Assembly (NCBI GenBank): GCA_964589485.1
Contig: CAZPRK010000005.1
Coordinates: forward strand, 1 to 64,000
Reading direction: 5' to 3'
Length of the DNA stretch: 64,000 nucleotides
DNA from: an uncultured Methanosarcinales archaeon
GTDB lineage: Archaea > Nanobdellota > Nanobdellia > Woesearchaeales > CAYSVS01
Part shown: one piece after another, positions 1 to 64,000 of the stretch
Layout: each line of letters opens with the position of its first letter
Numbering within the stretch: the first letter of the stretch is position 1
The notes under the pieces: model-generated
Databases searched by the model: none
Told to the model about the DNA's origin: nothing
The model's input: the letters and a program-made list of their open reading frames with translations, nothing else
Translations under genes and position numbers: made by a program

Positions 1-2
1 TT

Positions 3-74
3 AACTGTCAAATGAATATTCAGGATGAAATAGTTAGTAAACTGTCAAACTTGGGCTTCAGCATACGTCGATAA
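3..74 (+). CDS. 3' end of a gene running in from the left edge (partial, unknown product)
   Basis: Open frame NCQMNIQDEIVSKLSNLGFSIRR* ending at TAA 72-74, convergent with kae1. Confidence 0.4.
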   Translation, partial: NCQMNIQDEIVSKLSNLGFSIRR

Positions 75-83
75 TCCTTTACC

Positions 84-1058
84 TTAACGCCAACAAACTT
101 CTACATCATCAGTTCTTTCATAAGGTCTAATACTTGAATCTTTTAATTTAACTCCACCTTTATGCATTTTCAAACCACACCATGCAATCATAGCTCCATT
201 GTCAATATTAAACTGATTAGGTAGAATAAAGCATTTAGCACCTCTTTCTTTACACATAGATTGAGCCATTTCTTGTAACCTTTTATTACAAGCAACTCCG
301 CCACCTAATAATAATTCTTTTTTATCACAGTGAGCTAACGCTCTTTCTGCAACTTCAATTAACATTGCGAAAACATATTCTTGTAAAGAATAACATAAAT
401 CTTCTTTTGACATTCCAGAATTAAATTTTTGTTTTAAATTAGTTAATATTCCACCTAAATTAATATCCATTCCTTTTACTGAATATGGAATCGTAATTAA
501 ATTTTTACTTTTCAAAGCCATTTCTTCTACTTTGGGTCCACCTGGAAATCCTAACCCTATACTTCTTGCGAAACTATCTAAAAAATTTCCAACTCCAATA
601 TCTAATGTTTCTCCAAAAATTCTATATTTTCCTGATTCAAATGCAATTACTTGAGTATTAACTCCTGAAACATATAACAATACTGGATCTTTTGCAGTTG
701 TTAACATATTACCAACTTCTAAATGCGCAATACAATGATTTACTCCAATTAAGGGTTTATTATATTTTAAACTTAAATAACGTGCAATAAAGTGTCCAAT
801 TCTTAATGCATGTCCTTGCCCAGGACCTTGAGAAAATGCTATAACGTCAATATCTTTAAATTTTAATTTAGCTTGATCTAAAGCTCTGTTAATCACATCG
901 TCGCATATTTCAACATGATGATCTGCTACTTTAGCAGGAATCATTCCACCTTTTTCAGTTGTAAATAATTCCCTTTCATTTGCCAATACTTTTTTATCAT
1001 GAGTTACAATTCCAACTCCAAATGTATGAGCAGTACTTTCTATACCTAGACATATCAT
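84..1058 (-). CDS. kae1: tRNA N6-threonylcarbamoyltransferase Kae1 (KEOPS)
   Basis: LGIESTAHTFGVG start, VNHCIAH metal motif, GETLDIGVGN, GGVACN and IDNGAMIAW motifs. Confidence 0.95.
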   Translation of the reverse strand: MICLGIESTAHTFGVGIVTHDKKVLANERELFTTEKGGMIPAKVADHHVEICDDVINRALDQAKLKFKDIDVIAFSQGPGQGHALRIGHFIARYLSLKYNKPLIGVNHCIAHLEVGNMLTTAKDPVLLYVSGVNTQVIAFESGKYRIFGETLDIGVGNFLDSFARSIGLGFPGGPKVEEMALKSKNLITIPYSVKGMDINLGGILTNLKQKFNSGMSKEDLCYSLQEYVFAMLIEVAERALAHCDKKELLLGGGVACNKRLQEMAQSMCKERGAKCFILPNQFNIDNGAMIAWCGLKMHKGGVKLKDSSIRPYERTDDVEVCWR

Positions 1059-1149
1059 TATATGTTAAAAAATACTTTTATTTTTAAAGGTTTAGTTAAA
1101 ATAACCCATATGGATTAAATTTAAATTCTATTTTAATTTTAACATTTAT

Positions 1150-1389
1150 ATGACAATTAAATATCTAATAGCGCTTTGGAAAGGCGAATATGAAGCAAAA
1201 TATGAAGTTTCAGATAGTCCTAATATGATGGCTGAAAAAGTTTGTGAAACAGTAGGTGCTACAATAGTTTATAGAGGAAATTTACTAAACCCAGAAGGCA
1301 TTGAAATAATTGAAAATTTCATAAAAGAAACTAATGAAATTGGTAAATTTGATCCAAAAGCACTAGAAAATAAGCTTAAAAAAGAATAA
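1150..1389 (+). CDS. hypothetical protein (79 aa)
   Basis: ORF with normal composition preceded by a TTTAAAT TATA-like box. Confidence 0.6.
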   Translation: MTIKYLIALWKGEYEAKYEVSDSPNMMAEKVCETVGATIVYRGNLLNPEGIEIIENFIKETNEIGKFDPKALENKLKKE

Positions 1390-1417
1390 CTTTTTTAAAC
1401 CCTGAAATCATACTATA

Positions 1418-3319
1418 TTGATGGTTTTTGATGATTTTATTAAAGAAGTAAAAAAATACAATCCAAATGCGAATTCTGATTTAATTAGAAAGGCTTATAA
1501 TTTTTCAAAAGAAGCACATAAAGGTCAAAAAAGAATTTCTGGGGATGATTATTTTGTTCATCCAGTAGGTGTAGCTGAAATTTTAATTAAATTGAGAGCA
1601 GATACTGCTACAATTTGTGCAGCTTTATTACATGATGTCCCTGAAGATACTAAAGTTACAATTAAAGAAATTGAAGAAAAATTCGGAAAAGAAATTGAAG
1701 ATTTAGTTCAAGGAATGACTAAATTTAAAAAAATTACATTTATAAAAAAAGAAGATTATAAAGCCGAAAATTATAGAAAAATATTATTAGCTAGTTCTAG
1801 AGATATTAGAGTTATGCTAATCAAATTAGCAGATAGATTACATAATATGAGAACATTAAAAGATTTAAGACCAGATAAACAAAAACGTATAGCTGAAGAA
1901 ACAATGACAGTATATGCACCAATTGCATATAAGTTAGGTGTAGGTTACATTAAGGGTGAATTAGAAGATTTAAGTTTAAGATATTTAGAACCAAAAGTAT
2001 ATCAATACTTAAAAGCTAAAATTTCAGAAAAAAGAGATGAAAGAGAAACTAAAACTCAAAACATTATAAAACAAATTAAATATTTAATTAAAAAAAATAA
2101 TATTCATGCTGAAGTTACAGGTAGAGCAAAATATTTCTATAGTATTTATCAAAAAATGAAAAAAGATAATAAAACTTTTAATGATATATTTGATTTAATT
2201 GCTGTAAGAATTATTACAGATACTCCTAAAAATTGTTATAGAGTTTTTGAATTAATTCATAATAAATGGGACCCTGATTTAGGAAGGTTCAAAGATTTTA
2301 TTGAAAACCCAAAACATAATGGATATCAATCATTACATACAACTGTTCTTGGTCCATATAATAAAAAGCTAGAAATCCAAGTAAGAACTAAAGATATGCA
2401 TGATTTTGCAGAGGAAGGTGTTGCTGCACATTGGAAATATAAAGGAACAGAAAAAGATAGAAAATTCGAAAAGAAAATTAGATGGATTAAACAATTACTT
2501 GACTGGAAAAGAACAAATAAAGATGCAATTGAAGTTATAGAAGATCTAAATATTGATTTATTTGCAAACGAAATTATAACGTTTACACCTTCAGGTGATC
2601 CTATTTCTCTCCCACTAAATGCAACTCCTGTTGACTTTGCATATGCAGTCCATACTAACCTTGGAAAAGAATGTAATCAAGCTAAAGTTAATGAAAAAAT
2701 TGTTCCTTTAGATTATCAATTAGATTCTGGGGATTTAGTTGAAATAATTACTAAAAAAAACTCTAAACCTAATAGACAATGGTTAAACTTTGTTAAATCA
2801 TCAATGGCTAAAGCTAAAATTAAACAAGCATTAGGAATGCCTCCAGAAAAACCAAAAAAAGATATCGATATAGATGAAAGAGAACAATTAATTCTTTCAG
2901 AACATATAGAAATAAAAGGAAAAAAATATCCACTTAAAATAAGTAAATGTTGTAAACCTAATAAAAAAAATAAAATTGTTGGTTTCTTAACAAAAGATAA
3001 AAAAATTACAGTACATAATCAAGAATGTTTTATCATGAAAAATGAAAAAAATAAAGTTGAATTAAATTGGATTAAACTTGAAGATAAATATGAAAAAGAA
3101 TTTGTAGTAGTTGCTAACGATACACCTGGTTTTATTAAAGAAGTTTTAAACGTAATCACTAGAGCAAAAGTTTTAATTAAATCTATTAATACAAGAAACT
3201 CAAAGGGACATATTGTTTTAGAATTAAAAGTTCATTCTACAGATGAATCTTTATTAAAAGATATTCTTAGAAAAATTAGAAGATTTCAAGAAAGTCTAGA
3301 TGTAAGATTAAAAAAATAA
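1418..3319 (+). CDS. rel: long RelA/SpoT homolog, bifunctional (p)ppGpp synthetase/hydrolase
   Basis: HD hydrolase (LLHDVPED, IKLADRLHNMRTL), synthetase (YSIYQKM, RFKD, NGYQSLHT, EIQVRT, AAHWKYK), TGS (TPVDFAYAVHT), SKCC zinc finger, ACT-like C-terminus. Confidence 0.93.
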   Translation: MMVFDDFIKEVKKYNPNANSDLIRKAYNFSKEAHKGQKRISGDDYFVHPVGVAEILIKLRADTATICAALLHDVPEDTKVTIKEIEEKFGKEIEDLVQGMTKFKKITFIKKEDYKAENYRKILLASSRDIRVMLIKLADRLHNMRTLKDLRPDKQKRIAEETMTVYAPIAYKLGVGYIKGELEDLSLRYLEPKVYQYLKAKISEKRDERETKTQNIIKQIKYLIKKNNIHAEVTGRAKYFYSIYQKMKKDNKTFNDIFDLIAVRIITDTPKNCYRVFELIHNKWDPDLGRFKDFIENPKHNGYQSLHTTVLGPYNKKLEIQVRTKDMHDFAEEGVAAHWKYKGTEKDRKFEKKIRWIKQLLDWKRTNKDAIEVIEDLNIDLFANEIITFTPSGDPISLPLNATPVDFAYAVHTNLGKECNQAKVNEKIVPLDYQLDSGDLVEIITKKNSKPNRQWLNFVKSSMAKAKIKQALGMPPEKPKKDIDIDEREQLILSEHIEIKGKKYPLKISKCCKPNKKNKIVGFLTKDKKITVHNQECFIMKNEKNKVELNWIKLEDKYEKEFVVVANDTPGFIKEVLNVITRAKVLIKSINTRNSKGHIVLELKVHSTDESLLKDILRKIRRFQESLDVRLKK

Positions 3320-3324
3320 AAAAA

Positions 3325-3849
3325 TTATTTGCTCTTAGATTCTTTAACTTCTTCCTTAGGAGTTTCTTCCTTAACAGGTTCAGCTTTAACTTCTTCCTTA
3401 GGAGTTTCTTCCTTAGCAGATTCAGCTTTAACTTCTTCCTTAACAGGTTCAGCTTTAACTTCTTCTTTAGGAGTTTCATCCTTAGCAGGTTCAGCTTTAA
3501 CTTCTTCCTTAGGAGCACCAGTAGTCTTAGCCTTCAAAGCTTTTAACTTATCTTTCACAGACTCTTCTTTAGGTTCTTCCTTAACTTCAGTTTTTTCAAT
3601 TTTGAATCCATCTAATTCAGCATAAACTTTTTCTTCATCTTTAAGAACGTTAACTTTTACATGATGAGGAGGATTTCTCATTCCTTTACTCCAGATTGCT
3701 TCATTAAGATGTTTTCCTATACTTAAATTAACACTCTTCATATGTTTAATTAAAAATTCTTTCAATGCTTTAATAGCTTTTTTAGCTCTTTTATATCTAG
3801 GAACTTTTAACCATTCTCTTCTTAAAGGTATATTATATGATCTTTCCAT
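3325..3849 (-). CDS. rpl31e: 50S ribosomal protein eL31 with repetitive acidic C-terminal tail
   Basis: ERSYNIPLR...PRYKRAKKAIK...NEAIWSKG..NPP motif; follows rps19e and rpl39e. Confidence 0.93.
   Translation of the reverse strand: MERSYNIPLRREWLKVPRYKRAKKAIKALKEFLIKHMKSVNLSIGKHLNEAIWSKGMRNPPHHVKVNVLKDEEKVYAELDGFKIEKTEVKEEPKEESVKDKLKALKAKTTGAPKEEVKAEPAKDETPKEEVKAEPVKEEVKAESAKEETPKEEVKAEPVKEETPKEEVKESKSK
3335..3515 (-). repeat. in-frame tandem repeats encoding (P)KEEVKAE(P/S)(A/V)K(E/D)ET in the eL31 tail
   Basis: Repeated ttcagctttaacttcttc units on the + strand. Confidence 0.85.
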
Positions 3850-3855
3850 TTTTAA

Positions 3856-4029
3856 TCACGCTTTAGTTTTAGTCCTTCGCCAGGATCTTTTTATTGCTGT
3901 ATGTCTTCCAGGATGAACTCTTCTAGTTTTACCGTATATTTTAGGAACAGTCCAGAAAGGTGCCCATCTTGTTCGTTTACCAAGTTTAATTAACCTTAAT
4001 TTTCTGCTTAAGTGTTTATATTTTGCCAT
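3856..4029 (-). CDS. rpl39e: 50S ribosomal protein eL39 (57 aa, not in ORF track)
   Basis: Manual translation MAKYKHLSRKLRLIKLGKRTRWAPFWTVPKIYGKTRRVHPGRHTAIKRSWRRTKTKA; WRRTK motif; lies between rps19e and rpl31e. Confidence 0.9.
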   Translation of the reverse strand: MAKYKHLSRKLRLIKLGKRTRWAPFWTVPKIYGKTRRVHPGRHTAIKRSWRRTKTKA

Positions 4030-4031
4030 AT

Positions 4032-4460
4032 CTATTCACCTAATATGTTCTTGGCAACTTTATCCAATAACTCCTTTCCTTCTTTAGTAACAATCCTACC
4101 TTTATGTACACCTTTTTCTGTATGTCTAATTAACTTTGCACTTTCTAATTGTTGTAGGACTTTCCTAATAATATTTCCAGAAGATTTGTAAAATTTAGAT
4201 GGTTTATTTCCTCTATTTTTTCTACTTCCATATTTAACTCTTAATTTTTCAGTTCCAACTGGACCTAAAAGTAATACTTTCCTTAAGACTGCTGCAGCTC
4301 TAACATACCACCAGTTTTTATTTACTGGAGGCCTCTCTCTACTAATTCCAGTCTTTACAAAGCTTGCCCAAGCCTCAGGCTTAATATTTTCGTTTTTTTC
4401 AAGCTCTAAAGCCGTATTTTCTATCAATTTTGTTGAATCAACATCAAAAAACCTTCTCAT
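4032..4460 (-). CDS. rps19e: 30S ribosomal protein eS19
   Basis: WASFVKTG, ERPP, WWYVRAAAVLRK, SGNIIRKVLQQLE motifs. Confidence 0.95.
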   Translation of the reverse strand: MRRFFDVDSTKLIENTALELEKNENIKPEAWASFVKTGISRERPPVNKNWWYVRAAAVLRKVLLLGPVGTEKLRVKYGSRKNRGNKPSKFYKSSGNIIRKVLQQLESAKLIRHTEKGVHKGRIVTKEGKELLDKVAKNILGE

Positions 4461-4562
4461 TATAAAATCACCTTTATTTAGGCCTCGATAACCAGTTACT
4501 CAAAAATAAGAGCTTATATTTAAATGTTATGCAAGTTAAGACTAATAGAATTAATACTAAAT

Positions 4563-4958
4563 TTAATGTCTTTTTCTCAACAGTTTCTTAATAATATCTA
4601 AATCCTTCTGAATATCTTGAATTTCTCTTTCAGCTTTACGATTAACCATGTAATCATATTTAGCATTTAACCTATCCCTTTCAGCTTCCCTATTATTACT
4701 CATTAAAATAATAGGTGCTTGTAAAGCAGCTAAACAAGATAAAACAAAATTAAGTAAAATAAAAGGATAAGGGTCCCAGGAAAAATAAGTTGCATTCAAC
4801 CATGACCAAATAAAAATTAAAAATAATACACTAACTATAAAACTCCAAGAACCAGCAATTCTTGTTAACCAATCAGCATATCTTTGACCAAAACTTAATT
4901 TAGTTTGATATGCAGGATGAGCTTCTTTTTTTTTATGAATTATACTATTTAAAGACAT
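4563..4958 (-). CDS. DUF1003 family membrane protein
   Basis: FGQRYAD...GSWSF...WDPYPFILLNFVLSCLAALQAPIILMS; start moved to the ATG at 4958. Confidence 0.85.
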   Translation of the reverse strand: MSLNSIIHKKKEAHPAYQTKLSFGQRYADWLTRIAGSWSFIVSVLFLIFIWSWLNATYFSWDPYPFILLNFVLSCLAALQAPIILMSNNREAERDRLNAKYDYMVNRKAEREIQDIQKDLDIIKKLLRKRH

Positions 4959-5129
4959 TACTAAATTTATTGTAATTTGATTTAAAAACTTTGCGATTAT
5001 AATAAAACAACTTCTCTTAATCAAAGTTTTATAATGTATGGTTTATAATTTTGCTTAAGTTTAATAATAAAACTAACCCCACTAAACCTTATAGAAAATA
5101 TTAAATACACCAAATAACTAAAACCCTAT

Positions 5130-5465
5130 ATGAAATTCAATTACCTTCATTGGAAACCAAGACTTCTAGCAATAGCATTAATTTTTTTCACAGCAATTCT
5201 ATCAAGAAGAATTTTTAACATAAATTTAGACATCAACCCTAATTTAGAATTTTTAATACTATTAACACCTACATACATTCTTATTGCTGCTACAATATAC
5301 GCTTGGCATTATGAAAAAGAAGGAGGAATATATTTTTTAGCGTTATCAATGTTATTCGCACTACTTAATTTTAGTAACGATAATTTCACAATATTAACTT
5401 CAATAAGTTTAATTACTTTTTTAATAGGAATTTTATTTATATTAAGTGAATTCAAACGCCAATAA
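5130..5465 (+). CDS. small integral membrane protein
   Basis: About four hydrophobic segments. Confidence 0.65.
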   Translation: MKFNYLHWKPRLLAIALIFFTAILSRRIFNINLDINPNLEFLILLTPTYILIAATIYAWHYEKEGGIYFLALSMLFALLNFSNDNFTILTSISLITFLIGILFILSEFKRQ

Positions 5466-6284
5466 CCTTTCATTTTTATCATATTCATGAATTAATTTTT
5501 CATTTTTAAAAACTTTAATTTTCTTCTTCCCTAAAAGTACATTGTTTCCAGAATTAAAAAAATTATAATTTTCATTTGCTGCAATAAATAAAGTTTTTTT
5601 ATAACTTATAAATTCACCCGTAGTTTGAGTCGTGTCAAAACCTAAAACTCCAGTCTTTTTATCAAAAAAAACTAAATTCATTAATTTCTTTTTTAACTCA
5701 AATGCAAATTCAGGGTTTTCTTTAGATATTAAATTATAAGCTGTTTTTCCTAACTTAATACTTTCCATACAATTATGTTTACAAGGAAAATGACTTATTA
5801 ATGCAAAACCAAAAAACCTCATTAAGTTATTTGTATAATAACTAAAACTAGTACTATTTCTATGGGTTATAGGTGCAAAGTCATCCCCATAATCTTTTGC
5901 TTCTTTATAATTTGTAACGTAAAATTCCCTACAACATTCAGGATATCCAAATAATTCTCCTACTTTTTTATCATCAAAATCTTCTTCTGCTTCCTTTGCT
6001 TCTAAAGCTTTATTTTCATCTTTAGAAAAATATACAAAAAAACTTCCACTAACATCTGATTCTTTATCAATAATACAAGTTTTATTTACAATTTTAAAAC
6101 TACTAACTGCAAAATATAAACCAATGTTAGAACAAAATTCATTTATTTCTTTTAATTTAGATTCAGAAACAACAATTCTTGAAACTGGTTTTAGTTCATG
6201 TAATGTTAAAAAAATTTCTAAAGCTTCATCAAGTTTTGGAAAACAAAACATTATATTTTGATAATTATAACTCAAGTTATACAT
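5442..6284 (-). CDS. DUF483-like protein
   Basis: GELFGYPECC and ISHFPCKHNCMES motifs. Confidence 0.7.
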   Translation of the reverse strand: MYNLSYNYQNIMFCFPKLDEALEIFLTLHELKPVSRIVVSESKLKEINEFCSNIGLYFAVSSFKIVNKTCIIDKESDVSGSFFVYFSKDENKALEAKEAEEDFDDKKVGELFGYPECCREFYVTNYKEAKDYGDDFAPITHRNSTSFSYYTNNLMRFFGFALISHFPCKHNCMESIKLGKTAYNLISKENPEFAFELKKKLMNLVFFDKKTGVLGFDTTQTTGEFISYKKTLFIAANENYNFFNSGNNVLLGKKKIKVFKNEKLIHEYDKNERLLAFEFT

Positions 6285-6317
6285 TCGACAAAAAAATCAC
6301 ATGTTATTTATAAAGCT

Positions 6318-7655
6318 TTAGGGTTCATAACGTAAAGCAGTTCTAGGAAACGCAATTGCATCTTTAATTGTTTCTAATCCACATATCCATGAAATAATTC
6401 TTTCAACTCCTAACCCGAAACCTCCATGAGGAATACTTCCATACCTTCGAGTATCTAAATAAAATTCATAATCTTTAAGGTCTTCTCCTTGATCTTTTAA
6501 CCTTTTTTTCAATTTATCTAAATCTTCTTCTCTTTGACTTCCACCTATAATTTCACCATACCCTTCAGGAGCAATAAAATCACATCCTTGAACAGCTTTA
6601 GGATTCCCTTCAACTTCTTTCATGTAGAAAGCTTTAACTTTAGTAGGGTAATTAGAAACAATTATTGGAACGTCATATAATTGACTTAATTTATCTTCTT
6701 CAATTGTTCGTAAATCTTTTCCCCATTCAACTTTCATTTTACATTTTTTATCAAGAATTTTTAAAGCTTCATCATATGTCATTCTTACAAATTTTTTCTT
6801 AGCTGTAGGTTCTAATTTACTTAAATCTCTTCCCAATAATTTTAATTCATTTTTATTATTTTTTAAAACATTTTTCATTACATGTTTTAATAACCCTTCA
6901 CCATAATCTTTAATTTTTTCAAAGTTACTCCATGCCAATTCCATTTCAGCATGCCAATATTCAGTTAAATGCCTGGAAGTTTTACTATTTTCAGCTCTAA
7001 AACTTGGAGCAATAGTATATATTTTTTCCAACCCAAAAATTCCAGCTTCTGCATGTAATTGCCATGTTTGAGCTAAAAATAACTTTTTACCAAAATAATT
7101 TACTTCAAATAAAGATGATCCTCCTTCACATTGTGAAGACATAAACACAGGAGAATGATATTCAAAAAAACCTTGACTTCTAAAATATTCATGAATTGCT
7201 CCAAAAACTGTACTTCTTATTTTTAATATTGCAACCATTTTCCTAGACCTAATCCATAAATGCCTTTTATCTGCAAGAAGTTCTGGACTTTGATCTTTTC
7301 CAATTGGAAATTCGTTACTAGAACCAATAATTTCAATATCAGAAACGTGAACTTCGTATCCAGTAGGAGCTCTTGCTTCTTTTTTAATTTCGCCAACAAT
7401 ACGTAAACTAGCTTCTATTTGTATTTTATCTACTTCTGAAAATTTTTCTTCACCAACTTTATCTTTAGATATAACACATTGAACAATATTAGAGGAATCA
7501 CGTAAATTTATAAATTTTAATTTGTTACTACCTCTTTCACGATGTACCCAACCAAGTAATTCTACTTTACCCTTTCCTTTATCCATTGCATCTTGAATTG
7601 ACATTTTTTTAAGCATAATTAGATAAATAAAAGAATTCTTTTTAAACTTTTTCAA
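6318..7655 (-). CDS. asnS: asparagine--tRNA ligase (true start probably a downstream Met)
   Basis: OB fold (LRDSS), RHLWIRS, EGGSSLF, FRAENSKTSRHLTEYWHAEME, GEIIGGSQRE, PHGGFGLGVER. Confidence 0.9.
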   Translation of the reverse strand: MKKFKKNSFIYLIMLKKMSIQDAMDKGKGKVELLGWVHRERGSNKLKFINLRDSSNIVQCVISKDKVGEEKFSEVDKIQIEASLRIVGEIKKEARAPTGYEVHVSDIEIIGSSNEFPIGKDQSPELLADKRHLWIRSRKMVAILKIRSTVFGAIHEYFRSQGFFEYHSPVFMSSQCEGGSSLFEVNYFGKKLFLAQTWQLHAEAGIFGLEKIYTIAPSFRAENSKTSRHLTEYWHAEMELAWSNFEKIKDYGEGLLKHVMKNVLKNNKNELKLLGRDLSKLEPTAKKKFVRMTYDEALKILDKKCKMKVEWGKDLRTIEEDKLSQLYDVPIIVSNYPTKVKAFYMKEVEGNPKAVQGCDFIAPEGYGEIIGGSQREEDLDKLKKRLKDQGEDLKDYEFYLDTRRYGSIPHGGFGLGVERIISWICGLETIKDAIAFPRTALRYEP

Positions 7656-7700
7656 TATTTAATGCAATATATTTATTAAATAGCAAAAGAAACAGAAAAT

Positions 7701-8393
7701 ATGAAAGATTTTGAAATAATGCGAGCACCAATGGAAGGAGAATCTAGCCCTGAATCTAGAGAATTATGTTTTGAAAAAGGTGCAACTTCAGTATTTACAG
7801 AAATGGCTAGAGTATCGGCTTTAGCTAGAAACAACAAAAGTACTTTAGAAAAAATTAAAATTGAAAAACCAATCCCAACTTATATCCAGTTAAGTGTATC
7901 AAATGAAAAAGATTTAACTAAATTTCTAAATAATTTTACTCCACAAAAAGGATTTATGGGATTTAATATAAATTTAGGATGTCCTAGCCCAGATCATATT
8001 AATAGAGGGTTAGGTTGTGCAATGATAAAAAGAATTAATAAAGTTAAAAAAATAGTTCAAATAATTAAAAATCATAATTACCCAGTTTCAATAAAACTTA
8101 GATTAGGGTTAAATGGGTTTGAAAAGAAAAATAAAGTTTATCTTAATCTAATAAAAGAAGTAGATGCTGGTTTTTTCATTGTCCATGCAAGACATGGAAA
8201 AGAAAATAGTAAAGACCCAGCTGATTTTAATGTTTACCCAGAATGTGTTAAAACTAAAAAAGTAATTATTGCAAACGGAGACATTACAACAAAAGAACAA
8301 ATAGAGGACTTAAAGTCCATGGGAGTTAGAGGAGTAATGATTGGTAGGTTAGCTGTTAAGAATCCTAATGTGTTTAGTATTTTGAAGGATTAA
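7701..8393 (+). CDS. dus: tRNA-dihydrouridine synthase family protein (short form)
   Basis: APM, TEM, NINLGCP, SIKLRLG, VHAR, IANGDI, VMIGR motifs. Confidence 0.88.
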   Translation: MKDFEIMRAPMEGESSPESRELCFEKGATSVFTEMARVSALARNNKSTLEKIKIEKPIPTYIQLSVSNEKDLTKFLNNFTPQKGFMGFNINLGCPSPDHINRGLGCAMIKRINKVKKIVQIIKNHNYPVSIKLRLGLNGFEKKNKVYLNLIKEVDAGFFIVHARHGKENSKDPADFNVYPECVKTKKVIIANGDITTKEQIEDLKSMGVRGVMIGRLAVKNPNVFSILKD

Positions 8394-8424
8394 TTTTAAT
8401 ATTTAAATTAAAATATAGTAAAAA

Positions 8425-10581
<2,157 letters not shown>

Positions 10582-10602
10582 TCTAAGCTTTAATTAAAAA
10601 AA

Positions 10603-12279
10603 CTAATACTTAATCCCTAACTCTTTCAACATTTCTTTATCTGGCTTGCTAGGACATTCATCCATTGGATTTTCCATTGCTTTATTTTTAGGGAAGGCAA
10701 TTACTTCTCTGATATCGTTAGTATTACATAACATTGCAATTAATCTGTCAAATCCAAACGCTATGCCACCATGCGGTGGAGCTCCATACTTGAAAGAATT
10801 TAATAAAAATCCAAATGCTTTCTCAGCTTGTTTAAAACTCATCCCTATTACTTCTAAAACTTTTTCTTGAACATCTTTTTGATGAATCCTGATACTTCCA
10901 CCACCAAGTTCAGTTCCATTCAATACTAAATCATGTAAATAACCAGTAACTAATCCTGGTTTAGAAAAATCCATTTGCATTGGCATTGAAAAAATGTGAT
11001 GCATTGGTTTCCACTTACCTTCATCTTCTTCAAATAAAGGAAATTCAGTAACCCAAACAAATTCTAACTTTTTATCATCATATAGCTTTAATTCTTTTCC
11101 AAAATGTAACCTTAAGTGAGCTAACGCATCATTACAAACTTTATAAGTATCTGCAACTAAAAACATAGTTTCGCCTTTTTTTATTTTAGTAGCTTTAATT
11201 AAATTACTTTTAACTTCATCAGATAAAAATTTTGCAACTGGTCCTTCTAAAGTTTTTTCATATTTCAAATAAACTAAACCTTTTGCATTATAAGTTTTAA
11301 CAAAGTCAGTTAATTTATCACATTCCTTTCTTGAAAATTCCTTAGGAGCAACAATAGCTTTAACTAAATCTGCATGAAACACTTTAAAATCACTTTCTTT
11401 AACAACTTCTGTAACATCTACTAATTTCATGTCAAACCTTAAATCAGGCCTATCTATTCCATAGTTGCTCATTGCATCACAATAAGTCATTCTTCTAAAA
11501 GGAGTTTTTAATTTAACATTTTTAACTTTTTCAAATATATGTTTAACCAAATCTTCACCTAACTTAATAATGTCATCTTGTTCAACAAAACTCATTTCAA
11601 TATCAATCTGAGTAAATTCAGGTTGTCTATCTTGTCTTAGGTCTTCATCTCTAAGACATTTAGCTATTTGATAATATTTATCTACACCTGCAACCATTGA
11701 AATTTGTTTATACAATTGCGGACTTTGAGGAAGAGAATATACACTTCCATTATGTAACCTTGAAGGAACAATAAAATCTCTAGCACCCTCAGGTGTACTT
11801 CTAATCAATAAAGGAGTTTCAATATGTAAAAAATCATGCTTATCCATAAACTCATGAACTGCGATTGTAGCTTTATGTCTTGCTTTAACATTAGATAAAT
11901 TTTGTCTTAAATCTAAATATCTATATTTTAATCTTGTATCTTCATTACTTTCAACTTGTCCTGACATATCAATAGGAAGGTTATCACATTCATTAAGAAT
12001 ATTAATTTTCTCACAAACAATTTCAATTTCGCCAGTTTTTATATTTTTATTTACAATCCCTTTAGGTCTTTTCACAACTTTTCCTTGAATTTGTACAACA
12101 GATTCTTCTTTTAAATCAACTTTATCTTTAAAAACAATCTGAGTTATTCCATATCTATCTTTTAAGTTAGTAAAAGAAATCCCACCATGTTCTCTAACGC
12201 CATTAACCCATCCACATAAAGTTACTTTCTTACCTACATGTTTCAAAGTTAATTCGTTACAAGTATGAGTTCTAAGCAT
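10603..12279 (-). CDS. aspS: aspartate--tRNA ligase, bacterial type (with GAD insertion)
   Basis: MLRTHTC start, RLKYRYLDLR, STPEGARDF, LPQSPQLYKQ, DRQPEFTQID, GGGSIRIH, GAPPHGGIAFGFDR. Confidence 0.93.
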   Translation of the reverse strand: MLRTHTCNELTLKHVGKKVTLCGWVNGVREHGGISFTNLKDRYGITQIVFKDKVDLKEESVVQIQGKVVKRPKGIVNKNIKTGEIEIVCEKINILNECDNLPIDMSGQVESNEDTRLKYRYLDLRQNLSNVKARHKATIAVHEFMDKHDFLHIETPLLIRSTPEGARDFIVPSRLHNGSVYSLPQSPQLYKQISMVAGVDKYYQIAKCLRDEDLRQDRQPEFTQIDIEMSFVEQDDIIKLGEDLVKHIFEKVKNVKLKTPFRRMTYCDAMSNYGIDRPDLRFDMKLVDVTEVVKESDFKVFHADLVKAIVAPKEFSRKECDKLTDFVKTYNAKGLVYLKYEKTLEGPVAKFLSDEVKSNLIKATKIKKGETMFLVADTYKVCNDALAHLRLHFGKELKLYDDKKLEFVWVTEFPLFEEDEGKWKPMHHIFSMPMQMDFSKPGLVTGYLHDLVLNGTELGGGSIRIHQKDVQEKVLEVIGMSFKQAEKAFGFLLNSFKYGAPPHGGIAFGFDRLIAMLCNTNDIREVIAFPKNKAMENPMDECPSKPDKEMLKELGIKY

Positions 12280-12336
12280 TTTATACTTAGTTCAATTATT
12301 TAGTATTTAAAGTTATTGATAGAATTGTAAATTAAA

Positions 12337-13086
12337 CTACTTAATCTCCAAAACAACAGGGCAGTGATCACTTCCCATTACTTCAGAAAGAATTTCTGAC
12401 TTTTTAACATTAGAAATAAAACTTTCACTTACTCCAAAGTAATCTATACGCCAACCAATATTTTTTTTCCTTGCAGAAAACATATAACTCCACCAAGTAT
12501 AATGTCCTTCTTCTTTATTAAAATGCCTAAATGTGTCGATAAATCCAGAGTCAAGTAAAGTTGTAAATCCTTCTCTTTCTTCATTAGTAAACCCTGCATT
12601 ACCTACATTATTTTTAGGTCTAGCTAAATCAATCTCATTATGTGCAACATTTAAATCCCCACAAAATATAACAGGTTTTCTTTTTTCTAAATTTTTCAAA
12701 AAATTTCTAAACGCTATATCCCAACCTTGTCTATATTTTAATCTTAATAACTCTCTTCCTACATTTGGAGTATATACATTAACTAAAAAGAAATCATCAA
12801 ATTCTAAAGTAACAACTCTTCCTTCAGTATCATGTTCTTTTATTCCAATTCCTAATTCTGATGATAAAGGTTTTTTCTTAGTAAAAATTACTGTTCCGCT
12901 GTAACCTTTTTTTTCTGCACTATTCCAGTAATGTTTATAATCTGATAAAATTTCATCTACTTGCTCGGGATGAGCTTTTGTTTCTTGTAAACAAAGAATA
13001 TCGGGGTTTTCTTTCTTAACAAAGTCAAGCAAACCTTTATTTAACACTGCTCTTATACCATTTACATTCCAAGATATAATTTTCAT
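12337..13086 (-). CDS. xth: exodeoxyribonuclease III / AP endonuclease
   Basis: SWNVNGIRA, LQETK, GYSGT, GDLNVAH, GWRIDY, SDHCP. Confidence 0.95.
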   Translation of the reverse strand: MKIISWNVNGIRAVLNKGLLDFVKKENPDILCLQETKAHPEQVDEILSDYKHYWNSAEKKGYSGTVIFTKKKPLSSELGIGIKEHDTEGRVVTLEFDDFFLVNVYTPNVGRELLRLKYRQGWDIAFRNFLKNLEKRKPVIFCGDLNVAHNEIDLARPKNNVGNAGFTNEEREGFTTLLDSGFIDTFRHFNKEEGHYTWWSYMFSARKKNIGWRIDYFGVSESFISNVKKSEILSEVMGSDHCPVVLEIK

Positions 13087-13136
13087 AAATAAAAAAGAAT
13101 AAAGGTGTTATTTATAGTTTTCCGTTTAAACAGAAT

Positions 13137-13712
13137 TCATATCTTCCCTTTCAACTTCAAATCCAAAATTAAATCTTCAATTTTCTTTAAATCGTATTTA
13201 ATACCATCAAACTTCCTACGAAATTCACTTTCTCTAAAATCAAAGTTACTCAATTCAACATATATCCCTTCAATAGCATCACGAATTTTAACAACTGAAG
13301 AAAATTTTCCTTTAGTTGAATTTAAAACAGCCTTTCTCATTAATTCCCCTGTTAAATCCAATACTCCTAACAAATAATAATCAGTATTAACATTCAATTC
13401 TTTCCGAGTTAAAACTTTTTCTTCATTAATATAACCATAATAAAGTAAAGCTTCAACATATTCCATTACTGCAGCTTTATAACTTCCTTGATAGTATAAT
13501 TTATTATTTTTACTAACTAATTTATCTAAGATAGATTGAGCTTTTTTAATTTCATCTAAAAATTTAGAAGCATCCTCATCTCTATGTAAAGCATTAATTA
13601 ATTGTTTAGATAACCGAATAACATCTCTTGATTTTTTAATTAATTCTTCACGTAACAAATCAAAGTCATCAAAATCTTTTAACATTCCTTTAAAATCATT
13701 TTTATTAATCAT
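13137..13712 (-). CDS. translin/Trax (C3PO-like) family protein
   Basis: RE.LIK.SRD, EYVEA and YLLGVLDLTGELMR motifs. Confidence 0.85.
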   Translation of the reverse strand: MINKNDFKGMLKDFDDFDLLREELIKKSRDVIRLSKQLINALHRDEDASKFLDEIKKAQSILDKLVSKNNKLYYQGSYKAAVMEYVEALLYYGYINEEKVLTRKELNVNTDYYLLGVLDLTGELMRKAVLNSTKGKFSSVVKIRDAIEGIYVELSNFDFRESEFRRKFDGIKYDLKKIEDLILDLKLKGKI

Positions 13713-14200
13713 TTTTTCTCAAATAGCCCCACTAACAATGCTTGATCAAGAATATGATCTTCCATTGCTTTTTCCACATCAATTTTTTTAGAATCTTCAG
13801 AAATATCTAACATTACATCTAAAGCATATAATTTAAACATATACCTATGTTTGCCACTCGGAGGACATGGTCCTCCATATTTATGTTGTCCGAAATCATT
13901 CAAACCTTGAACTCCGGGAACATGATCTTCTTCAATTTCTTTCACTAAAGGAATATTCCACATAACCCAATGATCCCATGTTTTTCCTGGTGCATCTGGG
14001 TCATCTATAACTAAAACTAAACTTTTTGCACCTTCAGGAATATTTTCAATTTCAAAAGGTGGACTTACATCTAATCCTTGACATGTATACTTACTTGGAA
14101 TAATTCCATTATTATCAAATGCTGAACTTTTTAAATTAATTTTGACCACCTCGTCTGTACAACCTATTAATAAAATTAAAAAAATAAACAATAGTCGCAT
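13709..14200 (-). CDS. YbhB/YbcL (PEBP) family protein, probable lipoprotein
   Basis: DDPDAP, HWV, YGGPCPPSGKHRY; LIGC lipobox-like N-terminus. Confidence 0.9.
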   Translation of the reverse strand: MRLLFIFLILLIGCTDEVVKINLKSSAFDNNGIIPSKYTCQGLDVSPPFEIENIPEGAKSLVLVIDDPDAPGKTWDHWVMWNIPLVKEIEEDHVPGVQGLNDFGQHKYGGPCPPSGKHRYMFKLYALDVMLDISEDSKKIDVEKAMEDHILDQALLVGLFEKK

Positions 14201-14236
14201 TAAGAAATTTAAATATAAACTTAAATAAAAAGGTTT

Positions 14237-14830
14237 CTATCTACTTGCGTCAGCTTGTCTTTCAAGCTCATTCTTTTTTGCAATTGCTGCAGATATAGGT
14301 TGTTGATTAAATGCTGCAAGAATTTCATCAGCTAAAGCAACTTCAATACTTTTTTTGCTGCTAAAAGCTTTTTGATAAGCAGATTGAGTAAATAATCTTA
14401 ATGTTAAATCAACTCTTCTTTGTGGTGCACATTCAACAGCTTTAGGATATCTTGCTCCACCATATTCGATTGCAATAACTTCTTCCCTAGGAGCTGCATT
14501 TTCTAAAGCTTTTACAAAAACTTTAATAGGATTTTCTTTTGCTTTTTGTTCAATTATTTTAAAAGCTTCAAAAACAATTTTATAAGCATTATTTCCTTTC
14601 CCTGTAATATGATAAGAAGTTTTAAAATGTTTTTTTGATTTATGTCCAGGACACATTATTTTATTAATTAATCTTTCAACTATGAATACTTTTGATTTAT
14701 GAAATGATTTACCAGCATATCTTGCACCAGTTCTAGGAACTATTGTAGGTTCTAAAGTAATATAATTTTTTAACCCAGCTTCTTTAACTTCCAAGTCATC
14801 CATTGGCCATTTTCCAAATACTTCAATCAT
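14237..14830 (-). CDS. rps7: 30S ribosomal protein uS7
   Basis: [30 protein letters not shown]. Confidence 0.95.
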
Positions 14831-15267
14831 TTTCTTGCCTTCTCTACTTTTCCGCTCCTTAGAGCTTTTAAACTTTGATCATTAACTTTGATAACTTGCC
14901 ATCTAATTCCTGACAAATCTCCTTTACTTTTACCGTGGTTTTTTCCACCAATACATTCAATTACAACTTCATCGTGCTCATCGATTAACTTTTGAGCTCC
15001 ATCACCTGGCATAAATGCAGAAATTTGTTTTCCATTTTTAACTAACTGAACTCTGCAACATTTCCTCATTGCCGAGTTTGGTTGTTTTGCTTCAATTTGA
15101 ACTTTTTCTAGAACAATTCCTTTTGCTTGAGATGATCCCTTTAAAGGATCCGCTTTTTTCTTCAAACCTAATGCTTTTCTAACATATAGTTTACTTTTCC
15201 ACTTAGCACTAGCTCTTCTATTGCTAAGTTTTGTACCAGCATTTAATCCTCTTGCTTTCTTTGCCAT
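14827..15267 (-). CDS. rps12: 30S ribosomal protein uS12
   Basis: [27 protein letters not shown]. Confidence 0.96.
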
Positions 15268-15353
15268 TGGTTTCGAAAAATCTCAGATTGTTTATAAATC
15301 TTTTTGTTTTATATAAATAAAATTTATATATAATCACCACCATATAGTATATA

Positions 15354-15770
15354 ATGAAGAAATATTTACTAATATTATTGGTTTTGGCCTTGGGTTGCCA
15401 AGAAGAAGTCCAAACAGTAGAAATAAATGAAATAATTCCAGAAAAAATTACAGTAATCGAAATAGAGGAACCTATAATAGAAAAAGAAATAATTCTACCA
15501 GAGTATGTAAACGTAGTTCTTAAATTAGGTAATTTTGATCAAGGATTTTTTGAACCTGAAGACGTTTATGTGAAAACAACACAAAAAGTTAAATGGATTA
15601 ATAATAATCAACAAGCATTTCAAATGGCATGTTATCAAGATGGGAAAAGAATATTTCTTGGAAATAGAGAACTTCCCGGAAGATCAAATGAATTTACATT
15701 TAATCAAATAGGTGAATATTTCTGTCAAGATATTCAGAATGAAGCAAGTCATAAAGTTTTTGTTGATTAA
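15354..15770 (+). CDS. predicted lipoprotein with cupredoxin-like fold
   Basis: LALGC lipobox; FEPEDVYVK...VKWIN...FTFNQIGEYFC pattern. Confidence 0.6.
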   Translation: MKKYLLILLVLALGCQEEVQTVEINEIIPEKITVIEIEEPIIEKEIILPEYVNVVLKLGNFDQGFFEPEDVYVKTTQKVKWINNNQQAFQMACYQDGKRIFLGNRELPGRSNEFTFNQIGEYFCQDIQNEASHKVFVD

Positions 15771-16231
15771 TGTTTAAGTTTAGGAACACCAATTGAAGCT
15801 TGTTGATAAAAAGCAACTCCTAACGCTTTAAATGCGTTTCCTAATTCTCTTCCAATAGAACTTTTATCTCTAGTATTAATTGATTCTATTAAACTATAAA
15901 GAATAGTATCTAATTTACCTGAAGCAACTAATTTAAAATCTTGTGAACCTACTGCCATAAACAAATTATATTTTTCTTCATGTTCACAAATTTTATATGA
16001 AATAGAATTATATTTTCTTGGAATATTTACAAAAACATCTCCTTTATCATCTTTAAGCATATTTTTTTCTTCTACCTTTAACCCTTCAACATCTAAAAAA
16101 ACTCCTCTTTCTGTAGAACCAAAAGGACTCTTTCTAAGATAAGATTGTACATCTTGTATAGTTAGAGCATAACTTTGAGTTAAAGCTAATGTTCCAAAAG
16201 CAATATGTTTTACTATTTTATCTAAAGACAT
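15767..16231 (-). CDS. hypothetical protein
   Basis: 154-aa ORF with a TATA-like box upstream. Confidence 0.55.
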   Translation of the reverse strand: MSLDKIVKHIAFGTLALTQSYALTIQDVQSYLRKSPFGSTERGVFLDVEGLKVEEKNMLKDDKGDVFVNIPRKYNSISYKICEHEEKYNLFMAVGSQDFKLVASGKLDTILYSLIESINTRDKSSIGRELGNAFKALGVAFYQQASIGVPKLKH

Positions 16232-16304
16232 TACCTTGTAAAGGGCAGATTACTTATAAAATTAATCCCTGTTCAGTGAATAATAAATAAAGTGGAGAAG
16301 AAAA

Positions 16305-16405
16305 TAGCGAGGGGTGGATTTGAATTCGGCAACAGCTTCTCCATCTGTTTCCACCGACCTGAGGGTTATGAGCCCTCCGGGAACTCCTGACTTCCCTACC
16401 TCGCT
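16305..16405 (-). tRNA. tRNA-iMet(CAT) with 26-nt intron at 53/54 (16325-16350)
   Basis: Acceptor AGCGAGG/CCTCGCT (A1-U72), anticodon arm GAGGG-CTCATAA-CCCTC, T arm GGTGG[intron]TTCAAAT-CCACC; no encoded CCA. Confidence 0.92.
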
Positions 16406-16496
16406 AAATACGAGGGAATACTGGACGTTTATAAAAGTTATGATTAATTCAACTAAAAAACCAATATTTAAAAACAATGAAATATAAAATTATTAA

Positions 16497-17084
16497 ATGA
16501 AAGCAATCATATTCGATTTCGATGGAGTGATAGATGATTCTTTTGAATTCCATGTAAATAAAATAACAGAGTTTACTGGATTTAATCTATCTAAAAAAGA
16601 GTTAAGATACATTCATACAGGAAATTTCTTTGAAAAAGCTCCTAAAGAATTGCATGAAGTTAATTGGAAAGATTATAGAGATTATATTTTCAAGGAACAA
16701 ACTAATCAAGTAATCAATAAAAACATAAAACAAACGTTACTAGAATTACATCATAAATTTAATCTATTTATTATTAGTTCAGGCGGAACTAAAAATATTA
16801 AAAGTTATTTGACAAATAATGAAATAAATATATTCAAAGAGGTATTAGGGTTTGAAAAAATTAAATCCAAAGAAAGAAAATTTGAATTTATTTTCAAAAA
16901 ATATAGTTTAACACCAAAAGATTGTATTTTTGTTACAGACACTTTAGGAGACATAATAGAAGCTAATGATGTTAATGTAAAAACTATAGCAGTTGATTTT
17001 GGCTATCATAGTAGAACTGTATTAAGCAAAGGTAAACCTTTTGCTATAATTTCTGATTTAAATGAGATTAAAAAAATGGTGTAA
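16497..17084 (+). CDS. HAD family phosphatase
   Basis: IFDFDGVIDDS, ISS, K and FVTDTLGDI motifs. Confidence 0.9.
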   Translation: MKAIIFDFDGVIDDSFEFHVNKITEFTGFNLSKKELRYIHTGNFFEKAPKELHEVNWKDYRDYIFKEQTNQVINKNIKQTLLELHHKFNLFIISSGGTKNIKSYLTNNEINIFKEVLGFEKIKSKERKFEFIFKKYSLTPKDCIFVTDTLGDIIEANDVNVKTIAVDFGYHSRTVLSKGKPFAIISDLNEIKKMV

Positions 17085-17102
17085 AAAGGAGGAATGATTG
17101 AA

Positions 17103-17246
17103 ATGACAGGTTATGGAATGATGGGAAATCACATGGTAGGAATAGGACTTTTATGGTTGCTTAAAATTGCAGCAGTTGCGTTTATTTTCGGAGTTGTATT
17201 TTGGTGGACTAAACAATTAGTATACAACGAAAAAAGAAAGAAATGA
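17103..17246 (+). CDS. small membrane protein (47 aa, not in ORF track)
   Basis: MTGYGMMGNHMVGIGLLWLLKIAAVAFIFGVVFWWTKQLVYNEKRKK, with GGAGG at 17088-17092. Confidence 0.7.
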   Translation: MTGYGMMGNHMVGIGLLWLLKIAAVAFIFGVVFWWTKQLVYNEKRKK

Positions 17247-17349
17247 AATTATTTTCAAAAAGTATAGTTTAACACCAAAAAAAGGTGTTTTAATTACAGA
17301 ACTTTAGGTTATATAATCTAAGCCAATGATGTTTATGTTAAAACCATAA
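17245..17349 (+). pseudogene. decayed partial duplicate of the HAD gene segment 16883-16988
   Basis: ttattttcaaaaagtatagtttaacaccaaaa...actttagg...aatgatgtttatgttaaaaccata aligns to the upstream gene with substitutions and indels. Confidence 0.8.
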
Positions 17350-17374
17350 AAAAAAGAAACCTTTTTACAATGGT

Positions 17375-17986
17375 TTAATTATTCTTATTTATTGCTTCTT
17401 TTATAATTTTACCAAATGGAGTATCACCCAAAGTAGTTTGAGTTTCTCTAAAAAAATATTTATTAATTGTTTTTTTATCTATAGATTTATTGGCATTACA
17501 TTCTTTAATTAAATCTAAAGAAATATTATTAACAAAATGAAAATTTTCAACTCTTTTTCCTTTTTTTCTAACATATTTCACAAGATAAGAAAAATCACCA
17601 TCGCCACTTATTAATATTGCAGTATCAAATTTATTTTCATATGCATCTCTCAACATATCAATAGCTAAATGAATGTCATCACCTTTTATCGTAAATGTTT
17701 CATTTCCTTCTTTTGTTGTTCTTCTTTGTCTTTTACATAAAATAATTGTTAAATGTTCAATTTTCCTTAATCTTTCAAAAAATAATTGTTGTTGTTTAAA
17801 TAGTTCAGGATCTTTATTTTTTTTCAAAGAAGCATTATAATAATAAATATCAATAAGTTGATTTTTACCAATATAATCTTTTATAAATCTTTCAAAATCA
17901 AATTTGAAATCAGTATATCTTTTATTTATAGATCTTACACCGTAATGAAAATTTGCTCCATCAATAAATACAGATATTCTTGTCAT
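17375..17986 (-). CDS. NYN domain (LabA/DUF88, PIN-like) ribonuclease
   Basis: VFIDGANF, YYY, KGDDIHLAIDML, AILISGDGDF. Confidence 0.92.
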   Translation of the reverse strand: MTRISVFIDGANFHYGVRSINKRYTDFKFDFERFIKDYIGKNQLIDIYYYNASLKKNKDPELFKQQQLFFERLRKIEHLTIILCKRQRRTTKEGNETFTIKGDDIHLAIDMLRDAYENKFDTAILISGDGDFSYLVKYVRKKGKRVENFHFVNNISLDLIKECNANKSIDKKTINKYFFRETQTTLGDTPFGKIIKEAINKNN

Positions 17987-17994
17987 TTTTAAAG

Positions 17995-18090
17995 AAAGTA
18001 CCTACCTTTGCTAAGCAAAGATAGGGGACACTTTTGCAGTATTCTGCAAAGCAGATTCGATCCGAAGATCCAGCACTACCTGATGCTATA
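17995..18090 (-). ncRNA. candidate structured 5' leader RNA (four tandem hairpins) of the NYN gene
   Basis: Minus strand: AGCAT-CAGGTA-GTGCT, GATC-TTCG-GATC, TTTGCAG-AATA-CTGCAAA, CCTATCTTTGC-TTA-GCAAAGGTAGG; TTTAAATA box at 18110-18117. Confidence 0.65.
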
Positions 18091-18202
18091 TGTTTATTAG
18101 ATTAGATTATATTTAAATATTTCCCTAAATAAGTTATAACTAATAATTAGTAACTACTTAAATTTCATTATTAAATTAATTTAATAAAAAAACACCTAAT
18201 CT

Positions 18203-18541
18203 TCAATCTGTTCCAAATAAATCATGTGTCTTTGTACCAAAAAGAGTAGAATATTGGTGTTTTTGATTTGCATCTTGCTCATGAACAACAACATAATTAT
18301 CTAATACAATCTCTAGTTTTTTTAACCCATCTTTATCTTTTCCTGCATAATTAATAATAAAAGGTTCATTTTTATCTACTACAAGCAAATCCTTTCCTTC
18401 TCTACCAATTATAACTTGCGTATCTAATTTTGATAAACCTGAATGTGCAAAGGTTCGGTAATGATCAGCTATAAAAAAAGTTCCCACTCCTACGCTCGCA
18501 AGAAGCGCTCCATAAGATAAACGATTAATTAAACTCCCCAT
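18203..18541 (-). CDS. hypothetical membrane-anchored protein, possibly truncated
   Basis: N-terminal hydrophobic helix followed by a beta-rich segment. Confidence 0.55.
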   Translation of the reverse strand: MGSLINRLSYGALLASVGVGTFFIADHYRTFAHSGLSKLDTQVIIGREGKDLLVVDKNEPFIINYAGKDKDGLKKLEIVLDNYVVVHEQDANQKHQYSTLFGTKTHDLFGTD

Positions 18542-18584
18542 ATAAATTTAAAAAAATAGAACGTTTAAAAAGTTTTGGAATTAA

Positions 18585-18627
18585 AAAACGCCTAGGAAGA
18601 TAAAGGTTAAGTTTATTGACTTAAATA
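18585..18627. repeat. repeat copy 1: decayed tRNA-Ser 3' end plus 34-bp element with inverted repeat
   Basis: aaaacgcc-t-aggaagataaaggttaagtttattgacttaaata; 33/34 identical to 19384-19417. Confidence 0.85.
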
Positions 18628-18683
18628 AGCTATTTCTAAATAGATGGAATGATTTATAAATAATTATATAACAACACCAATAA

Positions 18684-19334
18684 ATGACAAATAAAGAAAT
18701 AAGTGACGAAAAATTAGCAAAAATATATCATAGAGAAATGAAAGATAGAAATTTCGTTACAGTTGGAATGATTGGTGCCGCTCATAGTATCAGAGAGGAA
18801 TATGATGATGCAGAAAAGTACCTTAAAGAATCTTTAGAATTACTACCTGATAACCCACTTAGTATTCAGGACCTTGCTGAAGTTTACTTTCAAAAAGGTG
18901 ATTTAGAAAAAGCAATTGAATTAACAGAAGAATTAGCACAGAGTGATCCTAAAAAAAATAGCTTCAAAGTTACATTAGGTAGATACTACGCAAAAGCAGG
19001 AAGACTAGAAGACGCTGTCAATCAATATGAACAAGTAGTTTTTGATGATTTCAATATGTCAAGCGAAGTTAAATATTCTGTAATCATTCATACAGCTTAT
19101 AAAAGAAGTAACAATTTTCAAGAATTTGTAAGCGAATTTAAAAACATTAAAGCATTGGGTGATTTTGTTATAGGTGTTTTAAGAGTTGATAGAAGAGAAG
19201 AAAAGCAAGCTTTTTTTGAATTAAATAAGTTATATGAAGAGAATGGAAAATCCAACTTTCCGATACTAAAGGCATATCTAAAGCATAGCTTTTTGAGTAT
19301 AATTGAAGAATTACGTTTTAAATTAAAGATATAA
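18684..19334 (+). CDS. tetratricopeptide repeat protein
   Basis: TPR-like A..Y...G..E.A patterns (LAEVYFQKGDLEKAI, LGRYYAKAGRLEDAV). Confidence 0.8.
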   Translation: MTNKEISDEKLAKIYHREMKDRNFVTVGMIGAAHSIREEYDDAEKYLKESLELLPDNPLSIQDLAEVYFQKGDLEKAIELTEELAQSDPKKNSFKVTLGRYYAKAGRLEDAVNQYEQVVFDDFNMSSEVKYSVIIHTAYKRSNNFQEFVSEFKNIKALGDFVIGVLRVDRREEKQAFFELNKLYEENGKSNFPILKAYLKHSFLSIIEELRFKLKI

Positions 19335-19368
19335 ATTCTCACCAACATAAACTTCAAACAATAAATAT

Positions 19369-19417
19369 ATAAAACGCCAAGGGAGGAAGATAAACGTTAA
19401 GTTTATTGACTTAAATA
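19369..19417. repeat. repeat copy 2: tRNA-Ser 3' end duplicate plus 34-bp element
   Basis: ataaaacgccaagggagg matches 20077-20094 at 17/18 and runs into aagataaacgttaagtttattgacttaaata. Confidence 0.88.
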
Positions 19418-19533
19418 GCCTTACTTGTTATATAACTTATACTCGTAGAAAGTATATAATTTTTTCGGTTTTGTGTGAGAAAAAAGGACAGATTTATATT
19501 AACCAAACCAATAATGTTTTTCATGAAAAAAAA

Positions 19534-20022
19534 TTATTTTTGATATTTTTTAATATCTACCTTTAAATCATTTGGACCAAACCCAAGTGGAAGAAGTTCT
19601 GCAATAGTTGTTATAGCTATTTTATCCATTGTACTTGTTGCCATAATTATTTCTAAATCTGTACCTGAAACTTGAGAAGACTCGTATAACATTTGTCTAC
19701 AAGGTCCACATGGAGCAGTAACTCTACTTGTGCTGAAATCTTTTCCTTTAGCAATTATTGCAGCTCTATAAAATTGTCTTATTTCCATAGAATTCGCTCT
19801 TACTATTGCTGATCTTTCAGCACATATTGTAGGACCAAAAGCTGCATTTTCTACATTGGATCCTGTAATTATTTGCCCATCTTGTGATAAAAGAGAAGCC
19901 CCAACTGAAAAATTAGAATATGGGTTATAAGCTTTTTCCATTGCATTTACTGCTTCATCAAGTAACCTTTTTTGTATATCTTCTAATTTTTCAAATGTTA
20001 CATACTTTATATCCGCTGGCAT
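19534..20022 (-). CDS. cdd: cytidine deaminase (homotetrameric type)
   Basis: AYNPYSNFSVGA, GSNVENA, ICAERSA, PCGPCRQ, LLPLGF. Confidence 0.93.
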   Translation of the reverse strand: MPADIKYVTFEKLEDIQKRLLDEAVNAMEKAYNPYSNFSVGASLLSQDGQIITGSNVENAAFGPTICAERSAIVRANSMEIRQFYRAAIIAKGKDFSTSRVTAPCGPCRQMLYESSQVSGTDLEIIMATSTMDKIAITTIAELLPLGFGPNDLKVDIKKYQK

Positions 20023-20082
20023 AAAATAAGAAATAATGGAAAGCTTTTAAAGATTATTATAAAATAGTTTTAGAAAATAAAA

Positions 20083-20207
20083 CGCCGAGGGAGGGACTTG
20101 AACCCTCGTGCCCCGAAGGACAGTAGATCTTTGTGGACCATTGTAAGTTTCTAATGAACTAAAGTTCATAGCAATCTACCGCAATGGCCAGACTATGCGA
20201 CCTCGGC
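20083..20207 (-). tRNA. tRNA-Ser(GCT) with ~40-nt anticodon-loop intron (20129-20168)
   Basis: Acceptor GCCGAGG/CCTCGGC, G73, anticodon stem GTAGA/TCTAC, long variable arm, T arm GAGGG-TTCAAGT-CCCTC. Confidence 0.92.
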
Positions 20208-20287
20208 ATAGTAAATAGGATTTCTACCTTGTTTTTAAAAGTTTCTGTAAGAAAAGCTTATAAATTAAGATAATAATAAAATCAACA

Positions 20288-22198
20288 ATGAGATTAGTAT
20301 TACTTTTATTATTAGCAACAAGTGTACAAGCGTCTTATTTTGATCTTGAAGAACTTAATGTAGACTTAGATATATCTGGAAAGTTAAACATTACTAAAAA
20401 CAAACCTTACATTATAGAATACATCAATGCTAACCTTTCCTTTTTCCCAAAAGAAACTAAATTTCAAAAAGTATTTGAAAAAAAATATACTCCAAATGCA
20501 ATAATAACGGACAACCTAGTTTCATTTCAATGGGAAGACCCAAAAGATAATGAAGTTTTTACTGCATATTATAAAATCAAAGTAAGTAAAAACCATGAAA
20601 AAGTTAAATCAAAAATAAAATTTCCAATTACTAATTTAGAAGAAGAGTATCAAAAATACACTGAGCCAACTAAGAACATCGAATCTAATGATCCAAACAT
20701 AATTTTAAGGGCATCAAATATAGTCGAAGGTAAAGATGATCTTTTCGAGGCAGTATTCGAGATAGCTTCTTGGATTAAAACTAATATAAACTATTCTTTA
20801 GATACTTTAACTGCAAAAGCTGTACAAAAAAGTACATGGGTCTTAGAAAACAGATACGGAGTTTGTGATGAAATAACTAATTTACTTATTGCAATGTTAA
20901 GAAGTGTAGGAATTCCTGCAAGATACGTCTCAGGCTTAGCATATACTAATTATAACGAGAGAAATGATTGGGGACCTCATGCATGGGCTGAAGTTTACTT
21001 CCCAGATGTAGGGTGGATTAGCTTTGATATAACATATAGTGAATTTGGATACGTTGATCCTAGTCATATTGTATTATTATATTCATTAGATTCAGAAACA
21101 ACTTCTGCATCCTATCAATGGAAAGCAAAAAATGTAAATGTAAAAGCAAATCCTATTAATTTTAACACATTTGCTAAAGAGAGTAAACCTTCAATAATAA
21201 ACACAGAAATAAAACCTAAATTCGAAAAAAATAAAATTACTTTTGGTTCTTATAATTTATTGGAAATTGAATTTATCAATAAAGATAACTTTTACAAAGT
21301 TGAAGATTTTCAAATTTCTAAACCTAATGAAATAGAAATTATTGGAAATCCGTCAACTGAAATCTTACTAAAACCATTTGAAACTAAAAAAGTTCAATAT
21401 ATTATCAAAACTGCAAATTTAGATGAAAATTATATATACGAATTTCCTGTAGCAATAATTACAAAAGATAATAAATCTTATAAAACTTATTTTACATCGT
21501 CAAAAGAATTTGATTATTTTGAAGAAAAATTTTTCAAGATCGAAAAACAAGAAAATAAAATTAACACAGACTTAGAGGTAACTTGTAAAAGTAACGATAT
21601 ACATTACATTAACGAAATCGCAAAAATATCATGTAATGTGAAAAATACAGGAAATAGTTTAATTAAAAATCTTAAAATAAAAGATAAAGTAATTAATTTA
21701 GGAATAGCTCAACAAAAAGAAATAAAGTTACAAATTCCAATAGAAAACATTAACAAAAAAGATTATACAATAAAAATAAAAAGCGAAAAAATAAACAAAA
21801 ATATTAATTTTAGAATAAACGTTACAGATCATCCAAAAATAAAAATTAAAAATATAACTTACCCAAAAAAAATTCAATATAAAGACGAATTTAACATTGA
21901 AATTCAATTAGATAAAATATCTTACTCAGTCCCAAAAAAAGTTAAATTAAACATCTATCAAAACAAATATAATAAAGAATTTCAACTAAATAACTTCTCA
22001 TCTAACAGAAAATTTGTGTTAAAAAGTAAAGGTAATGAGTTTGACCCAGGAATAAATCAAATAAGAGTAATAATAAACTATCAAGATAACGAAATAACCA
22101 AGTCTGAAGAAAAAACATTCAATATTGAGTTAGAGAACACATCATTTATACAAAAAACAAGTATATTTTTTAGAAATTTAATGAGAATTTTTGAATAA
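20288..22198 (+). CDS. secreted transglutaminase-like domain protein
   Basis: Signal peptide; GVCDE..L..AMLRSVGIPARYVSG, HAWAEVY, WISFD catalytic triad. Confidence 0.88.
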   Translation: MRLVLLLLLATSVQASYFDLEELNVDLDISGKLNITKNKPYIIEYINANLSFFPKETKFQKVFEKKYTPNAIITDNLVSFQWEDPKDNEVFTAYYKIKVSKNHEKVKSKIKFPITNLEEEYQKYTEPTKNIESNDPNIILRASNIVEGKDDLFEAVFEIASWIKTNINYSLDTLTAKAVQKSTWVLENRYGVCDEITNLLIAMLRSVGIPARYVSGLAYTNYNERNDWGPHAWAEVYFPDVGWISFDITYSEFGYVDPSHIVLLYSLDSETTSASYQWKAKNVNVKANPINFNTFAKESKPSIINTEIKPKFEKNKITFGSYNLLEIEFINKDNFYKVEDFQISKPNEIEIIGNPSTEILLKPFETKKVQYIIKTANLDENYIYEFPVAIITKDNKSYKTYFTSSKEFDYFEEKFFKIEKQENKINTDLEVTCKSNDIHYINEIAKISCNVKNTGNSLIKNLKIKDKVINLGIAQQKEIKLQIPIENINKKDYTIKIKSEKINKNINFRINVTDHPKIKIKNITYPKKIQYKDEFNIEIQLDKISYSVPKKVKLNIYQNKYNKEFQLNNFSSNRKFVLKSKGNEFDPGINQIRVIINYQDNEITKSEEKTFNIELENTSFIQKTSIFFRNLMRIFE

Positions 22199-22206
22199 AA
22201 AAAAGA

Positions 22207-22224
22207 TGTCCTGAATTCAGGACA
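22207..22224. terminator. perfect 18-bp palindrome between convergent genes, probable terminator hairpin
   Basis: TGTCCTGAATTCAGGACA, followed by a T-tract on the minus strand. Confidence 0.65.
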
Positions 22225-22227
22225 AAA

Positions 22228-22476
22228 TTATTTTCTTTTTTTTGCTACTTTTCTTTTAGCTGGTTTTTTCTTTGCCGCTTTCTTCCTTGTTGCTTTTTTC
22301 TTAGCGGGTTTCTTTTTTGCAGCTTTCTTTTTAGTTGCTTTTTTCTTCACAGCTTTTCTTTTAGCTGGCTTTTTCTTAGCAGCTTTCTTTTTTGTCGCTT
22401 TTTTTCTTGCTGGTTTCTTTTTAGCAGCCTTCTTTTTAGTAGCCTTTTTTCTTGTAGCTTTTTTTCTTGCAGCCAT
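22228..22476 (-). CDS. histone H1-like Lys/Ala-rich basic protein
   Basis: Almost entirely KKAT/KKAA/KKPA repeats; GAGGTGA Shine-Dalgarno upstream. Confidence 0.8.
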   Translation of the reverse strand: MAARKKATRKKATKKKAAKKKPARKKATKKKAAKKKPAKRKAVKKKATKKKAAKKKPAKKKATRKKAAKKKPAKRKVAKKRK

Positions 22477-22663
22477 AATTCTTTCACCTCTTTGTGAATA
22501 TATCCATTTATGACAATACTCATTTAAATACTTTTCTATTTGTGTTACTTTTTTTTAGAGTTAAAAAAAAAGAAATCAAAAAAAGAAATCGCCGTCAACA
22601 AATAACACAAAAAACACCCAAGAATGATAAAACTTAAAAAGAATAAAGGTTTTGTAAATTGAA

Positions 22664-23932
22664 ATGTTAGATATTAATTTGATTAGAAAAAGCCCAGAAA
22701 TAGTTAAAGAAGATTTAAACAAAAGAAAAGATAAAGATAAATTAAAATGGCTTGAAGAAATCAAAAAATACGACGACGAATGGAAAAAATTAAAAATAGA
22801 AACAGAGAAACTTAGAAACAGTAGAAACACCATAAGTAGAGAAATTGCAAAACTAAAAAAAGAAAAAAAAGATATAAAACCATTTCTAAAAGAAGCTTCA
22901 GAGATTCCAAGTAAAATTGAAAAGATTGAACAAAAACAAATTAAAATAAAAGAAAAGATAGACAAATACTTAATCCACTTACCAAATATTTTACATAAAA
23001 GCGTTCCTTATGGTGAAGATGAAACTAAAAATAAAGAAGAAAAAAAGTTTAATAAAAAACCAAACCATACTTTTGAGCTTAAAAGTCACGTCGATTTAAT
23101 AGAAAATTTAGATCTTGCAGATACAAAAAGAGCAGCAAAAATTAGCGGAGCTAGGTTCTGGTTTTTGAAAAAAGATTTAGCTAAACTAGAAATAGCGTTA
23201 CAAAATTATGCAATAGATTTTCTTACAGAAAAAGGGTTTACATTATATCAACCTCCTTTTATGATGAATAAACAAACCTATGAAGGAGTAACTGACTTAA
23301 ATGATTTTGAAGATGTCATGTATAAAATTGAAAATGAAGATTTATACTTAATTGCAACATCAGAACATCCATTAGTGGGAATGTTTTATGACGAAATATT
23401 AAACGAAGAAGATTTACCAATTAAATTAGTAGGAGTTTCGTCATGTTTCAGAAAAGAAGCAGGAAGTCACGGGAAAGATACAAAAGGAATTTTTCGAGGG
23501 CATCAATTTAATAAAGTAGAACAAGTAATTATTTGTAAAGAAGAAGATAGTTGGAAATTACAAGAAGAATTAATTAAATTAACTGAAGAAATGTGGAAAA
23601 GTTTAGGTTTACATTTTAGAAAAGTAAACATTTGCACTGGTGATATTGGAACAGTTGCAGCAAAAAAATATGACTTAGAAGTATGGATGCCTGTCGGAAA
23701 ACAATATAGAGAAGTTGTTAGTTGTAGTAATTGCACAGATTACCAAGCAAGAAGACTTAAGATAAGATATAGACATAAAGAAGGAAATAAAATAGTTCAT
23801 ACATTAAATAGTACAGGAATTGCAACATCAAGAGCATTAGTTGCAATTTTAGAAAACAATCAACAAAAAGATGGATCAATTAAAATTCCAAAAGTACTTC
23901 AAAAATATATGAATAAATCGGTAATAAAATGA
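22664..23932 (+). CDS. serS: serine--tRNA ligase (type 1)
   Basis: MLDINLIR, LIATSEHPL, CFRKEAGSHGKD, HQFNKVEQ, SCSNCTDYQARRL, HTLNST. Confidence 0.96.
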   Translation: MLDINLIRKSPEIVKEDLNKRKDKDKLKWLEEIKKYDDEWKKLKIETEKLRNSRNTISREIAKLKKEKKDIKPFLKEASEIPSKIEKIEQKQIKIKEKIDKYLIHLPNILHKSVPYGEDETKNKEEKKFNKKPNHTFELKSHVDLIENLDLADTKRAAKISGARFWFLKKDLAKLEIALQNYAIDFLTEKGFTLYQPPFMMNKQTYEGVTDLNDFEDVMYKIENEDLYLIATSEHPLVGMFYDEILNEEDLPIKLVGVSSCFRKEAGSHGKDTKGIFRGHQFNKVEQVIICKEEDSWKLQEELIKLTEEMWKSLGLHFRKVNICTGDIGTVAAKKYDLEVWMPVGKQYREVVSCSNCTDYQARRLKIRYRHKEGNKIVHTLNSTGIATSRALVAILENNQQKDGSIKIPKVLQKYMNKSVIK

Positions 23933-24240
23933 GATCAATTTCAAGTAAAGTATATTTATTCTTTGGGCTAATTATGATAATAATTTCTTTTATTACAAAT
24001 AAAATAACTAATTCTAATTCAATGAAATCTCTAATTATTATTGGTATAATAATAGTTATATTTGGTATTTTAAAATTCGCATTAGAAAAAGCTATAAATA
24101 TAGGAAAAGTTAAAAAAGAATATAAACATACCCCTGAATACTATAAGAAACATCATACATATAAATATTGTAACAAATGTGGTTCTAAACTAAGAGAAAG
24201 TTTTAACTTTTGTTATAAATGTGGTGAAAGATCAGCTTAG
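23929..24240 (+). CDS. membrane protein with C-terminal zinc ribbon
   Basis: Two TM helices plus CNKCG...FCYKCG. Confidence 0.8.
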   Translation: MRSISSKVYLFFGLIMIIISFITNKITNSNSMKSLIIIGIIIVIFGILKFALEKAINIGKVKKEYKHTPEYYKKHHTYKYCNKCGSKLRESFNFCYKCGERSA

Positions 24241-24252
24241 GAGGTGTTGCCA

Positions 24253-24393
24253 ATGACATATAAGTGCAGCCATTGTAGTAGAAGATCAGAAGAAGAAGAA
24301 GAATGCTGCGGCGAAACTATGAATAAAGAGGAAGAAGAAGAATTAGAAAACGATGATTATAATCTCTCACAATATAGTGATGAAGATGATTAA
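24253..24393 (+). CDS. small Cys-rich acidic protein, desulforedoxin-like (46 aa, not in ORF track)
   Basis: MTYKCSHCSRRSEEEEECCGETMNKEEEEELENDDYNLSQYSDEDD, with GGAGGTG at 24240-24246. Confidence 0.7.
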   Translation: MTYKCSHCSRRSEEEEECCGETMNKEEEEELENDDYNLSQYSDEDD

Positions 24394-25334
24394 ATTTCAA
24401 AAATTAAATCTTTAGCTTTTTTTTCATTAAATAAAATATCATAAACCCCATTAAGAATTGGAAGATTCAAATCAGATAAACTATAAACTATTTTTGAAGT
24501 AGTTACACCTTCTGCAATCATAGTCATTTCTCCTAAAATTTCATTTAAATCTTTCCCTTTACCTAATTCTTCACCAACATGTCTATTTCTACTATGTTGA
24601 CTTGTACAAGTTACAATAATATCACCTAATCCAGATAAACCATAAAAAGTTTCATCCTTAGCTCCTAAATAAACCCCTAAAGTTTTAATTTCTTCTAAAC
24701 CTTTAGTGATTACATAAGCTTTAGTGTTATCTCCTAAACCTAACCCATGAATAACGCCAATCATAATTGCTAAAATATTTTTTAATGCACTCCCTAAAGA
24801 AACACCTAAAGGATCGTCACTTACACTTAATTTCAAATCAGAATCTTGAATATAATGTTTAGCCTTAACTGCAATTTCTTTATCTTCAGATGCAATAACA
24901 GCTCCAGATAAACATGCATCTGCAACTTCTTCTGCATGCATCGGTCCTCCGATTACACAAACTTTATTTGGTAATTTTTCTTGAATAACTTTGTATAAAG
25001 GTTGTTTAGTTTCTTCACAAAAACCCTTTGAACAATTTACAATAATAACATTTTCAGGTATAAATTTTTTCACTTTATCAATAGTTTGAGAAACAACATT
25101 ACTAGGCAATGCAACTAAAACTAATTCTACACCTTTTAATGAAGCTTCGATATCATTATAAAATTTAACGTTAAAGGGAACTCTTACTTTTGACAACAAA
25201 TCATTGATTCTACTAAAATTAACTTTTTCTACTCTTTCTTTAGAATATTCCCATACTTTAACATCATGTTGTTTAGATAAATGTATTGCTAATGCAGTTC
25301 CGAAACTCCCACCACCTAATATAGTTACTTTCAT
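24390..25334 (-). CDS. gpsA: NAD(P)H-dependent glycerol-3-phosphate dehydrogenase
   Basis: GGGSFGTALA, SKG, GPMHAEEV, ALKNILAI, GLSGLGDIIVTCTSQHSRN, AEGV. Confidence 0.93.
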   Translation of the reverse strand: MKVTILGGGSFGTALAIHLSKQHDVKVWEYSKERVEKVNFSRINDLLSKVRVPFNVKFYNDIEASLKGVELVLVALPSNVVSQTIDKVKKFIPENVIIVNCSKGFCEETKQPLYKVIQEKLPNKVCVIGGPMHAEEVADACLSGAVIASEDKEIAVKAKHYIQDSDLKLSVSDDPLGVSLGSALKNILAIMIGVIHGLGLGDNTKAYVITKGLEEIKTLGVYLGAKDETFYGLSGLGDIIVTCTSQHSRNRHVGEELGKGKDLNEILGEMTMIAEGVTTSKIVYSLSDLNLPILNGVYDILFNEKKAKDLIFEI

Positions 25335-25369
25335 TTACTTTAGAATTACCATATTGTTTATATTCTTTT

Positions 25370-26437
25370 CTACTTATTAAACCAATCGTCAAAGAAACCT
25401 TTTTTTTTCTTTTCATCGAATTCTTTAATTAAATCTTTTTGTTTTTTAGTTAACTTTTCAGGAACTTGTAAAATAACTCTAACATTTTGATCTCCTGAAC
25501 CATAACCTTCTAATGAAGGCATACCTTTTCCTTTAATTCTAAATATAGTATGAGTTTGAGTTCCAGATGGAATTTTCAATTTAGTTTTTCCATTTATAGT
25601 AGGTACTTCTACTTCACTTCCCAATGCAGCTTGACCAAAAGTAATAGGAACATCAATTGAAAGATTATCACCTTCCCTAGTAAATAATTCATGATCACGA
25701 ACATGAATTATAATGTATAAATTTCCTGTTGAACCACCTAACTCACCAGCTTCTCCTTCACCCATAACTCTTAACCTAGTTCCAGTATCAGCTCCCGCAG
25801 GAATATTAACATCTAATTTTCTATTATTATGAACTCTTCCTTCGCCTTCACAAAAGTCACAATATTCAGTTATTATTTTACCTTGTCCTTTACATGTTCT
25901 ACAAGTTGCAGTTGTTGCAAATATTCCAAAAACTGTTCTTTTTTGTTCTCTTACTACACCTTGTCCATTACAATCTTGACAAGTTTTTACATCTGAACTA
26001 GTTTTAGCTCCAGACCCTGAACATTTATCACATTCTTCCATACGCGGAATAACTACAGTTTTTTCTACGCCACTAAATGCTTCTTCAAGTGTAATTTCTA
26101 AATCAAGTCTTAAATCACTTCCTCTAGATTGTCCACGAGATCTATTATTTCCCCCGCCAAAAAAAGTTCCAAATAAATCTTCAAAATCAAAACCACCAAA
26201 ATCAAACCCTTGAAACCCAGAAGTATCAGCTGTTCCAAATTTATCAAATTGTTGTCTTTTTTGATCATCACCTAATATAGCTGCAGCTTCATTAATCTCT
26301 TTAAATTTAGCTTCAGAGCCAGCATCTTTGTTAATATCAGGATGATATTTTTTTGCCAACTTTTTGTATGCCTTTTTGATTTCATCTTTAGATGCGTCCT
26401 TTCCCACACCTAAAACTTCATAATAATCTTTAGTCAT
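25370..26437 (-). CDS. dnaJ: chaperone DnaJ
   Basis: HPD J-domain, G/F region, four CxxCxGxG motifs. Confidence 0.96.
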
Positions 26438-26495
26438 ATTTTACACTTCATTTGGTTCTTTTTTAAAACTTACTAAAAAAAAAAATAAAAAAAAG

Positions 26496-28343
26496 TTATT
26501 TCTTTTCTTTATCAGTTACAGTTTCATCTTTCTTTTCTTCATCTACAACTTCTGCGTCAACTACTGTTTCATCTTTTTTAGAATCTTTCTTAGTTTCAGC
26601 TTCTTTTGCAGCTTGTTGATACATTTCAGTTGTGATAGCCTGAACTTTAGTATTTAACTCTTCCATTTTCTTTTTCAGAGCTTCAATATCTTTCTTTTCA
26701 GGTTCCATCAACTTCTTCAAGTCTTCAACTAAAGGTTTAACTTCATCAAGCTTTTTCTTATCAACTTTATCACCCATGTCTTTAAACATTTTTTCAGATG
26801 TAAAAATTAAAGAATCTGCTTGATTAATTACTTCTGCTTCTTCCTTCTTAGTTTTATCTTCGTCAGCGTGCGCTTCAGCATCTTTTTTCATTTTTTCAAC
26901 TTCTTCGTCAGATAAATTTGTACTTGAAGTTAATGTAATTTTTTGTTCCTTGTTAGTTCCTAAATCTTTTGCACTAACATTAACAATTCCATTTGCATCA
27001 ATGTCAAAAGTTACTTCAATTTGAGGCACACCTCTTGGTGCTGGCGGAATTCCCACTAAATCAAACTGTCCTAACAAATTGTTATCAACAAACATACTTC
27101 TTTCACCTTGAGCAACTCTAATTGTTACTGCTGGTTGATTATCTGCAGCTGTTGAAAAAGTTTGACTTTTCTTTGTTGGTATGGTTGTATTTTTCTCAAT
27201 CAATTTAGTAAATACTCCACCCAAAGTTTCAATCCCAAGACTTAAAGGAGTTACATCAAGTAAAAGTACATCCTTAACATCTCCACCTAAAATTCCAGCT
27301 TGAATAGCGGCTCCCATTGCAACTGCTTCATCAGGATTAACACTTTTATCTCCATCTTTTCCTGAAATTTCTTTAACTAAATTCTGAACTGCAGGAATTC
27401 TTGTAGATCCTCCAACGAATATAACTTTATCAATGTCACTTGCTTTCATTTTAGCATCTTCTAAAGCTTGAATTGTTGGTTGTTTTAACTTATCTAAAAT
27501 ATCTCCAATAAGTTTTTCAAACTCAGCTCTTGATAAATTTACATTCAAATGTTTAGGTCCCGAAGCATCAGCTGTAATAAATGGAACATTTATTGTAGTT
27601 GATGTTTTAGTAGATAATTCTATTTTAGCTTTTTCTGCAGCTTCTTTTAACCTTTGCAAAGCCATGTTATCTTTCCTAATGTCAATTCCATTATCTTGTT
27701 TAAACTTATCAGCTAACCAATCAATAATAATTTCATCAACATCATCTCCACCTAAATGACTACTTCCTTTAGTTGATTTAACTTCAAAGACACCATCACC
27801 AAGTTCTAAAATTGATACATCAAAAGTTCCACCACCAAAATCAAAAACTAAAATGGTATGATCATTTCCTTTATCTAATCCATATGCTAAACTTGCTGCA
27901 GTTGGTTCATTAATAATCCTTTCTACATTTAAACCAGCAATTTTCCCTGCATCTTTTGTAGCTTGTCTTTGGCCATCATTAAAATAAGCAGGCACAGTAA
28001 TAACTGCATCAGTTACTTTAGTTCCTAAGTAAGCTTCAGCATCAGATTTTAATTTCTGTAAAGTAATTGCTGAAATTTCTTGCGGAGTGTATTCCTTTCC
28101 ATCAATTGTTACTTTAAAATCTTCACCCATATGACGTTTAATACTTCGTACAACGTGATCAGGATTAGTAATGGCTTGATTTCTAGCCACTTGACCTACT
28201 GTTCGTTCACCATCTTTAATCAATACAACACTCGGAGTTGTTCTTCCACCCTCTGCGTTAGGTATAATTGTTGGTTTACCACCTTCCATTACTGCTACAG
28301 CGGAAAAAGTGGTTCCTAAATCTATTCCTATTGTTTTTCCCAT
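26496..28343 (-). CDS. dnaK: chaperone DnaK (Hsp70)
   Basis: [35 protein letters not shown]. Confidence 0.97.
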
Positions 28344-28348
28344 TTTTA

Positions 28349-28888
28349 TCATTCCTCCACGAATTTTATGTTTTGTTTTTCGATTCCGTGCTCAGTTAAT
28401 ATTTGAGCAGCGGTTTTTTTGGTTGTTTGAGTAATATCTAACCCAAGCAAGTCCAAACCATCTTTCACCCTTTTTTCATCAGACGCTTCAATTTCCAAAT
28501 ACGTTGGAAGGCCTGGATAACTATCAAGTTCAAATCTTATATCTTTGAAAACATAACTTGTCCTAAATTTTTCATGAAAACTTTTTTCTTTAATTCCAAT
28601 TAAATTCAAAATTTTAATCAAATTAGGATCATTTGAAAGTTTAAATTCAATTTCTTCTCTAACTTTAAATTCAGAATTTTCTGGCTTTCCCTTAAAAGTT
28701 AAAACAGTTTCATTTCCTGAGTTAACTATTCTTAATAATTCATCATTTTTTGAAATTCTACCATCATCAAAATCAAATTTTATAGACGCTAATTTCCCAT
28801 CAAATACTTTTTTAGCTCCAATGGATTCTAATTTAGATATAATTTTTTCTTTATCCACGTCCAAAACTTTAATTTCAATTTCTTTCAT
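28349..28888 (-). CDS. CYTH family protein (class IV adenylate cyclase-like triphosphatase)
   Basis: EIEIK, LTFKG, REEIE, KFRTSY, YLEIE. Confidence 0.85.
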
Positions 28889-29463
28889 TGCAATTCCTCC
28901 AAAGACATTACATCAGTTCCTAAATGTTTAGCACTAAACCCTGCAGTCTTTGCTTTCATAACTTCAATTAAACTATCACTTACAACCATACTTTCCTCTG
29001 GTTTAATATTAGTAGATTGAGATAATTCGCTCCAATATTCACTATGATCTTTATTGAAGTTTGAATCTTCAAAAGCCCAAATTACATCAACATAAGTTAT
29101 CAAATCATTAAAAGCTAAAAAAAGTTCAACAATTTTTCTATGAGAACTTGTCACCACTACTATTTTTGTATTATTTGACTTTAAAGATTTTAATAAAGAT
29201 TTAATTCCACTTTTAAAAATACTTTCAGTAATAAAACCAGGTAATATGTCATAATATAAATCCAATACATCTAATTTTAAACATAACTGGTAAGTATCTA
29301 CTAACCCAAGCTTATTTTTGGGTAATTCATTAACAATATCGTTAATTTCTTTTTCAGACTTTACTTTACTTATAGCTTTAATTATTGCAGGGTATACTCT
29401 ACTATAAACACTTTCATCAATCAAAGTTCCATCAAAGTCAAATATCCAATTTTCGTATTTCAT
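28885..29463 (-). CDS. HAD family hydrolase
   Basis: IFDFDGTL, VVTSS motifs. Confidence 0.85.
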   Translation of the reverse strand: MKYENWIFDFDGTLIDESVYSRVYPAIIKAISKVKSEKEINDIVNELPKNKLGLVDTYQLCLKLDVLDLYYDILPGFITESIFKSGIKSLLKSLKSNNTKIVVVTSSHRKIVELFLAFNDLITYVDVIWAFEDSNFNKDHSEYWSELSQSTNIKPEESMVVSDSLIEVMKAKTAGFSAKHLGTDVMSLEELQ

Positions 29464-29939
29464 TTTTCATCCACCATCTTTTTCAAATCAACTACATCAA
29501 GCGTTTTACCGCCAGCTTTTAAATATTCAGCAAATTGCCTCATACTTTCAGGATCATTCTTATTTACAAAATGATTCAATGTAAACCATAAGGATAACTT
29601 TTCACCCTTAGATGAACATGTCCCTACTTTACATTGTAAAGGTTTTACTTCATGTATGCCACACCCCATATCTTCTTTCAAAAAAACACATGGACCAAAA
29701 GGCATATTCGGATTTTTTCTATTCATTTTTGGTCTAAATAAAGTAGTATTGAATTTTTCTATTGTTTCCAAATATTTACTTTCTAATTCTTCTTCACTAA
29801 TTCCCAAAAATTTTGCAATATTTTTTTTATCATCTCCAACTAAACATCCAGTTCCATATAAACAACAATGAACACATCCTGTTCTACAATCTTTTCCTAA
29901 TTCCAAGACTGTTTTTATGTCAGTATTTTTATCAATCAT
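29460..29939 (-). CDS. YkgJ (CxxCxxCC) Fe-S/Zn cluster protein
   Basis: CRTGCVHCC...PCVFL...CGIHEVKPLQC. Confidence 0.85.
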   Translation of the reverse strand: MIDKNTDIKTVLELGKDCRTGCVHCCLYGTGCLVGDDKKNIAKFLGISEEELESKYLETIEKFNTTLFRPKMNRKNPNMPFGPCVFLKEDMGCGIHEVKPLQCKVGTCSSKGEKLSLWFTLNHFVNKNDPESMRQFAEYLKAGGKTLDVVDLKKMVDEK

Positions 29940-30400
29940 TTTTTATTTATTTTTACTTTAGCATGCCTCAAAACTTTATCTCCCAACATAAATCCTTTTT
30001 GTAAATTTTCAAGTATTAGTTCATTTTCTTTATCATCATGTTTTTCTGTTAACAAAGCTTCATGTAAATTTGGATTAAATTGACTATTTTCAGTATCCAT
30101 TGGTTTTAACCCTTCATCTTCCAAGACTTGAAAAAATTGACTATAAATTAACTCCATTCCTTTAATGAATTCTTCATTTTTATCTTTATTATTAAAAGCC
30201 AATTCAAAACTATCAAGTAAAGGTAATAATTTCAATATTAGCTCTTTATTTGCTGTTATGATCAATTCTTTTCTTTGAGTTTCAATTCTTGTTCTATAAT
30301 TTTCAAATTCAGCCTGATTTCTCTTTAATAAATCAGTCATTTCAATTAATTCTTGCTCTTTACTAGGCTTTTCTTCTTTTTTTGATTTTTCCTTGCTCAC
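29936..30400 (-). CDS. grpE: nucleotide exchange factor GrpE
   Basis: QAEFENYR, LLPLLDSFE, FNPNLHEA, QKGF.LGDKVLRHAKV. Confidence 0.95.
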   Translation of the reverse strand: MSKEKSKKEEKPSKEQELIEMTDLLKRNQAEFENYRTRIETQRKELIITANKELILKLLPLLDSFELAFNNKDKNEEFIKGMELIYSQFFQVLEDEGLKPMDTENSQFNPNLHEALLTEKHDDKENELILENLQKGFMLGDKVLRHAKVKINKK

Positions 30401-30414
30401 TATAAATCACCTTC

Positions 30415-30433
30415 TGTTGACCTAAAGTCAACA
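30415..30433. promoter_or_regulatory. candidate operator (inverted repeat) of the grpE-dnaK-dnaJ operon
   Basis: TGTTGAC-N5-GTCAACA between the TATA-like box (30459-30466) and the grpE SD. Confidence 0.65.
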
Positions 30434-30491
30434 ATTATTACTTAGAATAAACCAAAAGTATATAAATGTTACTGATTTTACCTTTGATAAA

Positions 30492-30896
30492 GTGATATTT
30501 CAACACAAAATTACAATAGTTAGGTTAAAGAAACCCCATAAACAAAATGTTAATCAAGAGCTTCAATGGCTAGGAAGTAGCCTTGGTTTGTTTAATTTAA
30601 GAGATAAAGATAAAAGTTGTTTTAGATTATTCATAGAACTTTTAAAATCAGCTAAAAGAAAAGAAAGTTTAAGTTCAGATGAATTAGCATATAGATTAGA
30701 TTTAACTAGAGGAACCATAGTTCACCATTTAAATAAATTAATTGAAGCAGGAATTGTAATAAGAGAAAATAATAAATATATCTTAAGAGTTGATAGTTTA
30801 ACGCAATTAATAGAAGAAATCAGAAAAGATGTAAAAAGAACCATAGATGATTTAGAAAATATAGCAGCTGAAATCGATGGAACGCTAGGGATATAA
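30492..30896 (+). CDS. winged-helix (ArsR/TrmB-like) transcriptional regulator
   Basis: SSDELAYRLDLTRGTIVHHLNKLIEAGIV HTH plus coiled-coil tail. Confidence 0.85.
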   Translation: MIFQHKITIVRLKKPHKQNVNQELQWLGSSLGLFNLRDKDKSCFRLFIELLKSAKRKESLSSDELAYRLDLTRGTIVHHLNKLIEAGIVIRENNKYILRVDSLTQLIEEIRKDVKRTIDDLENIAAEIDGTLGI

Positions 30897-30898
30897 AA

Positions 30899-31339
30899 AT
30901 GCAATGCGATATGTGCGGAAAAAGCGAAGAATATACACTTTTAGCAAATGTTGAAGATGTAAAAATGAATTTATGTAAACCATGTTCTAAATTCGGTAAA
31001 GTAATTAGTCAATCAAATAAAAAACAAACATTTAAACCAAAAATAAAGTCAACTCCTGAAACAATTTTTCTAGTAGTTAATGATTTTGGTAAAAAAATAA
31101 GACAAGCAAGAGATGCCTTAAATCTAACCCAAGAAGAATTGGCTAAAAAGTTAAACGAAAAAGAAAGTTTAATTCAAAAAATAGAATCAGAACATAAGGA
31201 ACCTTCAATTGGAACAGGAAGGAAGTTAGAAAAATTTTTAAGAATAAAATTAATACAAGAACACGAAGAAGTTGCAACAAGTAAAACAGAAAGTTCTAGC
31301 CAAGGAATGACCATCGGTGATATGATTAAGTTAAAGTAA
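30899..31339 (+). CDS. mbf1: archaeal multiprotein bridging factor aMBF1
   Basis: N-terminal CDMCG...CKPC zinc ribbon, Cro-like HTH, TIGD C-terminal motif. Confidence 0.92.
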   Translation: MQCDMCGKSEEYTLLANVEDVKMNLCKPCSKFGKVISQSNKKQTFKPKIKSTPETIFLVVNDFGKKIRQARDALNLTQEELAKKLNEKESLIQKIESEHKEPSIGTGRKLEKFLRIKLIQEHEEVATSKTESSSQGMTIGDMIKLK

Positions 31340-31380
31340 TCAACGCAACATTTTTAAATAACCAATTATATTAATACTCC

Positions 31381-32436
31381 ATGAACTTAGAATATCTTAA
31401 TTTAGTGTTTGGAAATAATACATTACAAGCATATTCATATGCTTTAATCGCGTTCTTTATTTCATACATAATCTTAAAATTCTTCAGATATAGCATATTA
31501 ACTAGACTAGAAAAATTAGCCAAAAAAACAAATACAGAAATAGATGATGTTCTAATAAGCGCAATTAAAGGATTACATGGGTTTTTTTATTTTTTATTAA
31601 GTTTATTCATTGCAATTCAACAATTAGTTGTTCCACAAATACTTACAAAAGTTATACTTTACTTATTAAACATCCTTATTGTGTATTACATTGCAAGCGG
31701 TATAAGTTTATTCATAACTAAAACTACTAGTAAAATTGTAAAAAAGAAAGAAAAAGAAGATCAAATAGATGACATCCCAAGTATTGAATTAATAGGGAAA
31801 GCTTCAAAGGCAATACTTTGGCTTTTCGCAACAGTTTTATTATTATCCAACCTTGGTTATGATGTTTCTACTTTAATTGCAGGGTTAGGAATATCTGGAA
31901 TTGCAATTGCGTTTGCTTTACAAAACATATTAAGCGACATTTTCGCATCTTTCTCTATACATTTTGATAAACCATTCCAAAAAGGAGATTACATAGTTAT
32001 AGGAACAGATTCAGGAACAGTTGAAAAAATAGGAATTAAATCAACTAGAATAAAAACTTTGCAAGGTCAAGAGTTAGTTGTTTCAAATAAAGAATTAACT
32101 ACAACAAGAGTTAATAATTATAAAAAAATGGAAAAAAGAAGAATTGTATTTAACATAGGAGTTACTTATGATACTTCTTCAACAAAACTAGAAAAAATAC
32201 CTAATTTAGTCACAAATATTATTAAAAATCAAAAGTTAGCTGAACCAGACAGAGTTCACTTTAATAATTTTGGAGACTTTAGTTTAGGTTTTGAAATAGT
32301 ATACTACATGCTAGATAGCGATTATACAGTTTATATGGACACTCAAGAAAAAATTAATTTAGATATTAAGAAAGCTTTTGAAAAAGAAAAAATCGAAATG
32401 GCTTTCCCAACTCAAACAATACATATCCAGAAATGA
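31381..32436 (+). CDS. mscS: small-conductance mechanosensitive channel
   Basis: AGLGISGIAIAFALQ, DKPFQKGD, GTVEKIGIKST, AFPTQTIH. Confidence 0.92.
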   Translation: MNLEYLNLVFGNNTLQAYSYALIAFFISYIILKFFRYSILTRLEKLAKKTNTEIDDVLISAIKGLHGFFYFLLSLFIAIQQLVVPQILTKVILYLLNILIVYYIASGISLFITKTTSKIVKKKEKEDQIDDIPSIELIGKASKAILWLFATVLLLSNLGYDVSTLIAGLGISGIAIAFALQNILSDIFASFSIHFDKPFQKGDYIVIGTDSGTVEKIGIKSTRIKTLQGQELVVSNKELTTTRVNNYKKMEKRRIVFNIGVTYDTSSTKLEKIPNLVTNIIKNQKLAEPDRVHFNNFGDFSLGFEIVYYMLDSDYTVYMDTQEKINLDIKKAFEKEKIEMAFPTQTIHIQK

Positions 32437-33011
32437 TAAAAAAATTTGTTAAGAAAGAATTAATCAATGCCGAAAAAGGTCACGATTATAAACATGCCAT
32501 AAGAGTTCTAAAATACGCACAAATAATACAAAATAAAGAAGGCGGAGATTTAAATATTATAGAAGCAGCTGCATTATTACATGACGTTGCAGATTCTAAA
32601 TTTAATAATGAAGAAAAACAGGTTAAAAAGATAGAAGATATTCTAAAAGAAAATAAAAATGAAATTCTACATATTATTAAAAATATAAGTTTTAGAAAAA
32701 AATATGAAGGTAAAAAATCACTTGAATTTCAAATAGTTCAAGATGCAGACATATTAGATGCAATAGGAGCCATAGGTATTGCAAGATCATTTAATTACGG
32801 TGGATACATTAATTTACCAATACATGATAAAAAAATAAAAATAAACCCAGATTATAAACCCACTACAACTATAAATCACTTCCATGAAAAATTATTATTA
32901 CTAAAAGATAAATTAAATACTGAAACTGCAAAAAAAATTGCAGAAAGTAAACATGAATTTATGCTTAAATTTTTAGAAGAGTTCCATAAAGATTGGAATG
33001 TCGAGTACTAA
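32433..33011 (+). CDS. HD domain phosphohydrolase
   Basis: GHDYKH, ALLHD, VQDADILDAIGAIGIAR, HFHEKLL. Confidence 0.9.
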   Translation: MIKKFVKKELINAEKGHDYKHAIRVLKYAQIIQNKEGGDLNIIEAAALLHDVADSKFNNEEKQVKKIEDILKENKNEILHIIKNISFRKKYEGKKSLEFQIVQDADILDAIGAIGIARSFNYGGYINLPIHDKKIKINPDYKPTTTINHFHEKLLLLKDKLNTETAKKIAESKHEFMLKFLEEFHKDWNVEY

Positions 33012-33694
33012 ACTTCACAAGCTTCCTGATTCCCTTTATTACACAAATAACTTACTAGTTGTGAACTCTTCTGAAACCCATAAACTTCTTCATCAACAAC
33101 CAATACAGGATATTTAACAACTCCATATTGTTGTTTTAATAACTCAATTATACCTTTTTCATTTCCATCTAAGGCAAATATAAGTACGTCTTCAGCTAGT
33201 CGTTTCTTAAGAAAATCCAAATGCAACCCTTGATCAATACATAAAGGACAATCTTCTTCAGTGTCAAAGAAATAAAGAATATTGGTATAATTAAGGCTAC
33301 ATAAACTTTTAATTTTTTTAGATAACAACCAATAATCTATTTGAGAAATCGTATACGCTTCTCGCAATTGTTTATAATCTTCATCACTTATTTTATTTTC
33401 CACACTATAATCTTGAATTCTTTGACTTTGTTTATTTAAATTCTTCATTTGAGCCCAAAAAACGTTTGATAATGATGAACAATCTTTATTATCGCTTAAT
33501 TCTGAAGTATATCTATATTGAAGCAACATATTACTATATTCTAATTTAACTTCATTAAGTTCATCTACCATCATTTCACTTCTTTCATACTGCATTATTA
33601 AACCCATAAAAAAACCAAAAAAAAATATTAACATAGTAATAATAAACGCTGCTGCGTATCTTGTTTTTTGAATAGCTTGCCTCATCTTGTCCAA
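33008..33694 (-). CDS. membrane-anchored protein with thioredoxin-like C-terminal domain
   Basis: N-terminal TM helix, CPLC motif, YPVLVV cis-Pro loop. Confidence 0.7.
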   Translation of the reverse strand: MDKMRQAIQKTRYAAAFIITMLIFFFGFFMGLIMQYERSEMMVDELNEVKLEYSNMLLQYRYTSELSDNKDCSSLSNVFWAQMKNLNKQSQRIQDYSVENKISDEDYKQLREAYTISQIDYWLLSKKIKSLCSLNYTNILYFFDTEEDCPLCIDQGLHLDFLKKRLAEDVLIFALDGNEKGIIELLKQQYGVVKYPVLVVDEEVYGFQKSSQLVSYLCNKGNQEACEV

Positions 33695-34938
33695 TCCTCA
33701 TCTTTTGAAAATACTACTTGTCGTAAAGCAACTAACCAAATAAATGCAGTTAATATGCTATAAATAAACAAATATGCAAATGCACTAGGGTACATCCATG
33801 AATGCATTTTCTCTTTATTTAATTTTATCGAAAGATATAACATAAAAATAGATAATACTAATAATGAAACCATTGCAAATACAACAAAAAAATCAAGACT
33901 CCAAAAACTAAAAGTAAATAACATCGATTTTATAATTAATATAATATTAAAATCAAACACATATAATTTATTGAAAAAATGAATTAAACTTTGAAAATTT
34001 CTAATCATTAATAGTGCAACAGCTAATAAAGTAAGAACTCCCCCTAACCCTATTAAAGGCATATGAATCAATCCAAAATCACCATACTCTTTATTGAATA
34101 ACAATTTCTTTCTATAATCTAAAAAATTCAAAAAAGTCCCCCTATACCACCTAATTCTTTGTTTGTAATATTTTTTCAAAGTATCGGGAGATTTAGTATA
34201 AATTATAGCATCTAAACTTTGTTTTAATACATAGTTCTTAGATTGTAATCGTAATGCAATTTCCATATCTTCAGTGTAATGCCCTTTATGAAACCCTCCT
34301 TCTTTCTTAAGAATACTTGTTTTATATACAGTAAAAGGTCCAGGTGCAACGTGAATACAATCTCGTCCTTCCATTAAAGCTTTTAAAAAAATAGAAGTCA
34401 TATATTCTATATGTTGAATTCTTAAAATTAAATTTTTAGGTTTAAAAACTTTCATTATAGGCATGGAAGCAGCTACATTTTCTGAAGTAAATTCTCTTAA
34501 AAGTTGTTTTAATGAATCTTTTGTAACAAAACTATCTGCATCTAAACAAGCAAAATATTTAGAATTAGTTCTATTTAATGCGTTATTTAAAGCTGTAAAC
34601 TTCCCTTGATTTTCTTGATTTAAAACAATAATAGGATAATTTTTTTCTAATTTTTTTAATATTTCTGTTGAGTTATCTGTACTCCCATCATTTACACAAT
34701 ATACTTTTAATTTATCTTTAGGATAATCTAAATCAAATATTGATTTAATTGTACCTTCAATTGTATTTTGTTCATTATAAATTGGAATTGCAATTGAAAC
34801 TTCAGGGAATTCCTTCAAATCTAATAATTTTTTCTGTTTATTTTCTAATAATCCCAAAAACCAAAAAATTGTATAATAGAAAAATATAAGGTATACTCCC
34901 CACAATACAATTTTTATAAACATCGATATAATATCCAT
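33682..34938 (-). CDS. membrane GT2 glycosyltransferase (processive synthase-like)
   Basis: PIYNE, NDGSTD, GKFTALN, LDAD, TEDM, QRIRW (QxxRW) and C-terminal TM helices. Confidence 0.9.
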   Translation of the reverse strand: MDIISMFIKIVLWGVYLIFFYYTIFWFLGLLENKQKKLLDLKEFPEVSIAIPIYNEQNTIEGTIKSIFDLDYPKDKLKVYCVNDGSTDNSTEILKKLEKNYPIIVLNQENQGKFTALNNALNRTNSKYFACLDADSFVTKDSLKQLLREFTSENVAASMPIMKVFKPKNLILRIQHIEYMTSIFLKALMEGRDCIHVAPGPFTVYKTSILKKEGGFHKGHYTEDMEIALRLQSKNYVLKQSLDAIIYTKSPDTLKKYYKQRIRWYRGTFLNFLDYRKKLLFNKEYGDFGLIHMPLIGLGGVLTLLAVALLMIRNFQSLIHFFNKLYVFDFNIILIIKSMLFTFSFWSLDFFVVFAMVSLLVLSIFMLYLSIKLNKEKMHSWMYPSAFAYLFIYSILTAFIWLVALRQVVFSKDEDWTR

Positions 34939-36248
34939 TAATTATCCCTTTTTATTTTCCAAATCTGCATACCATCATCATAAACTTTTTCAAAAGTTTC
35001 ATTATTCCTTAAAAGAAACAATAATCCTGAATCTTTTTTCTTCCAAAGCGAAGATTTCATGTTTTCATCAATAAAAACATATGTGAAATTTAAGTCATTT
35101 GCAAGAGATTTTGCATTTTTTAAATTTCTAGTATGAAAGAACTCATTAGAGTTTTTAAGCTTTTTCAAATAATAAGGTGAAATGTAACCATCCAGTACAA
35201 CTTTTCTGTCTGAGAAATATTGAATCCAAAAACCATTTTCAGGCGATGAAAGAATAATATCATTTTCATCCACATTATTTTTTAACCAAAAAGAGCCATT
35301 AATAATTTCATCAGAAGGACTAACTGAATTAATAAACATAGAAGAAAATAAAATACCAAATATAGTTGCCAAAATTGAAAATTTTTTCAAATCTTTTAAT
35401 TCCCAATTTGAATGAAATAAGTTATATAACCCAAGTCCTCCAAAGTATGCAACCAATAAATTAGCAAAAAGTAAAGTATCATTTCCAATTAAAAAAGCTA
35501 AAGAAGATAATAAAAGTAAATATAATAACAATAGTTTAGATTTATTACTAAAACTCAAATAATAAAGTACCAACAGTAAAGTAAAAACACTAAACCCAAA
35601 AAAAGAACCAAAGTCATGAATTAAGCTTATATTTAAAAAAAATAATCCAGATGAAATTCCATGGCTAAAATAAAAATTTGCATGATAAAATAAAGATAAT
35701 AAGAACAATAAAAATATAAAAAAATAGTTTTTATTTTTTAAGTTCCTATAATATAATAATAAAAACATAAAAAGCACTAAAGTATTAATAATAGGGAAAA
35801 AAGGAATTAACAGAAGAAAATAACTTTTTTTAGTATCTAAATAATATAGTCCAAATAACATAATAATTAAAGCTAAAACACTTGCATTTGTTACAAATAA
35901 AGATTTAATAAATATTGGAGATAACACAAATACACTCAAAATAAAAGGCATAGTATCTTTATCTAATTTTTTAAGCCATAAAAAAACCATTAAAGCTAAA
36001 CCTATACTCAAAATTAAAGGTAATACTTTAATTGCCAAAACATCTCCTAAAATGATAACAAACCATCCTAATACAAAATGATAAGGGTTAGGTTTAATTG
36101 TTCTATCAGAAATATCATCATAAAAGTCACCAGTTACTACTTGTTTTGAAATTCTTAAATCATAATAGTTTTCTGTACCCATAGAGTAAATATTAGTAGA
36201 TAAAACAAAAATTATCAATATTAACAAATAAATTCCCAATCCATACAT
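34938..36248 (-). CDS. polytopic membrane protein, GT-C-like
   Basis: Many TM helices plus soluble C-terminal domain (WLKNN...IILS.PENGFWI...YVFI). Confidence 0.65.
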   Translation of the reverse strand: MYGLGIYLLILIIFVLSTNIYSMGTENYYDLRISKQVVTGDFYDDISDRTIKPNPYHFVLGWFVIILGDVLAIKVLPLILSIGLALMVFLWLKKLDKDTMPFILSVFVLSPIFIKSLFVTNASVLALIIMLFGLYYLDTKKSYFLLLIPFFPIINTLVLFMFLLLYYRNLKNKNYFFIFLLFLLSLFYHANFYFSHGISSGLFFLNISLIHDFGSFFGFSVFTLLLVLYYLSFSNKSKLLLLYLLLLSSLAFLIGNDTLLFANLLVAYFGGLGLYNLFHSNWELKDLKKFSILATIFGILFSSMFINSVSPSDEIINGSFWLKNNVDENDIILSSPENGFWIQYFSDRKVVLDGYISPYYLKKLKNSNEFFHTRNLKNAKSLANDLNFTYVFIDENMKSSLWKKKDSGLLFLLRNNETFEKVYDDGMQIWKIKRDN

Positions 36249-36259
36249 TACTTTTTTAT

Positions 36260-37705
36260 TTATTTTGATCCACCAATTTTACATTTTACTTTTAAAATAT
36301 TTGGAGATTGTATTTCAAAACAACTTTCATCATATGAAGATATATTCTTACCAGATAATAAAATATAATCTACATCATATTTTTCAAGTAATTTTATTGA
36401 ATCTGTCATATATGGAGTTACAAAAATTTTATTTACTTCAATGAAATATTGATTAGGGTTTTTAATATAATAAAAATCAAGATCAAAAACATTTTTTCTT
36501 TCTGCAACTTGATTAATCATAAAACCATTTTCTGCATTTGATAAAATAATACTATTTTCAGGCGTATTTTCCTTAATCCAATGTAAATCATCTAAAAGTT
36601 TATCTGAAGGGTATTCAATATTGAGTGCGTAAACAAATGAAGAAAGTAATGAACTTACAAAAATTAAACAAAATAAAACAAATATAAAATATTTACTTAA
36701 ATGTGAAACTTTTGTTTTTTGAAAATAATATAAAGCTCCATTTACAAATACACCAAATAAAATAGTTAAACATAAACCTAATAAAGATAAACCTAAACTA
36801 AGTTCTATTAATTTTAACCATAATAACAACAAAACTACTAAAGTTAAACTTATTATAAAATAAACTTCTTTTGTTTCTTTTTTAAATATTTGCCAATACA
36901 TAATAAAAATTCCAAATAAAAATGGAAATAATCCTATTTGAAATATACCTGATAAAATATTAAAGTTTGAAAAGTATTGAAAGAGTATAGTTTGAGGAAC
37001 ATTTGCCCAAATTAAAGAATATCCTATATTTGAAATTAATTTTTGATATAATATTAAATTTAACCACATGGAAATAAAAGTTGTAAATACAATAATTTCA
37101 TTTGAGGATTTTAATTCTTTTATTCCTGCGCTTTTTAATAATGCCAAATAAATTAATAATCCAAAAACTAAAATTAGTACAACAGAAGACGTAAAGGTTA
37201 AAATTAATAAAGTAATTAAATAGTAATTCAAATATTTCTTATTATCTAAAAAATATGCAACACACAAAAATAATAATGGAAGGGCTAGACTAAATGGTGA
37301 AATAGTATTTATTGTATTTACAAAAAACACAGGAATAAAAGCTGAAGTAAATGCAGAAAATAAAGATGCAACATTGTTTTTAGTTAATTGATAGACAATG
37401 TAATATATAACAAACACTATTGAAGACGCAAATAAACTAGGTAATATTTTTACAACAAATTCTATAGGTAAAAATTTAGAAAATAATGCAAGTATATAAT
37501 AAAATAAAGGCAAATAAAAAGATTTACTTCCACCATAACTTAATGGATTATCCATCAACATTTTTCCTGTTTCTGCAGTATATTCAACTCTTTCCAAATG
37601 TAAATACGCATCATGTACAAAAGTTGGAGATTGAAATGAAAAATAAATTCTCATTATAAGACTGACTAAGAATATAACATACAAAGTCTTATTTTTCCAT
37701 AACAT
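36260..37705 (-). CDS. polytopic membrane protein, GT-C (PMT/STT3-like) glycosyltransferase
   Basis: DAYLH loop, YLPLFYY, many TM helices, WIKENTPENSIILS...KYDVDYIL. Confidence 0.7.
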   Translation of the reverse strand: MLWKNKTLYVIFLVSLIMRIYFSFQSPTFVHDAYLHLERVEYTAETGKMLMDNPLSYGGSKSFYLPLFYYILALFSKFLPIEFVVKILPSLFASSIVFVIYYIVYQLTKNNVASLFSAFTSAFIPVFFVNTINTISPFSLALPLLFLCVAYFLDNKKYLNYYLITLLILTFTSSVVLILVFGLLIYLALLKSAGIKELKSSNEIIVFTTFISMWLNLILYQKLISNIGYSLIWANVPQTILFQYFSNFNILSGIFQIGLFPFLFGIFIMYWQIFKKETKEVYFIISLTLVVLLLLWLKLIELSLGLSLLGLCLTILFGVFVNGALYYFQKTKVSHLSKYFIFVLFCLIFVSSLLSSFVYALNIEYPSDKLLDDLHWIKENTPENSIILSNAENGFMINQVAERKNVFDLDFYYIKNPNQYFIEVNKIFVTPYMTDSIKLLEKYDVDYILLSGKNISSYDESCFEIQSPNILKVKCKIGGSK

Positions 37706-37777
37706 TTAGAGTTAACTTATCTCAGTATTTAAAAGAATATCGCAAACCTTTTTAAATAATTCACATTATCAAAAATT

Positions 37778-38467
37778 ATGAGTAATTTAATAAGTTCTGG
37801 TTCTGAAGTGCTTGATTTCATACTTGGAGGAGGGCTAGAAAAAGATGTTGTAACTACCATCTACGGCCCTAGTGGAAGCGGAAAAACTAATCTATGTATT
37901 GTTGCAATTGCAAATGTTGCAAAAGATGATAAAAAAGTATTATTTCTAGATACAGAAGGTGGATTTTCAGTTGAAAGAATAAAACAAATAGATGACAATT
38001 ATGAAAATATTTTAAAAAATGTAATTTTTTTTAAACCAACTTCGTTCAGTGAACAAAAAGATGCTTTTGAAAAATTAAAAGAAATTGTTGATGAAAAAAT
38101 TGGTTTAATAGTAATAGATAGTATTGCTATGTTATACAGGTTAGAAATTGGAAAAAGTGATGATATTTATAATATTAATAGAGAATTAGGACAACAAATT
38201 TCTTATTTAACTGAAATTGCAAGAAAAAAAAACATTCCAGTATTATTAACAAATCAAGTTTATTCTAATTTTGATGATAAAACTAGACTTAACATGGTTG
38301 GTGGAGATATTCTAAAATATGGAAGTAAATGTTTAATCGAATTAACTTTAGATGAAGTTACAAGAAAAAGAAAAGCAGTATTAAAAAAACATAGATTTCT
38401 TCCAGAAAATATCGAAATGGAATTTAAAATTGAAGAAAAAGGAGTTTTTCAAATTACTCCTCAGTAA
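37778..38467 (+). CDS. radB: DNA repair protein RadB
   Basis: GPSGSGKT, DTEGGFS.ER, IVIDS, TNQVY, RadB-specific KHR motif. Confidence 0.93.
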   Translation: MSNLISSGSEVLDFILGGGLEKDVVTTIYGPSGSGKTNLCIVAIANVAKDDKKVLFLDTEGGFSVERIKQIDDNYENILKNVIFFKPTSFSEQKDAFEKLKEIVDEKIGLIVIDSIAMLYRLEIGKSDDIYNINRELGQQISYLTEIARKKNIPVLLTNQVYSNFDDKTRLNMVGGDILKYGSKCLIELTLDEVTRKRKAVLKKHRFLPENIEMEFKIEEKGVFQITPQ

Positions 38468-39050
38468 AATCTTCAACAGTAAAATCAGGTTCTTTGTCAA
38501 GCAAACCTTTATTTTTTAGATATTCTTTAGCTAGAATGTAAAACAATAATCCTAAACTTTTTTTTCCTTTATTATTACAAGGCATAACTAAATCAATATT
38601 ATTTGCTTGATTATTTGTATCGCATAAAGCTAATACTGGAATTCCAATTTTAATTGCATCTTTAATTGCATTTCTGTCAGGCCAAGAATCTGTAACCAAT
38701 AAAACTTTTGCTTCTTTATATAATTCCAAAGAAGGGTTAGTTAGTATTCCAGGCGGATAACGACCAGCAAAATATTGAGCTCCAATAACTTTTCCAAAAT
38801 TTCTTACAGATTTCCAACCATTTTCTCTTCTACTAACAACCAATATATCCTTTGGCTCAAATTGTGATAAGAAATTTGCAGCTAATTTTAACCTTTCATC
38901 TATTTTCTGTAAATTTAAAACACTTAATCCATCTGGTCTTGTTTTATATATAAATTGAGACATATATTTTGTCTTAAATTTTGTTCCAATATGTATTCCA
39001 GTTTTTAGGTATACATCTGTTGCTACTAAAAAATTTTTATTTTCTGTCAT
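38454..39050 (-). CDS. rps2: 30S ribosomal protein uS2
   Basis: YLKTGIHIGT, RPDGL, GRYPPGILTNP, PCNNKG; ATG at 39050 preceded by GAGGAG. Confidence 0.95.
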   Translation of the reverse strand: MTENKNFLVATDVYLKTGIHIGTKFKTKYMSQFIYKTRPDGLSVLNLQKIDERLKLAANFLSQFEPKDILVVSRRENGWKSVRNFGKVIGAQYFAGRYPPGILTNPSLELYKEAKVLLVTDSWPDRNAIKDAIKIGIPVLALCDTNNQANNIDLVMPCNNKGKKSLGLLFYILAKEYLKNKGLLDKEPDFTVEDFTEE

Positions 39051-39200
39051 TTTATTTCTCCTCTGTGATTTTTCTTGCCTCACACAGATATTCGATTAAC
39101 TCATAGTCGAGTAAATCACTTGGCTATACTTTTTAAAAAAAAGAACTTTATTTATAAAACTATTGGTTAAATTTATATTCATTTAGTTCATTCTAATTAT

Positions 39201-40205
39201 ATGACTCTACCAACTATAGCATTTATGTTAGATTTTGATGATACATTAAGTTCTGTATATCAACAAGAACCTTTATTTCAAGATAATTTTGATAAAATTA
39301 AAAGTTTATATGATGAACTTGGAATTAAATTTAATACTCCGCTTGATTATTTTAACAGAACAGAAAGTTTAGGGCTAAATAGAGGCGTTGGATTTTTAAC
39401 AACAATGATTTGGGACGCTGCTGAAGGTAAACCACTTGAAGGCTTAACATTAGAAAGATTAACAGAATCAGGAAAACGTATTACTCCAGCTACAGGAATT
39501 CCTGACTTTTTTCCAAATATAAAACAAGAATTTAATGGAAAAGCTAATATTGAATTTTATATTGTATCTGTAGGAATAAGCCATATAATTGAAGGTTTTT
39601 TAACAGAACATAATTTAACTGGAATTATTTCTGGTGTTGCAGGAGCTGAATTTACAATTAATAATGAAGGCGTTATTAACGGAATTAAAAAAGCAGTAAC
39701 TCCATTTGAAAAAAATGCACCTATAATTGAATTTGCAAAAGGTGGTGAAAAAACTTTAGATAAATTAATGAATAAAGAAGATTATGCATTGGAGTATAAC
39801 AAAATAATAGCAATAGGAGATGGGTTTAGCGATATTGCAATGTTATCTCAAACAAAGAAAAAAGGAGGAACTGCCGTATGCGTTTACAAACCTGAAGATT
39901 TAAAAGCATTTTCCAGAGCTAAACAACTACTTCCAAGAATAAACTATTTATTACCAAGAGATTATAGTTCAAGAAGTCAAACTTATGAATTACTTTGTGA
40001 AGCTGTTCAAAGAAAAATTGATGCTGTTTGTAATTATGACCCAGAAGTTTTACATAAATTTGGAAAAAGTGAATTAAAAAATGAAGGGTTAAGAAATGTA
40101 ACACTAAACCACATTGATAATTGTGGTGAGTGTCCAACTTACTTTACAAAAACAATAGTAACTCCAAATGGAGTTGTAGAAATTAAAAAATCAGAATTTA
40201 AATAA
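39201..40205 (+). CDS. HAD-like hydrolase with C-terminal HxxxCxxC extension
   Basis: LDFDDTL, IVSVG, IGDGFSD motifs; HIDNCGEC near the C-terminus. Confidence 0.8.
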   Translation: MTLPTIAFMLDFDDTLSSVYQQEPLFQDNFDKIKSLYDELGIKFNTPLDYFNRTESLGLNRGVGFLTTMIWDAAEGKPLEGLTLERLTESGKRITPATGIPDFFPNIKQEFNGKANIEFYIVSVGISHIIEGFLTEHNLTGIISGVAGAEFTINNEGVINGIKKAVTPFEKNAPIIEFAKGGEKTLDKLMNKEDYALEYNKIIAIGDGFSDIAMLSQTKKKGGTAVCVYKPEDLKAFSRAKQLLPRINYLLPRDYSSRSQTYELLCEAVQRKIDAVCNYDPEVLHKFGKSELKNEGLRNVTLNHIDNCGECPTYFTKTIVTPNGVVEIKKSEFK

Positions 40206-40212
40206 AAAAAAT

Positions 40213-40746
40213 TTAATTTTCTTTCTTCTCTTCAGTATCATCTGAACTAGTTTCTTCAGCAGCTTCTTCACTTGAATCAGCATCATCTGAACTAGTTTCT
40301 TCAGCAGCTTCTTCACTTGAATCAGTATCATCTGAACTAGTTTCTTCAGTAGCATCTTCTTGTTCAATAGAATCAGTATTAAATTCTTCTTTCTCTTCAT
40401 CATCTAACAATTCACTACCGAAATCATCACTGTCTTCGTGTGTTTCTTCTACATGATCTACTTGAGGTACTTCTTGAGTATTTTCACTTTCTGAACTTTC
40501 TACTGGAGCTTGAGCTTGACCAACTACTTCGCCAAATCCCAAATTTTTGAATACTTTAGTAATTTTAACTCTAACTTCATCTCCTGTGTTAGTATTTGGA
40601 ACAAAGATAACAAAGCCTTTTACTTTTGCAACTCCATCTCCTTTTTCACCAACAGATTCGATTTTAACATCTGCTTCTTCTCCAACTTGAACTGGAGCTA
40701 AATTTTGTTTTGGTTTTCCATAATTTCCGTACATAAAACAATTCAC
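40213..40746 (-). CDS. TRAM domain RNA-binding protein with long acidic repeat tail
   Basis: PVQVGE...IESVGEKGDGVAKVKGFVIFVP...G single-TRAM motif; EETSSDD repeats. Confidence 0.88.
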   Translation of the reverse strand: MNCFMYGNYGKPKQNLAPVQVGEEADVKIESVGEKGDGVAKVKGFVIFVPNTNTGDEVRVKITKVFKNLGFGEVVGQAQAPVESSESENTQEVPQVDHVEETHEDSDDFGSELLDDEEKEEFNTDSIEQEDATEETSSDDTDSSEEAAEETSSDDADSSEEAAEETSSDDTEEKKEN

Positions 40747-40859
40747 CTTTTAATCTATTTTTGCGCCTCTTAAGCACATAAAATCATGTATTGAAAAGTA
40801 CTATTTAAATCTATTGCTTAGAAATATTTAAATAATATCGAACATTAAGTTGTAAAAAT

Positions 40860-41198
40860 ATGAAACAAGTAATACTTATCAGGGAAGACCTTAAATTACC
40901 AAAAGGTAAGATGGCAGCGCAATCGGCTCACGCTGCTGTAGAAGCAGTACTCAAAGGAGATAAAAAAATAATTAAAAAATGGCATCAAGAAGGTCAAAAA
41001 AAAGTAGTATTAAAAGTAAAAAGCAAAGAAGAATTATTCAAATTATGTCAAGAAGCTAAAGACAACGGAATTATTACTAGCGTAATTACAGATGCAGGAA
41101 AAACAGTTGTAGCTCCTGGAACAACTACTTGTGGAGCTATTGGCCCAGATGAAGATAAAAATATTGATTCAATAACTAATAAACTAAAAATGATGTAA
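40860..41198 (+). CDS. pth2: peptidyl-tRNA hydrolase Pth2
   Basis: KQVILIREDL, GKMAAQSAHA, GQKKVVLK, DAGKT, IGP. Confidence 0.95.
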   Translation: MKQVILIREDLKLPKGKMAAQSAHAAVEAVLKGDKKIIKKWHQEGQKKVVLKVKSKEELFKLCQEAKDNGIITSVITDAGKTVVAPGTTTCGAIGPDEDKNIDSITNKLKMM

Positions 41199-41199
41199 A

Positions 41200-41367
41200 A
41201 TGAAAATCAAAAAATATAAGAAACATATAACAATTATTTTAATATTAGTTTTTATATCATTAATAGTTAATTTAGCTTTAATCAAAGATCTTATCATATT
41301 TATTATATTATGTGGTATTTTATATCTTTTTTTCTTCACAGAAGGCTTCGGACATGGCAACGATTAA
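41200..41367 (+). CDS. small two-TM membrane protein (55 aa, not in ORF track)
   Basis: MKIKKYKKHITIILILVFISLIVNLALIKDLIIFIILCGILYLFFFTEGFGHGND directly after pth2. Confidence 0.5.
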   Translation: MKIKKYKKHITIILILVFISLIVNLALIKDLIIFIILCGILYLFFFTEGFGHGND

Positions 41368-41405
41368 ACAAAACTTTTAAAAACAAAATACATTTTTAGA
41401 TATAA

Positions 41406-42890
41406 ATGGAAGACGAAAATAAGTTAATTAAAGAAAGAAAAGACAAATTAGCTAGAATTAGAGAATTAAACATAGATCCTTATCCATATAACTTTGATGT
41501 TAAACATAAGTCTTCAGAATTATTGGAAAAATTTGATAAATTAAAGCCAGAAGAACATTCTAAATCAAAAGCAATTATAGCTGGAAGAATTATGCAAGTT
41601 AGAAAAATGGGAAAAGCTGCTTTTGCTCACATCCAAGATGATACTGGAAAAATTCAAATTTATTTTAGAAAAGATGATTTAGGAGAAAAATTTGCTTTAT
41701 TTAAATTACTAGATATAGGAGATATAATTGGTGTTGAAGGTTCAATATTTAAAACTAAAACTGGAGAAGTAACAATTTATGCTAAAGGCTTACAAATTCT
41801 ATGTAAATCATTAAGACCTTTCCCAGAAAAATACCATGGATTAAAAGATGAAGAAATAAGATATAGAAAAAGGTATTTAGATTTAACCATGAATCCAGAA
41901 ATTAAAGAAATATTCAAAAAAAAATCAAAAATAATCTCAAAAATAAGACAATTTTTAGATAATAAAGAATTCGTTGAAGTTCAAACTCCAATTTTACAAA
42001 CTCAATACGGAGGAGCAAATGCAAGACCTTTTGTTACACATATAAATGCATGGGATATGAAAATGTATTTAAAAATTGCACCAGAGTTATATTTGAAAAA
42101 ATTACTTATTGGTGGAATGGAAAAAGTCTATGATTTAAATTATAGTTTTAGAAATGAAGGAAGTGATAAAACACATAATCCTGAATTTTTAATGGTAGAA
42201 TATTATTGGGCATATGCAGACAGAGAAAAAATAATAGAAATGACTGAAGAACTTTGGGAATGGGTTGCAAAAGAAGTTAATGGAAGTACTAAAATTAAAA
42301 TTAATGGAAATACTATAGACTTCAAAAGACCTTGGAAAAGATTTACAATGAAAGAAGCTTTAGTTAAACATGCAAAAATTAATATAGATAAATTAAATGA
42401 TAAAGAAATTCAAGATATAATGAGAGGATATAATGTTGAATACGAAGGTGATTTTGACAGAAATGTTGCAATGACACTTCTATTTGAAGAATTAGTTGAA
42501 GATAAATTAATACAACCAACTCACATATTAGACCATCCTTCTATAACTACACCATTATGCAAAAAAACAAAATATGATGATGATTTAGTTGAAAGAACTG
42601 AATTTTATGTTAATGGATGGGAATGTGGAAATGGGTATAGTGAATTAAACGACCCAGTAAAACAAAGAGAATTGTTTCAAGCTCAAGTAGAAAAAGGAAG
42701 AGGCGGAGATGAAGAAGCTCATCCTATGGATGAAGAATTTATTGAAGCCATGGAATATGGTATGCCTCCTGCCGGCGGACTTGGATTTGGCATAGATAGG
42801 ATGTGTATATTATTTACTGAAGTTTACAGTATAAGAGATATTATACTTTTTCCGACAATGAAACCTAAAGAGGAAAACAAAAATGACTAA
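41406..42890 (+). CDS. lysS: lysine--tRNA ligase, class II
   Basis: DPYP, RKMGKAAF, RYRKRYLDL, GGANARPF, APELYLK, FRNEG..KTHNPEF, EYGMPPAGGLGFGIDR. Confidence 0.95.
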   Translation: MEDENKLIKERKDKLARIRELNIDPYPYNFDVKHKSSELLEKFDKLKPEEHSKSKAIIAGRIMQVRKMGKAAFAHIQDDTGKIQIYFRKDDLGEKFALFKLLDIGDIIGVEGSIFKTKTGEVTIYAKGLQILCKSLRPFPEKYHGLKDEEIRYRKRYLDLTMNPEIKEIFKKKSKIISKIRQFLDNKEFVEVQTPILQTQYGGANARPFVTHINAWDMKMYLKIAPELYLKKLLIGGMEKVYDLNYSFRNEGSDKTHNPEFLMVEYYWAYADREKIIEMTEELWEWVAKEVNGSTKIKINGNTIDFKRPWKRFTMKEALVKHAKINIDKLNDKEIQDIMRGYNVEYEGDFDRNVAMTLLFEELVEDKLIQPTHILDHPSITTPLCKKTKYDDDLVERTEFYVNGWECGNGYSELNDPVKQRELFQAQVEKGRGGDEEAHPMDEEFIEAMEYGMPPAGGLGFGIDRMCILFTEVYSIRDIILFPTMKPKEENKND

Positions 42891-43221
42891 AAACATAGTA
42901 GGATTATCAGAAAAAATTGAAATAACTGGACAAAACAGTAAAAAAAAAGTAAATGCAAAAGTTGATACTGGCGCAACAATAGGGTCAATAGATGTTAAAC
43001 TTGCATCTGAATTAAAATTAGGACCAGTTATTAATATTAAAAAAGTTAAACAAGCTCATGGGAACTCAAACAGAGCAATAATTGAAGCAGAAATAACTTT
43101 TGCAGGACAAACTTTTACTAGCCAATTTACATTAGCAGACAGAAGTCATATGAAGTTTCCGGTATTATTAGGTCAAAATCAACTTAAATCAGTTTTAATT
43201 GATCCAGAAAAGAGTTTATAA
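42883..43221 (+). CDS. RimK-associated retropepsin-like aspartic protease
   Basis: AKVDTGA, FTLADRSHMKFPVLLG. Confidence 0.85.
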   Translation: MTKNIVGLSEKIEITGQNSKKKVNAKVDTGATIGSIDVKLASELKLGPVINIKKVKQAHGNSNRAIIEAEITFAGQTFTSQFTLADRSHMKFPVLLGQNQLKSVLIDPEKSL

Positions 43222-43223
43222 AT

Positions 43224-44300
43224 ATGAAAGCAGCAATAATTAGTTTAGGAAGTAAAAGTTCTCAATGGACTGCAGAAGAAATGAGAAAATATTTCAAAGT
43301 TGTAGATGACATTAATTTAAAAGATGTAGAAGTTACATTAGGAGATGAAAGAGTTGAATTATTATACAATGGTCAACCGTTTGAAAATTATGATTGTGTT
43401 TATATCAAAGGATCATTTAGATATGCACCTTTACTACAATCAATAGCTACAATATTATCCTCAAAAGGAATATATACACCTTTAGAACCTAGATCTTTTA
43501 CAATAGCTCATGATAAGTTATTAACACAATTAGAATTACAAAGAAATAAAATTCCAATGCCTATTACTTACATTACTCCAACACCAGATGCAGCAAAAGA
43601 GATTTTAGAAAAAATTAATTATCCTATTATCATGAAATTTCCACATGGAACTCAAGGAAAAGGTGTCATGGTTGCTGATTCATTACAAAGTGCAAAAACA
43701 ATGATGGATGCATTAGTTGCATTAAAACAACCTTTCTTAATTCAAGAATTTGTAGACACCGAAGGAACAGACATTAGAGCAATTGTAATAGGTGACCAAG
43801 TAGTAACAAGCATGAAAAGAGTAGCTGAAAAAGGCGAAGCTAGAGCAAACTTACATGCAGGCGGCAAAGGTATGTCTTGCGAATTAGATTCATTTACAAA
43901 AAAAATTGCAGTTCAAGCTGCAAAATCATTAGGAGCAAACATTTGCGGTGTTGATATTTTAGAAAGTACTAAAGGACCTGTAGTTATTGAAATAAATGCA
44001 AGTCCAGGATTACAAGGAATTACAGAAATAACAAAAGTAAACGTAGCACAAAAAATTGCAAAATATCTTTACGAAGAAGCTAAAAAGAAACATGAACATA
44101 AAAAGAGTCAAACCAGTAAAGAATTAATTGAACAATTAGATAGTTCAGTTCAACAAAATATAATATCCAGTTTACAATTTAGAGCAAAAAGAATATTACT
44201 TCCAGAAGTAATTACTAAAATGACTAAATTTAAAGAAGATACAGAATACGTCATTGCTGCAAAGAAAGGTAAACTTGAAATAAAAGAATTTAAGTTGTAA
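43224..44300 (+). CDS. rimK: RimK/LysX family ATP-grasp alpha-L-glutamate ligase with C-terminal extension
   Basis: HDKLLT, GTQGKGV, QEFV, DIRAIV, RANLHAGG, GVDI, IEINASPG. Confidence 0.85.
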   Translation: MKAAIISLGSKSSQWTAEEMRKYFKVVDDINLKDVEVTLGDERVELLYNGQPFENYDCVYIKGSFRYAPLLQSIATILSSKGIYTPLEPRSFTIAHDKLLTQLELQRNKIPMPITYITPTPDAAKEILEKINYPIIMKFPHGTQGKGVMVADSLQSAKTMMDALVALKQPFLIQEFVDTEGTDIRAIVIGDQVVTSMKRVAEKGEARANLHAGGKGMSCELDSFTKKIAVQAAKSLGANICGVDILESTKGPVVIEINASPGLQGITEITKVNVAQKIAKYLYEEAKKKHEHKKSQTSKELIEQLDSSVQQNIISSLQFRAKRILLPEVITKMTKFKEDTEYVIAAKKGKLEIKEFKL

Positions 44301-44937
44301 TTCCTAATTTTTTAATTTTTCTTAATAAAGTTTCATATCTTAACTTAATAGCTTTAGATGTTTTAGAAATATTAAACTTATTTTCATTTAAAGCTTTCTT
44401 AAAATATTCTTTTTCAAACAATTCTTCAGCAAGAGATAAAGTAATTTCATTATTTACAAGTTCTTTTGCTATATTCTCACTTATACGTTCAACATTATTA
44501 TAAACATTTTGTAACTTTTTTGGATGTAAAATTGACTTATAACTATCTAATACATTTCGCAATACATTATCAACCATTTCTTGTTTATAATAAGTAGGCG
44601 TTAACATAGAAGATCTTAAATTTGCTACATCTATATCTAAATCTTTAATTAGTCTATGAATTGATCTCCTATTTACATCTAAAATATCAGCAACTTTAGA
44701 AATATTACAATAATGAGTTTGTATTACTTTTGAAATAAATTCTCGCTTAAATAATTTTTTTGCTTGCTTAAAAGGCAAACTAGTATTTATTGAAAAATTA
44801 ATTAAAGGACTATTACCTATTTTATCTGAAATATCTTCATTTATTTTATCAATTTTAACTCCTAAGTAATGTTCTAATTCTTTATCAATAATAAAACCAA
44901 CTTTATCTTTCATCACCTTTTCTAAGTTATCATTCAT
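44290..44937 (-). CDS. protein with two Fis/NtrC-type HTH modules
   Basis: NISKVADILDVNRRSIHRLIK and NISKTSKAIKLRYETLLRKIK. Confidence 0.75.
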   Translation of the reverse strand: MNDNLEKVMKDKVGFIIDKELEHYLGVKIDKINEDISDKIGNSPLINFSINTSLPFKQAKKLFKREFISKVIQTHYCNISKVADILDVNRRSIHRLIKDLDIDVANLRSSMLTPTYYKQEMVDNVLRNVLDSYKSILHPKKLQNVYNNVERISENIAKELVNNEITLSLAEELFEKEYFKKALNENKFNISKTSKAIKLRYETLLRKIKKLGITT

Positions 44938-45050
44938 TTAACAAAATATAATTCTACTATTTATAAAAATTGCTAAATTACTTTTTTAGATATACACTAC
45001 TTAAGAATACTTACAAAAGTTTAATATATCCTAGAAAAACAATTACTATT

Positions 45051-45869
45051 ATGGAGTTTAAGATAAAACAAAGACCAAACCCTAACAGTAGAAAATTCAA
45101 TCCAAATGACTTAACAATTGTTAGAAATTTTTCATCTGAACTTGTAAAAGAATTTGGTAATTTCATAAAATGTACAGTTATTTTTGGTAGTGCAATAAAA
45201 GGGGTAAGAAAATCTACAGGGGATATTGATATTTTAGTTGTTGTTGATGACATTACAATTAGAATGACTCCAGAAGTAGTTGAAGCATATAGAATTATTA
45301 CTGAAAAACTGATTAATAAAGTTTCAACAAAATTACATGTAGTAAGTCTAAAATTCACAGCATTTTGGGATTATGTGAGAAATGGAGATCCAATAATAAT
45401 GAATATTTTAAGACATGGAGCTCCAATAATAGATCAAAATTTCTTTACTCCAATTCAATATTTATTACAACAAGGAAGAATAAGACCTTCTATGGAAGCA
45501 GTATACTCATATTACGAGAGAAGTCCACGAACACTATATAATTCAAGATGGCATGTAATACAAGCAACATTAGACTTATATTGGGCAGTAGTAGACTCAG
45601 CGCATGCAGCATTAATGAAAATGGAAGTTACACCTCCTGCTCCTGCAGAAATAGGCGACTTATTAGAGAAAGAATTATTACCAAGAAAATTAGTTAGTAA
45701 AAAAGAAGTTATAACAGTACGAAAATTCTATAACTTAATGAAAATGATTACACATAGAGAAGTACGACACATTGAAGGTAGGGAATATGATAATTATTAT
45801 CAAGAAGCTGAAGAATTTGTTAAAATAATGGAAAAAATCGTAAAAGGAAATGAAGGAAGATTAATCTAA
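45051..45869 (+). CDS. nucleotidyltransferase (MNT) fused to HEPN-like domain
   Basis: IFGS...GDIDILVVVDD; helical C-terminus with YWAVVDSAHAAL. Confidence 0.78.
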   Translation: MEFKIKQRPNPNSRKFNPNDLTIVRNFSSELVKEFGNFIKCTVIFGSAIKGVRKSTGDIDILVVVDDITIRMTPEVVEAYRIITEKLINKVSTKLHVVSLKFTAFWDYVRNGDPIIMNILRHGAPIIDQNFFTPIQYLLQQGRIRPSMEAVYSYYERSPRTLYNSRWHVIQATLDLYWAVVDSAHAALMKMEVTPPAPAEIGDLLEKELLPRKLVSKKEVITVRKFYNLMKMITHREVRHIEGREYDNYYQEAEEFVKIMEKIVKGNEGRLI

Positions 45870-46133
45870 TTCTTCAAAACTTAATTCTCTATTTTGAAGC
45901 ATTTTAACTAACTTACCTCTACTATTTAAATCACAATATAAAAATTCAGCAGATTCATTTAAATTATCAAGATATTCAGTTATTGAATTAAAACGAATAT
46001 TTAACCCTTCATATTGACGAAAAACATTTTCACAACACATTATTACAGATCTATTTACACCACCTGCAAAATTCCTAATTAATTCATCATGACATTCTTT
46101 TAAAGGACGAAGAATTATTTTAGGTTTATCCAT
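45861..46133 (-). CDS. hypothetical protein
   Basis: 90-aa ORF filling the intergenic space. Confidence 0.5.
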   Translation of the reverse strand: MDKPKIILRPLKECHDELIRNFAGGVNRSVIMCCENVFRQYEGLNIRFNSITEYLDNLNESAEFLYCDLNSRGKLVKMLQNRELSFEELD

Positions 46134-46168
46134 AAATAAATATAATAAATAAAAGATTTATATAATTT

Positions 46169-46747
46169 ATGTATTTACGAAAAAATATGACATTTGTTAA
46201 CGATAAGAAAACATACCTTGAAAAAATAGATAAATCACAAAAAGGAAGTATTGATAAAAAAATATTAAATTTAATTAACAAAATAAATGATAATTGTAAT
46301 TATTATACAACAAGTAGTTGTGCAGGAAGAATAGTTTTACTTGCACAAAATTATGGAGAAAGAAAAAATCAAGTTGAATGGTTATTAAAAACACACAATA
46401 AAACTAATCTAGAAGAAATTAAAGAAGGTCTAAGTAAACTTAAAGATAAAGACGTATGGTTAAAACAAGAATCAGCCATAATACACATTTCATGTAATAC
46501 TTTAGATAATGCAATTTCTTTACTAAATATTTTCAAAAATAATGGTTTCAAGAGAAGTGGAATTACTTCAATAAAAAATAAAATCATACTTGAAATAATG
46601 TCAACTGAACATATGGATTGTATTGTAGCTAAAAAAGGTAATCAAATATGCGATGACGTATATTTAGGGTTAGCTATATCTGAAGCAAATAATAAATTAG
46701 AAATAACTCAGTCTAAACTTAAAAAAATAGAAAAAAAATTAAATTAA
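46169..46747 (+). CDS. taw3: tRNA wybutosine-pathway methyltransferase Taw3/TYW3
   Basis: DKSQKGSID, YYTTSSCAGRI, KTH, GFKRSG. Confidence 0.9.
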   Translation: MYLRKNMTFVNDKKTYLEKIDKSQKGSIDKKILNLINKINDNCNYYTTSSCAGRIVLLAQNYGERKNQVEWLLKTHNKTNLEEIKEGLSKLKDKDVWLKQESAIIHISCNTLDNAISLLNIFKNNGFKRSGITSIKNKIILEIMSTEHMDCIVAKKGNQICDDVYLGLAISEANNKLEITQSKLKKIEKKLN

Positions 46748-47107
46748 AATTTCTCTATGTTTAACCTTTCTATAGCCATCAACATAATAAACAACTTTAG
46801 CAACGTAATATCCACTTTCATAGTCTGAAGATACGAAATTAAAATCCACTTTGTGATTGTTGTCTAAATTTCTTACTTTCTTAGCACTTCTTAATTCCAA
46901 GTCAGGTATGAATATTGAAACTTTTGATCTCTTAATCTCTTTTCCGTCATTATCTAAAACTAGACTAATTCCAATATTTTGATCTTCTTGACCCATTCTT
47001 AGACTTTTAAAAGTAACATCAAAAGCATTAGCTACTTGAAACATTAAAATAAAAGTAAATAAAAATAAAAATATTTTTTTAATTCTAAACACCTCGCTTA
47101 AAATCAC
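46739..47107 (-). CDS. secreted Ig-like small protein
   Basis: Signal peptide and beta-rich body; overlaps the stop of the upstream surface gene. Confidence 0.65.
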   Translation of the reverse strand: MILSEVFRIKKIFLFLFTFILMFQVANAFDVTFKSLRMGQEDQNIGISLVLDNDGKEIKRSKVSIFIPDLELRSAKKVRNLDNNHKVDFNFVSSDYESGYYVAKVVYYVDGYRKVKHREILI

Positions 47108-49416
47108 TTTTTAGAAAGTGATATTAATAAATATGCAATTCCTGCAATAGCTAAAACGTTCAATAAAATCATTAAACTCAAATATAAAGTACTTGAACTT
47201 AAAGATTCATCTTGTTCACTTTGAACAGTTGAAGCAAACACTTGCCCTGAAGTAGGCGGCTGAATCACATTAGCATTATTTGAACCTTGAACAACTACAT
47301 TTGAATTACTTGAACTTGTAGTACCTTCATCATCCAAATTACATGCTTTAACAGTTAAACTAACTCTTCCTGATCTTGATGGAATTGTTCTACTGTAATA
47401 AGTATTAATTTCAATCGGATAAGTTCCAGGTCTTATACTATCAGGCAAATCCACAGAGATAGATTTTCTAAAGTTCCCATCATCTTTTGAACTTCCATCT
47501 AATGAAATTCCTTCTTGTTTAAAGTTAATTCCTAAAGCACTTGACTTCACTTCTACTTTAACTTCATCTTGATCATCTTCACCAGTATTTGTAACTAACA
47601 AATCTAAATCTGTTGACCTTACACATTGAAGTACATCTGAAGTTAATTCAGCTCTTGTAATTGAAACTTCATCTGATTTTTTATCGATTTCTAATTTAAC
47701 AGTTTCGGAAGCATAATGATTTCCACCATTTTCGTCTTTTCCTTCAGCTTCAATTAATACATTAAACTTAGTATCAGGTTCAACGTAATAAGGAATGAAA
47801 AATTTAAAAACTTCTTCTTCGGAATCACCATCTTTCAAATCAAATTCTTGACTAGTTTCATCCAAATCATCACTATCATCAATATTTTCAATAGTAACTG
47901 TTATTTCAATATCTTTAATTTTAATATCTTCACTAAAAGCATTTCTTACTTTTACTTTAAAATCTACAGTTTCACCTGCATCAATTCCATCTAAAACTTC
48001 TCCAGAACTTAATGTTTCTGAATCACCTTTAATTCTTTCAATGTCTAGCTTATTTTCAGCTTGCATGAAAAAACCAGTAACAGTTTTAGTTTCACCGGAG
48101 CTAACTATAGTAATATCCCCAATATCTGTTTTCTTAGATGTAAAAGACTTTGGAACAAATCCTTTGACATAAATATCTCTAGTTGCTCCTTTAGCTAAAG
48201 TGAATTTGTCTGCAACATTTGCAGAAAAATCAATTTTACTTTTAAAGTTGTTATCATCTAAAGAGAAAGTAACATTATATGCTGAAGATGCTGTACTTTC
48301 TATAACAAAATTAGATAAACTAAAATCTCCATTGTTTGTTAAAGTAAATTTAGTTGAAGTAGTTGTAGTATTTCTATTTTGACTTGTTCCACCTAACAAA
48401 ACTTCACTATCTACAGTTAAAGTTGATTGCGAAGGTCTTACTTTTAGGTTTAATTCGCCAGTTTTATTTGTTCCATGATATTTTACTAAAACACTTGCTT
48501 TATACTGTTCTTCTAAAAAGTTAGTATCAGGCAAAGATACAGTATAACTTTTAGTATATTGAGCTCCATCAGCAATACTAATTCCTTGAGTTATTTTATC
48601 AGTAACAGTAATATTTCTAGATGTTCCCACAAAGTCACCTAAAGTAACTTCTACATTAGTTAAAGGCATATTTCCTGATTCAGTTAATACTAAATCAAAT
48701 GTTGCTGTTCTTTGTGATGCATCTGTATACATAACTAATTCAGGTAAAACAGGATTTTGTGAAATAGTTAAATCAGGGTTTTGTGCTTGTGATGTTATTT
48801 TTACATTCTGTGAAGCAGTTCCACCATTTCCATCATTTGCAGTAACATTACAAGTTGAATCTCCAACAAAACTTAAAGCAGGTGTATATTGTAATACATC
48901 TCCATTAATTGAACATGAAACTCTACTTGCATTTGCACTAACTACACTATAAGATAATGAATTACCATCATCATCGCTTCCATAAGCACTTAAATTAACA
49001 CTTCCCATAAAATTCGCAGTTGCTGATTGATCAGGAATTGCTTGTAAAGTAGGGTTTCTGTTAACATCATTTACAGTTAAAGTAAAAGTTTGTGAGCTTG
49101 TTGAATTACCATCAGCTGCAGTAACATTTACTGTATGTGTACCTGAATTTTCATATCCAGGTGCAATATTCATAGTTGCTTGACTATTATTTATAGAAGC
49201 AAATGTAATAAAACTTAAATTACTTGTAACACTGATTGCACCATTATCTGGGGCAGTATAAGTAACATTTATTGATAAAATTGAATTTTCGTCTACTGTT
49301 TGAGCTCCAATTGGACTTAAAACAGGACTTGCTAATGCAGCATTAATTACTACTAAAAACATAACCATAATGAAAGCGCTTTTTTTGTACATTTTATAAA
49401 TCACCTTTAATTTCAT
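47104..49416 (-). CDS. large surface protein with cadherin/Ig-like domains and C-terminal TM anchor
   Basis: Signal peptide, TVNDVNRNP and DDDGNSL cadherin-like motifs, many NxS/T sequons, C-terminal TM helix. Confidence 0.8.
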   Translation of the reverse strand: MKLKVIYKMYKKSAFIMVMFLVVINAALASPVLSPIGAQTVDENSILSINVTYTAPDNGAISVTSNLSFITFASINNSQATMNIAPGYENSGTHTVNVTAADGNSTSSQTFTLTVNDVNRNPTLQAIPDQSATANFMGSVNLSAYGSDDDGNSLSYSVVSANASRVSCSINGDVLQYTPALSFVGDSTCNVTANDGNGGTASQNVKITSQAQNPDLTISQNPVLPELVMYTDASQRTATFDLVLTESGNMPLTNVEVTLGDFVGTSRNITVTDKITQGISIADGAQYTKSYTVSLPDTNFLEEQYKASVLVKYHGTNKTGELNLKVRPSQSTLTVDSEVLLGGTSQNRNTTTTSTKFTLTNNGDFSLSNFVIESTASSAYNVTFSLDDNNFKSKIDFSANVADKFTLAKGATRDIYVKGFVPKSFTSKKTDIGDITIVSSGETKTVTGFFMQAENKLDIERIKGDSETLSSGEVLDGIDAGETVDFKVKVRNAFSEDIKIKDIEITVTIENIDDSDDLDETSQEFDLKDGDSEEEVFKFFIPYYVEPDTKFNVLIEAEGKDENGGNHYASETVKLEIDKKSDEVSITRAELTSDVLQCVRSTDLDLLVTNTGEDDQDEVKVEVKSSALGINFKQEGISLDGSSKDDGNFRKSISVDLPDSIRPGTYPIEINTYYSRTIPSRSGRVSLTVKACNLDDEGTTSSSNSNVVVQGSNNANVIQPPTSGQVFASTVQSEQDESLSSSTLYLSLMILLNVLAIAGIAYLLISLSKK

Positions 49417-49547
49417 GAAATTGTTACTCGTTAGTAAGTATATCTTTTTAAAGCTTACTATTTTTACCTATTACGCGAGTAAAACACCCCTTTGTTTCTA
49501 GCGAGTAGTTGCAATCATATATAAATCTTTCTTACTTTTTACTTTGC

Positions 49548-50681
49548 ATGATATACCCACCCCAAGAGGATTCTTATTTGATTAAAGAGAAGATTAAAGA
49601 AAATATTTTACCTAATGATTCAGTTCTAGATATGGGTACAGGATCAGGCATACTTGCATTAGAAGCAACTAAATATGCAAAAAAAGTTACTGCTTGCGAT
49701 ATTAATGATAAAGTTATTAATCAACTTAAAAAAATCAAAGTAGTCAAATCAAATCTATTTTCTAATATTAAAACAAAATTTGACCTAATTATATTTAACC
49801 CACCTTATTTGCCTTTAGATAAAAATGAACCCAAACAAAGCCAATTGGCAACAACTGGCGGAAAAAAAGGGCATGAAACGATTGAAAGATTCATAAATCA
49901 AGCAGATAATTACTTAAAAAAAAATGGAAGAATACTATTATTGTTTTCTTCATTAACAAACAAAAATAAAATAGATGAAATCATACAAAATAACCTTTTT
50001 GATACAAAATTAGTAGCTTCCACAAACTTATTTTTTGAAGAACTTTACGTATATTTAATCACAAGAAGTGATTTTTTAAAAGAACTAAAAGACAGAAAAA
50101 TATCAAATATAAAATTATTCACAAAAGGTCACAGAGGAAAAATATATACAGGTAAATTTAAAAACAAAAAAATAGCAATCAAAAAACAAAGAAATGACAT
50201 TAAAACAAATACAATTGAAAATGAAATTAATTTTTTGAAAAAATTAAATAAAATAAAAATTGGACCTAAATTATTATTTAATTCTAAAAGTTATTTTGGA
50301 TATAATTTTATTTATGGTAAATTTATTGAACAGTATTTTGAAAAAGAAAATAAAAAAAAGATACTAAAAGTAATAAACAATATTATAGATAAATGTTTTA
50401 TTTTAGATAAATTATTAATTAATAAAGAAGAAATGCATAATCCTTTCAAACATATAATAATCAATAAAAATATTAAATTAATTGATTTTGAAAGATGTAG
50501 TTATACCAATAAACCAAAAAACGTTACACAATTCTGTCAATATTTATGTAAATTTAAAAAAATTCTTGAAAATAAAAAAATAAGGTTTAACATAGAAAAT
50601 GTAAGAAAAGCAGCAAAGGCATATAAAGAAAATATTAATAAAGATAATTTAGGAAAAATAAAATGGCATTTTGGGATATAG
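49548..50681 (+). CDS. HemK2/PrmC-like methyltransferase fused to a Ser/Thr kinase-like domain
   Basis: IYPPQEDSYL, LDMGTGSG, FNPPY; then KGHRGKIY..IAIK, GPKL, LIDFE. Confidence 0.85.
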   Translation: MIYPPQEDSYLIKEKIKENILPNDSVLDMGTGSGILALEATKYAKKVTACDINDKVINQLKKIKVVKSNLFSNIKTKFDLIIFNPPYLPLDKNEPKQSQLATTGGKKGHETIERFINQADNYLKKNGRILLLFSSLTNKNKIDEIIQNNLFDTKLVASTNLFFEELYVYLITRSDFLKELKDRKISNIKLFTKGHRGKIYTGKFKNKKIAIKKQRNDIKTNTIENEINFLKKLNKIKIGPKLLFNSKSYFGYNFIYGKFIEQYFEKENKKKILKVINNIIDKCFILDKLLINKEEMHNPFKHIIINKNIKLIDFERCSYTNKPKNVTQFCQYLCKFKKILENKKIRFNIENVRKAAKAYKENINKDNLGKIKWHFGI

Positions 50682-51394
50682 TAAATAAAATCATATACAA
50701 AGCTGATTTAATAATTGAAGTTTTAGACGCACGATTTTGCGATATGTCTAGAAATTCTGAGATTGAAAATAAAGTATTAAGTAAAAAGAAATTATTATTT
50801 GTTGTTAATAAAGTTGACTTAATAAAAAAAGAAGAAGCTGAAAAAATTAAAAAGTCATTGGAAAAAATTGCCCCTTGTGTTTTTATTTCTGCAAAAAAAC
50901 ATTTAGGAACTACATTTTTAAGAAAAAAAATAATGCAACTCTCTAAAGGCAATGAAGTTAAAGTTGGAGTTATAGGTTATCCTAACACAGGAAAAAGTAG
51001 TTTAATTAATGCATTAAAAGGAAACGAAGCTGCAAAAACAAGTTCACAATCAGGTTATACCAAGAAGGAACAAAATGTTAGAGTTTCAAAGAAAATAGTT
51101 TTAATTGATACACCTGGTGTGTATAGTTATGATAAAAAAGAACCAGAGGAATTATTTATATTCGGTGCAATAGATTATACTAAATTAAAAGACCCAGAAC
51201 TTGCAGCATATAAATTAATTGAAATGTTTAAAGAAGAAATATGTAAAAAATATAAAGTAGAAAATAAAGATGTTGAAACTATGCTTGAAGAAATCGCTAT
51301 TAAAACAAATAAGTTAAGTAAAGGTAACATACCCAACACAAAAAATGCTGCAATACAAATTCTAAGAGATTGGCAAAAAAATGATACTTTATGA
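50663..51394 (+). CDS. circularly permuted YlqF/RbgA family GTPase
   Basis: VLDAR, NKVD, SAK, GYPNTGKSS, DTPG in permuted order. Confidence 0.9.
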   Translation: MAFWDIVNKIIYKADLIIEVLDARFCDMSRNSEIENKVLSKKKLLFVVNKVDLIKKEEAEKIKKSLEKIAPCVFISAKKHLGTTFLRKKIMQLSKGNEVKVGVIGYPNTGKSSLINALKGNEAAKTSSQSGYTKKEQNVRVSKKIVLIDTPGVYSYDKKEPEELFIFGAIDYTKLKDPELAAYKLIEMFKEEICKKYKVENKDVETMLEEIAIKTNKLSKGNIPNTKNAAIQILRDWQKNDTL

Positions 51395-51842
51395 CCCTAA
51401 ATGGAATTTAGATAAAAATTCACTTGAATTTTTAAAATTTCTAATTAAAGCATTTAAAATAAAAAAAGTACTCGAAATAGGAACATTTAATGGGTATACG
51501 GCAAATGAATTATGTAAAATATCTGAAGTTACTTCTATAGAAAAAGATCAAAATAACACATACCCTGAAGGCTTTCACGTAATTTATGGAAATGCTTTAA
51601 CAATAATTCCAAATCTTAATTCAGCATTTGATTTAATATTAATAGACGCTACAAAAAAAGAATACATTGATTACATTAAGTTACTTGAGAAATATAAAAT
51701 TGTTAACAACAATACAATAATAATAGCAGACAATGTTATCAGCCATAAAAGTAAAGTACAAAATTATTTAGATTATGTTAAAGAGAATTATCATAGCTTT
51801 ACATTAGATATAGGTAAAGGTCTTGAAATTAGTAAAAAATGA
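51381..51842 (+). CDS. class I SAM-dependent O-methyltransferase
   Basis: LEIGTFNGY, FDLILIDATK, IIADNV. Confidence 0.85.
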   Translation: MILYDPKWNLDKNSLEFLKFLIKAFKIKKVLEIGTFNGYTANELCKISEVTSIEKDQNNTYPEGFHVIYGNALTIIPNLNSAFDLILIDATKKEYIDYIKLLEKYKIVNNNTIIIADNVISHKSKVQNYLDYVKENYHSFTLDIGKGLEISKK

Positions 51843-52135
51843 ATTTTACAAATAAAGTATATGAAAAATGTAAACTTATCCCAAAAGGAAAAGTTTCAAC
51901 TTACAAACAAATTGCTCTTTCTTTAAATTCAAAGGCATATCAGGCAATTGGTAAAGTTTTAAGCAAAAATAAAAGTAAAAACATTCCTTGTCATAGAGTT
52001 ATTTGTAGTAATGGAAAAATAGGTGGATTTAGAGGATCAAAAAATAATAAAGACAAAAAAATATTATTAGAGAAAGAAGGTATTTTAGTTTTTGATAACA
52101 AAATAAATTTAAAAGAATTCTTGTATAAAATTTAA
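51839..52135 (+). CDS. ogt: single-domain O6-methylguanine DNA methyltransferase family protein
   Basis: IPKGKVSTYKQIA, PCHRV active site. Confidence 0.85.
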   Translation: MNFTNKVYEKCKLIPKGKVSTYKQIALSLNSKAYQAIGKVLSKNKSKNIPCHRVICSNGKIGGFRGSKNNKDKKILLEKEGILVFDNKINLKEFLYKI

Positions 52136-52166
52136 ATAAAAAAAATAAAAAAAAGGTTGTTTAACC

Positions 52167-54761
52167 TTATTCTGCTGCTGGAGCTTCTGCTTCTGCATCT
52201 GCTGCTGGAGCTTCTTCAGCTACTGGCGCAGCTGCTGTTGCTTCAACTTTTGAAACAGTTATGTCAGTCATACTTGTTCCAGAAACTTCAACTTCCATTC
52301 CCATTAAGCTGTCTGCGTATTGGTCGTGGTTAGCTACAACAGTTGTTGCTCTCTTAGTGTCATCTGCACCGTATCCAGCAACTAGCATAGCTACATTGTC
52401 TCCGTTCTCGTATAGCTTAATTTTAGCCATACCAGCTTCTAGACCCATAGCACACTTATCAGCACCGTATTGAGGCTGTCCATTTACAAATGGCCATCCT
52501 GCAACAGCTGCAGCTGCTTCGTTAATACATGCACCACCAACTAAGATTAAGTTCTGGCTTGTTTCTTGACCTCTTACGTTACTAGCTAACTGTGCAGCTC
52601 CTACTTGTATTTTAGTCAAACTAACTGTTTCTACTGTTCCCGCTCCAGATGATGTAGCTGCAACTTCGTTTGAAGTAACTGCTCCTGAAGTAACAAAGAT
52701 CTGACCAACTCTCTGAGAATCAGGCCACTTAACTTCTACCTTATCAGGTGAGGAAGTTATTGAAGTAAATGTTACTTCTGCACCGTATGCAGTCATTAAT
52801 GACTGAATATCAGTATCATCTGTATCAGTTACTAAAGATGGTGTGTACCCACTTCCAGTAAATGTTGGTGTTGCTAAGGAAACTTCGTTTGCATCTCCAT
52901 CACTTACAACATTAACAATAGTAGTCTGTGCATCTCCTTCAAGCATGTTAGAAGGATCAACTTCAGTGACGTTAACTCTTATTTCATCGTTATCATCATA
53001 TGTTGCGTTCTGGTTATTGTAGAAAGTCTCGTTCTGAGTAATTCTAATCAAAGCCTCGCCCTTAGTTACTAAGTAACCATTGGATGCTCCACCTGCAATA
53101 GAGATGTTAAAGTCATCTGTACCTGCATTAGCAGCTGTTTGGTTTGATATTGTAAACTCAGTTCCACCTAAAGTTAAAGTTGCAGTTCCTGCAGTAGCAA
53201 TTGAGAAAGTTCTCTCAAAGTTTTCTTTAGTAGCTAAGTTCTTAAACTTAACACTTGCAGTTGCATCTCCAGATGAACTATCTGCTCCTCTATACTGAAG
53301 AACATAAGACTTTTCTCCTTCTGAACTAGGAGTTCCGCTTCCTGTAGTTAAAAAGAAAAACTGGTCTTTTACAATGTTAGTAGTTCTGTCTAATGTTAAC
53401 CTATCGTTGTTATCTCCCATGTACACATAAGTTGCGTTAGGGGAATAAGCTAAAGGTAATGAAACAGCTCCATCTTCTACAGTCATCTTTAACTCTAATC
53501 TTTTATCTCCGGACGGAACAATGTTGATATCTCTTGTATCAGCACTAGTCATTCCTTCATATAAAATATCCCAGTTAATTAAACCTTCAGGTTCTTCTAA
53601 CTTTTCTGATAATTTCTCACCAGGTGCGAACCAGTAGTCATCATCTGCTGTAAAGTTCAACTTAATTGTTTCCATTTTAAATTCACTGGAATCGTTAGTT
53701 GCTTTAATACCCGCAGTTACTTCGTCCATTTTTTCATCGCCAACATGCAATGTACCATCTACTGAACTAGCAGTTACTGTTGTATCTTTAATAACGATTT
53801 TATCAGCTCCTAAATAGAAGTCAACTAAATCTCCTGTTACATCTCCTGCTTCGTTATTCAATACAGTCTTTATTCCAACGTCAATTCCGTCATCTAAAGT
53901 GTATGTATCTCCTTCTTGCATCTCGTCTGTAACAACTCCGTTAATTTTAAACTGAGTCTTAATTGTTCCTGAATCAGTAACAATTATGTTTTCAACTTCG
54001 TAGTCCTTACCCTGTAAAGTGTATGTTTTAGTTTCACCTTCAGAGATAGTATCTGACAAAGCACCACCCATTAAAGTTAATTCAGCTGTTGTTGCAGAAA
54101 ATGTTGCCTTTGTAATTGTGTACAAAGTACCCATAATACTGATTTTCTTGTCTTTAAAATCTTCTAATTGACTTGTTTCACTTGAATCAATATCAGTATC
54201 TGACGTTGAAGTAAAAGTCAATGTATACAAAGCTAGATTATCGTTGTTGTCAACAGTTAAAAAAGCTCCAATTTTATCGTTGTCAGTATCTTCTTCATAA
54301 GCCAAAGCTACTTGTCCATAAAATCTTAACTCTTCTTCATAGTCAGCAGTGTTCTTACCTGATCTAAATGTACCACCAGATAAAGCAGCTAACTCATCTT
54401 CGTCTACAACTGATTGAACGGAAGATATGTTGTCTCCAATTTCTAAACTTTTTGAACTTGTTTTTACTTCCCAAGCATCTCCATCAACAGAAACTGTTGT
54501 AGAAGCTCCACCTGTAGTAGAAACTGTTTTAGTGGTTTTTAAGCTGTATTGCAAATTTGTAGCAATATCTACGGAACCAATAACGTCTTTAGCCGCAGCA
54601 CCATCACCAACTACAATAACCGCATTTAAACTACCATCCTTGATAAACATACTCGGATAGTTTGCTAAATCTGCAGCCATTGCACCCATGATTGTAGCTC
54701 CAACCATTGTCGCGCCTGCTCCTAATGCAACCACTTTTTTAATCGCTTTTTTTACATCCAT
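52167..54761 (-). CDS. S-layer protein
   Basis: KKVVALGAGATMVGAT..GA.AADLA.YP N-terminus, VVG..AAAKDV, NLILVGG.CIN and LVAGY.A.DT, as in Methanococcales/Thermococcales-type S-layers. Confidence 0.88.
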   Translation of the reverse strand: MDVKKAIKKVVALGAGATMVGATIMGAMAADLANYPSMFIKDGSLNAVIVVGDGAAAKDVIGSVDIATNLQYSLKTTKTVSTTGGASTTVSVDGDAWEVKTSSKSLEIGDNISSVQSVVDEDELAALSGGTFRSGKNTADYEEELRFYGQVALAYEEDTDNDKIGAFLTVDNNDNLALYTLTFTSTSDTDIDSSETSQLEDFKDKKISIMGTLYTITKATFSATTAELTLMGGALSDTISEGETKTYTLQGKDYEVENIIVTDSGTIKTQFKINGVVTDEMQEGDTYTLDDGIDVGIKTVLNNEAGDVTGDLVDFYLGADKIVIKDTTVTASSVDGTLHVGDEKMDEVTAGIKATNDSSEFKMETIKLNFTADDDYWFAPGEKLSEKLEEPEGLINWDILYEGMTSADTRDINIVPSGDKRLELKMTVEDGAVSLPLAYSPNATYVYMGDNNDRLTLDRTTNIVKDQFFFLTTGSGTPSSEGEKSYVLQYRGADSSSGDATASVKFKNLATKENFERTFSIATAGTATLTLGGTEFTISNQTAANAGTDDFNISIAGGASNGYLVTKGEALIRITQNETFYNNQNATYDDNDEIRVNVTEVDPSNMLEGDAQTTIVNVVSDGDANEVSLATPTFTGSGYTPSLVTDTDDTDIQSLMTAYGAEVTFTSITSSPDKVEVKWPDSQRVGQIFVTSGAVTSNEVAATSSGAGTVETVSLTKIQVGAAQLASNVRGQETSQNLILVGGACINEAAAAVAGWPFVNGQPQYGADKCAMGLEAGMAKIKLYENGDNVAMLVAGYGADDTKRATTVVANHDQYADSLMGMEVEVSGTSMTDITVSKVEATAAAPVAEEAPAADAEAEAPAAE

Positions 54762-55051
54762 TATCTAAACACCTCCAGTGTTTATGTTCTTTTTTTTTGG
54801 GCAATCTTTGGCGTTTTACGCCATCGCAAGATAACTTTTAAGAAAACACATGCAAACAAAACATATATCCTCTGTAAAAATAACTTATATTATACTTAGA
54901 TTCAACTTTTCGTTTATAAAGGTTTCGTAAGTACTTTATCAATTAAGAGCTTAAAAGGAAAATTTAGCAATTTGAAGGCCCATACTGCCAAAATTCACAA
55001 GTTAGCACTTAAAAAGGACAAACTCATAATCTGACGAAAAAACACCACAAT

Positions 55052-55330
55052 TCATTTCACATTTATAAATATAGATATTATACCAGTAATCACAGTTACC
55101 CAAATAATACCCATCAGTAAAAGTTGTAAAAAAGCCACCCAACCTGCCAAATATATGTAAGTTATACTCGCTAAAAAGCCAATTGCTATATTAAAAGGAA
55201 TTAAACTCTTTAATTTCTCATATATTTGATCAGTAATTGGAATTGGTTTATAGTTTTGACTAAGCTTTTGTTTATATTCCTTTATTACAGCTTCTCTAAA
55301 AAGTTTCTTTTCTACATCAGACATTGGCAT
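55052..55330 (-). CDS. small membrane protein
   Basis: Two C-terminal TM helices. Confidence 0.6.
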   Translation of the reverse strand: MPMSDVEKKLFREAVIKEYKQKLSQNYKPIPITDQIYEKLKSLIPFNIAIGFLASITYIYLAGWVAFLQLLLMGIIWVTVITGIISIFINVK

Positions 55331-55380
55331 AAATTATTAACAGCTATACGATTATTTAAGATTATCTACCAAAACAAGAA

Positions 55381-55394
55381 AAATGTGGGGATGA
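55381..55394. repeat. duplicate of the tRNA-Leu 3' end (att-like scar)
   Basis: aaatgtggggatga identical to 55449-55462; both copies have aaaacaagaa just to their left. Confidence 0.8.
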
Positions 55395-55451
55395 ATGATG
55401 CAAACCAACCTTTTTAAGAAAAACGTTGACGAAAAACAAGAAAAGAAGAAA

Positions 55452-55558
55452 TGTGGGGATGAGGATTCGAACCCCAGTAGACACTAAGCCAACAGGTATC
55501 TTAAAGTCGATAAAGACTCCCCTAAGCCTGTCCCGTTTGACCGCTCCGGCATCCCCAC
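55452..55558 (-). tRNA. tRNA-Leu(TAG) with 23-nt canonical 37/38 intron (55498-55520)
   Basis: Acceptor GTGGGGA/TCCCCAC, ACAGG-CTTAGG^..^A-CCTGT, clean BHB (CTTA/TAAG helix, GGG and ATA bulges), variable arm, TTCGAAT loop. Confidence 0.95.
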
Positions 55559-55612
55559 GAATTGTATAATTCAATGAAATTAGAACTAATTTAAAAATAT
55601 ATCTAAAAAAAA

Positions 55613-56008
55613 TCAATCAACCTTTACTTCAGGCAAAGGTATCGGAGAAGGTAAGTTCATCACTTGACTTAATTTTAAAGATTCAACATTACATCTTCCA
55701 AGAATAAAATTCAAAACATTACTCATTATTTCAGAAGGTAATTTTTTTTCTTTTTTCCACTCAGTTACAAACTCAGTAACTTTCCCAGAATCATCTAAAT
55801 AATTTAAATCTCCTGCCATAAGAATATATGCAATTTCAGTTTCTGTTTGAGCATATTTTGTTCTATATTCAAAAGAAACAACTAATTTCCCATCATTCTC
55901 TTCCAAATTTTTAATTGCAACATTATTATTAATACTAACTTCTCCTTCTAAAGTACCTAGAAAATTCGCATCAATTTTTTTAAATTTAAATTTAGTAACT
56001 TTACCCAT
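55613..56008 (-). CDS. conserved archaeal hypothetical protein (possibly SecB-like fold)
   Basis: ATG at 56008 with GGTG SD; beta-rich N-half and NLPSPIPLP C-terminal motif. Confidence 0.65.
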   Translation of the reverse strand: MGKVTKFKFKKIDANFLGTLEGEVSINNNVAIKNLEENDGKLVVSFEYRTKYAQTETEIAYILMAGDLNYLDDSGKVTEFVTEWKKEKKLPSEIMSNVLNFILGRCNVESLKLSQVMNLPSPIPLPEVKVD

Positions 56009-56019
56009 ATACAAACACC

Positions 56020-56184
56020 TTATTTCTTTTGCCAAGCATAACTTCTTAGCTTACTAGTTTTACCAAAACCACAACTACTGCATTCTTTTTTTCTTTTATG
56101 CATAGTATGTTCACCACATCTTCTACAAATAATGTGTGTTTTTTTCCCTGATTTTTTACCCATTGAGGGTGTTCCTTTAGCCAT
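56020..56184 (-). CDS. rpl37e: 50S ribosomal protein eL37 (54 aa, not in ORF track)
   Basis: [54 protein letters not shown]; classic position after the Sm gene. Confidence 0.95.
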
Positions 56185-56190
56185 ATTAAA

Positions 56191-56415
56191 TCACTGTGGT
56201 GAGAATAGTATAATTGTATCTCCTCTTAAGAAAATAACTCCAAGCTTTCTTTTAAGCTCACCATCACTCCTTTCCTCTGCATTTTCTAAAACTGTATTAA
56301 GATGTTGATCAAAAGCTTTTAATTCACCTAAATATTGTCTTCCATTTTTTAATTCAATTAGTACTTTTTTATGTCTTGCCTTGTTCAAAGCATCGAATGG
56401 TTTTTCATGTTCCAT
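56191..56415 (-). CDS. Sm-like archaeal protein (SmAP/LSm)
   Basis: GELKAFDQHLNTVL and FLRGDTI Sm1/Sm2 motifs. Confidence 0.93.
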   Translation of the reverse strand: MEHEKPFDALNKARHKKVLIELKNGRQYLGELKAFDQHLNTVLENAEERSDGELKRKLGVIFLRGDTIILFSPQ

Positions 56416-56524
56416 GAGTATTTCCCCCTAAACTAAAATTAAGACTCAGGATTTAGACCCAATATTTAAATCTTACGGATGGCAAATCAAAAGTTATATA
56501 AATAATATCAAATTCTGTCGAAAT

Positions 56525-56896
56525 ATGGTTATCATACAAGCAAAATCAAAAAGGAGCTCAACAGGCTCAAGATATAAACAATCTAGAAAAAAAAGAAAAT
56601 TTGAATCTGGAGATAATCCAACATTCACTAAATTAGGCGAAAGAAAAGTTAAAACCAATAGATTAGTTGGTGGGAATTCTAAAACTAAATCATTATCTGG
56701 AAATTTCGTAAATTTGTCAGATAAAAAAACAATTTCAAAAGTAGCAATAAAAAGTGTTCTTGAAAATGAAGCTAACAAAAACTTAGTTAGAAGAAGTATA
56801 TTAACAAAAGGAACAATTATTGAAACAGAAAAAGGAAAAGCAAAAATAACTTCTAGACCAGGTCAAGAAGGAGTTATTAACGCAGTTTTACTTTAA
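56525..56896 (+). CDS. rps8e: 30S ribosomal protein eS8
   Basis: SKRSSTGSR..RKKRKFE.G, ILTKGTIIET, TSRPGQEGVINAVL. Confidence 0.95.
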   Translation: MVIIQAKSKRSSTGSRYKQSRKKRKFESGDNPTFTKLGERKVKTNRLVGGNSKTKSLSGNFVNLSDKKTISKVAIKSVLENEANKNLVRRSILTKGTIIETEKGKAKITSRPGQEGVINAVLL

Positions 56897-56905
56897 AAAA
56901 ACAAG

Positions 56906-57118
56906 TTAAGATTTAACAACTACTTTTATTTTTTTCAATTTAGAATCAGGTGATTTCATATTAACTAAAGTAAATTCTTTTAGTTTTAATTTATCTGCAT
57001 AAACTTTCGCAGCTTCTTCTGTCTTAAAAGTTTTATCTCTAGGTTTTCTTTTTCTACTTATACTTAAACTTCTAGGTCCGCCTCTTTTTCTATCTCGAAT
57101 TCTAACATGATTACTCAT
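56906..57118 (-). CDS. small basic protein coupled to rpl11
   Basis: Arg/Lys-rich 70 aa; ATG overlaps the rpl11 stop (ATGA). Confidence 0.7.
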   Translation of the reverse strand: MSNHVRIRDRKRGGPRSLSISRKRKPRDKTFKTEEAAKVYADKLKLKEFTLVNMKSPDSKLKKIKVVVKS

Positions 57119-57837
57119 TTTTGCTCCTCTTCAGGCTTCTTTTCTTCAGCAGGAAGCATTGGTTCAAATACTGCAGATGGAATTTCTGCTTCAATCATTT
57201 TAGCTTTAACCTCATTTCTAGATTTTCCTTCCATTTTACTTAAAACTTCTTTAGCTTGAGCTTCAAATTCACTTCGTTTCTTTTCAAGATCTTCTTGTAA
57301 TTTTTTCTTTTCAGCTTCAACTTCTTTCATTTCTTCTGCACTTAATTCTGTTTTTTCTTCTTTAATTTCTTTATCGAACTTACCTGAATTAATTTGATTA
57401 ATAGCTTCACTAGGTTCTTCACCCTCTACATTAACACCCATGCTTCTACATGTTCCTATTATTTCTTTAATTTTTTGTTTTAAGTCCTTACCTAAAAGAG
57501 AATCTTCTTTCATTTTTGCAATTTTAATTAATTGCTCTATCTTTAAATCTGCAACTTTATCAGTTTGAGGAACTCCGCTTCCTTTTTGTATACCCGCTTC
57601 TTTTTTAATCAAAGCAGATGCAGGAGGCGTACCAACAGTAATATCGAAATCTTTTGTCTCAGTGTCAATACTTACTTTAACTGGAACTTGCATTCCTTTA
57701 AAATCAGCAGTTTTTTTATTTATTTGACTTACAACTTCACCAATATTTACACCCATTGGACCTAACGCAGGTCCTAGAGGAGGAGCCGCTGTAGCCTTAC
57801 CACCTTCAATCAAAACTTCAATATTTTCTTTAGCCAT
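57115..57837 (-). CDS. rpl11: 50S ribosomal protein uL11 with charged C-terminal extension
   Basis: GGKATAAPPLGPALGP, FKGMQVPV, GTPPASALI, GTCRSMGV. Confidence 0.95.
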   Translation of the reverse strand: MAKENIEVLIEGGKATAAPPLGPALGPMGVNIGEVVSQINKKTADFKGMQVPVKVSIDTETKDFDITVGTPPASALIKKEAGIQKGSGVPQTDKVADLKIEQLIKIAKMKEDSLLGKDLKQKIKEIIGTCRSMGVNVEGEEPSEAINQINSGKFDKEIKEEKTELSAEEMKEVEAEKKKLQEDLEKKRSEFEAQAKEVLSKMEGKSRNEVKAKMIEAEIPSAVFEPMLPAEEKKPEEEQK

Positions 57838-57904
57838 ATTTAATTGTCACCAAATAATTTAGTAAAAACGAGGAAAATTAGTTGCTTTATAAAAGTTGTG
57901 GTAC

Positions 57905-58555
57905 TTACTCATCTTCATAATAAGCATCTATTTTTTTATCAATTTCTTCCTCAGTAAGAACTCCTTTTTCTACTAACAAATCAATCAATGCATTAATTCT
58001 ATCCTCAACATCATTAAGAACATCTTCTTCAGCTTCTTCTTCATTTGATTCCTCTAAAAACTCTTCTTCATCCTCTTCTTCTTCTTCTTCAGAATCACGT
58101 CTGACAACTTTAACTGAATCTAATTTAACTGTTATTGGAATTGGAACTGCACTTTCTAAAAGTTCAACTACTGCTTCTTCTTTAGTTTTATCAATCCTTG
58201 TAACTCTTGCATTTTCCCTTTTGAAAGGTCCACTAATTAATTCAACTATATCGTGCTTCTTAATATTCATTTCTACTTTAACTTGCTCAAGCATATGTTC
58301 AATCTCTTTATAATCAATCAAATTAGGTAAAATCCCTCTTGCATAAGGTATATTAAATGCTGCTTGTTCTGCGTCACTTCTTGTTCCAGCTTCAACGAAA
58401 ATATATCCCCTCATCCCATGAGGTCTAATTACAGAGTATACACCTAACTCTTTTTTTTGTACATTACTAATTAAAAAATCCATAACTTGATCTTCTCTAT
58501 TTGCAGTTGTTCTCAAAGCAAAAATATTTGTATTTAATTCTTTATTTTCTTCCAT
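57905..58555 (-). CDS. spt5: transcription elongation factor Spt5 with acidic/helical C-terminal extension
   Basis: NGN domain (RGYIFVEA), KOW (VELISGPFK..ARV), VPIPITV. Confidence 0.93.
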   Translation of the reverse strand: MEENKELNTNIFALRTTANREDQVMDFLISNVQKKELGVYSVIRPHGMRGYIFVEAGTRSDAEQAAFNIPYARGILPNLIDYKEIEHMLEQVKVEMNIKKHDIVELISGPFKRENARVTRIDKTKEEAVVELLESAVPIPITVKLDSVKVVRRDSEEEEEEDEEEFLEESNEEEAEEDVLNDVEDRINALIDLLVEKGVLTEEEIDKKIDAYYEDE

Positions 58556-58562
58556 TTTAACC

Positions 58563-58742
58563 TCAAAAAAATGTTTGCTTAAGCATAGAAAAGAAAAAGC
58601 CTATAAGACCTATTATAGCCATACCTAATCCACTTACTTTCACAATAGTTTTAAATTCAAAACTATTAGGTTTTCTCGTCACTCTTAAAACCCTTAAACA
58701 TTCAAAATAAAATGATTTTAGTCTAACTAATTTTTCTCCCAT
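58563..58742 (-). CDS. secE: protein translocase SecE/Sec61-gamma (59 aa, not in ORF track)
   Basis: ECLRVLRVTRKPNSFEFKTIVKVSGLGMAIIGLIGF; lies between ftsZ and spt5. Confidence 0.93.
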   Translation of the reverse strand: MGEKLVRLKSFYFECLRVLRVTRKPNSFEFKTIVKVSGLGMAIIGLIGFFFSMLKQTFF

Positions 58743-58744
58743 TT

Positions 58745-59926
58745 TTAATCTACGAACTCAATTCCAAGTTCAGTTTCAATTTCTTTTTTCTTTTCTTTAT
58801 TGACTAACTTTCCGCCAGTTCCGAAAATTTGTTCAGACCTAACTCCAGTTACAATAAGCATTGCACGGATGGTATTTTCCAAGTCTTTATAAATCTGTGC
58901 CCCCCAAATGATTCTTGCGTCCCCATCTAGCCTTTGACTTACAGTTTCAACAACTTTTCTAGCTTCATCTAAAGTCATATCTGGTCCACCGATAACATTT
59001 ATCAAAGCACCACTTGCACCCGAAATATCTACATCTAATAAAGGGTTATTTATAGCTTTTTCTACTGCTTCTATAGCTCTGTTCTCTGTGTCACTTTCAC
59101 CTACACCAATAAGAGCTACTCCACCATCGCCCATAACTGCTCTAATATCAGCAAAATCTAAGTTAACTAATCCTGCTTTAGTAACCAATTCAGCAATTCC
59201 TTTAACAGAGTTAGTTAATATTTCATCTGCAACCTTAAATGCAGTATGTAATGGCAAATCAGGTGCTAATTCAAGTAATTTATCATTAGGAATCAATATT
59301 AAAGTATCAACTGTTTTTTCCATTTTTTCTAAGCCAAACATAGCGTTCTCAGATCTCCTATTACCTTCCATTTTGAAAGGTACAGTTACAATCCCAACAG
59401 TTAATGCTCCCATTTTTTTAGATATTTCAGCAACAACCGGAGCACTTCCTGTCCCAGTTCCACCACCTAATCCACAAGTAATAAAAATCATATCACTTCC
59501 TTGTAAAGATTGTTTTATTTCGTTCTCACTCTCTCTAGCACTTTCTTCTCCTTTTTTAGGAATAGAACCTGCACCCATCCCTTGAGTAGAATCTCTTCCA
59601 ATTAATATTTTTTTATCAGCACTACAATACAACAAATCTTGAGCATCAGTATTAATAGCTATTGTCTGAGCTCCCTTAATTCCTACTTCAGTGATTCTAT
59701 TAATAGTATTATTTCCAGCTCCACCTGCACCAACTACTTTTATTTTTGCAGTTTGCTGAGACAACATTGCTTCTAACTCTGCATCAATATCATTTTGTTT
59801 TAATGTTGCAGAAGTTGAAGGACGAGGCTCTTCTATTGAAATATTTTCTTCAAAAGTATCTTCTGATTCCATTTCCGCATCGCTAATTTCTTGCGCATTT
59901 TTTATGAATGACTCCACACTTAACAC
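58745..59926 (-). CDS. ftsZ: cell division protein FtsZ
   Basis: [33 protein letters not shown]. Confidence 0.97.
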
Positions 59927-59964
59927 CTCAAACGATTATTTATTTTCGCCTCTTTTATTTAAAT

Positions 59965-60633
59965 TTAATCTTTTTTATCTTCGATAAAAATAATTTCATC
60001 TACATTTTCAAGTAAATTTTTTAATTTTTCTGCAACTAAATTTTTTGCATTTTCATCTAAATTAATTCCAGTTTTTGTTTTTATTTCTAATTTTTTATTT
60101 TCTAATTTTAAATCAAAACCTTCTGGTTTTGCATTAAAAGCCATAATTAAAAAAGATTTTACTTTTTCCAAATCATCTTTCAATATTTTATTTATTTTAT
60201 AATCATAAACTAAAGCCTTACTTGAAAAAGGATGATTAAAATCTACAACAGTCCTTCCGCCATTAACAGTTTTGATAGTACCCATCATTCCATCTATATT
60301 AACTTGCAATCCAGGTACAGGGTTCACTTTATTTTGTCTAAAAACATTACTTGGAACTATTTTTAATAATTTAGCATCCTTTTTACCAAATGCAACTTCC
60401 GGTTGTAACTCTACAGTATATGGTTTGTTAGTATCCTTTCCTTCAAGATCCAAATCTAAACCTTTCAAAAGATGCCCTTCGCCAACACATACAACTACAG
60501 TCCCATACCGTTCATGTTCCTGAAAAATTCCACTTTTTTTAGCCAATTCCTTATCAGTTGTATCGAAGACTAAACCTTCTTCTTTTAATTTCCCCGTATA
60601 TTCTAACTCAACAAAATCCTTTTTCTTAATCAC
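59965..60633 (-). CDS. slyD: long FKBP-type peptidyl-prolyl isomerase
   Basis: EYTGK..VFDTT, P..AFG, VDFNHP. Confidence 0.88.
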   Translation of the reverse strand: MIKKKDFVELEYTGKLKEEGLVFDTTDKELAKKSGIFQEHERYGTVVVCVGEGHLLKGLDLDLEGKDTNKPYTVELQPEVAFGKKDAKLLKIVPSNVFRQNKVNPVPGLQVNIDGMMGTIKTVNGGRTVVDFNHPFSSKALVYDYKINKILKDDLEKVKSFLIMAFNAKPEGFDLKLENKKLEIKTKTGINLDENAKNLVAEKLKNLLENVDEIIFIEDKKD

Positions 60634-60725
60634 AATAACACCTTTAAAAAATTAAAATAAAAGAACAGATACATTCCTTAAATACTTTTTGGTATTTTAG
60701 AAGGTTTTTAACTATTACAAAGTAA

Positions 60726-61268
60726 TTATTTAATGAAGTTCAAAATCTTCTGAATAACTTCATCAGAATCAATATCACTAGTATCAATTGTTAAATCATA
60801 ATGAGATTTTTCAGTATAATCAAAGTCATAATATCTCTTCCACCTTTCAATGTTATTATTATCTCTACTAACCATATTTTGTTTAGTTTCTTCAAAATTA
60901 CTTAACTTTTCAGAATCTAATCTTATTTTATTTTCCTTATCATGAAAAATTCGTTTTGCTCTTATATCTTCATCTGCATACAAATAAATTTTCACAGAAT
61001 GCGGAATAAATTTTGCACCTAACCAAGTATCCATAACAAAATCATCATATTGTTCACCAAATTTTTTTTGTCTTTCATCAACCATTTTATCCAGAGCAGG
61101 ATCTTTTGATTCTAAGTCAGCTAATTCTTTTATGGAAATACCTTTTTCATTAGCTAATTGTCTTTGAAAGTCTCCTGATGATTTTCTTTCAAAAGATAAT
61201 TTCATTGCTAACTTTTTAGCAACCGTACTTTTTCCAGTTCCCGGTTGTCCAGATATAGTAATAATCAT
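60726..61268 (-). CDS. cmk: cytidylate kinase (archaeal type)
   Basis: ITISGQPGTGKST, SSGDFQR, RAKRI, YDLTIDTS. Confidence 0.9.
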   Translation of the reverse strand: MIITISGQPGTGKSTVAKKLAMKLSFERKSSGDFQRQLANEKGISIKELADLESKDPALDKMVDERQKKFGEQYDDFVMDTWLGAKFIPHSVKIYLYADEDIRAKRIFHDKENKIRLDSEKLSNFEETKQNMVSRDNNNIERWKRYYDFDYTEKSHYDLTIDTSDIDSDEVIQKILNFIK

Positions 61269-61342
61269 AATTAAAAGTTTAGATAAGAGTTATATTAACT
61301 TTTTGGTAACCTTTAAATAAATCCTTCAAAGTTCCTTTTAAG

Positions 61343-62233
61343 ATGGAGTTTGATTTTGAAAAAGTAATGAAAGCTGGAGAAATTAACGCTAAAGCTAGAG
61401 AATATGGCAAAAGCTTAATAGTTCCTGGAGCGAAATTAGCAGAAGTAAACGACAAAATAGTTGAATTTATTGAAAGTCAAGGCGGACAATTAGCTTTTCC
61501 TATCGTAATTTCTTGCGATAGCATTGCTGCACATGATAGTGCAAAAATTAACGAAGATTTAGTTTTCAGTAACCAAGTTGTTAAGTTAGACATGGGTGTG
61601 CACATCGATGGTTGGATTAGCGACACAGCAGTAACTATAGATTTATCGGGAAAACATCAAGATTTAGTTGACGCTTCACGAGATGCATTAAATAACGTAA
61701 TTGAAATCATAAAACCAGGTATAACTCTTGGTGAAATTGGTAGAATGGTTGAAAAAACCATCACAGATAAAGGATTTAAACCAATTAAAAATTTATCAGG
61801 GCATCAAATTGGCCATTATATAGTCCACACAGGGTTAAGCATTCCTAATTTTGACACAGGAGATAATACAGAATTAGTTCCAGGAATGCAATTCGCAATT
61901 GAACCTTTTGCTACCAGCGGCATAGGCATAGTAGAAGAAAAAGGAGAATCAGAGATCTTCAGTATGATTGATTACAAACCAGTTAGACTTGCAATGGTTA
62001 GAGAAGTTCAAGATTATTTATACAAAAATGTTTTACTTATGCCTTTCTCCCCTAGAATGTTAATTAAAAGATTTGGAGAAAGTAAAGTAAGAATTGCACT
62101 CAAAACATTAAAAGACAATGGAACTTTAAGATCTTATCCTCCTTTAGTTGAGAAAGCAAATGGTTTTGTAAGTCAAGCAGAACATACATTTTATATTGAT
62201 GAAAATTGGAAAGTTCATATAACAACTAAATAG
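61343..62233 (+). CDS. map: methionine aminopeptidase type II
   Basis: AFP, AAH, KLDMGVHIDGWISDTA, NLSGH, AIEPFAT, SQAEHT. Confidence 0.95.
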   Translation: MEFDFEKVMKAGEINAKAREYGKSLIVPGAKLAEVNDKIVEFIESQGGQLAFPIVISCDSIAAHDSAKINEDLVFSNQVVKLDMGVHIDGWISDTAVTIDLSGKHQDLVDASRDALNNVIEIIKPGITLGEIGRMVEKTITDKGFKPIKNLSGHQIGHYIVHTGLSIPNFDTGDNTELVPGMQFAIEPFATSGIGIVEEKGESEIFSMIDYKPVRLAMVREVQDYLYKNVLLMPFSPRMLIKRFGESKVRIALKTLKDNGTLRSYPPLVEKANGFVSQAEHTFYIDENWKVHITTK

Positions 62234-63476
62234 ATTTTTTAATTTCTTTTCCACTTTTCAAATCTTTAATCTTAACTTGTTTAGATTTCATTTCATCTAA
62301 TCCAATCACAACAACTTTATTTGCATTAATTTTATCTGCATACTTAAATTGTTTAGAAACATTTCTTGCAATCAGTTCCATTTCAACATTATTATCATTT
62401 CTGAAATATTGAGCTACTTTAATTGCATAAGGTAAAGCTTTTTCATCTACAACTGAAATAAAATAATCAATTTGTTTATCATACTTAGGCAACTTATTTT
62501 TAGCTTCCAAAAATAATTGTAATACTACATCACCATAAGCAAATCCTACTCCAGATAAAGGTTTTCCACCAAAATCTTCAATAAGATTTTCATATCTTCC
62601 TCCACCTGCTATCGCTCTATATTGTTTATTTTTATCACTTATTTCAAATACAGTCGAAGTATAATAATCCAACCCTCTCATAATAGTTGAATCAAATTGA
62701 ACAAATTTTTTAACATCGTAATTTTTTAACAAATTCATTAAAGAAACTATTTCTTTTAATCCTTGCATTCCATCTTTATCAAGATCTAATTTTTTAATTT
62801 CATTTAATTTTAATTTAAGTGTTTTTTTTAATGCATTAACTACTTTTTTATTTAATTTTAAATCAATTAAAGACTTAGTAAAATTATCTTCACCAATTTT
62901 ATCTAATTTATCAATTAACCTAGCCACATCTGGCAATTGTTTTTTAGTTACACCTGAACTTAAAATTAAACTTTGAATTAATTTTCTATTTCCAATACGA
63001 ACACAAAAATCTTTATCAGTTAAACCAAAATTAATCATTATTTGAATTCCAACTACAATCACTTCTGCATCTAAATTCATATTATCAGAACCAATACAAT
63101 CAAGATTAAATTGAAAAAATTCTCTTAACCTTCCAGCTTGAGATCGTTCATATCTCCAAAATCTTCCAATCGAATACCATTTTATTGGCATAGTCAAAGT
63201 ACTTTGTTTTTCTGCAATCATTCTTGCAACCGTAGGAGTTAACTCTGGCCTTACTGCAATTTCTCTATTCCCCTTATCATTAAAAACATACATCTGATCC
63301 GGAATTTCACTTCCTGACTTTAACCTCCATAAATCAGCTGGTTCAAGCATAGGCCCATCTATGTTAGAGTATCCAAATTTTTTAGCTACATTTTCCCACG
63401 TCTGAAAAATATAATCTTGAATATATTTCTCTTCAGGATAAAAATCCCTTGTTCCTTTTAATGGTTGAATTTTCAT
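62226..63476 (-). CDS. hisS: histidine--tRNA ligase
   Basis: LKGTRDF, RPELTP, RYERSQAGRLREFFQ, RGLDYYT, GGGRY. Confidence 0.95.
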   Translation of the reverse strand: MKIQPLKGTRDFYPEEKYIQDYIFQTWENVAKKFGYSNIDGPMLEPADLWRLKSGSEIPDQMYVFNDKGNREIAVRPELTPTVARMIAEKQSTLTMPIKWYSIGRFWRYERSQAGRLREFFQFNLDCIGSDNMNLDAEVIVVGIQIMINFGLTDKDFCVRIGNRKLIQSLILSSGVTKKQLPDVARLIDKLDKIGEDNFTKSLIDLKLNKKVVNALKKTLKLKLNEIKKLDLDKDGMQGLKEIVSLMNLLKNYDVKKFVQFDSTIMRGLDYYTSTVFEISDKNKQYRAIAGGGRYENLIEDFGGKPLSGVGFAYGDVVLQLFLEAKNKLPKYDKQIDYFISVVDEKALPYAIKVAQYFRNDNNVEMELIARNVSKQFKYADKINANKVVVIGLDEMKSKQVKIKDLKSGKEIKKSI

Positions 63477-63715
63477 TTCTAATTTACCTTAATTTTCTTG
63501 TTTATATAGTTTTTGATATAAGTACGACTAAAAGAATTTAACAATGAAAGTCAATTTTAGTAACCATTTTTAGGTGTTATGTAAACACACTATTTAAGCT
63601 TTGTTAAGCATATACCCTATATAGAAAAAATATATATACCAATTTTACTATATTCTTCTTGTAATAGAGAGAAGGATAGATGAATGTATCTATAGCGAAA
63701 TAAGGGGGGATAGCT

Positions 63716-63976
63716 ATGGTAAAGTTAGATGAAATAACTAGATTGCAAATAGCAGAAGCAATTGAAAATGTTAAGGCATGTAAACCATTAGAAAAAAAGC
63801 TTTCTGAGGGTGAAAGTCACTTAGAAGAAAACATGCGAGAATTAGTTTTCTCAGGTGCAATAGAATGGCGAGAATTTGTAGAAAATTTAAGTCTGTATGA
63901 CCCAGACTATGATAGAATTTTACATAACAAAACATCAGGTCATAGAAATTTTAGCGTATTGCATGGATGTGGTTAA
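63716..63976 (+). CDS. hypothetical protein
   Basis: 86-aa ORF with a G-rich SD-like sequence upstream. Confidence 0.5.
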   Translation: MVKLDEITRLQIAEAIENVKACKPLEKKLSEGESHLEENMRELVFSGAIEWREFVENLSLYDPDYDRILHNKTSGHRNFSVLHGCG

Positions 63977-64000
63977 ATAAAAGTATCACCAATTAAACAT

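Follow-up and report, generated by a model that had tools for sequence, protein, structure and literature searches.

The stretch of DNA analysed (the window, 64 kb) is the first part of contig C5 of an archaeal genome of 1.16 Mb in 23 contigs, with an estimated completeness of 99.9 % and contamination of 0.74 %. Close to its start, a single open reading frame on the plus strand (1418–3319) encodes a long RelA/SpoT homologue (RSH) of 633 aa when read from a TTG codon. An identical copy in the sequence database (P0001) has 632 aa, which fits initiation at the ATG at 1421; residue numbers used here count from the TTG at 1418. There is one long RSH in the whole genome. The features identified at the locus are as follows.

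84–1058, minus strand: kae1, the divergent neighbour (TIGR03722, 458.6 bits, cut-off 375)
1391–1399, plus strand: TATA-box-like run TTTTTTAAA, approximately 22–30 nt before the ATG, read directly in DNA of 28 % G+C
1421–3319, plus strand: coding sequence of the long RelA/SpoT homologue, 632 aa from the ATG at 1421 (633 aa from the in-frame TTG at 1418)
1493–1942, plus strand: HD (p)ppGpp hydrolase domain, residues 26–175 (Pfam HD_4, E 3.9e-49)
2120–2452, plus strand: RelA_SpoT synthetase domain, residues 235–345 (Pfam, E 2.7e-41)
2576–2752, plus strand: TGS domain, residues 387–445 (Pfam, E 5e-18)
2831–2905, plus strand: residual linker, residues 472–496, at the site of the bacterial Helical (alpha-helical) domain (alignment and model)
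2906–3070, plus strand: zinc-finger domain (ZFD/RIS/CC), residues 497–551, with C511, C512, H533 and C537 (alignment and model)
3086–3301, plus strand: ACT/RRM domain, residues 557–628 (Pfam ACT_4, 33.9 bits, cut-off 27; model)

To the right of the RSH gene are genes for the ribosomal proteins L31e (77.2 bits, cut-off 68) and S19e (177.6 bits, cut-off 156), and farther along the window are those for an Spt5-NGN protein adjoining L11, TYW3, a RadA/Rad51-like protein, and an S-layer protein. The archaeal gene setting (kae1 and rpl31e) described in the initial annotation is therefore supported, with scores over the family cut-offs for Kae1, L31e, and S19e. The run TTTTTTAAA would fit an archaeal promoter giving a leaderless mRNA and is put forward as a candidate only. 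A small reading frame, orf79 (1150–1389), was considered as a partner gene and rejected, there being no counterpart in 21 related loci and no Pfam match. Nothing was detected at the Rfam gathering threshold within the 64-kb window.

Intact HD, RxKD-type synthetase, TGS, CC zinc-finger, and ACT domains had been claimed for the 633 aa protein, and Pfam, the NCBIfam model TIGR00691 (spoT_relA; 666.3 bits, cut-off 499.2), and motif alignment all agree on this point. With five domains in one 633-aa frame, the protein does not belong to the class of single-domain small alarmone synthetases and hydrolases. It also scores below the E. coli-type equivalog models for RelA (NF008124, 403.6 against 728) and SpoT (NF008303, 552.2 against 947). 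The Helical domain typical of bacterial Rel, RelA, and SpoT is absent from the RSH. This domain sits outside the HD-SYNTH-TGS-ACT definition of a long RSH used by Atkinson. The AlphaFold2 model, built on 132 sequences, has a pLDDT of 84.7 and a pTM of 0.78, and shows a beta-alpha-beta-beta-alpha-beta fold for the ACT/RRM domain. By fold, the model is best matched to ribosome-bound RelA (70S, 5iqr_8, E 2.1e-39), to Rel of B. subtilis, and to full-length SpoT, the last of these (7qpr) having the highest whole-chain TM-score among the matches listed (TMq 0.50–0.51). An alignment of the N-terminal region to B. subtilis Rel (6yxa) extends over 489 residues (E 5.8e-142).

Using E. coli SpoT and RelA from NC_000913.3 as alignment partners, the HD motif is located at H48, H72-D73, E76-D77, D139, and N143. 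The synthetase motifs are at R236, K238, D259, R290-F-K292-D293, Y303-Q-S-x-H307, and E319-x-Q321; the TGS motif is DFAY-x-x-H412, in which DFAY is residues 406–409; and the zinc ligands are Cys-Cys-His-Cys, at C511, C512, H533, and C537. Because RFKD is present at 290–293 where E. coli RelA has EFDD, the designation as RxKD-type was correct. Roles of the individual HD residues (His-Asp, metal ligands) are presumably those assigned from work on RelSeq. In alignments, D259 is equivalent to D264 of B. subtilis, and H412, the counterpart of the residue that stacks on the 3′ CCA end of tRNA, is equivalent to H420 of B. subtilis and H432 of E. coli; the roles of D264 and H420 in B. subtilis Rel are as described in the available text of PMC7797070.

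Within the clade to which this RSH belongs, the hydrolase residues H48, H72, D139, and N143 are present in all 132 members, as is each of the synthetase residues R236, K238, D259, D293, Y303, S305, H307, E319, and Q321, the TGS residues D406, F407, and H412, and the four zinc ligands C511, C512, H533, and C537. D73 and E76 of the HD domain are kept in 131 of the 132. The mean frequency of the top residue across the clade is 0.76 in the TGS domain, 0.75 in the synthetase, and 0.73 in HD, making the TGS domain equal in conservation to the catalytic domains; the ACT/RRM domain is poorly conserved (0.44). The aligned residues show that both catalytic centres, the histidine that reads the CCA end, and the zinc ligands are under purifying selection throughout the clade.

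The linker between the TGS domain and the zinc finger had been noted as shortened, and the shortening is real. When compared to mycobacterial Rel (8fr8_I), residues 12–472 align with 79–547 of the chain and residues 506–602 with 661–762; residues 472–506 thus span 547–661 of the chain, with approximately 80 residues fewer in the RSH. Likewise, positions ~463–545 of TIGR00691 are unmatched in the RSH and among the related-genome matches listed. The distance from DFAY to CC is bimodal in 272 sequences, being 100–119 in 128 and 160–199 in 108, with other distances in 17 and the motif pair absent in 19. In a 94-row alignment, the segment from TGS to zinc finger is 34–42 aa in all 18 DPANN genome loci and 34–43 aa in all 16 short-form representatives, whereas it is 95–128 aa in all 31 named bacterial rows (29 of the 80 listed loci plus E. 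coli RelA and SpoT), the bacterial outgroup having been chosen at no more than three per phylum-and-class pair and from proteins of 690–800 aa only. The Helical domain is therefore missing in this RSH clade. What is left at 472–496 varies from 20 to 34 aa within the clade and ranks with the least conserved parts of the protein (mean top-residue frequency 0.37); in the AlphaFold2 model it is a disordered stretch and one 10-residue helix (485–494) between the helix at the end of TGS (462–471) and the zinc-finger strands.

Other short-linker forms exist outside the clade, for example P0258, which has a 16-aa linker and is on a 4.19-Mb contig. Since these short forms are scattered among long ones, shortening has happened more than once. 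The 34–43 aa form, as aligned here, is a single group in the present tree. No mention of Helical-domain loss in these archaeal RSHs was found in the literature, and the clade-wide deletion is a modest architectural variant, apparently unreported.

The best 120 of 7998 scored homologues have 615–683 aa and 50–75 % identity, and the nine of these with legible names are all archaeal (four Woesearchaeota, three Nanoarchaeota, one Nanoarchaeia, and one Thermoproteota). In a sample of nearly one genome per family of the order, 51 out of 151 genomes have a TIGR00691 match over the cut-off, or 51 out of 148 when the unpublished-flagged genomes G112, G121, and G132, all with weak matches, are excluded. 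In a phylum-wide sample, 56 out of 151 genomes are over the cut-off and 60 have a match at E ≤ 1e-60; 48 of these 60 belong to the same order, counting the genome of the window, and 12 to the same class. None of the four archaeal control genomes and all ten of the bacterial control genomes are over the cut-off. The archaeal controls below it include Sulfolobus acidocaldarius and Haloferax volcanii. As 100 of the 151 genomes of the order are without a match over the cut-off, the gene is dispensable.

The phylogenetic tree was made with IQ-TREE (short search, LG+C20) from 449 columns, using only residues 20–467 of the query, through the helix after TGS, so that the linker indel was excluded. All 34 short-form rows (18 DPANN genome loci and 16 representatives) are on one side of a branch with an SH-aLRT support of 93. 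Among them, five 'same class' loci and one locus of the order (L014) make up a starred sub-clade, and the remaining loci of the order make up a second (support 94). The backbone among the bacterial phyla is without resolution in the LG+C20 tree and clade support is 93 (<95), so that the tree proves neither which bacteria were the donor nor that there was a single origin. A donor from the CPR was dropped as a candidate: FastTree had set eight long-form representatives beside the archaeal clade, which the LG+C20 tree did not recover. One of these eight, P0228, clusters with a protein named Candidatus Abawacabacteria (CPR bacterium). The history of the gene may have been a single ancient transfer, from bacteria, of a long RSH to the ancestor of the archaeal class, early loss of the Helical domain in the archaeal lineage, and mostly vertical descent with frequent loss afterwards.

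Long RSHs are typically bacterial and contig C5 begins only 1.4 kb away from this gene, both of which would suit an assembly chimera or contamination, in which a bacterial gene has been joined to the end of an archaeal contig. However, the genes on both sides are archaeal, and the composition and codon use of the RSH gene are like those of its neighbours: its G+C is 0.252 and GC3 0.093, against a window mean G+C of 0.283, and the correlation between its codon frequencies and those of 12 further genes is r = 0.92, the range of those genes themselves being 0.69–0.94. Although rpl31e is beside the RSH gene in none of the 21 related loci, kae1 is head-to-head with it in eight, all of the same order. 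In addition, contigs from individual marine/seawater metagenome runs bridge both junctions. In run X1, a 3346-nt contig spans 26–3371 with zero differences. Run X1 is possibly the source sample. In runs X3 and X4, a 1292-nt contig spans 568–1859, from kae1 into the RSH gene, and contigs at 2719–3371 and 2885–3371 begin within the RSH gene and extend 47 nt into rpl31e, all with no difference. Among the sequencing runs listed as containing the stretch there is no RNA run. Because X3 and X4 share contig sizes and are perhaps one data set, these bridging contigs represent up to three samples, of which at most two are independent beside the possible source. The legible names among the best 120 homologues, archaeal in all nine cases, also speak against a bacterial contaminant. 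Given the archaeal flanks, the composition, the bridging contigs, and the kae1 pairing, a chimera or contaminant is very unlikely, to the point of being scarcely credible; with regard to coverage across the gene boundaries, which had been suggested as a check, the chimera is refuted as far as contigs allow. From its motifs, flanks, codon use, and bridging contigs, the gene is intact, native to the archaeal chromosome, and of bacterial type, as had been claimed.

Based on the sequence, it is probable that the RSH is a functional and bifunctional Rel-type (p)ppGpp synthetase/hydrolase, native to this DPANN archaeon. Judging by the nearest homologues that carry a name, the host is probably Woesearchaeales-like. 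The fold could have been kept for other chemistry or another role, such as synthesis of (p)ppApp, hydrolysis chiefly for scavenging, or a non-alarmone function. Guanylate kinase and HGPRT are the classic Firmicute-type (p)ppGpp targets, and neither (PF00625 and TIGR01203, respectively) was found in the genome by profile search, which would be in keeping with such a change of role. Yet every examined residue in the two catalytic centres agrees with bifunctional Rel, the N-terminal region is 45–46 % identical to that of Rel from B. subtilis and S. aureus, and the archaea that have been tested for (p)ppGpp (Haloferax and Sulfolobus) are not DPANN, the control genomes of H. volcanii and S. acidocaldarius being below the cut-off here; a changed role is quite improbable. 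It is unlikely, to a lesser degree, that the RSH is active off the ribosome, being SpoT-like, hydrolase-dominant, or regulated by metabolites or proteins, with a C-terminus for autoinhibition or ligand sensing. This would account for the clade-wide absence of the Helical domain, which B. subtilis Rel needs together with TGS for stable and specific tRNA binding, the TGS domain alone giving no stable tRNA complex and TGS-Helical binding tRNA with an EC50 of 0.8 µM in an H420-dependent manner (PMC7797070, available text); an enzyme that has lost this domain could thus be badly impaired in tRNA sensing. The compact model (pTM 0.78), with SpoT 7qpr at the top by whole-chain TM-score among the matches listed, and the variable ACT/RRM domain (0.44) are consistent with activity off the ribosome as well. 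Set against this, D406, F407, and H412 are present in 132 of 132 clade members, the TGS domain is conserved like the catalytic domains, and none of the zinc ligands varies. In bacteria, TGS and the zinc finger are the parts that read tRNA and, as generally understood, dock on the ribosome.

Adaptation of the RSH to an archaeal ribosome, as suggested in the initial annotation, may be envisaged from the TGS histidine, the zinc finger, and the clade-wide Helical loss. As a bifunctional Rel-type enzyme, the RSH would by default hydrolyse (p)ppGpp when off the ribosome. The zinc-finger and ACT/RRM domains would dock it at the vacant A site of the archaeal ribosome, where TGS would read the free 3′ CCA of deacylated tRNA via H412, switching on synthesis, and the activated enzyme would move pyrophosphate from ATP to GTP or GDP. 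In bacterial enzymes, the ZFD and RRM domains bind between the ribosomal subunits, at the A-site finger. The A-site finger is reported to be crucial for RelA (PMC5829649, available text). Locking of the tRNA without a Helical domain would probably be weaker than in bacteria, or other contacts would supply it; likewise, from the B. subtilis TGS-Helical data, the archaeal RSH would have to hold tRNA differently or more weakly, or else use the ribosome alone. As for downstream targets, the best guess is GTPases of translation or of ribosome assembly. A hibernation-factor-like match in the genome is below the cut-off (21 bits), with no Pfam match at 1e-5. Taken as a whole, the proposal that a large DPANN clade runs a true stringent response, in which Rel docks in the archaeal A site, reads deacylated tRNA by TGS alone without a Helical domain, and makes (p)ppGpp that throttles translational or ribosome-assembly GTPases, is tentative, being plausible rather than probable.

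Archaea are generally considered to be without a (p)ppGpp response. The lack of long RSHs has been named as an archaeal trait (Atkinson 2011, PMC3153485), and a review of archaeal signalling describes (p)ppGpp as undescribed in archaea (PMC10249747). Archaeal long RSHs are absent from the available text of a 2019 preprint with an updated RSH classification (10.1101/575399), the supplementary tables of which may list them. A comparative genomics study from 2021 reported RelA/SpoT in 41.7 % of Woesearchaeota and also in other DPANN, with predicted bacterial acquisition (PMC8407392); in its available text, presence and predicted bacterial origin are given and domain architecture is not addressed. 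GenBank annotates such genes as 'bifunctional (p)ppGpp synthetase/hydrolase [Candidatus Woesearchaeota archaeon]'. The novelty implied initially was thus overstated, RelA/SpoT in Woesearchaeota and DPANN having been both published, going by the accessible portion of PMC8407392, and annotated. This RSH gene is one more member of a known DPANN family and its presence is not news. Besides PMC8407392, the literature search on DPANN lineages together with alarmones or the stringent response found no paper on these genes.

Approximately one-third of the sampled genomes of the order keep an intact Rel, with catalytic and tRNA-sensing residues conserved, while reviews give (p)ppGpp as undescribed in archaea. 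The short-form clade is therefore a ready test case for an archaeal stringent response, and use of (p)ppGpp by archaea is made directly testable by a clade-wide Helical-deleted Rel. For the Helical domain, which in bacterial work is needed for stable tRNA binding, the clade also amounts to a deletion experiment made by nature. If the proposal is true, alarmone signalling would have been shown in Archaea for the first time, and the enzyme would represent a minimal, naturally occurring design for a stringent factor that depends on the ribosome.

Compared with known systems, the RSH is of the same family and clade as the DPANN RelA/SpoT reported in PMC8407392, with nothing essential different from what the available text of that study describes. 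E. coli RelA and SpoT have the same domain order, with identities of 33 % to RelA and 39 % to SpoT, although RelA has a dead HD domain and EFDD instead of RFKD, whereas the HD and RFKD motifs are intact in the archaeal RSH. RelA and SpoT also each possess a complete Helical domain (96 and 113 aa), which the archaeal RSH is without. It is shorter, at ~632 aa, than the ~690–800 aa of the named bacterial rows used, these having been chosen at 690–800 aa. With Rel of the Bacillota (B. subtilis, 6YXA and 6HTQ; S. equisimilis RelSeq, 1VJ7) it shares HD, the RxKD synthetase, the CCA-stacking histidine of TGS, the zinc finger, and ACT/RRM, and its N-terminal region is 45 % identical. Unlike Bacillota Rel, however, the archaeal RSH has the Helical domain cut to a variable linker of 20–34 aa, and its host is an archaeon with an archaeal ribosome.

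One small ORF was found in the interval between kae1 and the long RelA/SpoT homologue (RSH) gene.

Window 1150-1389, + strand: 79-aa ORF between kae1 and the RSH gene

Pfam gives no match for this ORF, and a counterpart is absent from the 21 related RSH-gene loci. In the same-genus genome of locus L015 the spacing between kae1 and the RSH gene is only ~36 bp, therefore the ORF is either an insertion or spurious. Within the RSH gene, the marine metagenome runs X3 and X4 each contain one contig that links window 1854 to 2417, omitting 562 nt, a length not divisible by three. This join has only 28 letters on its shorter side, under the rule of 31 letters, and the contig may therefore originate from another organism or from a repeat.

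The window also has an HD-domain protein gene that adjoins an MscS channel gene.

Window 32433-33011, + strand: generic HD-domain protein, 192 aa (PF01966, E 2.9e-13)

Since it is not among the matches when the genome is searched for the RSH family, this protein is no evident small alarmone hydrolase. Short HD-only frames (~160-300 aa), and some synthetase-only frames, match parts of the RSH model in many of the sampled genomes of the order, suggesting that small alarmone hydrolase-like or synthetase-like genes may be common in the order. A weak match to a ribosome hibernation factor family (PF02482) lies on another contig.

G000:C6:45206-45373 (L107:1363-1674), + strand in locus L107: 103-aa ORF, weak PF02482 match

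The match scores 21 bits, under the cut-off of 23.7, and Pfam gives nothing at 1e-5 when this ORF is scanned alone.

The RSH gene is not alone, there being further bacterial-looking genes on the same contig.

Window 10603-12279, - strand: AspRS with GAD domain
Window 24390-25334, - strand: GpsA with 'bacterial GPD' C-terminal domain
Window 25370-30400, - strand: DnaJ-DnaK-CYTH-HAD-GrpE run
Window 41406-42890, + strand: class II LysRS-like synthetase

Class IIb synthetases number three in the window, with 6318-7655 included. No Rfam family, tRNAs included, reaches the gathering score across the whole window (1-64000).

Two ribosomal proteins extend beyond their Pfam matches.

Window 3325-3849, - strand: ribosomal protein L31e, 174 aa, Pfam match at residues 3-69 only
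Window 57115-57837, - strand: ribosomal protein uL11, 240 aa, Pfam domains ending at residue 137

The remainder of L31e is a K/E/P-rich repeat tail, and two antisense ORFs, 3276-3518 and 3329-3625, both arise from this repeat. Likewise, uL11 continues after residue 137 for ~100 K/E-rich residues, and this odd tail may be of interest beside the RSH gene, because activation of RelA in E. coli needs uL11.

Follow-up and report, generated by a model that had tools for sequence, protein, structure and literature searches.

Ahead of a gene for an NYN-domain nuclease, in a 64,000-nt stretch of DNA from an uncultured archaeon (the window), lies a short island of raised GC content. The question raised by this locus is whether the island encodes an RNA with a job to do and, if so, what that RNA does to the nuclease. 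The original prediction, made from the letters of the window, had proposed that four consecutive hairpins form there on the sense strand, and had headed the locus as a candidate RNA-regulated nuclease or type III-like toxin-antitoxin module. A GC scan confirmed the island upstream of the NYN ATG, with a GC fraction of 0.41 at positions 18000–18099 versus 0.13–0.28 in the flanking 100-nt intervals. When the sense strand of 17987–18095 was folded, a free energy of −32.1 kcal/mol was obtained (z −3.17), which none of 200 shuffles equalled, while the opposite strand, used as a control, gave a z of −1.72 and was equalled by 9 of 200. Folding on the sense strand is thus as had been claimed. The parts of the locus are as follows.

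18110–18117, minus strand: TATA box TTTAAATA, with a purine-rich, BRE-like stretch ahead of it (from the sequence)
17999–18088, minus strand: whole structured RNA domain, 90 nt, in the order P1, pseudoknot, optional P2, P3, conserved junction, P4
18072–18087, minus strand: P1 hairpin, AGCAU/GUGCU with loop CAGGUA; 3 of 5 pairs change on both sides, 96.5% of cells paired (98 distinct sequences)
18077–18080, minus strand: 5′ strand of the pseudoknot, GGUA, within the P1 loop (RNAalifold); 4 of 4 pairs covary, 99% of cells paired
18059–18070, minus strand: P2 hairpin, GAUC-UUCG-GAUC, present as an insert in some copies; covariation at 3 of 4 pairs (16-copy alignment)
18043–18055, minus strand: P3 hairpin, UCUGC-UUU-GCAGA (18051–18055 with 18043–18047); 5 of 5 pairs change on both sides, 98.8% of cells paired
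18038–18041, minus strand: 3′ strand of the pseudoknot, UACU, one base past P3 (RNAalifold and covariation)
18026–18037, minus strand: unpaired junction from the pseudoknot to P4, family consensus ...CcGCnannGURuuCCC, with positions conserved at 97% or more (98 distinct sequences)
18001–18025, minus strand: P4, a hairpin of 11 bp with a U-rich tail behind it; 7 of 10 modelled pairs change on both sides, 97.4% of cells paired
17987–18000, minus strand: short A/U-rich linker from P4 to the start codon, with no Shine-Dalgarno-like motif (from the sequence)
17375–17986, minus strand: NYN-domain nuclease gene, 203 aa plus stop (Pfam PF01936)

The window consists of A/T-rich archaeal DNA and includes an intron-bearing tRNA, with archaeal-type ribosomal protein genes near the locus. 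ARAGORN found no tRNA in the window. Rfam 15 was searched at three levels, and no match was returned for the window at gathering scores, for the leader at E values up to 10, or for the RNA of eight diverse homologous loci at E values up to 1. The Rfam check proposed with the original prediction therefore gave no family for the leader RNA. Identification of the island as a D-arm, a split tRNA, a C/D-box RNA or an H/ACA RNA was considered by eye and dropped, as was a pairing of the GUGUUCCC junction with the first codons, whose register varies among copies and which several homologues lack. Tandem Repeats Finder reported no array within 17999–18088 and only low-scoring A/T-rich repeats elsewhere.

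DNA similarity searches with the leader returned the leader itself as the sole match in its own genome, and short chance matches (best 22 nt, E 0.002) across 61 genomes (60 relatives and its own). Because these searches failed to reach relatives, homologues were sought via the protein. An NYN match of some kind was present in 119 of 201 genomes of the order, with close matches in just three of them (G183, 65% identity; G080, 60%; G047, a 39-aa remnant), and in all three a homologous leader lies behind a TTTAAATA-type box. Scanning species-representative genomes with the protein added 10 close homologues, every one of them with the RNA. A first degenerate DNA pattern proved too loose, collecting at least 119 stretches that were mostly chance bacterial matches scoring no more than 20.3 bits. 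A degenerate RNA pattern yielded at least five further genomic copies, and a tighter pattern applied to metagenome contigs gave 42 loci, 31 of which scored 63.6–92 bits with the covariance model and the other 11 at most 26.7 bits or no score. In all, 98 distinct RNA copies were gathered, from Woese-, Pace- and Nanoarchaeota contigs. The DNA of G183 is identical to that of L045/L282, and G133 and G113 were counted solely in the NYN tallies over the 201 genomes.

A first, model-free alignment of 16 copies was built with MAFFT and given to RNAalifold, which recovered P3, P4 and an unexpected long-range helix between GGNA of the P1 loop and UNCC, one base past P3. With P1, the pseudoknot, P2, P3 and P4 taken together, 95.7% of cells in this alignment were paired and 20 of 28 pairs carried compensatory changes; none of 500 shuffles did as well, and slid controls reached at most 6 such pairs. 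A second alignment held 99 copies (98 distinct) from 100 sources, fitted to model R1, and left out L231, L239, L245, L246, L247, L248 and L249 as well as exact duplicates. Here 97.7% of cells were paired and 19 of 24 pairs showed compensatory changes, with the counts for P1, P3 and P4 leaning towards the model because the alignment was fitted to these helices. The covariation score was 0.477 versus 0.175 for shuffles, none of 500 of which reached it, and slid controls gave no more than 9 compensatory pairs. The pseudoknot was not part of the alignment-building model, yet 99% of its cells are paired and all four of its pairs covary; its middle pair is GC in 69 sequences, UA in 25 and CG in 3. 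The four-pair pseudoknot (18077–18080 with 18038–18041) was absent from the original prediction.

The leader is therefore a conserved structured RNA family, made up of three nested helices (P1, P3 and P4), a pseudoknot and an optional P2, the last present in 6 of 16 copies of the first alignment and in 10 of the 98 distinct sequences of the second. Across those 98 sequences the RNA is 69–137 nt long (median 77), and in a second major variant P3 reads GUC-UUCG-GAC. The homologous RNAs are single units, like the window copy, which scored 71.8 bits with model R1 (E 4.9e-15) and 57.8 bits with model R2. Conservation of unpaired positions at the level seen in the junction is as expected of a specific binding surface. 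Three of the four hairpins originally proposed (18072–18087, 18059–18070 with its UUCG loop, and 18001–18025) had been placed at the right coordinates, and all three have compensatory changes in homologues. The remaining one, at 18033–18050, did not survive: it shows no covariation, is paired in 71.4% of cells and is matched by 254 of 500 shuffles, and P3 is the conserved helix in that region. The TTTGC...GCAAA element noted as common to two hairpins is a property of the window copy and is lacking in other copies.

This RNA family is previously undescribed, with no Rfam family and no published description found. A literature search covering NYN-linked structured RNAs, riboswitch candidates in archaea and DPANN, and type III systems together with NYN found no description of the RNA. 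To our knowledge, few structured regulatory RNAs of archaea have solid covariation behind them, and hardly any have been described for DPANN. DPANN lineages cannot be grown alone. Since it comes with some hundred natural variants, a pseudoknot and an evident partner gene, the family lends itself to direct tests with a small recombinant protein and an ~80-nt RNA.

The placement of the RNA is conserved as well. In 36 of 43 unique homologous loci a TATA-like box precedes the model start by 26–30 nt, which puts the expected 5′ end of the transcript at P1; in the window, the TATA box position predicts a start at ~18087–18089. Both the box at 18110–18117 and the placing of the promoter at the first hairpin, and not beside the ATG, are thus upheld by the homologues. 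A palindrome at 18132–18141, also part of the original prediction, does exist, but by eye it has no counterpart in the homologous upstream sequences inspected. At the other end, the gap between model end and ATG is 6–12 nt in 56 of 59 intact loci, with a Shine-Dalgarno-like word in only 1 of the 59; such tight spacing is expected if the RNA acts in cis on initiation. P4 and its tail form the sole terminator-like site in 17200–18300. P4 is followed by a T-run of at least 5 in 14 of 43 loci and by one of 4 or fewer in 29 of 43, and at L277 a T8-rich tract and ~175 nt lie between the RNA and the gene. The ATG region is predicted to be no more than moderately accessible (median unpaired probability 0.46), so that folding gives no clear on/off picture.

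The protein encoded downstream is an NYN protein, as originally identified (88.6 bits with PF01936 against a cut-off of 24.2, E 7.6e-25). Among Pfam matches at E values up to 0.01, NYN was the sole one above its cut-off, and neither of two sub-threshold matches was ToxN-type. The AlphaFold model (pLDDT 90.8) had its best Foldseek matches in 2qip (E 1e-11) and the MARF1 NYN domain (1e-7), a resemblance also found by profile (E 8.8e-8), and D9, D26, D103, D121, D129 and D131 are invariant among 27 homologues. The protein is accordingly predicted, from this model, to have an intact PIN-like alpha/beta NYN RNase fold with a conserved Asp pocket. It shares its fold with VPA0982 (PDB 2qip) and the MARF1 NYN domain (5yaa, 6fdl); 2qip has no assigned function, whereas MARF1 is a eukaryotic multi-domain protein with LOTUS domains, unlike the window protein. 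We know of no cognate leader RNA for either.

The association of RNA and gene was assessed from the protein side with a profile of 27 intact homologues, by which 80 loci were picked on protein alone, 79 of them within the subfamily (42–67% identity). The RNA lies upstream on the same strand in 77 of these 79. One exception, L317, is a subfamily locus lacking the RNA; the other, L322, has a different leader before its NYN gene and an orphan RNA copy on the other (minus) strand, with no ORF of 40 aa or more after it. By contrast, the RNA was absent at all 59 loci with distant NYN genes (best score 14.1 bits), and the second NYN gene of the window's own genome, on contig C10, gave no match to the RNA model. 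From the RNA side, in a set that was mostly RNA-selected, NYN sequence follows directly downstream in 36 of 43 unique loci, and the NYN nuclease is the only recurrent downstream gene. Five loci are orphans (L205, L210, L225, L228 and L234), in which the RNA and its promoter are present and the NYN gene is absent downstream; intact orphan RNAs with promoters score 67–89 bits. At two further copies the downstream NYN remnant is just 25–37 aa, and two genomes (G116, 86% complete; G047, 99% complete) have the RNA without an intact subfamily NYN gene. The RNA is, in short, near-exclusively tied to one NYN subfamily. Because the RNA is real, conserved, structured and tied to this NYN gene, the first half of the original heading, an RNA-regulated nuclease, is a fair one. 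The checks set beforehand to overturn the original prediction all turned out in its favour: homologues keep the structure, the promoter lies at the first hairpin, and the RNA is single-copy and no dispersed MITE or REP.

The gene itself shows signs of being an accessory and possibly harmful one. Among 151 sampled genomes of the order, five gave a match to the RNA (the window's own included, and one match weak), and a second sample had the module in 3 of 151 (again including its own). The two genomes of the same genus gave distant NYN matches only, and the RNA model had no match in G001, the one of the two that was sampled. When synteny with these two genomes was examined, the 112-aa neighbour was unmatched and the HAD neighbour had one match, at 27% identity. 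About 13 of the 77 protein-selected NYN copies appear broken, many of them near the 5′ end or at the start codon, although some of these defects may be errors because the sequences are metagenome assemblies. ATG is replaced by AAT in L042, ATA in L047, AAG in L051 and ATC in L236; early frameshifts occur in L046, L049 and L318; and L217/L231 carry an insertion of ~130 nt past codon 13. In G234, the closest relative of the window module, the gene is a pseudogene with a nonsense codon at codon 15 and a frameshift; identity to the window module is 76% in the RNA and 71% in the ORF, too close to tell whether the RNA persists longer than the gene. Rearrangements are concentrated at the RNA/ORF junction (L276, L277, L217/L231), and the genes flanking the module are not conserved among homologous loci.

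The explanation we favour, tentatively and at somewhat less than even confidence, is that the RNA is the nuclease's own recognition and autoregulatory leader, through which the NYN protein controls its own synthesis by binding or cleavage. We infer that the NYN protein binds or cuts the RNA and that repression is the effect. Transcribed from its own archaeal promoter, the RNA would form the 5′ end of the NYN-nuclease mRNA, and the folded leader would end ~8–14 nt short of a start codon lacking a Shine-Dalgarno motif. NYN protein would bind this leader and may cut it in a conserved unpaired stretch; initiation would then be blocked or the message destabilised, with the enzyme also occupied. The outcome would be negative feedback by which a potentially harmful RNase is held low. 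Taken together, the fixed promoter, the tight spacing to the ATG, the near-exclusive linkage and a compact fold in which unpaired bases are conserved speak for a protein-specific cis operator. The intact predicted NYN fold, the broken copies and the patchy distribution were counted as reasons for restraining the enzyme. If the RNA does restrain the nuclease, the locus would show in what way symbionts with reduced genomes make a dangerous RNase safe to have, and it may represent a toxin-antitoxin or defence architecture of RNA and protein that is new.

Precedents for autoregulation of this kind are the 5′ UTRs of rnc and rne in E. coli, the action of Regnase-1 on its own mRNA and the binding of archaeal L7Ae to its own 5′ UTR. 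As in these cases, a structured element lies by the start codon in the protein's own mRNA and is specific to one protein family, a likeness that extends to the proposed negative feedback on a potentially harmful RNase. The NYN leader differs from them in its new fold (the P1-loop pseudoknot, P3 and P4), its stand-alone NYN protein, its DPANN host and its orphan RNAs, and binding or cleavage is here only putative. Several observations run against a cis leader: the orphan RNAs with promoters, the minus-strand copy at L322, the two loci with a mere NYN remnant, and the long spacer with its T-rich tract at L277. A pure cis leader would be expected to decay once its gene is lost, so the orphans count against it, although the losses may be recent. 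The terminator-like P4, with its longer T-runs in a minority of loci, would likewise suit a separate short RNA.

In a second reading, RNA and nuclease make up a new kind of two-part module in DPANN archaea. Here the single-copy pseudoknotted RNA would be a dedicated inhibitor (antitoxin) or a licensing cofactor of an NYN toxin or defence nuclease, and the orphans would be antitoxins that survived loss of the toxin. We regard this as a possible but rather unlikely account. Were it true, the locus would represent the first type III-like system of this archaeal group, new in both its toxin fold and its RNA architecture. Each of the originally proposed roles of the RNA, as substrate, antitoxin or autoregulatory operator of the nuclease, is putative.

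The second half of the original heading invites comparison with known type III toxin-antitoxin systems. Type III systems (ToxIN, CptIN, TenpIN) have as hallmarks a tandem-repeat RNA antitoxin upstream of a ToxN/AbiQ, CptN or TenpN toxin, with a terminator between the two by which the RNA:toxin ratio is set; the toxin cleaves its RNA to size and is in turn inhibited by it. The module resembles them in having one promoter, a pseudoknot-forming RNA, a hairpin with a U-tract and a gene for an endoribonuclease (here a predicted one), and also in its patchy distribution and in the other toxin-antitoxin genes nearby. It differs in that there is no tandem repeat array, the nuclease is NYN and not of the ToxN/AbiQ, CptN or TenpN type, and the RNA abuts the start codon. 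Both defining features that can be tested in sequence are thus missing, and membership in the type III systems is not supported.

A looser, type III-like pair for toxin-antitoxin or defence function would work as follows: most transcripts would stop at the U-rich tract past P4, the excess of free RNA of ~80–95 nt would inhibit the NYN toxin in trans, and read-through would supply the toxin mRNA. We consider this unlikely. The orphans, the U-tracts and the toxin-like decay of the gene near its 5′ end keep such a trans-acting antitoxin alive as a reading, and the sole terminator-like site, the tract and spacer at L277 and the patchy distribution are in keeping with it. So are the neighbours, since HepT/MNT, AbiEii, Fic/DOC, PIN-like and PLD-helicase genes were found in 4 of the 7 loci examined. 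On the other side stand the RNA's single copy and lack of a repeat array, a fold that is NYN and not ToxN-like, the short T-runs at most loci, and a fixed spacing to the ATG that a trans-acting RNA would not need. The window module's own neighbours resemble housekeeping genes, which speaks against a defence pair.

For a role in defence, suggested in the original prediction, the evidence is circumstantial and consists of the toxin-antitoxin genes beside some copies and of the best PADLOC match, HEC-09, whose profile (positions 1–186 of 203) covers residues 1–181 of the window protein, nearly its full length (E 6.6e-22). HEC-09, an NYN gene proposed for defence, was defined in bacteria, where it lies within Hma systems and has an HTH-like part at its N terminus; it is reported to have given no protection against the phages tested (bioRxiv 10.1101/2024.01.29.577857), which weighs against a defence pair. 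The accessible part of that source mentions no RNA associated with HEC-09. HEC-09 and the window protein both resemble the MARF1 NYN domain. One may speculate that a missing RNA partner is one possible reason why bacterial NYN candidates like HEC-09 were inactive when tested. A Pfam scan of flanking ORFs at eight homologous loci, with the window's own neighbours scanned in part, found no Hma genes.

That the pseudoknotted domain is instead a riboswitch, binding a small molecule and controlling NYN by termination at the U-tract or by blocked initiation, seems improbable to us; if the RNA does bind one, it would represent a new archaeal riboswitch class. A compact, covarying pseudoknot fold with highly conserved unpaired nucleotides is what such an RNA might look like; its place is the 5′ end of the mRNA, immediately ahead of the ATG, and P4 with its U-tail could serve as an expression platform. 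The regulated set, however, would be a single gene family encoding a nuclease, with no metabolic or transport genes, and orphan copies persist with no gene to regulate. No Rfam riboswitch was matched. A conserved alternative pairing was not found either: the hairpin at 18033–18050, the obvious competitor of P3 and the pseudoknot, lacks covariation and, by eye, cannot form in the GUC/GAC variant of P3.

Least probable among the functional readings, and in our judgement very doubtful, is an RNA that has an independent function, as a small RNA, a ribozyme or a component of a mobile unit, and simply accompanies the NYN gene. The high-scoring intact orphans with promoters, the rearrangements at the RNA/ORF junction and a direct repeat of ~31 nt, read by eye, on both flanks of the orphan in G116 (L205) would fit such an RNA. 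Against it are the near-obligate linkage and fixed spacing to the NYN start codon, its occurrence as a single copy per genome, the lack of a match to any Rfam ribozyme class and the absence of flanking repeats bounding the module in the window. Chance hairpins in a GC-richer spacer, or a dispersed repeat of the MITE/REP kind, are ruled out for practical purposes by the covariation, by the kept promoter and spacing, and by the single copy of the leader RNA that BLAST and the covariance model found in its own 1.16-Mb genome.

Immediately 3' of the stop codon of the NYN gene in the window, positions 17343-17376 (-) hold a hairpin (AAACC...GGUUU) and, after it, eight consecutive U, and this arrangement looks like a terminator of the NYN transcript.

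At two homologous loci (L217 and L231), an insert of ~130 nt, lying ~45-160 nt past the RNA, splits the NYN ORF after approximately codon 13; it contains inverted repeats and resembles a small mobile element or an intervening sequence. At a further locus (L276), the RNA and the NYN gene are separated exactly by a small ORF (89-346) encoding a cysteine-rich, membrane-anchored product of 85 aa, and the start region of the NYN gene is duplicated. The NYN gene at L322 (1180-1752 (+), 42% identity) has a different leader, which consists of a single hairpin. Convergent with this gene is an orphan pseudoknot RNA, that is, a copy with no NYN gene downstream (1809-1945 (-)), whose P2 site holds an insert of 60 nt.

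Other copies of the RNA were also found without an NYN gene. An orphan at L205 (genome G116, contig C28) lies, together with its promoter, between the two copies of a direct repeat of ~31 nt identified by eye (~1437-1467 and ~1637-1667), which could be the scar of an insertion or rearrangement. At L208 (genome G150, contig C18), a decayed relic of the RNA (1501-1589 (-), 28.7 bits) is followed by a TATA box and then by a HIT-like ORF. Elsewhere, an RNA-NYN module adjoins an archaeal SRP RNA (L296, 1890-2151 (-)), which scored 89.7 bits, slightly under the Rfam gathering score of 96.5.

Two tRNA-like features were also noted in the window:

20083-20207 (-), tRNA gene with a ~42-nt insert in the anticodon region (Rfam tRNA)
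~16300-16420 (-), second GC island (0.53 GC), with one ORF on either side

The first was called neither by ARAGORN nor by Rfam in gathering mode, and matched Rfam tRNA in a sensitive search (40.4 bits, E 3.4e-6). The GC island was called by none of the tools and showed no notable fold in single-sequence folding (z -0.3 and -0.6). On visual inspection, it resembles a tRNA whose anticodon loop is CUCAUAA (anticodon CAU) and whose T-arm contains an insert of ~25 nt, which would be a non-canonical intron.

Follow-up and report, generated by a model that had tools for sequence, protein, structure and literature searches.

Tandem tRNA-end junctions behind a serine tRNA gene of a Woesearchaeota-like archaeon: probable relics of serial integration

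The repeat array behind the tRNA-Ser(GCU) gene of a tiny marine archaeon, Woesearchaeota-like (DPANN), can be read with a probability of about 0.75 as the footprint of two successive site-specific integrations at the 3' end of this gene, later decayed into CIME-like relics in tandem accretion. The array lies in the window, i.e. the whole stretch of 64,000 nucleotides analysed here, on an 88.9-kb contig (C5) of a 1.16-Mb genome (G000), and it was compared with two genomes of the same genus (G001 and G002) and with further relatives. Loci related by SerRS place the organism among MAGs labelled Woesearchaeota or Nanoarchaeota. The first-pass annotation had described single-gene units separated by tRNA-end repeats and had proposed an integron-like array of minimal cassettes; its observations were partly confirmed and its interpretation was partly supported.

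To our knowledge, little has been charted of the mobile elements in DPANN archaea, whose cells are thought to have few gene-exchange routes. The locus and its relatives supply a candidate att site, which by shared sequence blocks would begin at position 61 of tRNA-Ser and end about 13 nt beyond the gene, together with a recognisable distal arm and a large integrase family sitting beside tRNA genes. Accessory genes (cdd, TPR, a Hachimoji-like pair, nucleotidyltransferases) appear to enter these small genomes at tRNA-Ser. The mechanism is not new; it is a known route of genomic-island building, met here in a little-studied lineage.

The serine tRNA target and the island behind it

The putative integration target, the tRNA-Ser(GCU) gene, occupies positions 20083-20207 on the minus strand (Rfam RF00005, 40.4 bits, E 3.8e-6), and the whole-genome tRNA search agrees. 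Its anticodon loop is interrupted by a 42-nt intron. ARAGORN and the Rfam gathering scan both missed the gene in the window, and these false negatives are due to introns. The candidate att core at the intact tRNA (20077-20095, minus strand) was delimited as the block of identity with the nearer repeat copy, B, and consists of 13 nt of the gene (3' strand of the T-stem, 3' strand of the acceptor and discriminator) followed by 6 nt of T-rich trailer. The shared TTTTATTTTCT trailer was at one point taken for an element arm ('P-left') and was rejected in this role: the same trailer also stands 3' of tRNA-Ser in other genera, so it is probably the native terminator.

From tRNA-Met(CAU) to the 3' end of tRNA-Ser extends a variable island (16407-20076, no strand assigned), recognised by orthologues missing in congeners. 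It contains HAD, a small transmembrane ORF, NYN, a hairpin cluster, orf112, junction A, TPR, junction B and cdd, and conservation with contig C82 of G001 extends to about 16390. In G001 the tRNA-Ser gene immediately adjoins a transglutaminase-like gene. The comparison of gene content behind tRNA-Ser(GCU) that the first-pass annotation had called for gave a different content in all three congeners, and across genera no synteny was found downstream of tRNA-Ser except for 1 weak match. Neither cdd, TPR, NYN nor HAD has an orthologue in G001 and G002, the last three giving weak, paralogue-level matches only.

Each interval of the array holds, as claimed before, one credible gene. The tRNA-proximal, younger unit carries cdd (19534-20022, minus strand), a cytidine deaminase of 162 aa (PF00383 3.8e-18, PF08211 1.8e-14) that is present in 0/2 same-genus genomes and in 6/40 relatives. 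The cargo of the older unit is a TPR-repeat protein gene of 216 aa (18684-19334, plus strand; TPR Pfam families, e.g. PF07719 8.5e-14), for which relatives give generic TPR matches only, at 24-31% identity. Beyond junction A, still in the island, the ORF list places orf112 (18203-18541, minus strand), without a match in Pfam or PHROGs. The units are bounded by att copies, unit 1 reaching from A to B and unit 2 from B to the tRNA core, and measure 0.7-0.8 kb each; no recombinase was found in either of them (ORF list, Pfam). The reported lack of an integrase gene holds well beyond the units: no tyrosine recombinase (PF00589) or fragment of one was found on C5, tblastn with three integrases returned nothing there, and G000 has no member of the cognate family of about 400 aa, the best tblastn match (23% identity) lying at the start of contig C6.

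Two junctions of one arm family

The last 12-13 nt of tRNA-Ser(GCU) and the trailer recur at 19369-19387. As reported earlier, the tRNA 3' end with trailer (20077-20094) and its copy (19369-19386) are identical in 17 of 18 positions, and within 3 substitutions these are the only 2 sites in the whole genome. The 19-mer core occurs 2 times in the window against 0.18 expected, a count reached by 1 of 100 shuffles. A decayed copy, placed previously near 18585-18596, was found again at 18583-18596. All direct repeats lie downstream of the tRNA and are oriented like it, and decay is stronger in the more distant copy, which speaks for the suggested sequential insertion with older sites decaying. A vestigial copy proposed at 18186-18198 did not stand: the element model gives it 0.4 bits (E 8.7), and with at most 1 mismatch allowed its 12-mer has 7 matches in the window where 2.7 are expected, a number reached by 7 of 100 shuffles.

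Junction B (19364-19472, minus strand; model R1, 87.5 bits, alignments A1 and A2) is of attR type and consists of the tRNA-end copy at 19369-19387 joined to a conserved arm of about 85 nt (19388-19472). The arm bears a box, AAACGTTAAGTTTAT, at 19392-19406 and a BRE/TATA-like motif, AGAAAGTATATAATT, at 19447-19461, which reads on the plus strand, away from the tRNA fragment. Junction A (18579-18682, minus strand; model R1, 63.7 bits, repeat family D1) appears to be an older relic of the same type, its core at 18583-18596 being decayed by a 3-nt deletion and a mismatch. The promoter in the arm of A lies 20 nt before the TPR start codon, and the TPR gene starts directly after it; that of B faces only the 3' end of cdd and drives no gene.

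The 34-bp element noted previously (18594-18627 and 19384-19417) is indeed identical in 33 of 34 positions, but it is only the first 34 nt of the two arms, the true repeat unit being about 105 nt (19364-19472 and 18579-18682). No further genome copy of the 34-mer was found within 8 substitutions. The dyad TTAAGT-N6-ACTTAA is likewise present in B (19397-19414) and A (18607-18624), while its assumed att role fails: it is missing from the other 5 members of the family, and since the identity block acting as att core is the tRNA segment and the dyad is not conserved, a role for the dyad is not supported.

Searched in 61 genomes, the element of about 105 nt is represented by 7 copies at E < 1e-4, all of them confined to the 3 species of this genus; the best E of the arm model in the remaining 58 genomes was 0.0036. 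Four of the 7 copies were model inputs (window A and B and one copy each on contig C12 of G000 and contig C12 of G001), and the model search added 3 new ones, two on contig C60 and one on contig C57 of G002. The diverged copy on C12 of G000 was found through BLAST and the model; the fuzzy 34-mer search gave the window pair only. In every copy the conserved arm of about 90 nt meets a tRNA 3' end at one point, tRNA position 60/61, and against a constant arm body the part derived from the tRNA differs according to the tRNA concerned. The ends carried are those of serine isoacceptors (GCU, UGA, GGA) in 5/7 copies and a serine-type end in 1/7; for the fragment of the G001 copy no matching tRNA end was found. 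Copies A and B carry the Ser(GCU) end, the C12 copy of G000 matches in 15/15 nt a tRNA on another contig (C3, 107365-107448; anticodon read as UGA), and the first C60 copy (C60a) has 13/13 nt of a Ser(GGA)-type end.

The element flanks other genes too, as the first-pass annotation had asked: the same junction element stands beside unrelated genes elsewhere, in G002 a HamA+helicase pair and a DUF6036 nucleotidyltransferase, and the proteins flanking different arm copies are unrelated to each other. On C60 two arm-plus-core copies lie 2.3 kb apart, the farther one decayed, without an integrase between them. A pattern scan of metagenomes gave one contig, a mere duplicate of C60. Short att-bounded units recur behind tRNA-Ser in 5/20 relatives, twice as perfect tandem copies (of 116 nt in G021 and 145 nt in G020).

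Other origins of the tRNA fragments were considered. Since the copies include the trailer of the gene, they point to DNA-level duplication. A split or trans-spliced tRNA half was rejected because the fragments have only 11-13 nt and no T arm, intact cognate tRNAs exist, and nothing complementary to the variable arm segment was found in the rest of the genome. Inspection by eye showed neither the C and D boxes of a C/D-box guide nor the TGG for CCA of a primer-binding site.

Integrases of relatives and the proposed history

In the sister species G002, tyrosine integrases of 405, 409 and 436 aa (PF00589 4e-22, 2e-23 and 1e-15) are encoded on contigs C74, C165 and C148, and their genes start 110-180 nt past tRNA-Ser ends on the same strand. 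The earlier proposal that a tyrosine-integrase system targets the tRNA-Ser 3' end is in line with this arrangement. The family counts 2882 proteins at E <= 1e-10, with names including 'site-specific integrase [Candidatus Woesearchaeota archaeon]'. Its members lie 69-550 nt 3' of a same-strand tRNA in 8 of the 23 loci with an Rfam-visible tRNA (4 of these 8 tRNAs being tRNA-Ser), and the layout occurs on the three G002 contigs and at 7 loci in other genera. A replication module was not seen in the short G002 contigs. The tRNA end on C74 and junction C60a share a block of 26/26 nt (29/30 when extended), which begins at tRNA position 61 and whose flanks diverge on both sides. C74 and C60 are separate contigs, and the shared core resembles an attL/attR pair.

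From these data the following history is proposed. The source elements would have belonged to an integrative family of this Woesearchaeota-like genus, whose tyrosine integrase, of about 400 aa, is encoded beside the tRNA and on its strand; such an enzyme may have catalysed the events in the window. The att core would run from tRNA position 61 (3' strand of the T-stem) through the acceptor strand and the discriminator into the T-rich trailer. Integration would restore the tRNA and duplicate the core, the second copy coming to lie at the distal border of the insert and being fused there to a distal arm of about 90 nt with an inward-facing promoter and a AAACGTWAAGTTTAT box, a putative protein-binding site. 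A related second element would then have used the restored tRNA end as its site and displaced the first one outward, an order that we infer from the positions of the copies. Loss of the integrases and of most cargo genes through later deletions would have left two integrase-less units, one with cdd and one with TPR.

Several observations stand against serial integration followed by decay. The window contains no integrase or fragment and G000 no family member, and the window units are without the GC-rich proximal-arm motifs that are seen by eye beside the G002 integrases. At 0.7-0.8 kb, and with one intact gene apiece, the units are smaller than decay products usually are. The C12 copy of G000 and its cognate tRNA lie on different contigs, so a rearrangement must be assumed, and the fragment of the G001 copy fits no tRNA end found. 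Finally, the arms of A and B are identical in 33/34 positions yet the core of A is damaged, which neutral decay alone does not predict.

It is less likely, and in our opinion rather improbable, that the units are working mini-cassettes: integrase-less, att-bounded packets of 1-2 genes moved in trans by visiting integrases of about 400 aa, with tRNA-Ser as an integron-like platform. Each window unit does keep an att copy on both sides as well as one intact gene under a promoter of its own, and the unrelated cargo of the arm and the short units behind tRNA-Ser in relatives would fit such traffic. Extended to marine Woesearchaeota-like archaea at large, with integrase-less units of about 0.1-2.3 kb (metabolic, TPR, defence) shuffled in trans at tRNA-Ser and the same traffic creating T-loop introns at 60/61, the proposal is a speculative one that we consider unlikely. 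The missing cognate integrase in G000, the missing proximal arm, the non-conserved dyad and the lack of a conserved attC-like fold all weigh against working mini-cassettes. As the arm promoter of B serves only the 3' end of cdd and full-size relatives carry their own integrase, decayed elements are a simpler explanation than the one-gene cassettes of the first-pass annotation. Nor was an att-to-att joint, an empty site or an excised form seen in the contigs of 4 other runs, which drop rare variants; the arrangement of the locus is unchanged there, and current mobility was not observed within that scope. As side observations, a single X6 record appears to connect 17538 with 20059 across 26 other letters, its endpoints lying off the att copies, and the X6 cover is low over 18204-19271.

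Much more remote is the idea that the unit of about 105 nt is a gene or regulatory module of its own (a small RNA whose 3' tail resembles a tRNA, or a movable promoter/terminator block) spread by duplication. The BRE/TATA-like motif and the T-run found in every good arm copy, as well as the position of the A promoter ahead of TPR, could be explained in this manner. The alignment of 7 copies, however, has no conserved fold (consensus energy -0.21 kcal/mol, 0/5 predicted pairs compensatory), Rfam has no family over the region at E <= 1, the tRNA-derived part varies with the tRNA against a constant body, and integrases stand at matching tRNA ends. Just as far-fetched, and already disfavoured, is an origin without any mobile element, by ordinary tandem duplication on the spot or by unequal crossing-over in the region distal to the tRNA: the perfect units of G021 and G020 do show unequal exchange between core copies, but the cdd and TPR units share no homology beyond the junction of about 105 nt, their flanks being unrelated, and the arm is found again at the ends of further serine tRNAs, both on different contigs and in different species.

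Comparison with known systems

The preferred reading, decayed serial integration, can be set against several known systems. SSV-type integration, with attP in the integrase gene and int halves flanking the insert, differs in that no int fragment was found on C5 (tblastn, PF00589). An integron array has an IntI-type integrase and attI at its head and attC sites that are imperfect palindromes conserved as a fold. The window array shares with integrons the small gene units, presumably added serially at one site by a tyrosine recombinase; unlike them it is headed by a tRNA gene, has no platform integrase and no folded attC-type sites, and its genes stand in both orientations with their own promoters.

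Tycheposons of Prochlorococcus, as outlined in bioRxiv 10.1101/2020.12.28.424599, integrate serially, push older elements outward and leave partial tRNAs behind. A streamlined marine genome, tyrosine recombinases at few tRNA genes including tRNA-Ser and degraded remnants are common to that account and to the present locus, whereas the host belongs to another domain of life. In pNOB8-type elements a tRNA 3' segment is repeated directly at both borders, as here, and the complete relatives (C74, C165 and C148 of G002 and the 7 other loci) repeat the layout described in PMC3293823, with integrase and reconstituted tRNA side by side on one strand. The likeness is one of layout. The window copies differ by having no integrase and a DPANN (Woesearchaeota-like) host, and by a core that is short (13-26 nt) and begins at position 61 instead of in the anticodon region.

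According to the model of Sugahara et al. 2012 (PMC3293823), integration of mobile elements disrupts tRNA genes, the case described there being tRNA-Thr of Caldiarchaeum, with a 5' fragment and with an intron at 24/25. The present data resemble it in a tRNA fragment lying away from its tRNA (C12 versus C3 of G000) and in tRNA introns tied to element sequence; they differ in that 3' fragments and insertion at 60/61 of tRNA-Ser are concerned. The T-loop introns of tRNA-Ser (60/61) coincide in position with the left edge of the core and have a motif in common with element-side DNA, which suggests a link to the elements; insertions at 60/61 occur in G002, G018, G029 and G036 and on contig C133 of G001. 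For a new lineage and a new tRNA position, this supports at the sequence level the view that tRNA introns may arise from integrative elements and that such elements may scatter fragments of tRNAs.

The array also resembles the CIMEs of Streptococcus ICE/IME systems. The known cases are bacterial and conjugative, and the window units are far smaller. The three-step scheme of CIME accretion given in PMC5704250 has integration genes lost, att sites kept and elements placed in tandem at a tRNA 3' end once a newer one has integrated; the window units, too, keep their flanking att sites, are integrase-less and stand in tandem at one tRNA 3' end.

tRNA-Ser(GCU) and its repeats in the window

The genome to which the window belongs (1.16 Mb, 27% GC, 23 contigs) has a completeness rating of 99.9%, and the nearest MAGs to its seryl-tRNA synthetase are labelled mostly Woesearchaeota or Nanoarchaeota. 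Despite this completeness only 22 tRNA genes are detected by Rfam across the whole genome, so that many of its tRNAs must bear non-canonical introns or other disruptions. In the window no tRNA was found by ARAGORN or by an Rfam gathering scan; a permissive Rfam scan placed tRNA-Ser(GCU) on the minus strand (20083-20207, 40.4 bits), its anticodon being followed by a 42-nt insert.

The 3' end of this tRNA with its trailer (18 nt, 20077-20094) has a second copy at 19369-19386 (17/18 identity) and no third site within 3 substitutions in the whole genome. A decayed copy of the tRNA end with a 3-nt deletion is located at 18583-18596, just ahead of the first member of a 34-nt repeat (18594-18627 and 19384-19417, 33/34 identical), which is confined to those two sites within 8 substitutions genome-wide; a 19-mer within it occurs twice in the window where 0.18 is expected. 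The recurrences reported by the first-pass annotation are real, and its single gene per interval holds as well (cdd, a TPR protein gene and orf112, one credible gene each), while its vestigial fourth tRNA-end copy at 18186-18198 gets no support. Further along, an 82-aa protein (22228-22476, minus strand) consists almost entirely of KKKA/KKKP repeats, and its DNA resembles repeats in many relatives.

The junction element and the tRNA ends it carries

Both repeats belong to an element of about 105 nt with two copies in the window, A (18579-18682) and B (19364-19472, nearer to the tRNA), both on the minus strand. BLAST of the region against relatives returned a third copy, 75% identical, on contig C12 of the same genome (G000) and another on C12 of the congener G001. 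A sequence-only model built from the alignment of these four copies (R1; alignments A1 and A2) gave 7 matches at E < 1e-4 over 61 genomes, namely the four inputs, two copies 2.3 kb apart on contig C60 of the second congener, G002 (C60a and C60b), and one on its contig C57; outside the genus, no match in the remaining 58 genomes was better than E = 0.0036. On the plus strand of the window every copy has, in the same order, an A-rich stretch that corresponds to a T-run trailer in reverse complement, a GC-rich part of 11-13 nt and the box AAACGTWAAGTTTAT. Roughly 20 variable nt separate this box from TTGTTATATAA, and some 10 nt further on a BRE/TATA-like GAGAAAGTATATAATT is directed away from the GC-rich part. 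No relatedness was found among the proteins flanking different copies. About 18 contigs of G001 start or finish with a common sequence of about 50 nt (for example positions 1-50 of loci L012, L018 and L020), probably an adapter or assembly artefact, which produced spurious 16-nt matches to window 19457-19472.

Judged by sequence match, the GC-rich part is a tRNA end, and every such tRNA that could be identified is a serine tRNA. Copies A and B carry that of Ser(GCU). The G000:C12 copy matches in 15/15 nt the end of a tRNA at G000:C3:107365-107448, whose anticodon was read from sequence as UGA and whose G002 homologue is Ser(UGA) by ARAGORN. G002:C60a matches in 13/13 nt the Ser(GGA)-type end of G000:C10 and G002:C74, C60b is a decayed form of such an end, and the C57 copy carries a GGGCCGTAGCG end resembling the Ser(UGA) tRNA of G002:C165; for the G001:C12 copy, a search for a tRNA matching its fragment found none. 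In all copies the tRNA homology begins at, or not more than 2 nt from, position 61, where the 3' strand of the T stem starts.

Integrases and insertions at tRNA-Ser genes of relatives

The three tyrosine-recombinase matches of G000 are located on C19, at the start of C6 and, as a fragment, on C13, with none on the contig of the window (C5). In G002 a PF00589 protein of 436-444 aa lies directly 3' of tRNA-Ser(GCU) on C148, a 405-aa integrase begins 175 nt past tRNA-Ser(GGA) on C74, and on C165 tRNA-Ser(UGA) is followed by a 79-nt spacer, a second copy of its end and a 409-aa integrase. The C74 and C165 enzymes are 55% identical, and either is about 27% identical to that of C148. The C74 tRNA end and the C60a junction have 26/26 nt in common (29/30 extended), from position 61 to 13 nt beyond the gene, with divergence on both sides; this is how the attL and attR sites of a single element type look, a pairing inferred here across contigs that are not physically linked.

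The integrase family comprises 2882 proteins at E <= 1e-10, some with source names of Woesearchaeota or Nanoarchaeota site-specific integrases. It is patchy among relatives (16/101 genomes at E <= 1e-20), and in the same search it was absent from G000 and G001. By Rfam, 8/23 integrase loci have a same-strand tRNA 69-550 nt upstream of the integrase gene: Ser(GGA) twice, and Ser(CGA), Ser(UGA), Glu, Arg, Met and Thr once each. Since Rfam overlooked the tRNA-Ser genes of C74 and C148, which carry introns, the remaining 15 loci are not evidence of absence. About 1.3 kb past the 3' end of the integrase gene adjoining tRNA-Ser(CGA), locus L207 (G017:C18) holds an Rfam RT-16 RNA match at 24-158 (95.4 bits).

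Further downstream copies of the 13-nt end are present at 6/20 tRNA-Ser loci of relatives, and upstream or inverted copies at none of the 20. G038 has three copies inside 220 nt; G021 (L059) and G020 (L067) have two identical tandem units, of 116 and 145 nt respectively, just 3' of tRNA-Ser(GCU), each unit ending in a copy of the last 13-21 nt of the tRNA and holding no gene. G030 has one copy, G011 one with 2 mismatches, and G018, the weakest case, one with 2 mismatches at +5.5 kb.

Insertions that separate the T loop from position 61, at precisely the left border of the att core, interrupt tRNA-Ser(GCU) of G002 (C148, L026), G018 (L050), G029 (L064) and G036 (L061), and Ser(GGA) of G001:C133 (L174). 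Those of G018 and G001:C133, from different genera, are both 44 nt long and agree at 40/44 positions. They have the motif GAACGT(C)AGTGAG(C)AAAG in common with DNA just 3' of a G025 tRNA-Ser, and most of it is common to the G001:C133 insertion and the G002:C165 spacer; in each of these comparisons the observed score was reached by 0/500 shuffles. Similarity of this kind suggests that T-loop introns of tRNA-Ser are tied to element-side sequence.

Stacked junctions in a variable island

DNA of the window is conserved with G001 as far as about 16390. At this edge a GC island holds tRNA-Met(CAU) (16304-16406, minus strand) with an insertion of about 26 nt in its T arm; unmodified, it was missed by ARAGORN and Rfam, and ARAGORN called it only once the insertion was removed in silico (66/2424 deletion variants, every one Met(CAU)). 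Its homologues are found in G001:C82 (40 nt, 98% identical) and at the start of G002:C148 (37 nt, 97%), where Rfam detects a 5'-cut tRNA. A variable island of about 16.4-20.08 kb is thus flanked by two tRNAs. As the first-pass annotation proposed, gene content downstream of tRNA-Ser(GCU) was compared among the congeners, and it differs in all three: cdd/B/TPR/A in G000, an integrase element in G002, and in G001 an inverted tRNA abutting a transglutaminase-like gene. For cdd, homologues were found in 0/2 congeners and 6/40 relatives (25-40% identity); the TPR protein gave only generic TPR matches in relatives, and the NYN and HAD proteins only weak partial matches in G001 and G002.

Between the NYN gene and orf112, a 41% GC island (17992-18112, minus strand) has three or four predicted hairpins, one with an 11-bp stem; its fold (-32.1 kcal/mol, z -2.8) was equalled by 4/200 shuffles, and it has neither an Rfam match nor a DNA match in relatives. 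One contig record of run X6 links 17538, in the NYN gene, with position 20059, which is 18 nt short of the att core, the two being separated by 26 letters of other sequence; it may be a candidate strain variant devoid of most of the island.

The window holds two attR-type junctions, each a conserved distal arm of about 90 nt with a displaced core copy of the tRNA end, stacked behind tRNA-Ser; the outer junction A is more decayed than B and no integrase is left. A like stacking on G002:C60 encloses a 2.3-kb integrase-less unit with a DUF6036 nucleotidyltransferase and a gene of no known function. By analogy, both fit serial integration followed by decay: successive elements would insert at the tRNA-Ser end, integrases would later be lost and older sites would decay. 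The core idea of the first-pass annotation was right in this respect, whereas its integron-like cassette mechanism is unsupported, the dyad TTAAGT-N6-ACTTAA on which it was built being present in A and B alone among the element copies.

The predicted arm promoter is directed into the element. It lies 20 nt ahead of the TPR start codon in copy A and faces a HamA+helicase pair in G002:C57 (L091), while in copy B nothing but the cdd 3' end lies in front of it, suggesting that an internal deletion has occurred. The L091 pair (216-3141), a HamA-domain protein and a DEAD/ResIII helicase directly downstream of the promoter, is Hachimoji-like, and a cytidylyltransferase-deaminase fusion lies on the opposite side of the element copy.

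Several points speak against decayed elements: the window units are very small and have no proximal arm, the G000:C12 copy and its tRNA are on different contigs, one element fragment has no matching tRNA, and the 34 nt common to A and B are better preserved than the core of A. That the units are live cassettes, still mobile, is improbable. In contigs of four other runs from two studies the locus was unchanged and no att-to-att joints were seen, but contigs hide rare forms. Very little credence can be given to a plain tandem duplication, the contents of the two units being unrelated, or to a role of the 105-nt unit as an RNA gene, which is without support.

The probable integration relics behind tRNA-Ser are an instance of an already known kind of system. 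The scheme described for accretion of CIMEs, elements which keep att sites but no integration genes, is comparable to the window array, as are tycheposon islands with their serial integration and later decay. The integrases located just 3' of a tRNA on the same strand in relatives are like the pNOB8-type arrangement in the Discussion of PMC3293823 (Sugahara et al. 2012), and the link suggested here between T-loop introns and elements is in like spirit to that work.
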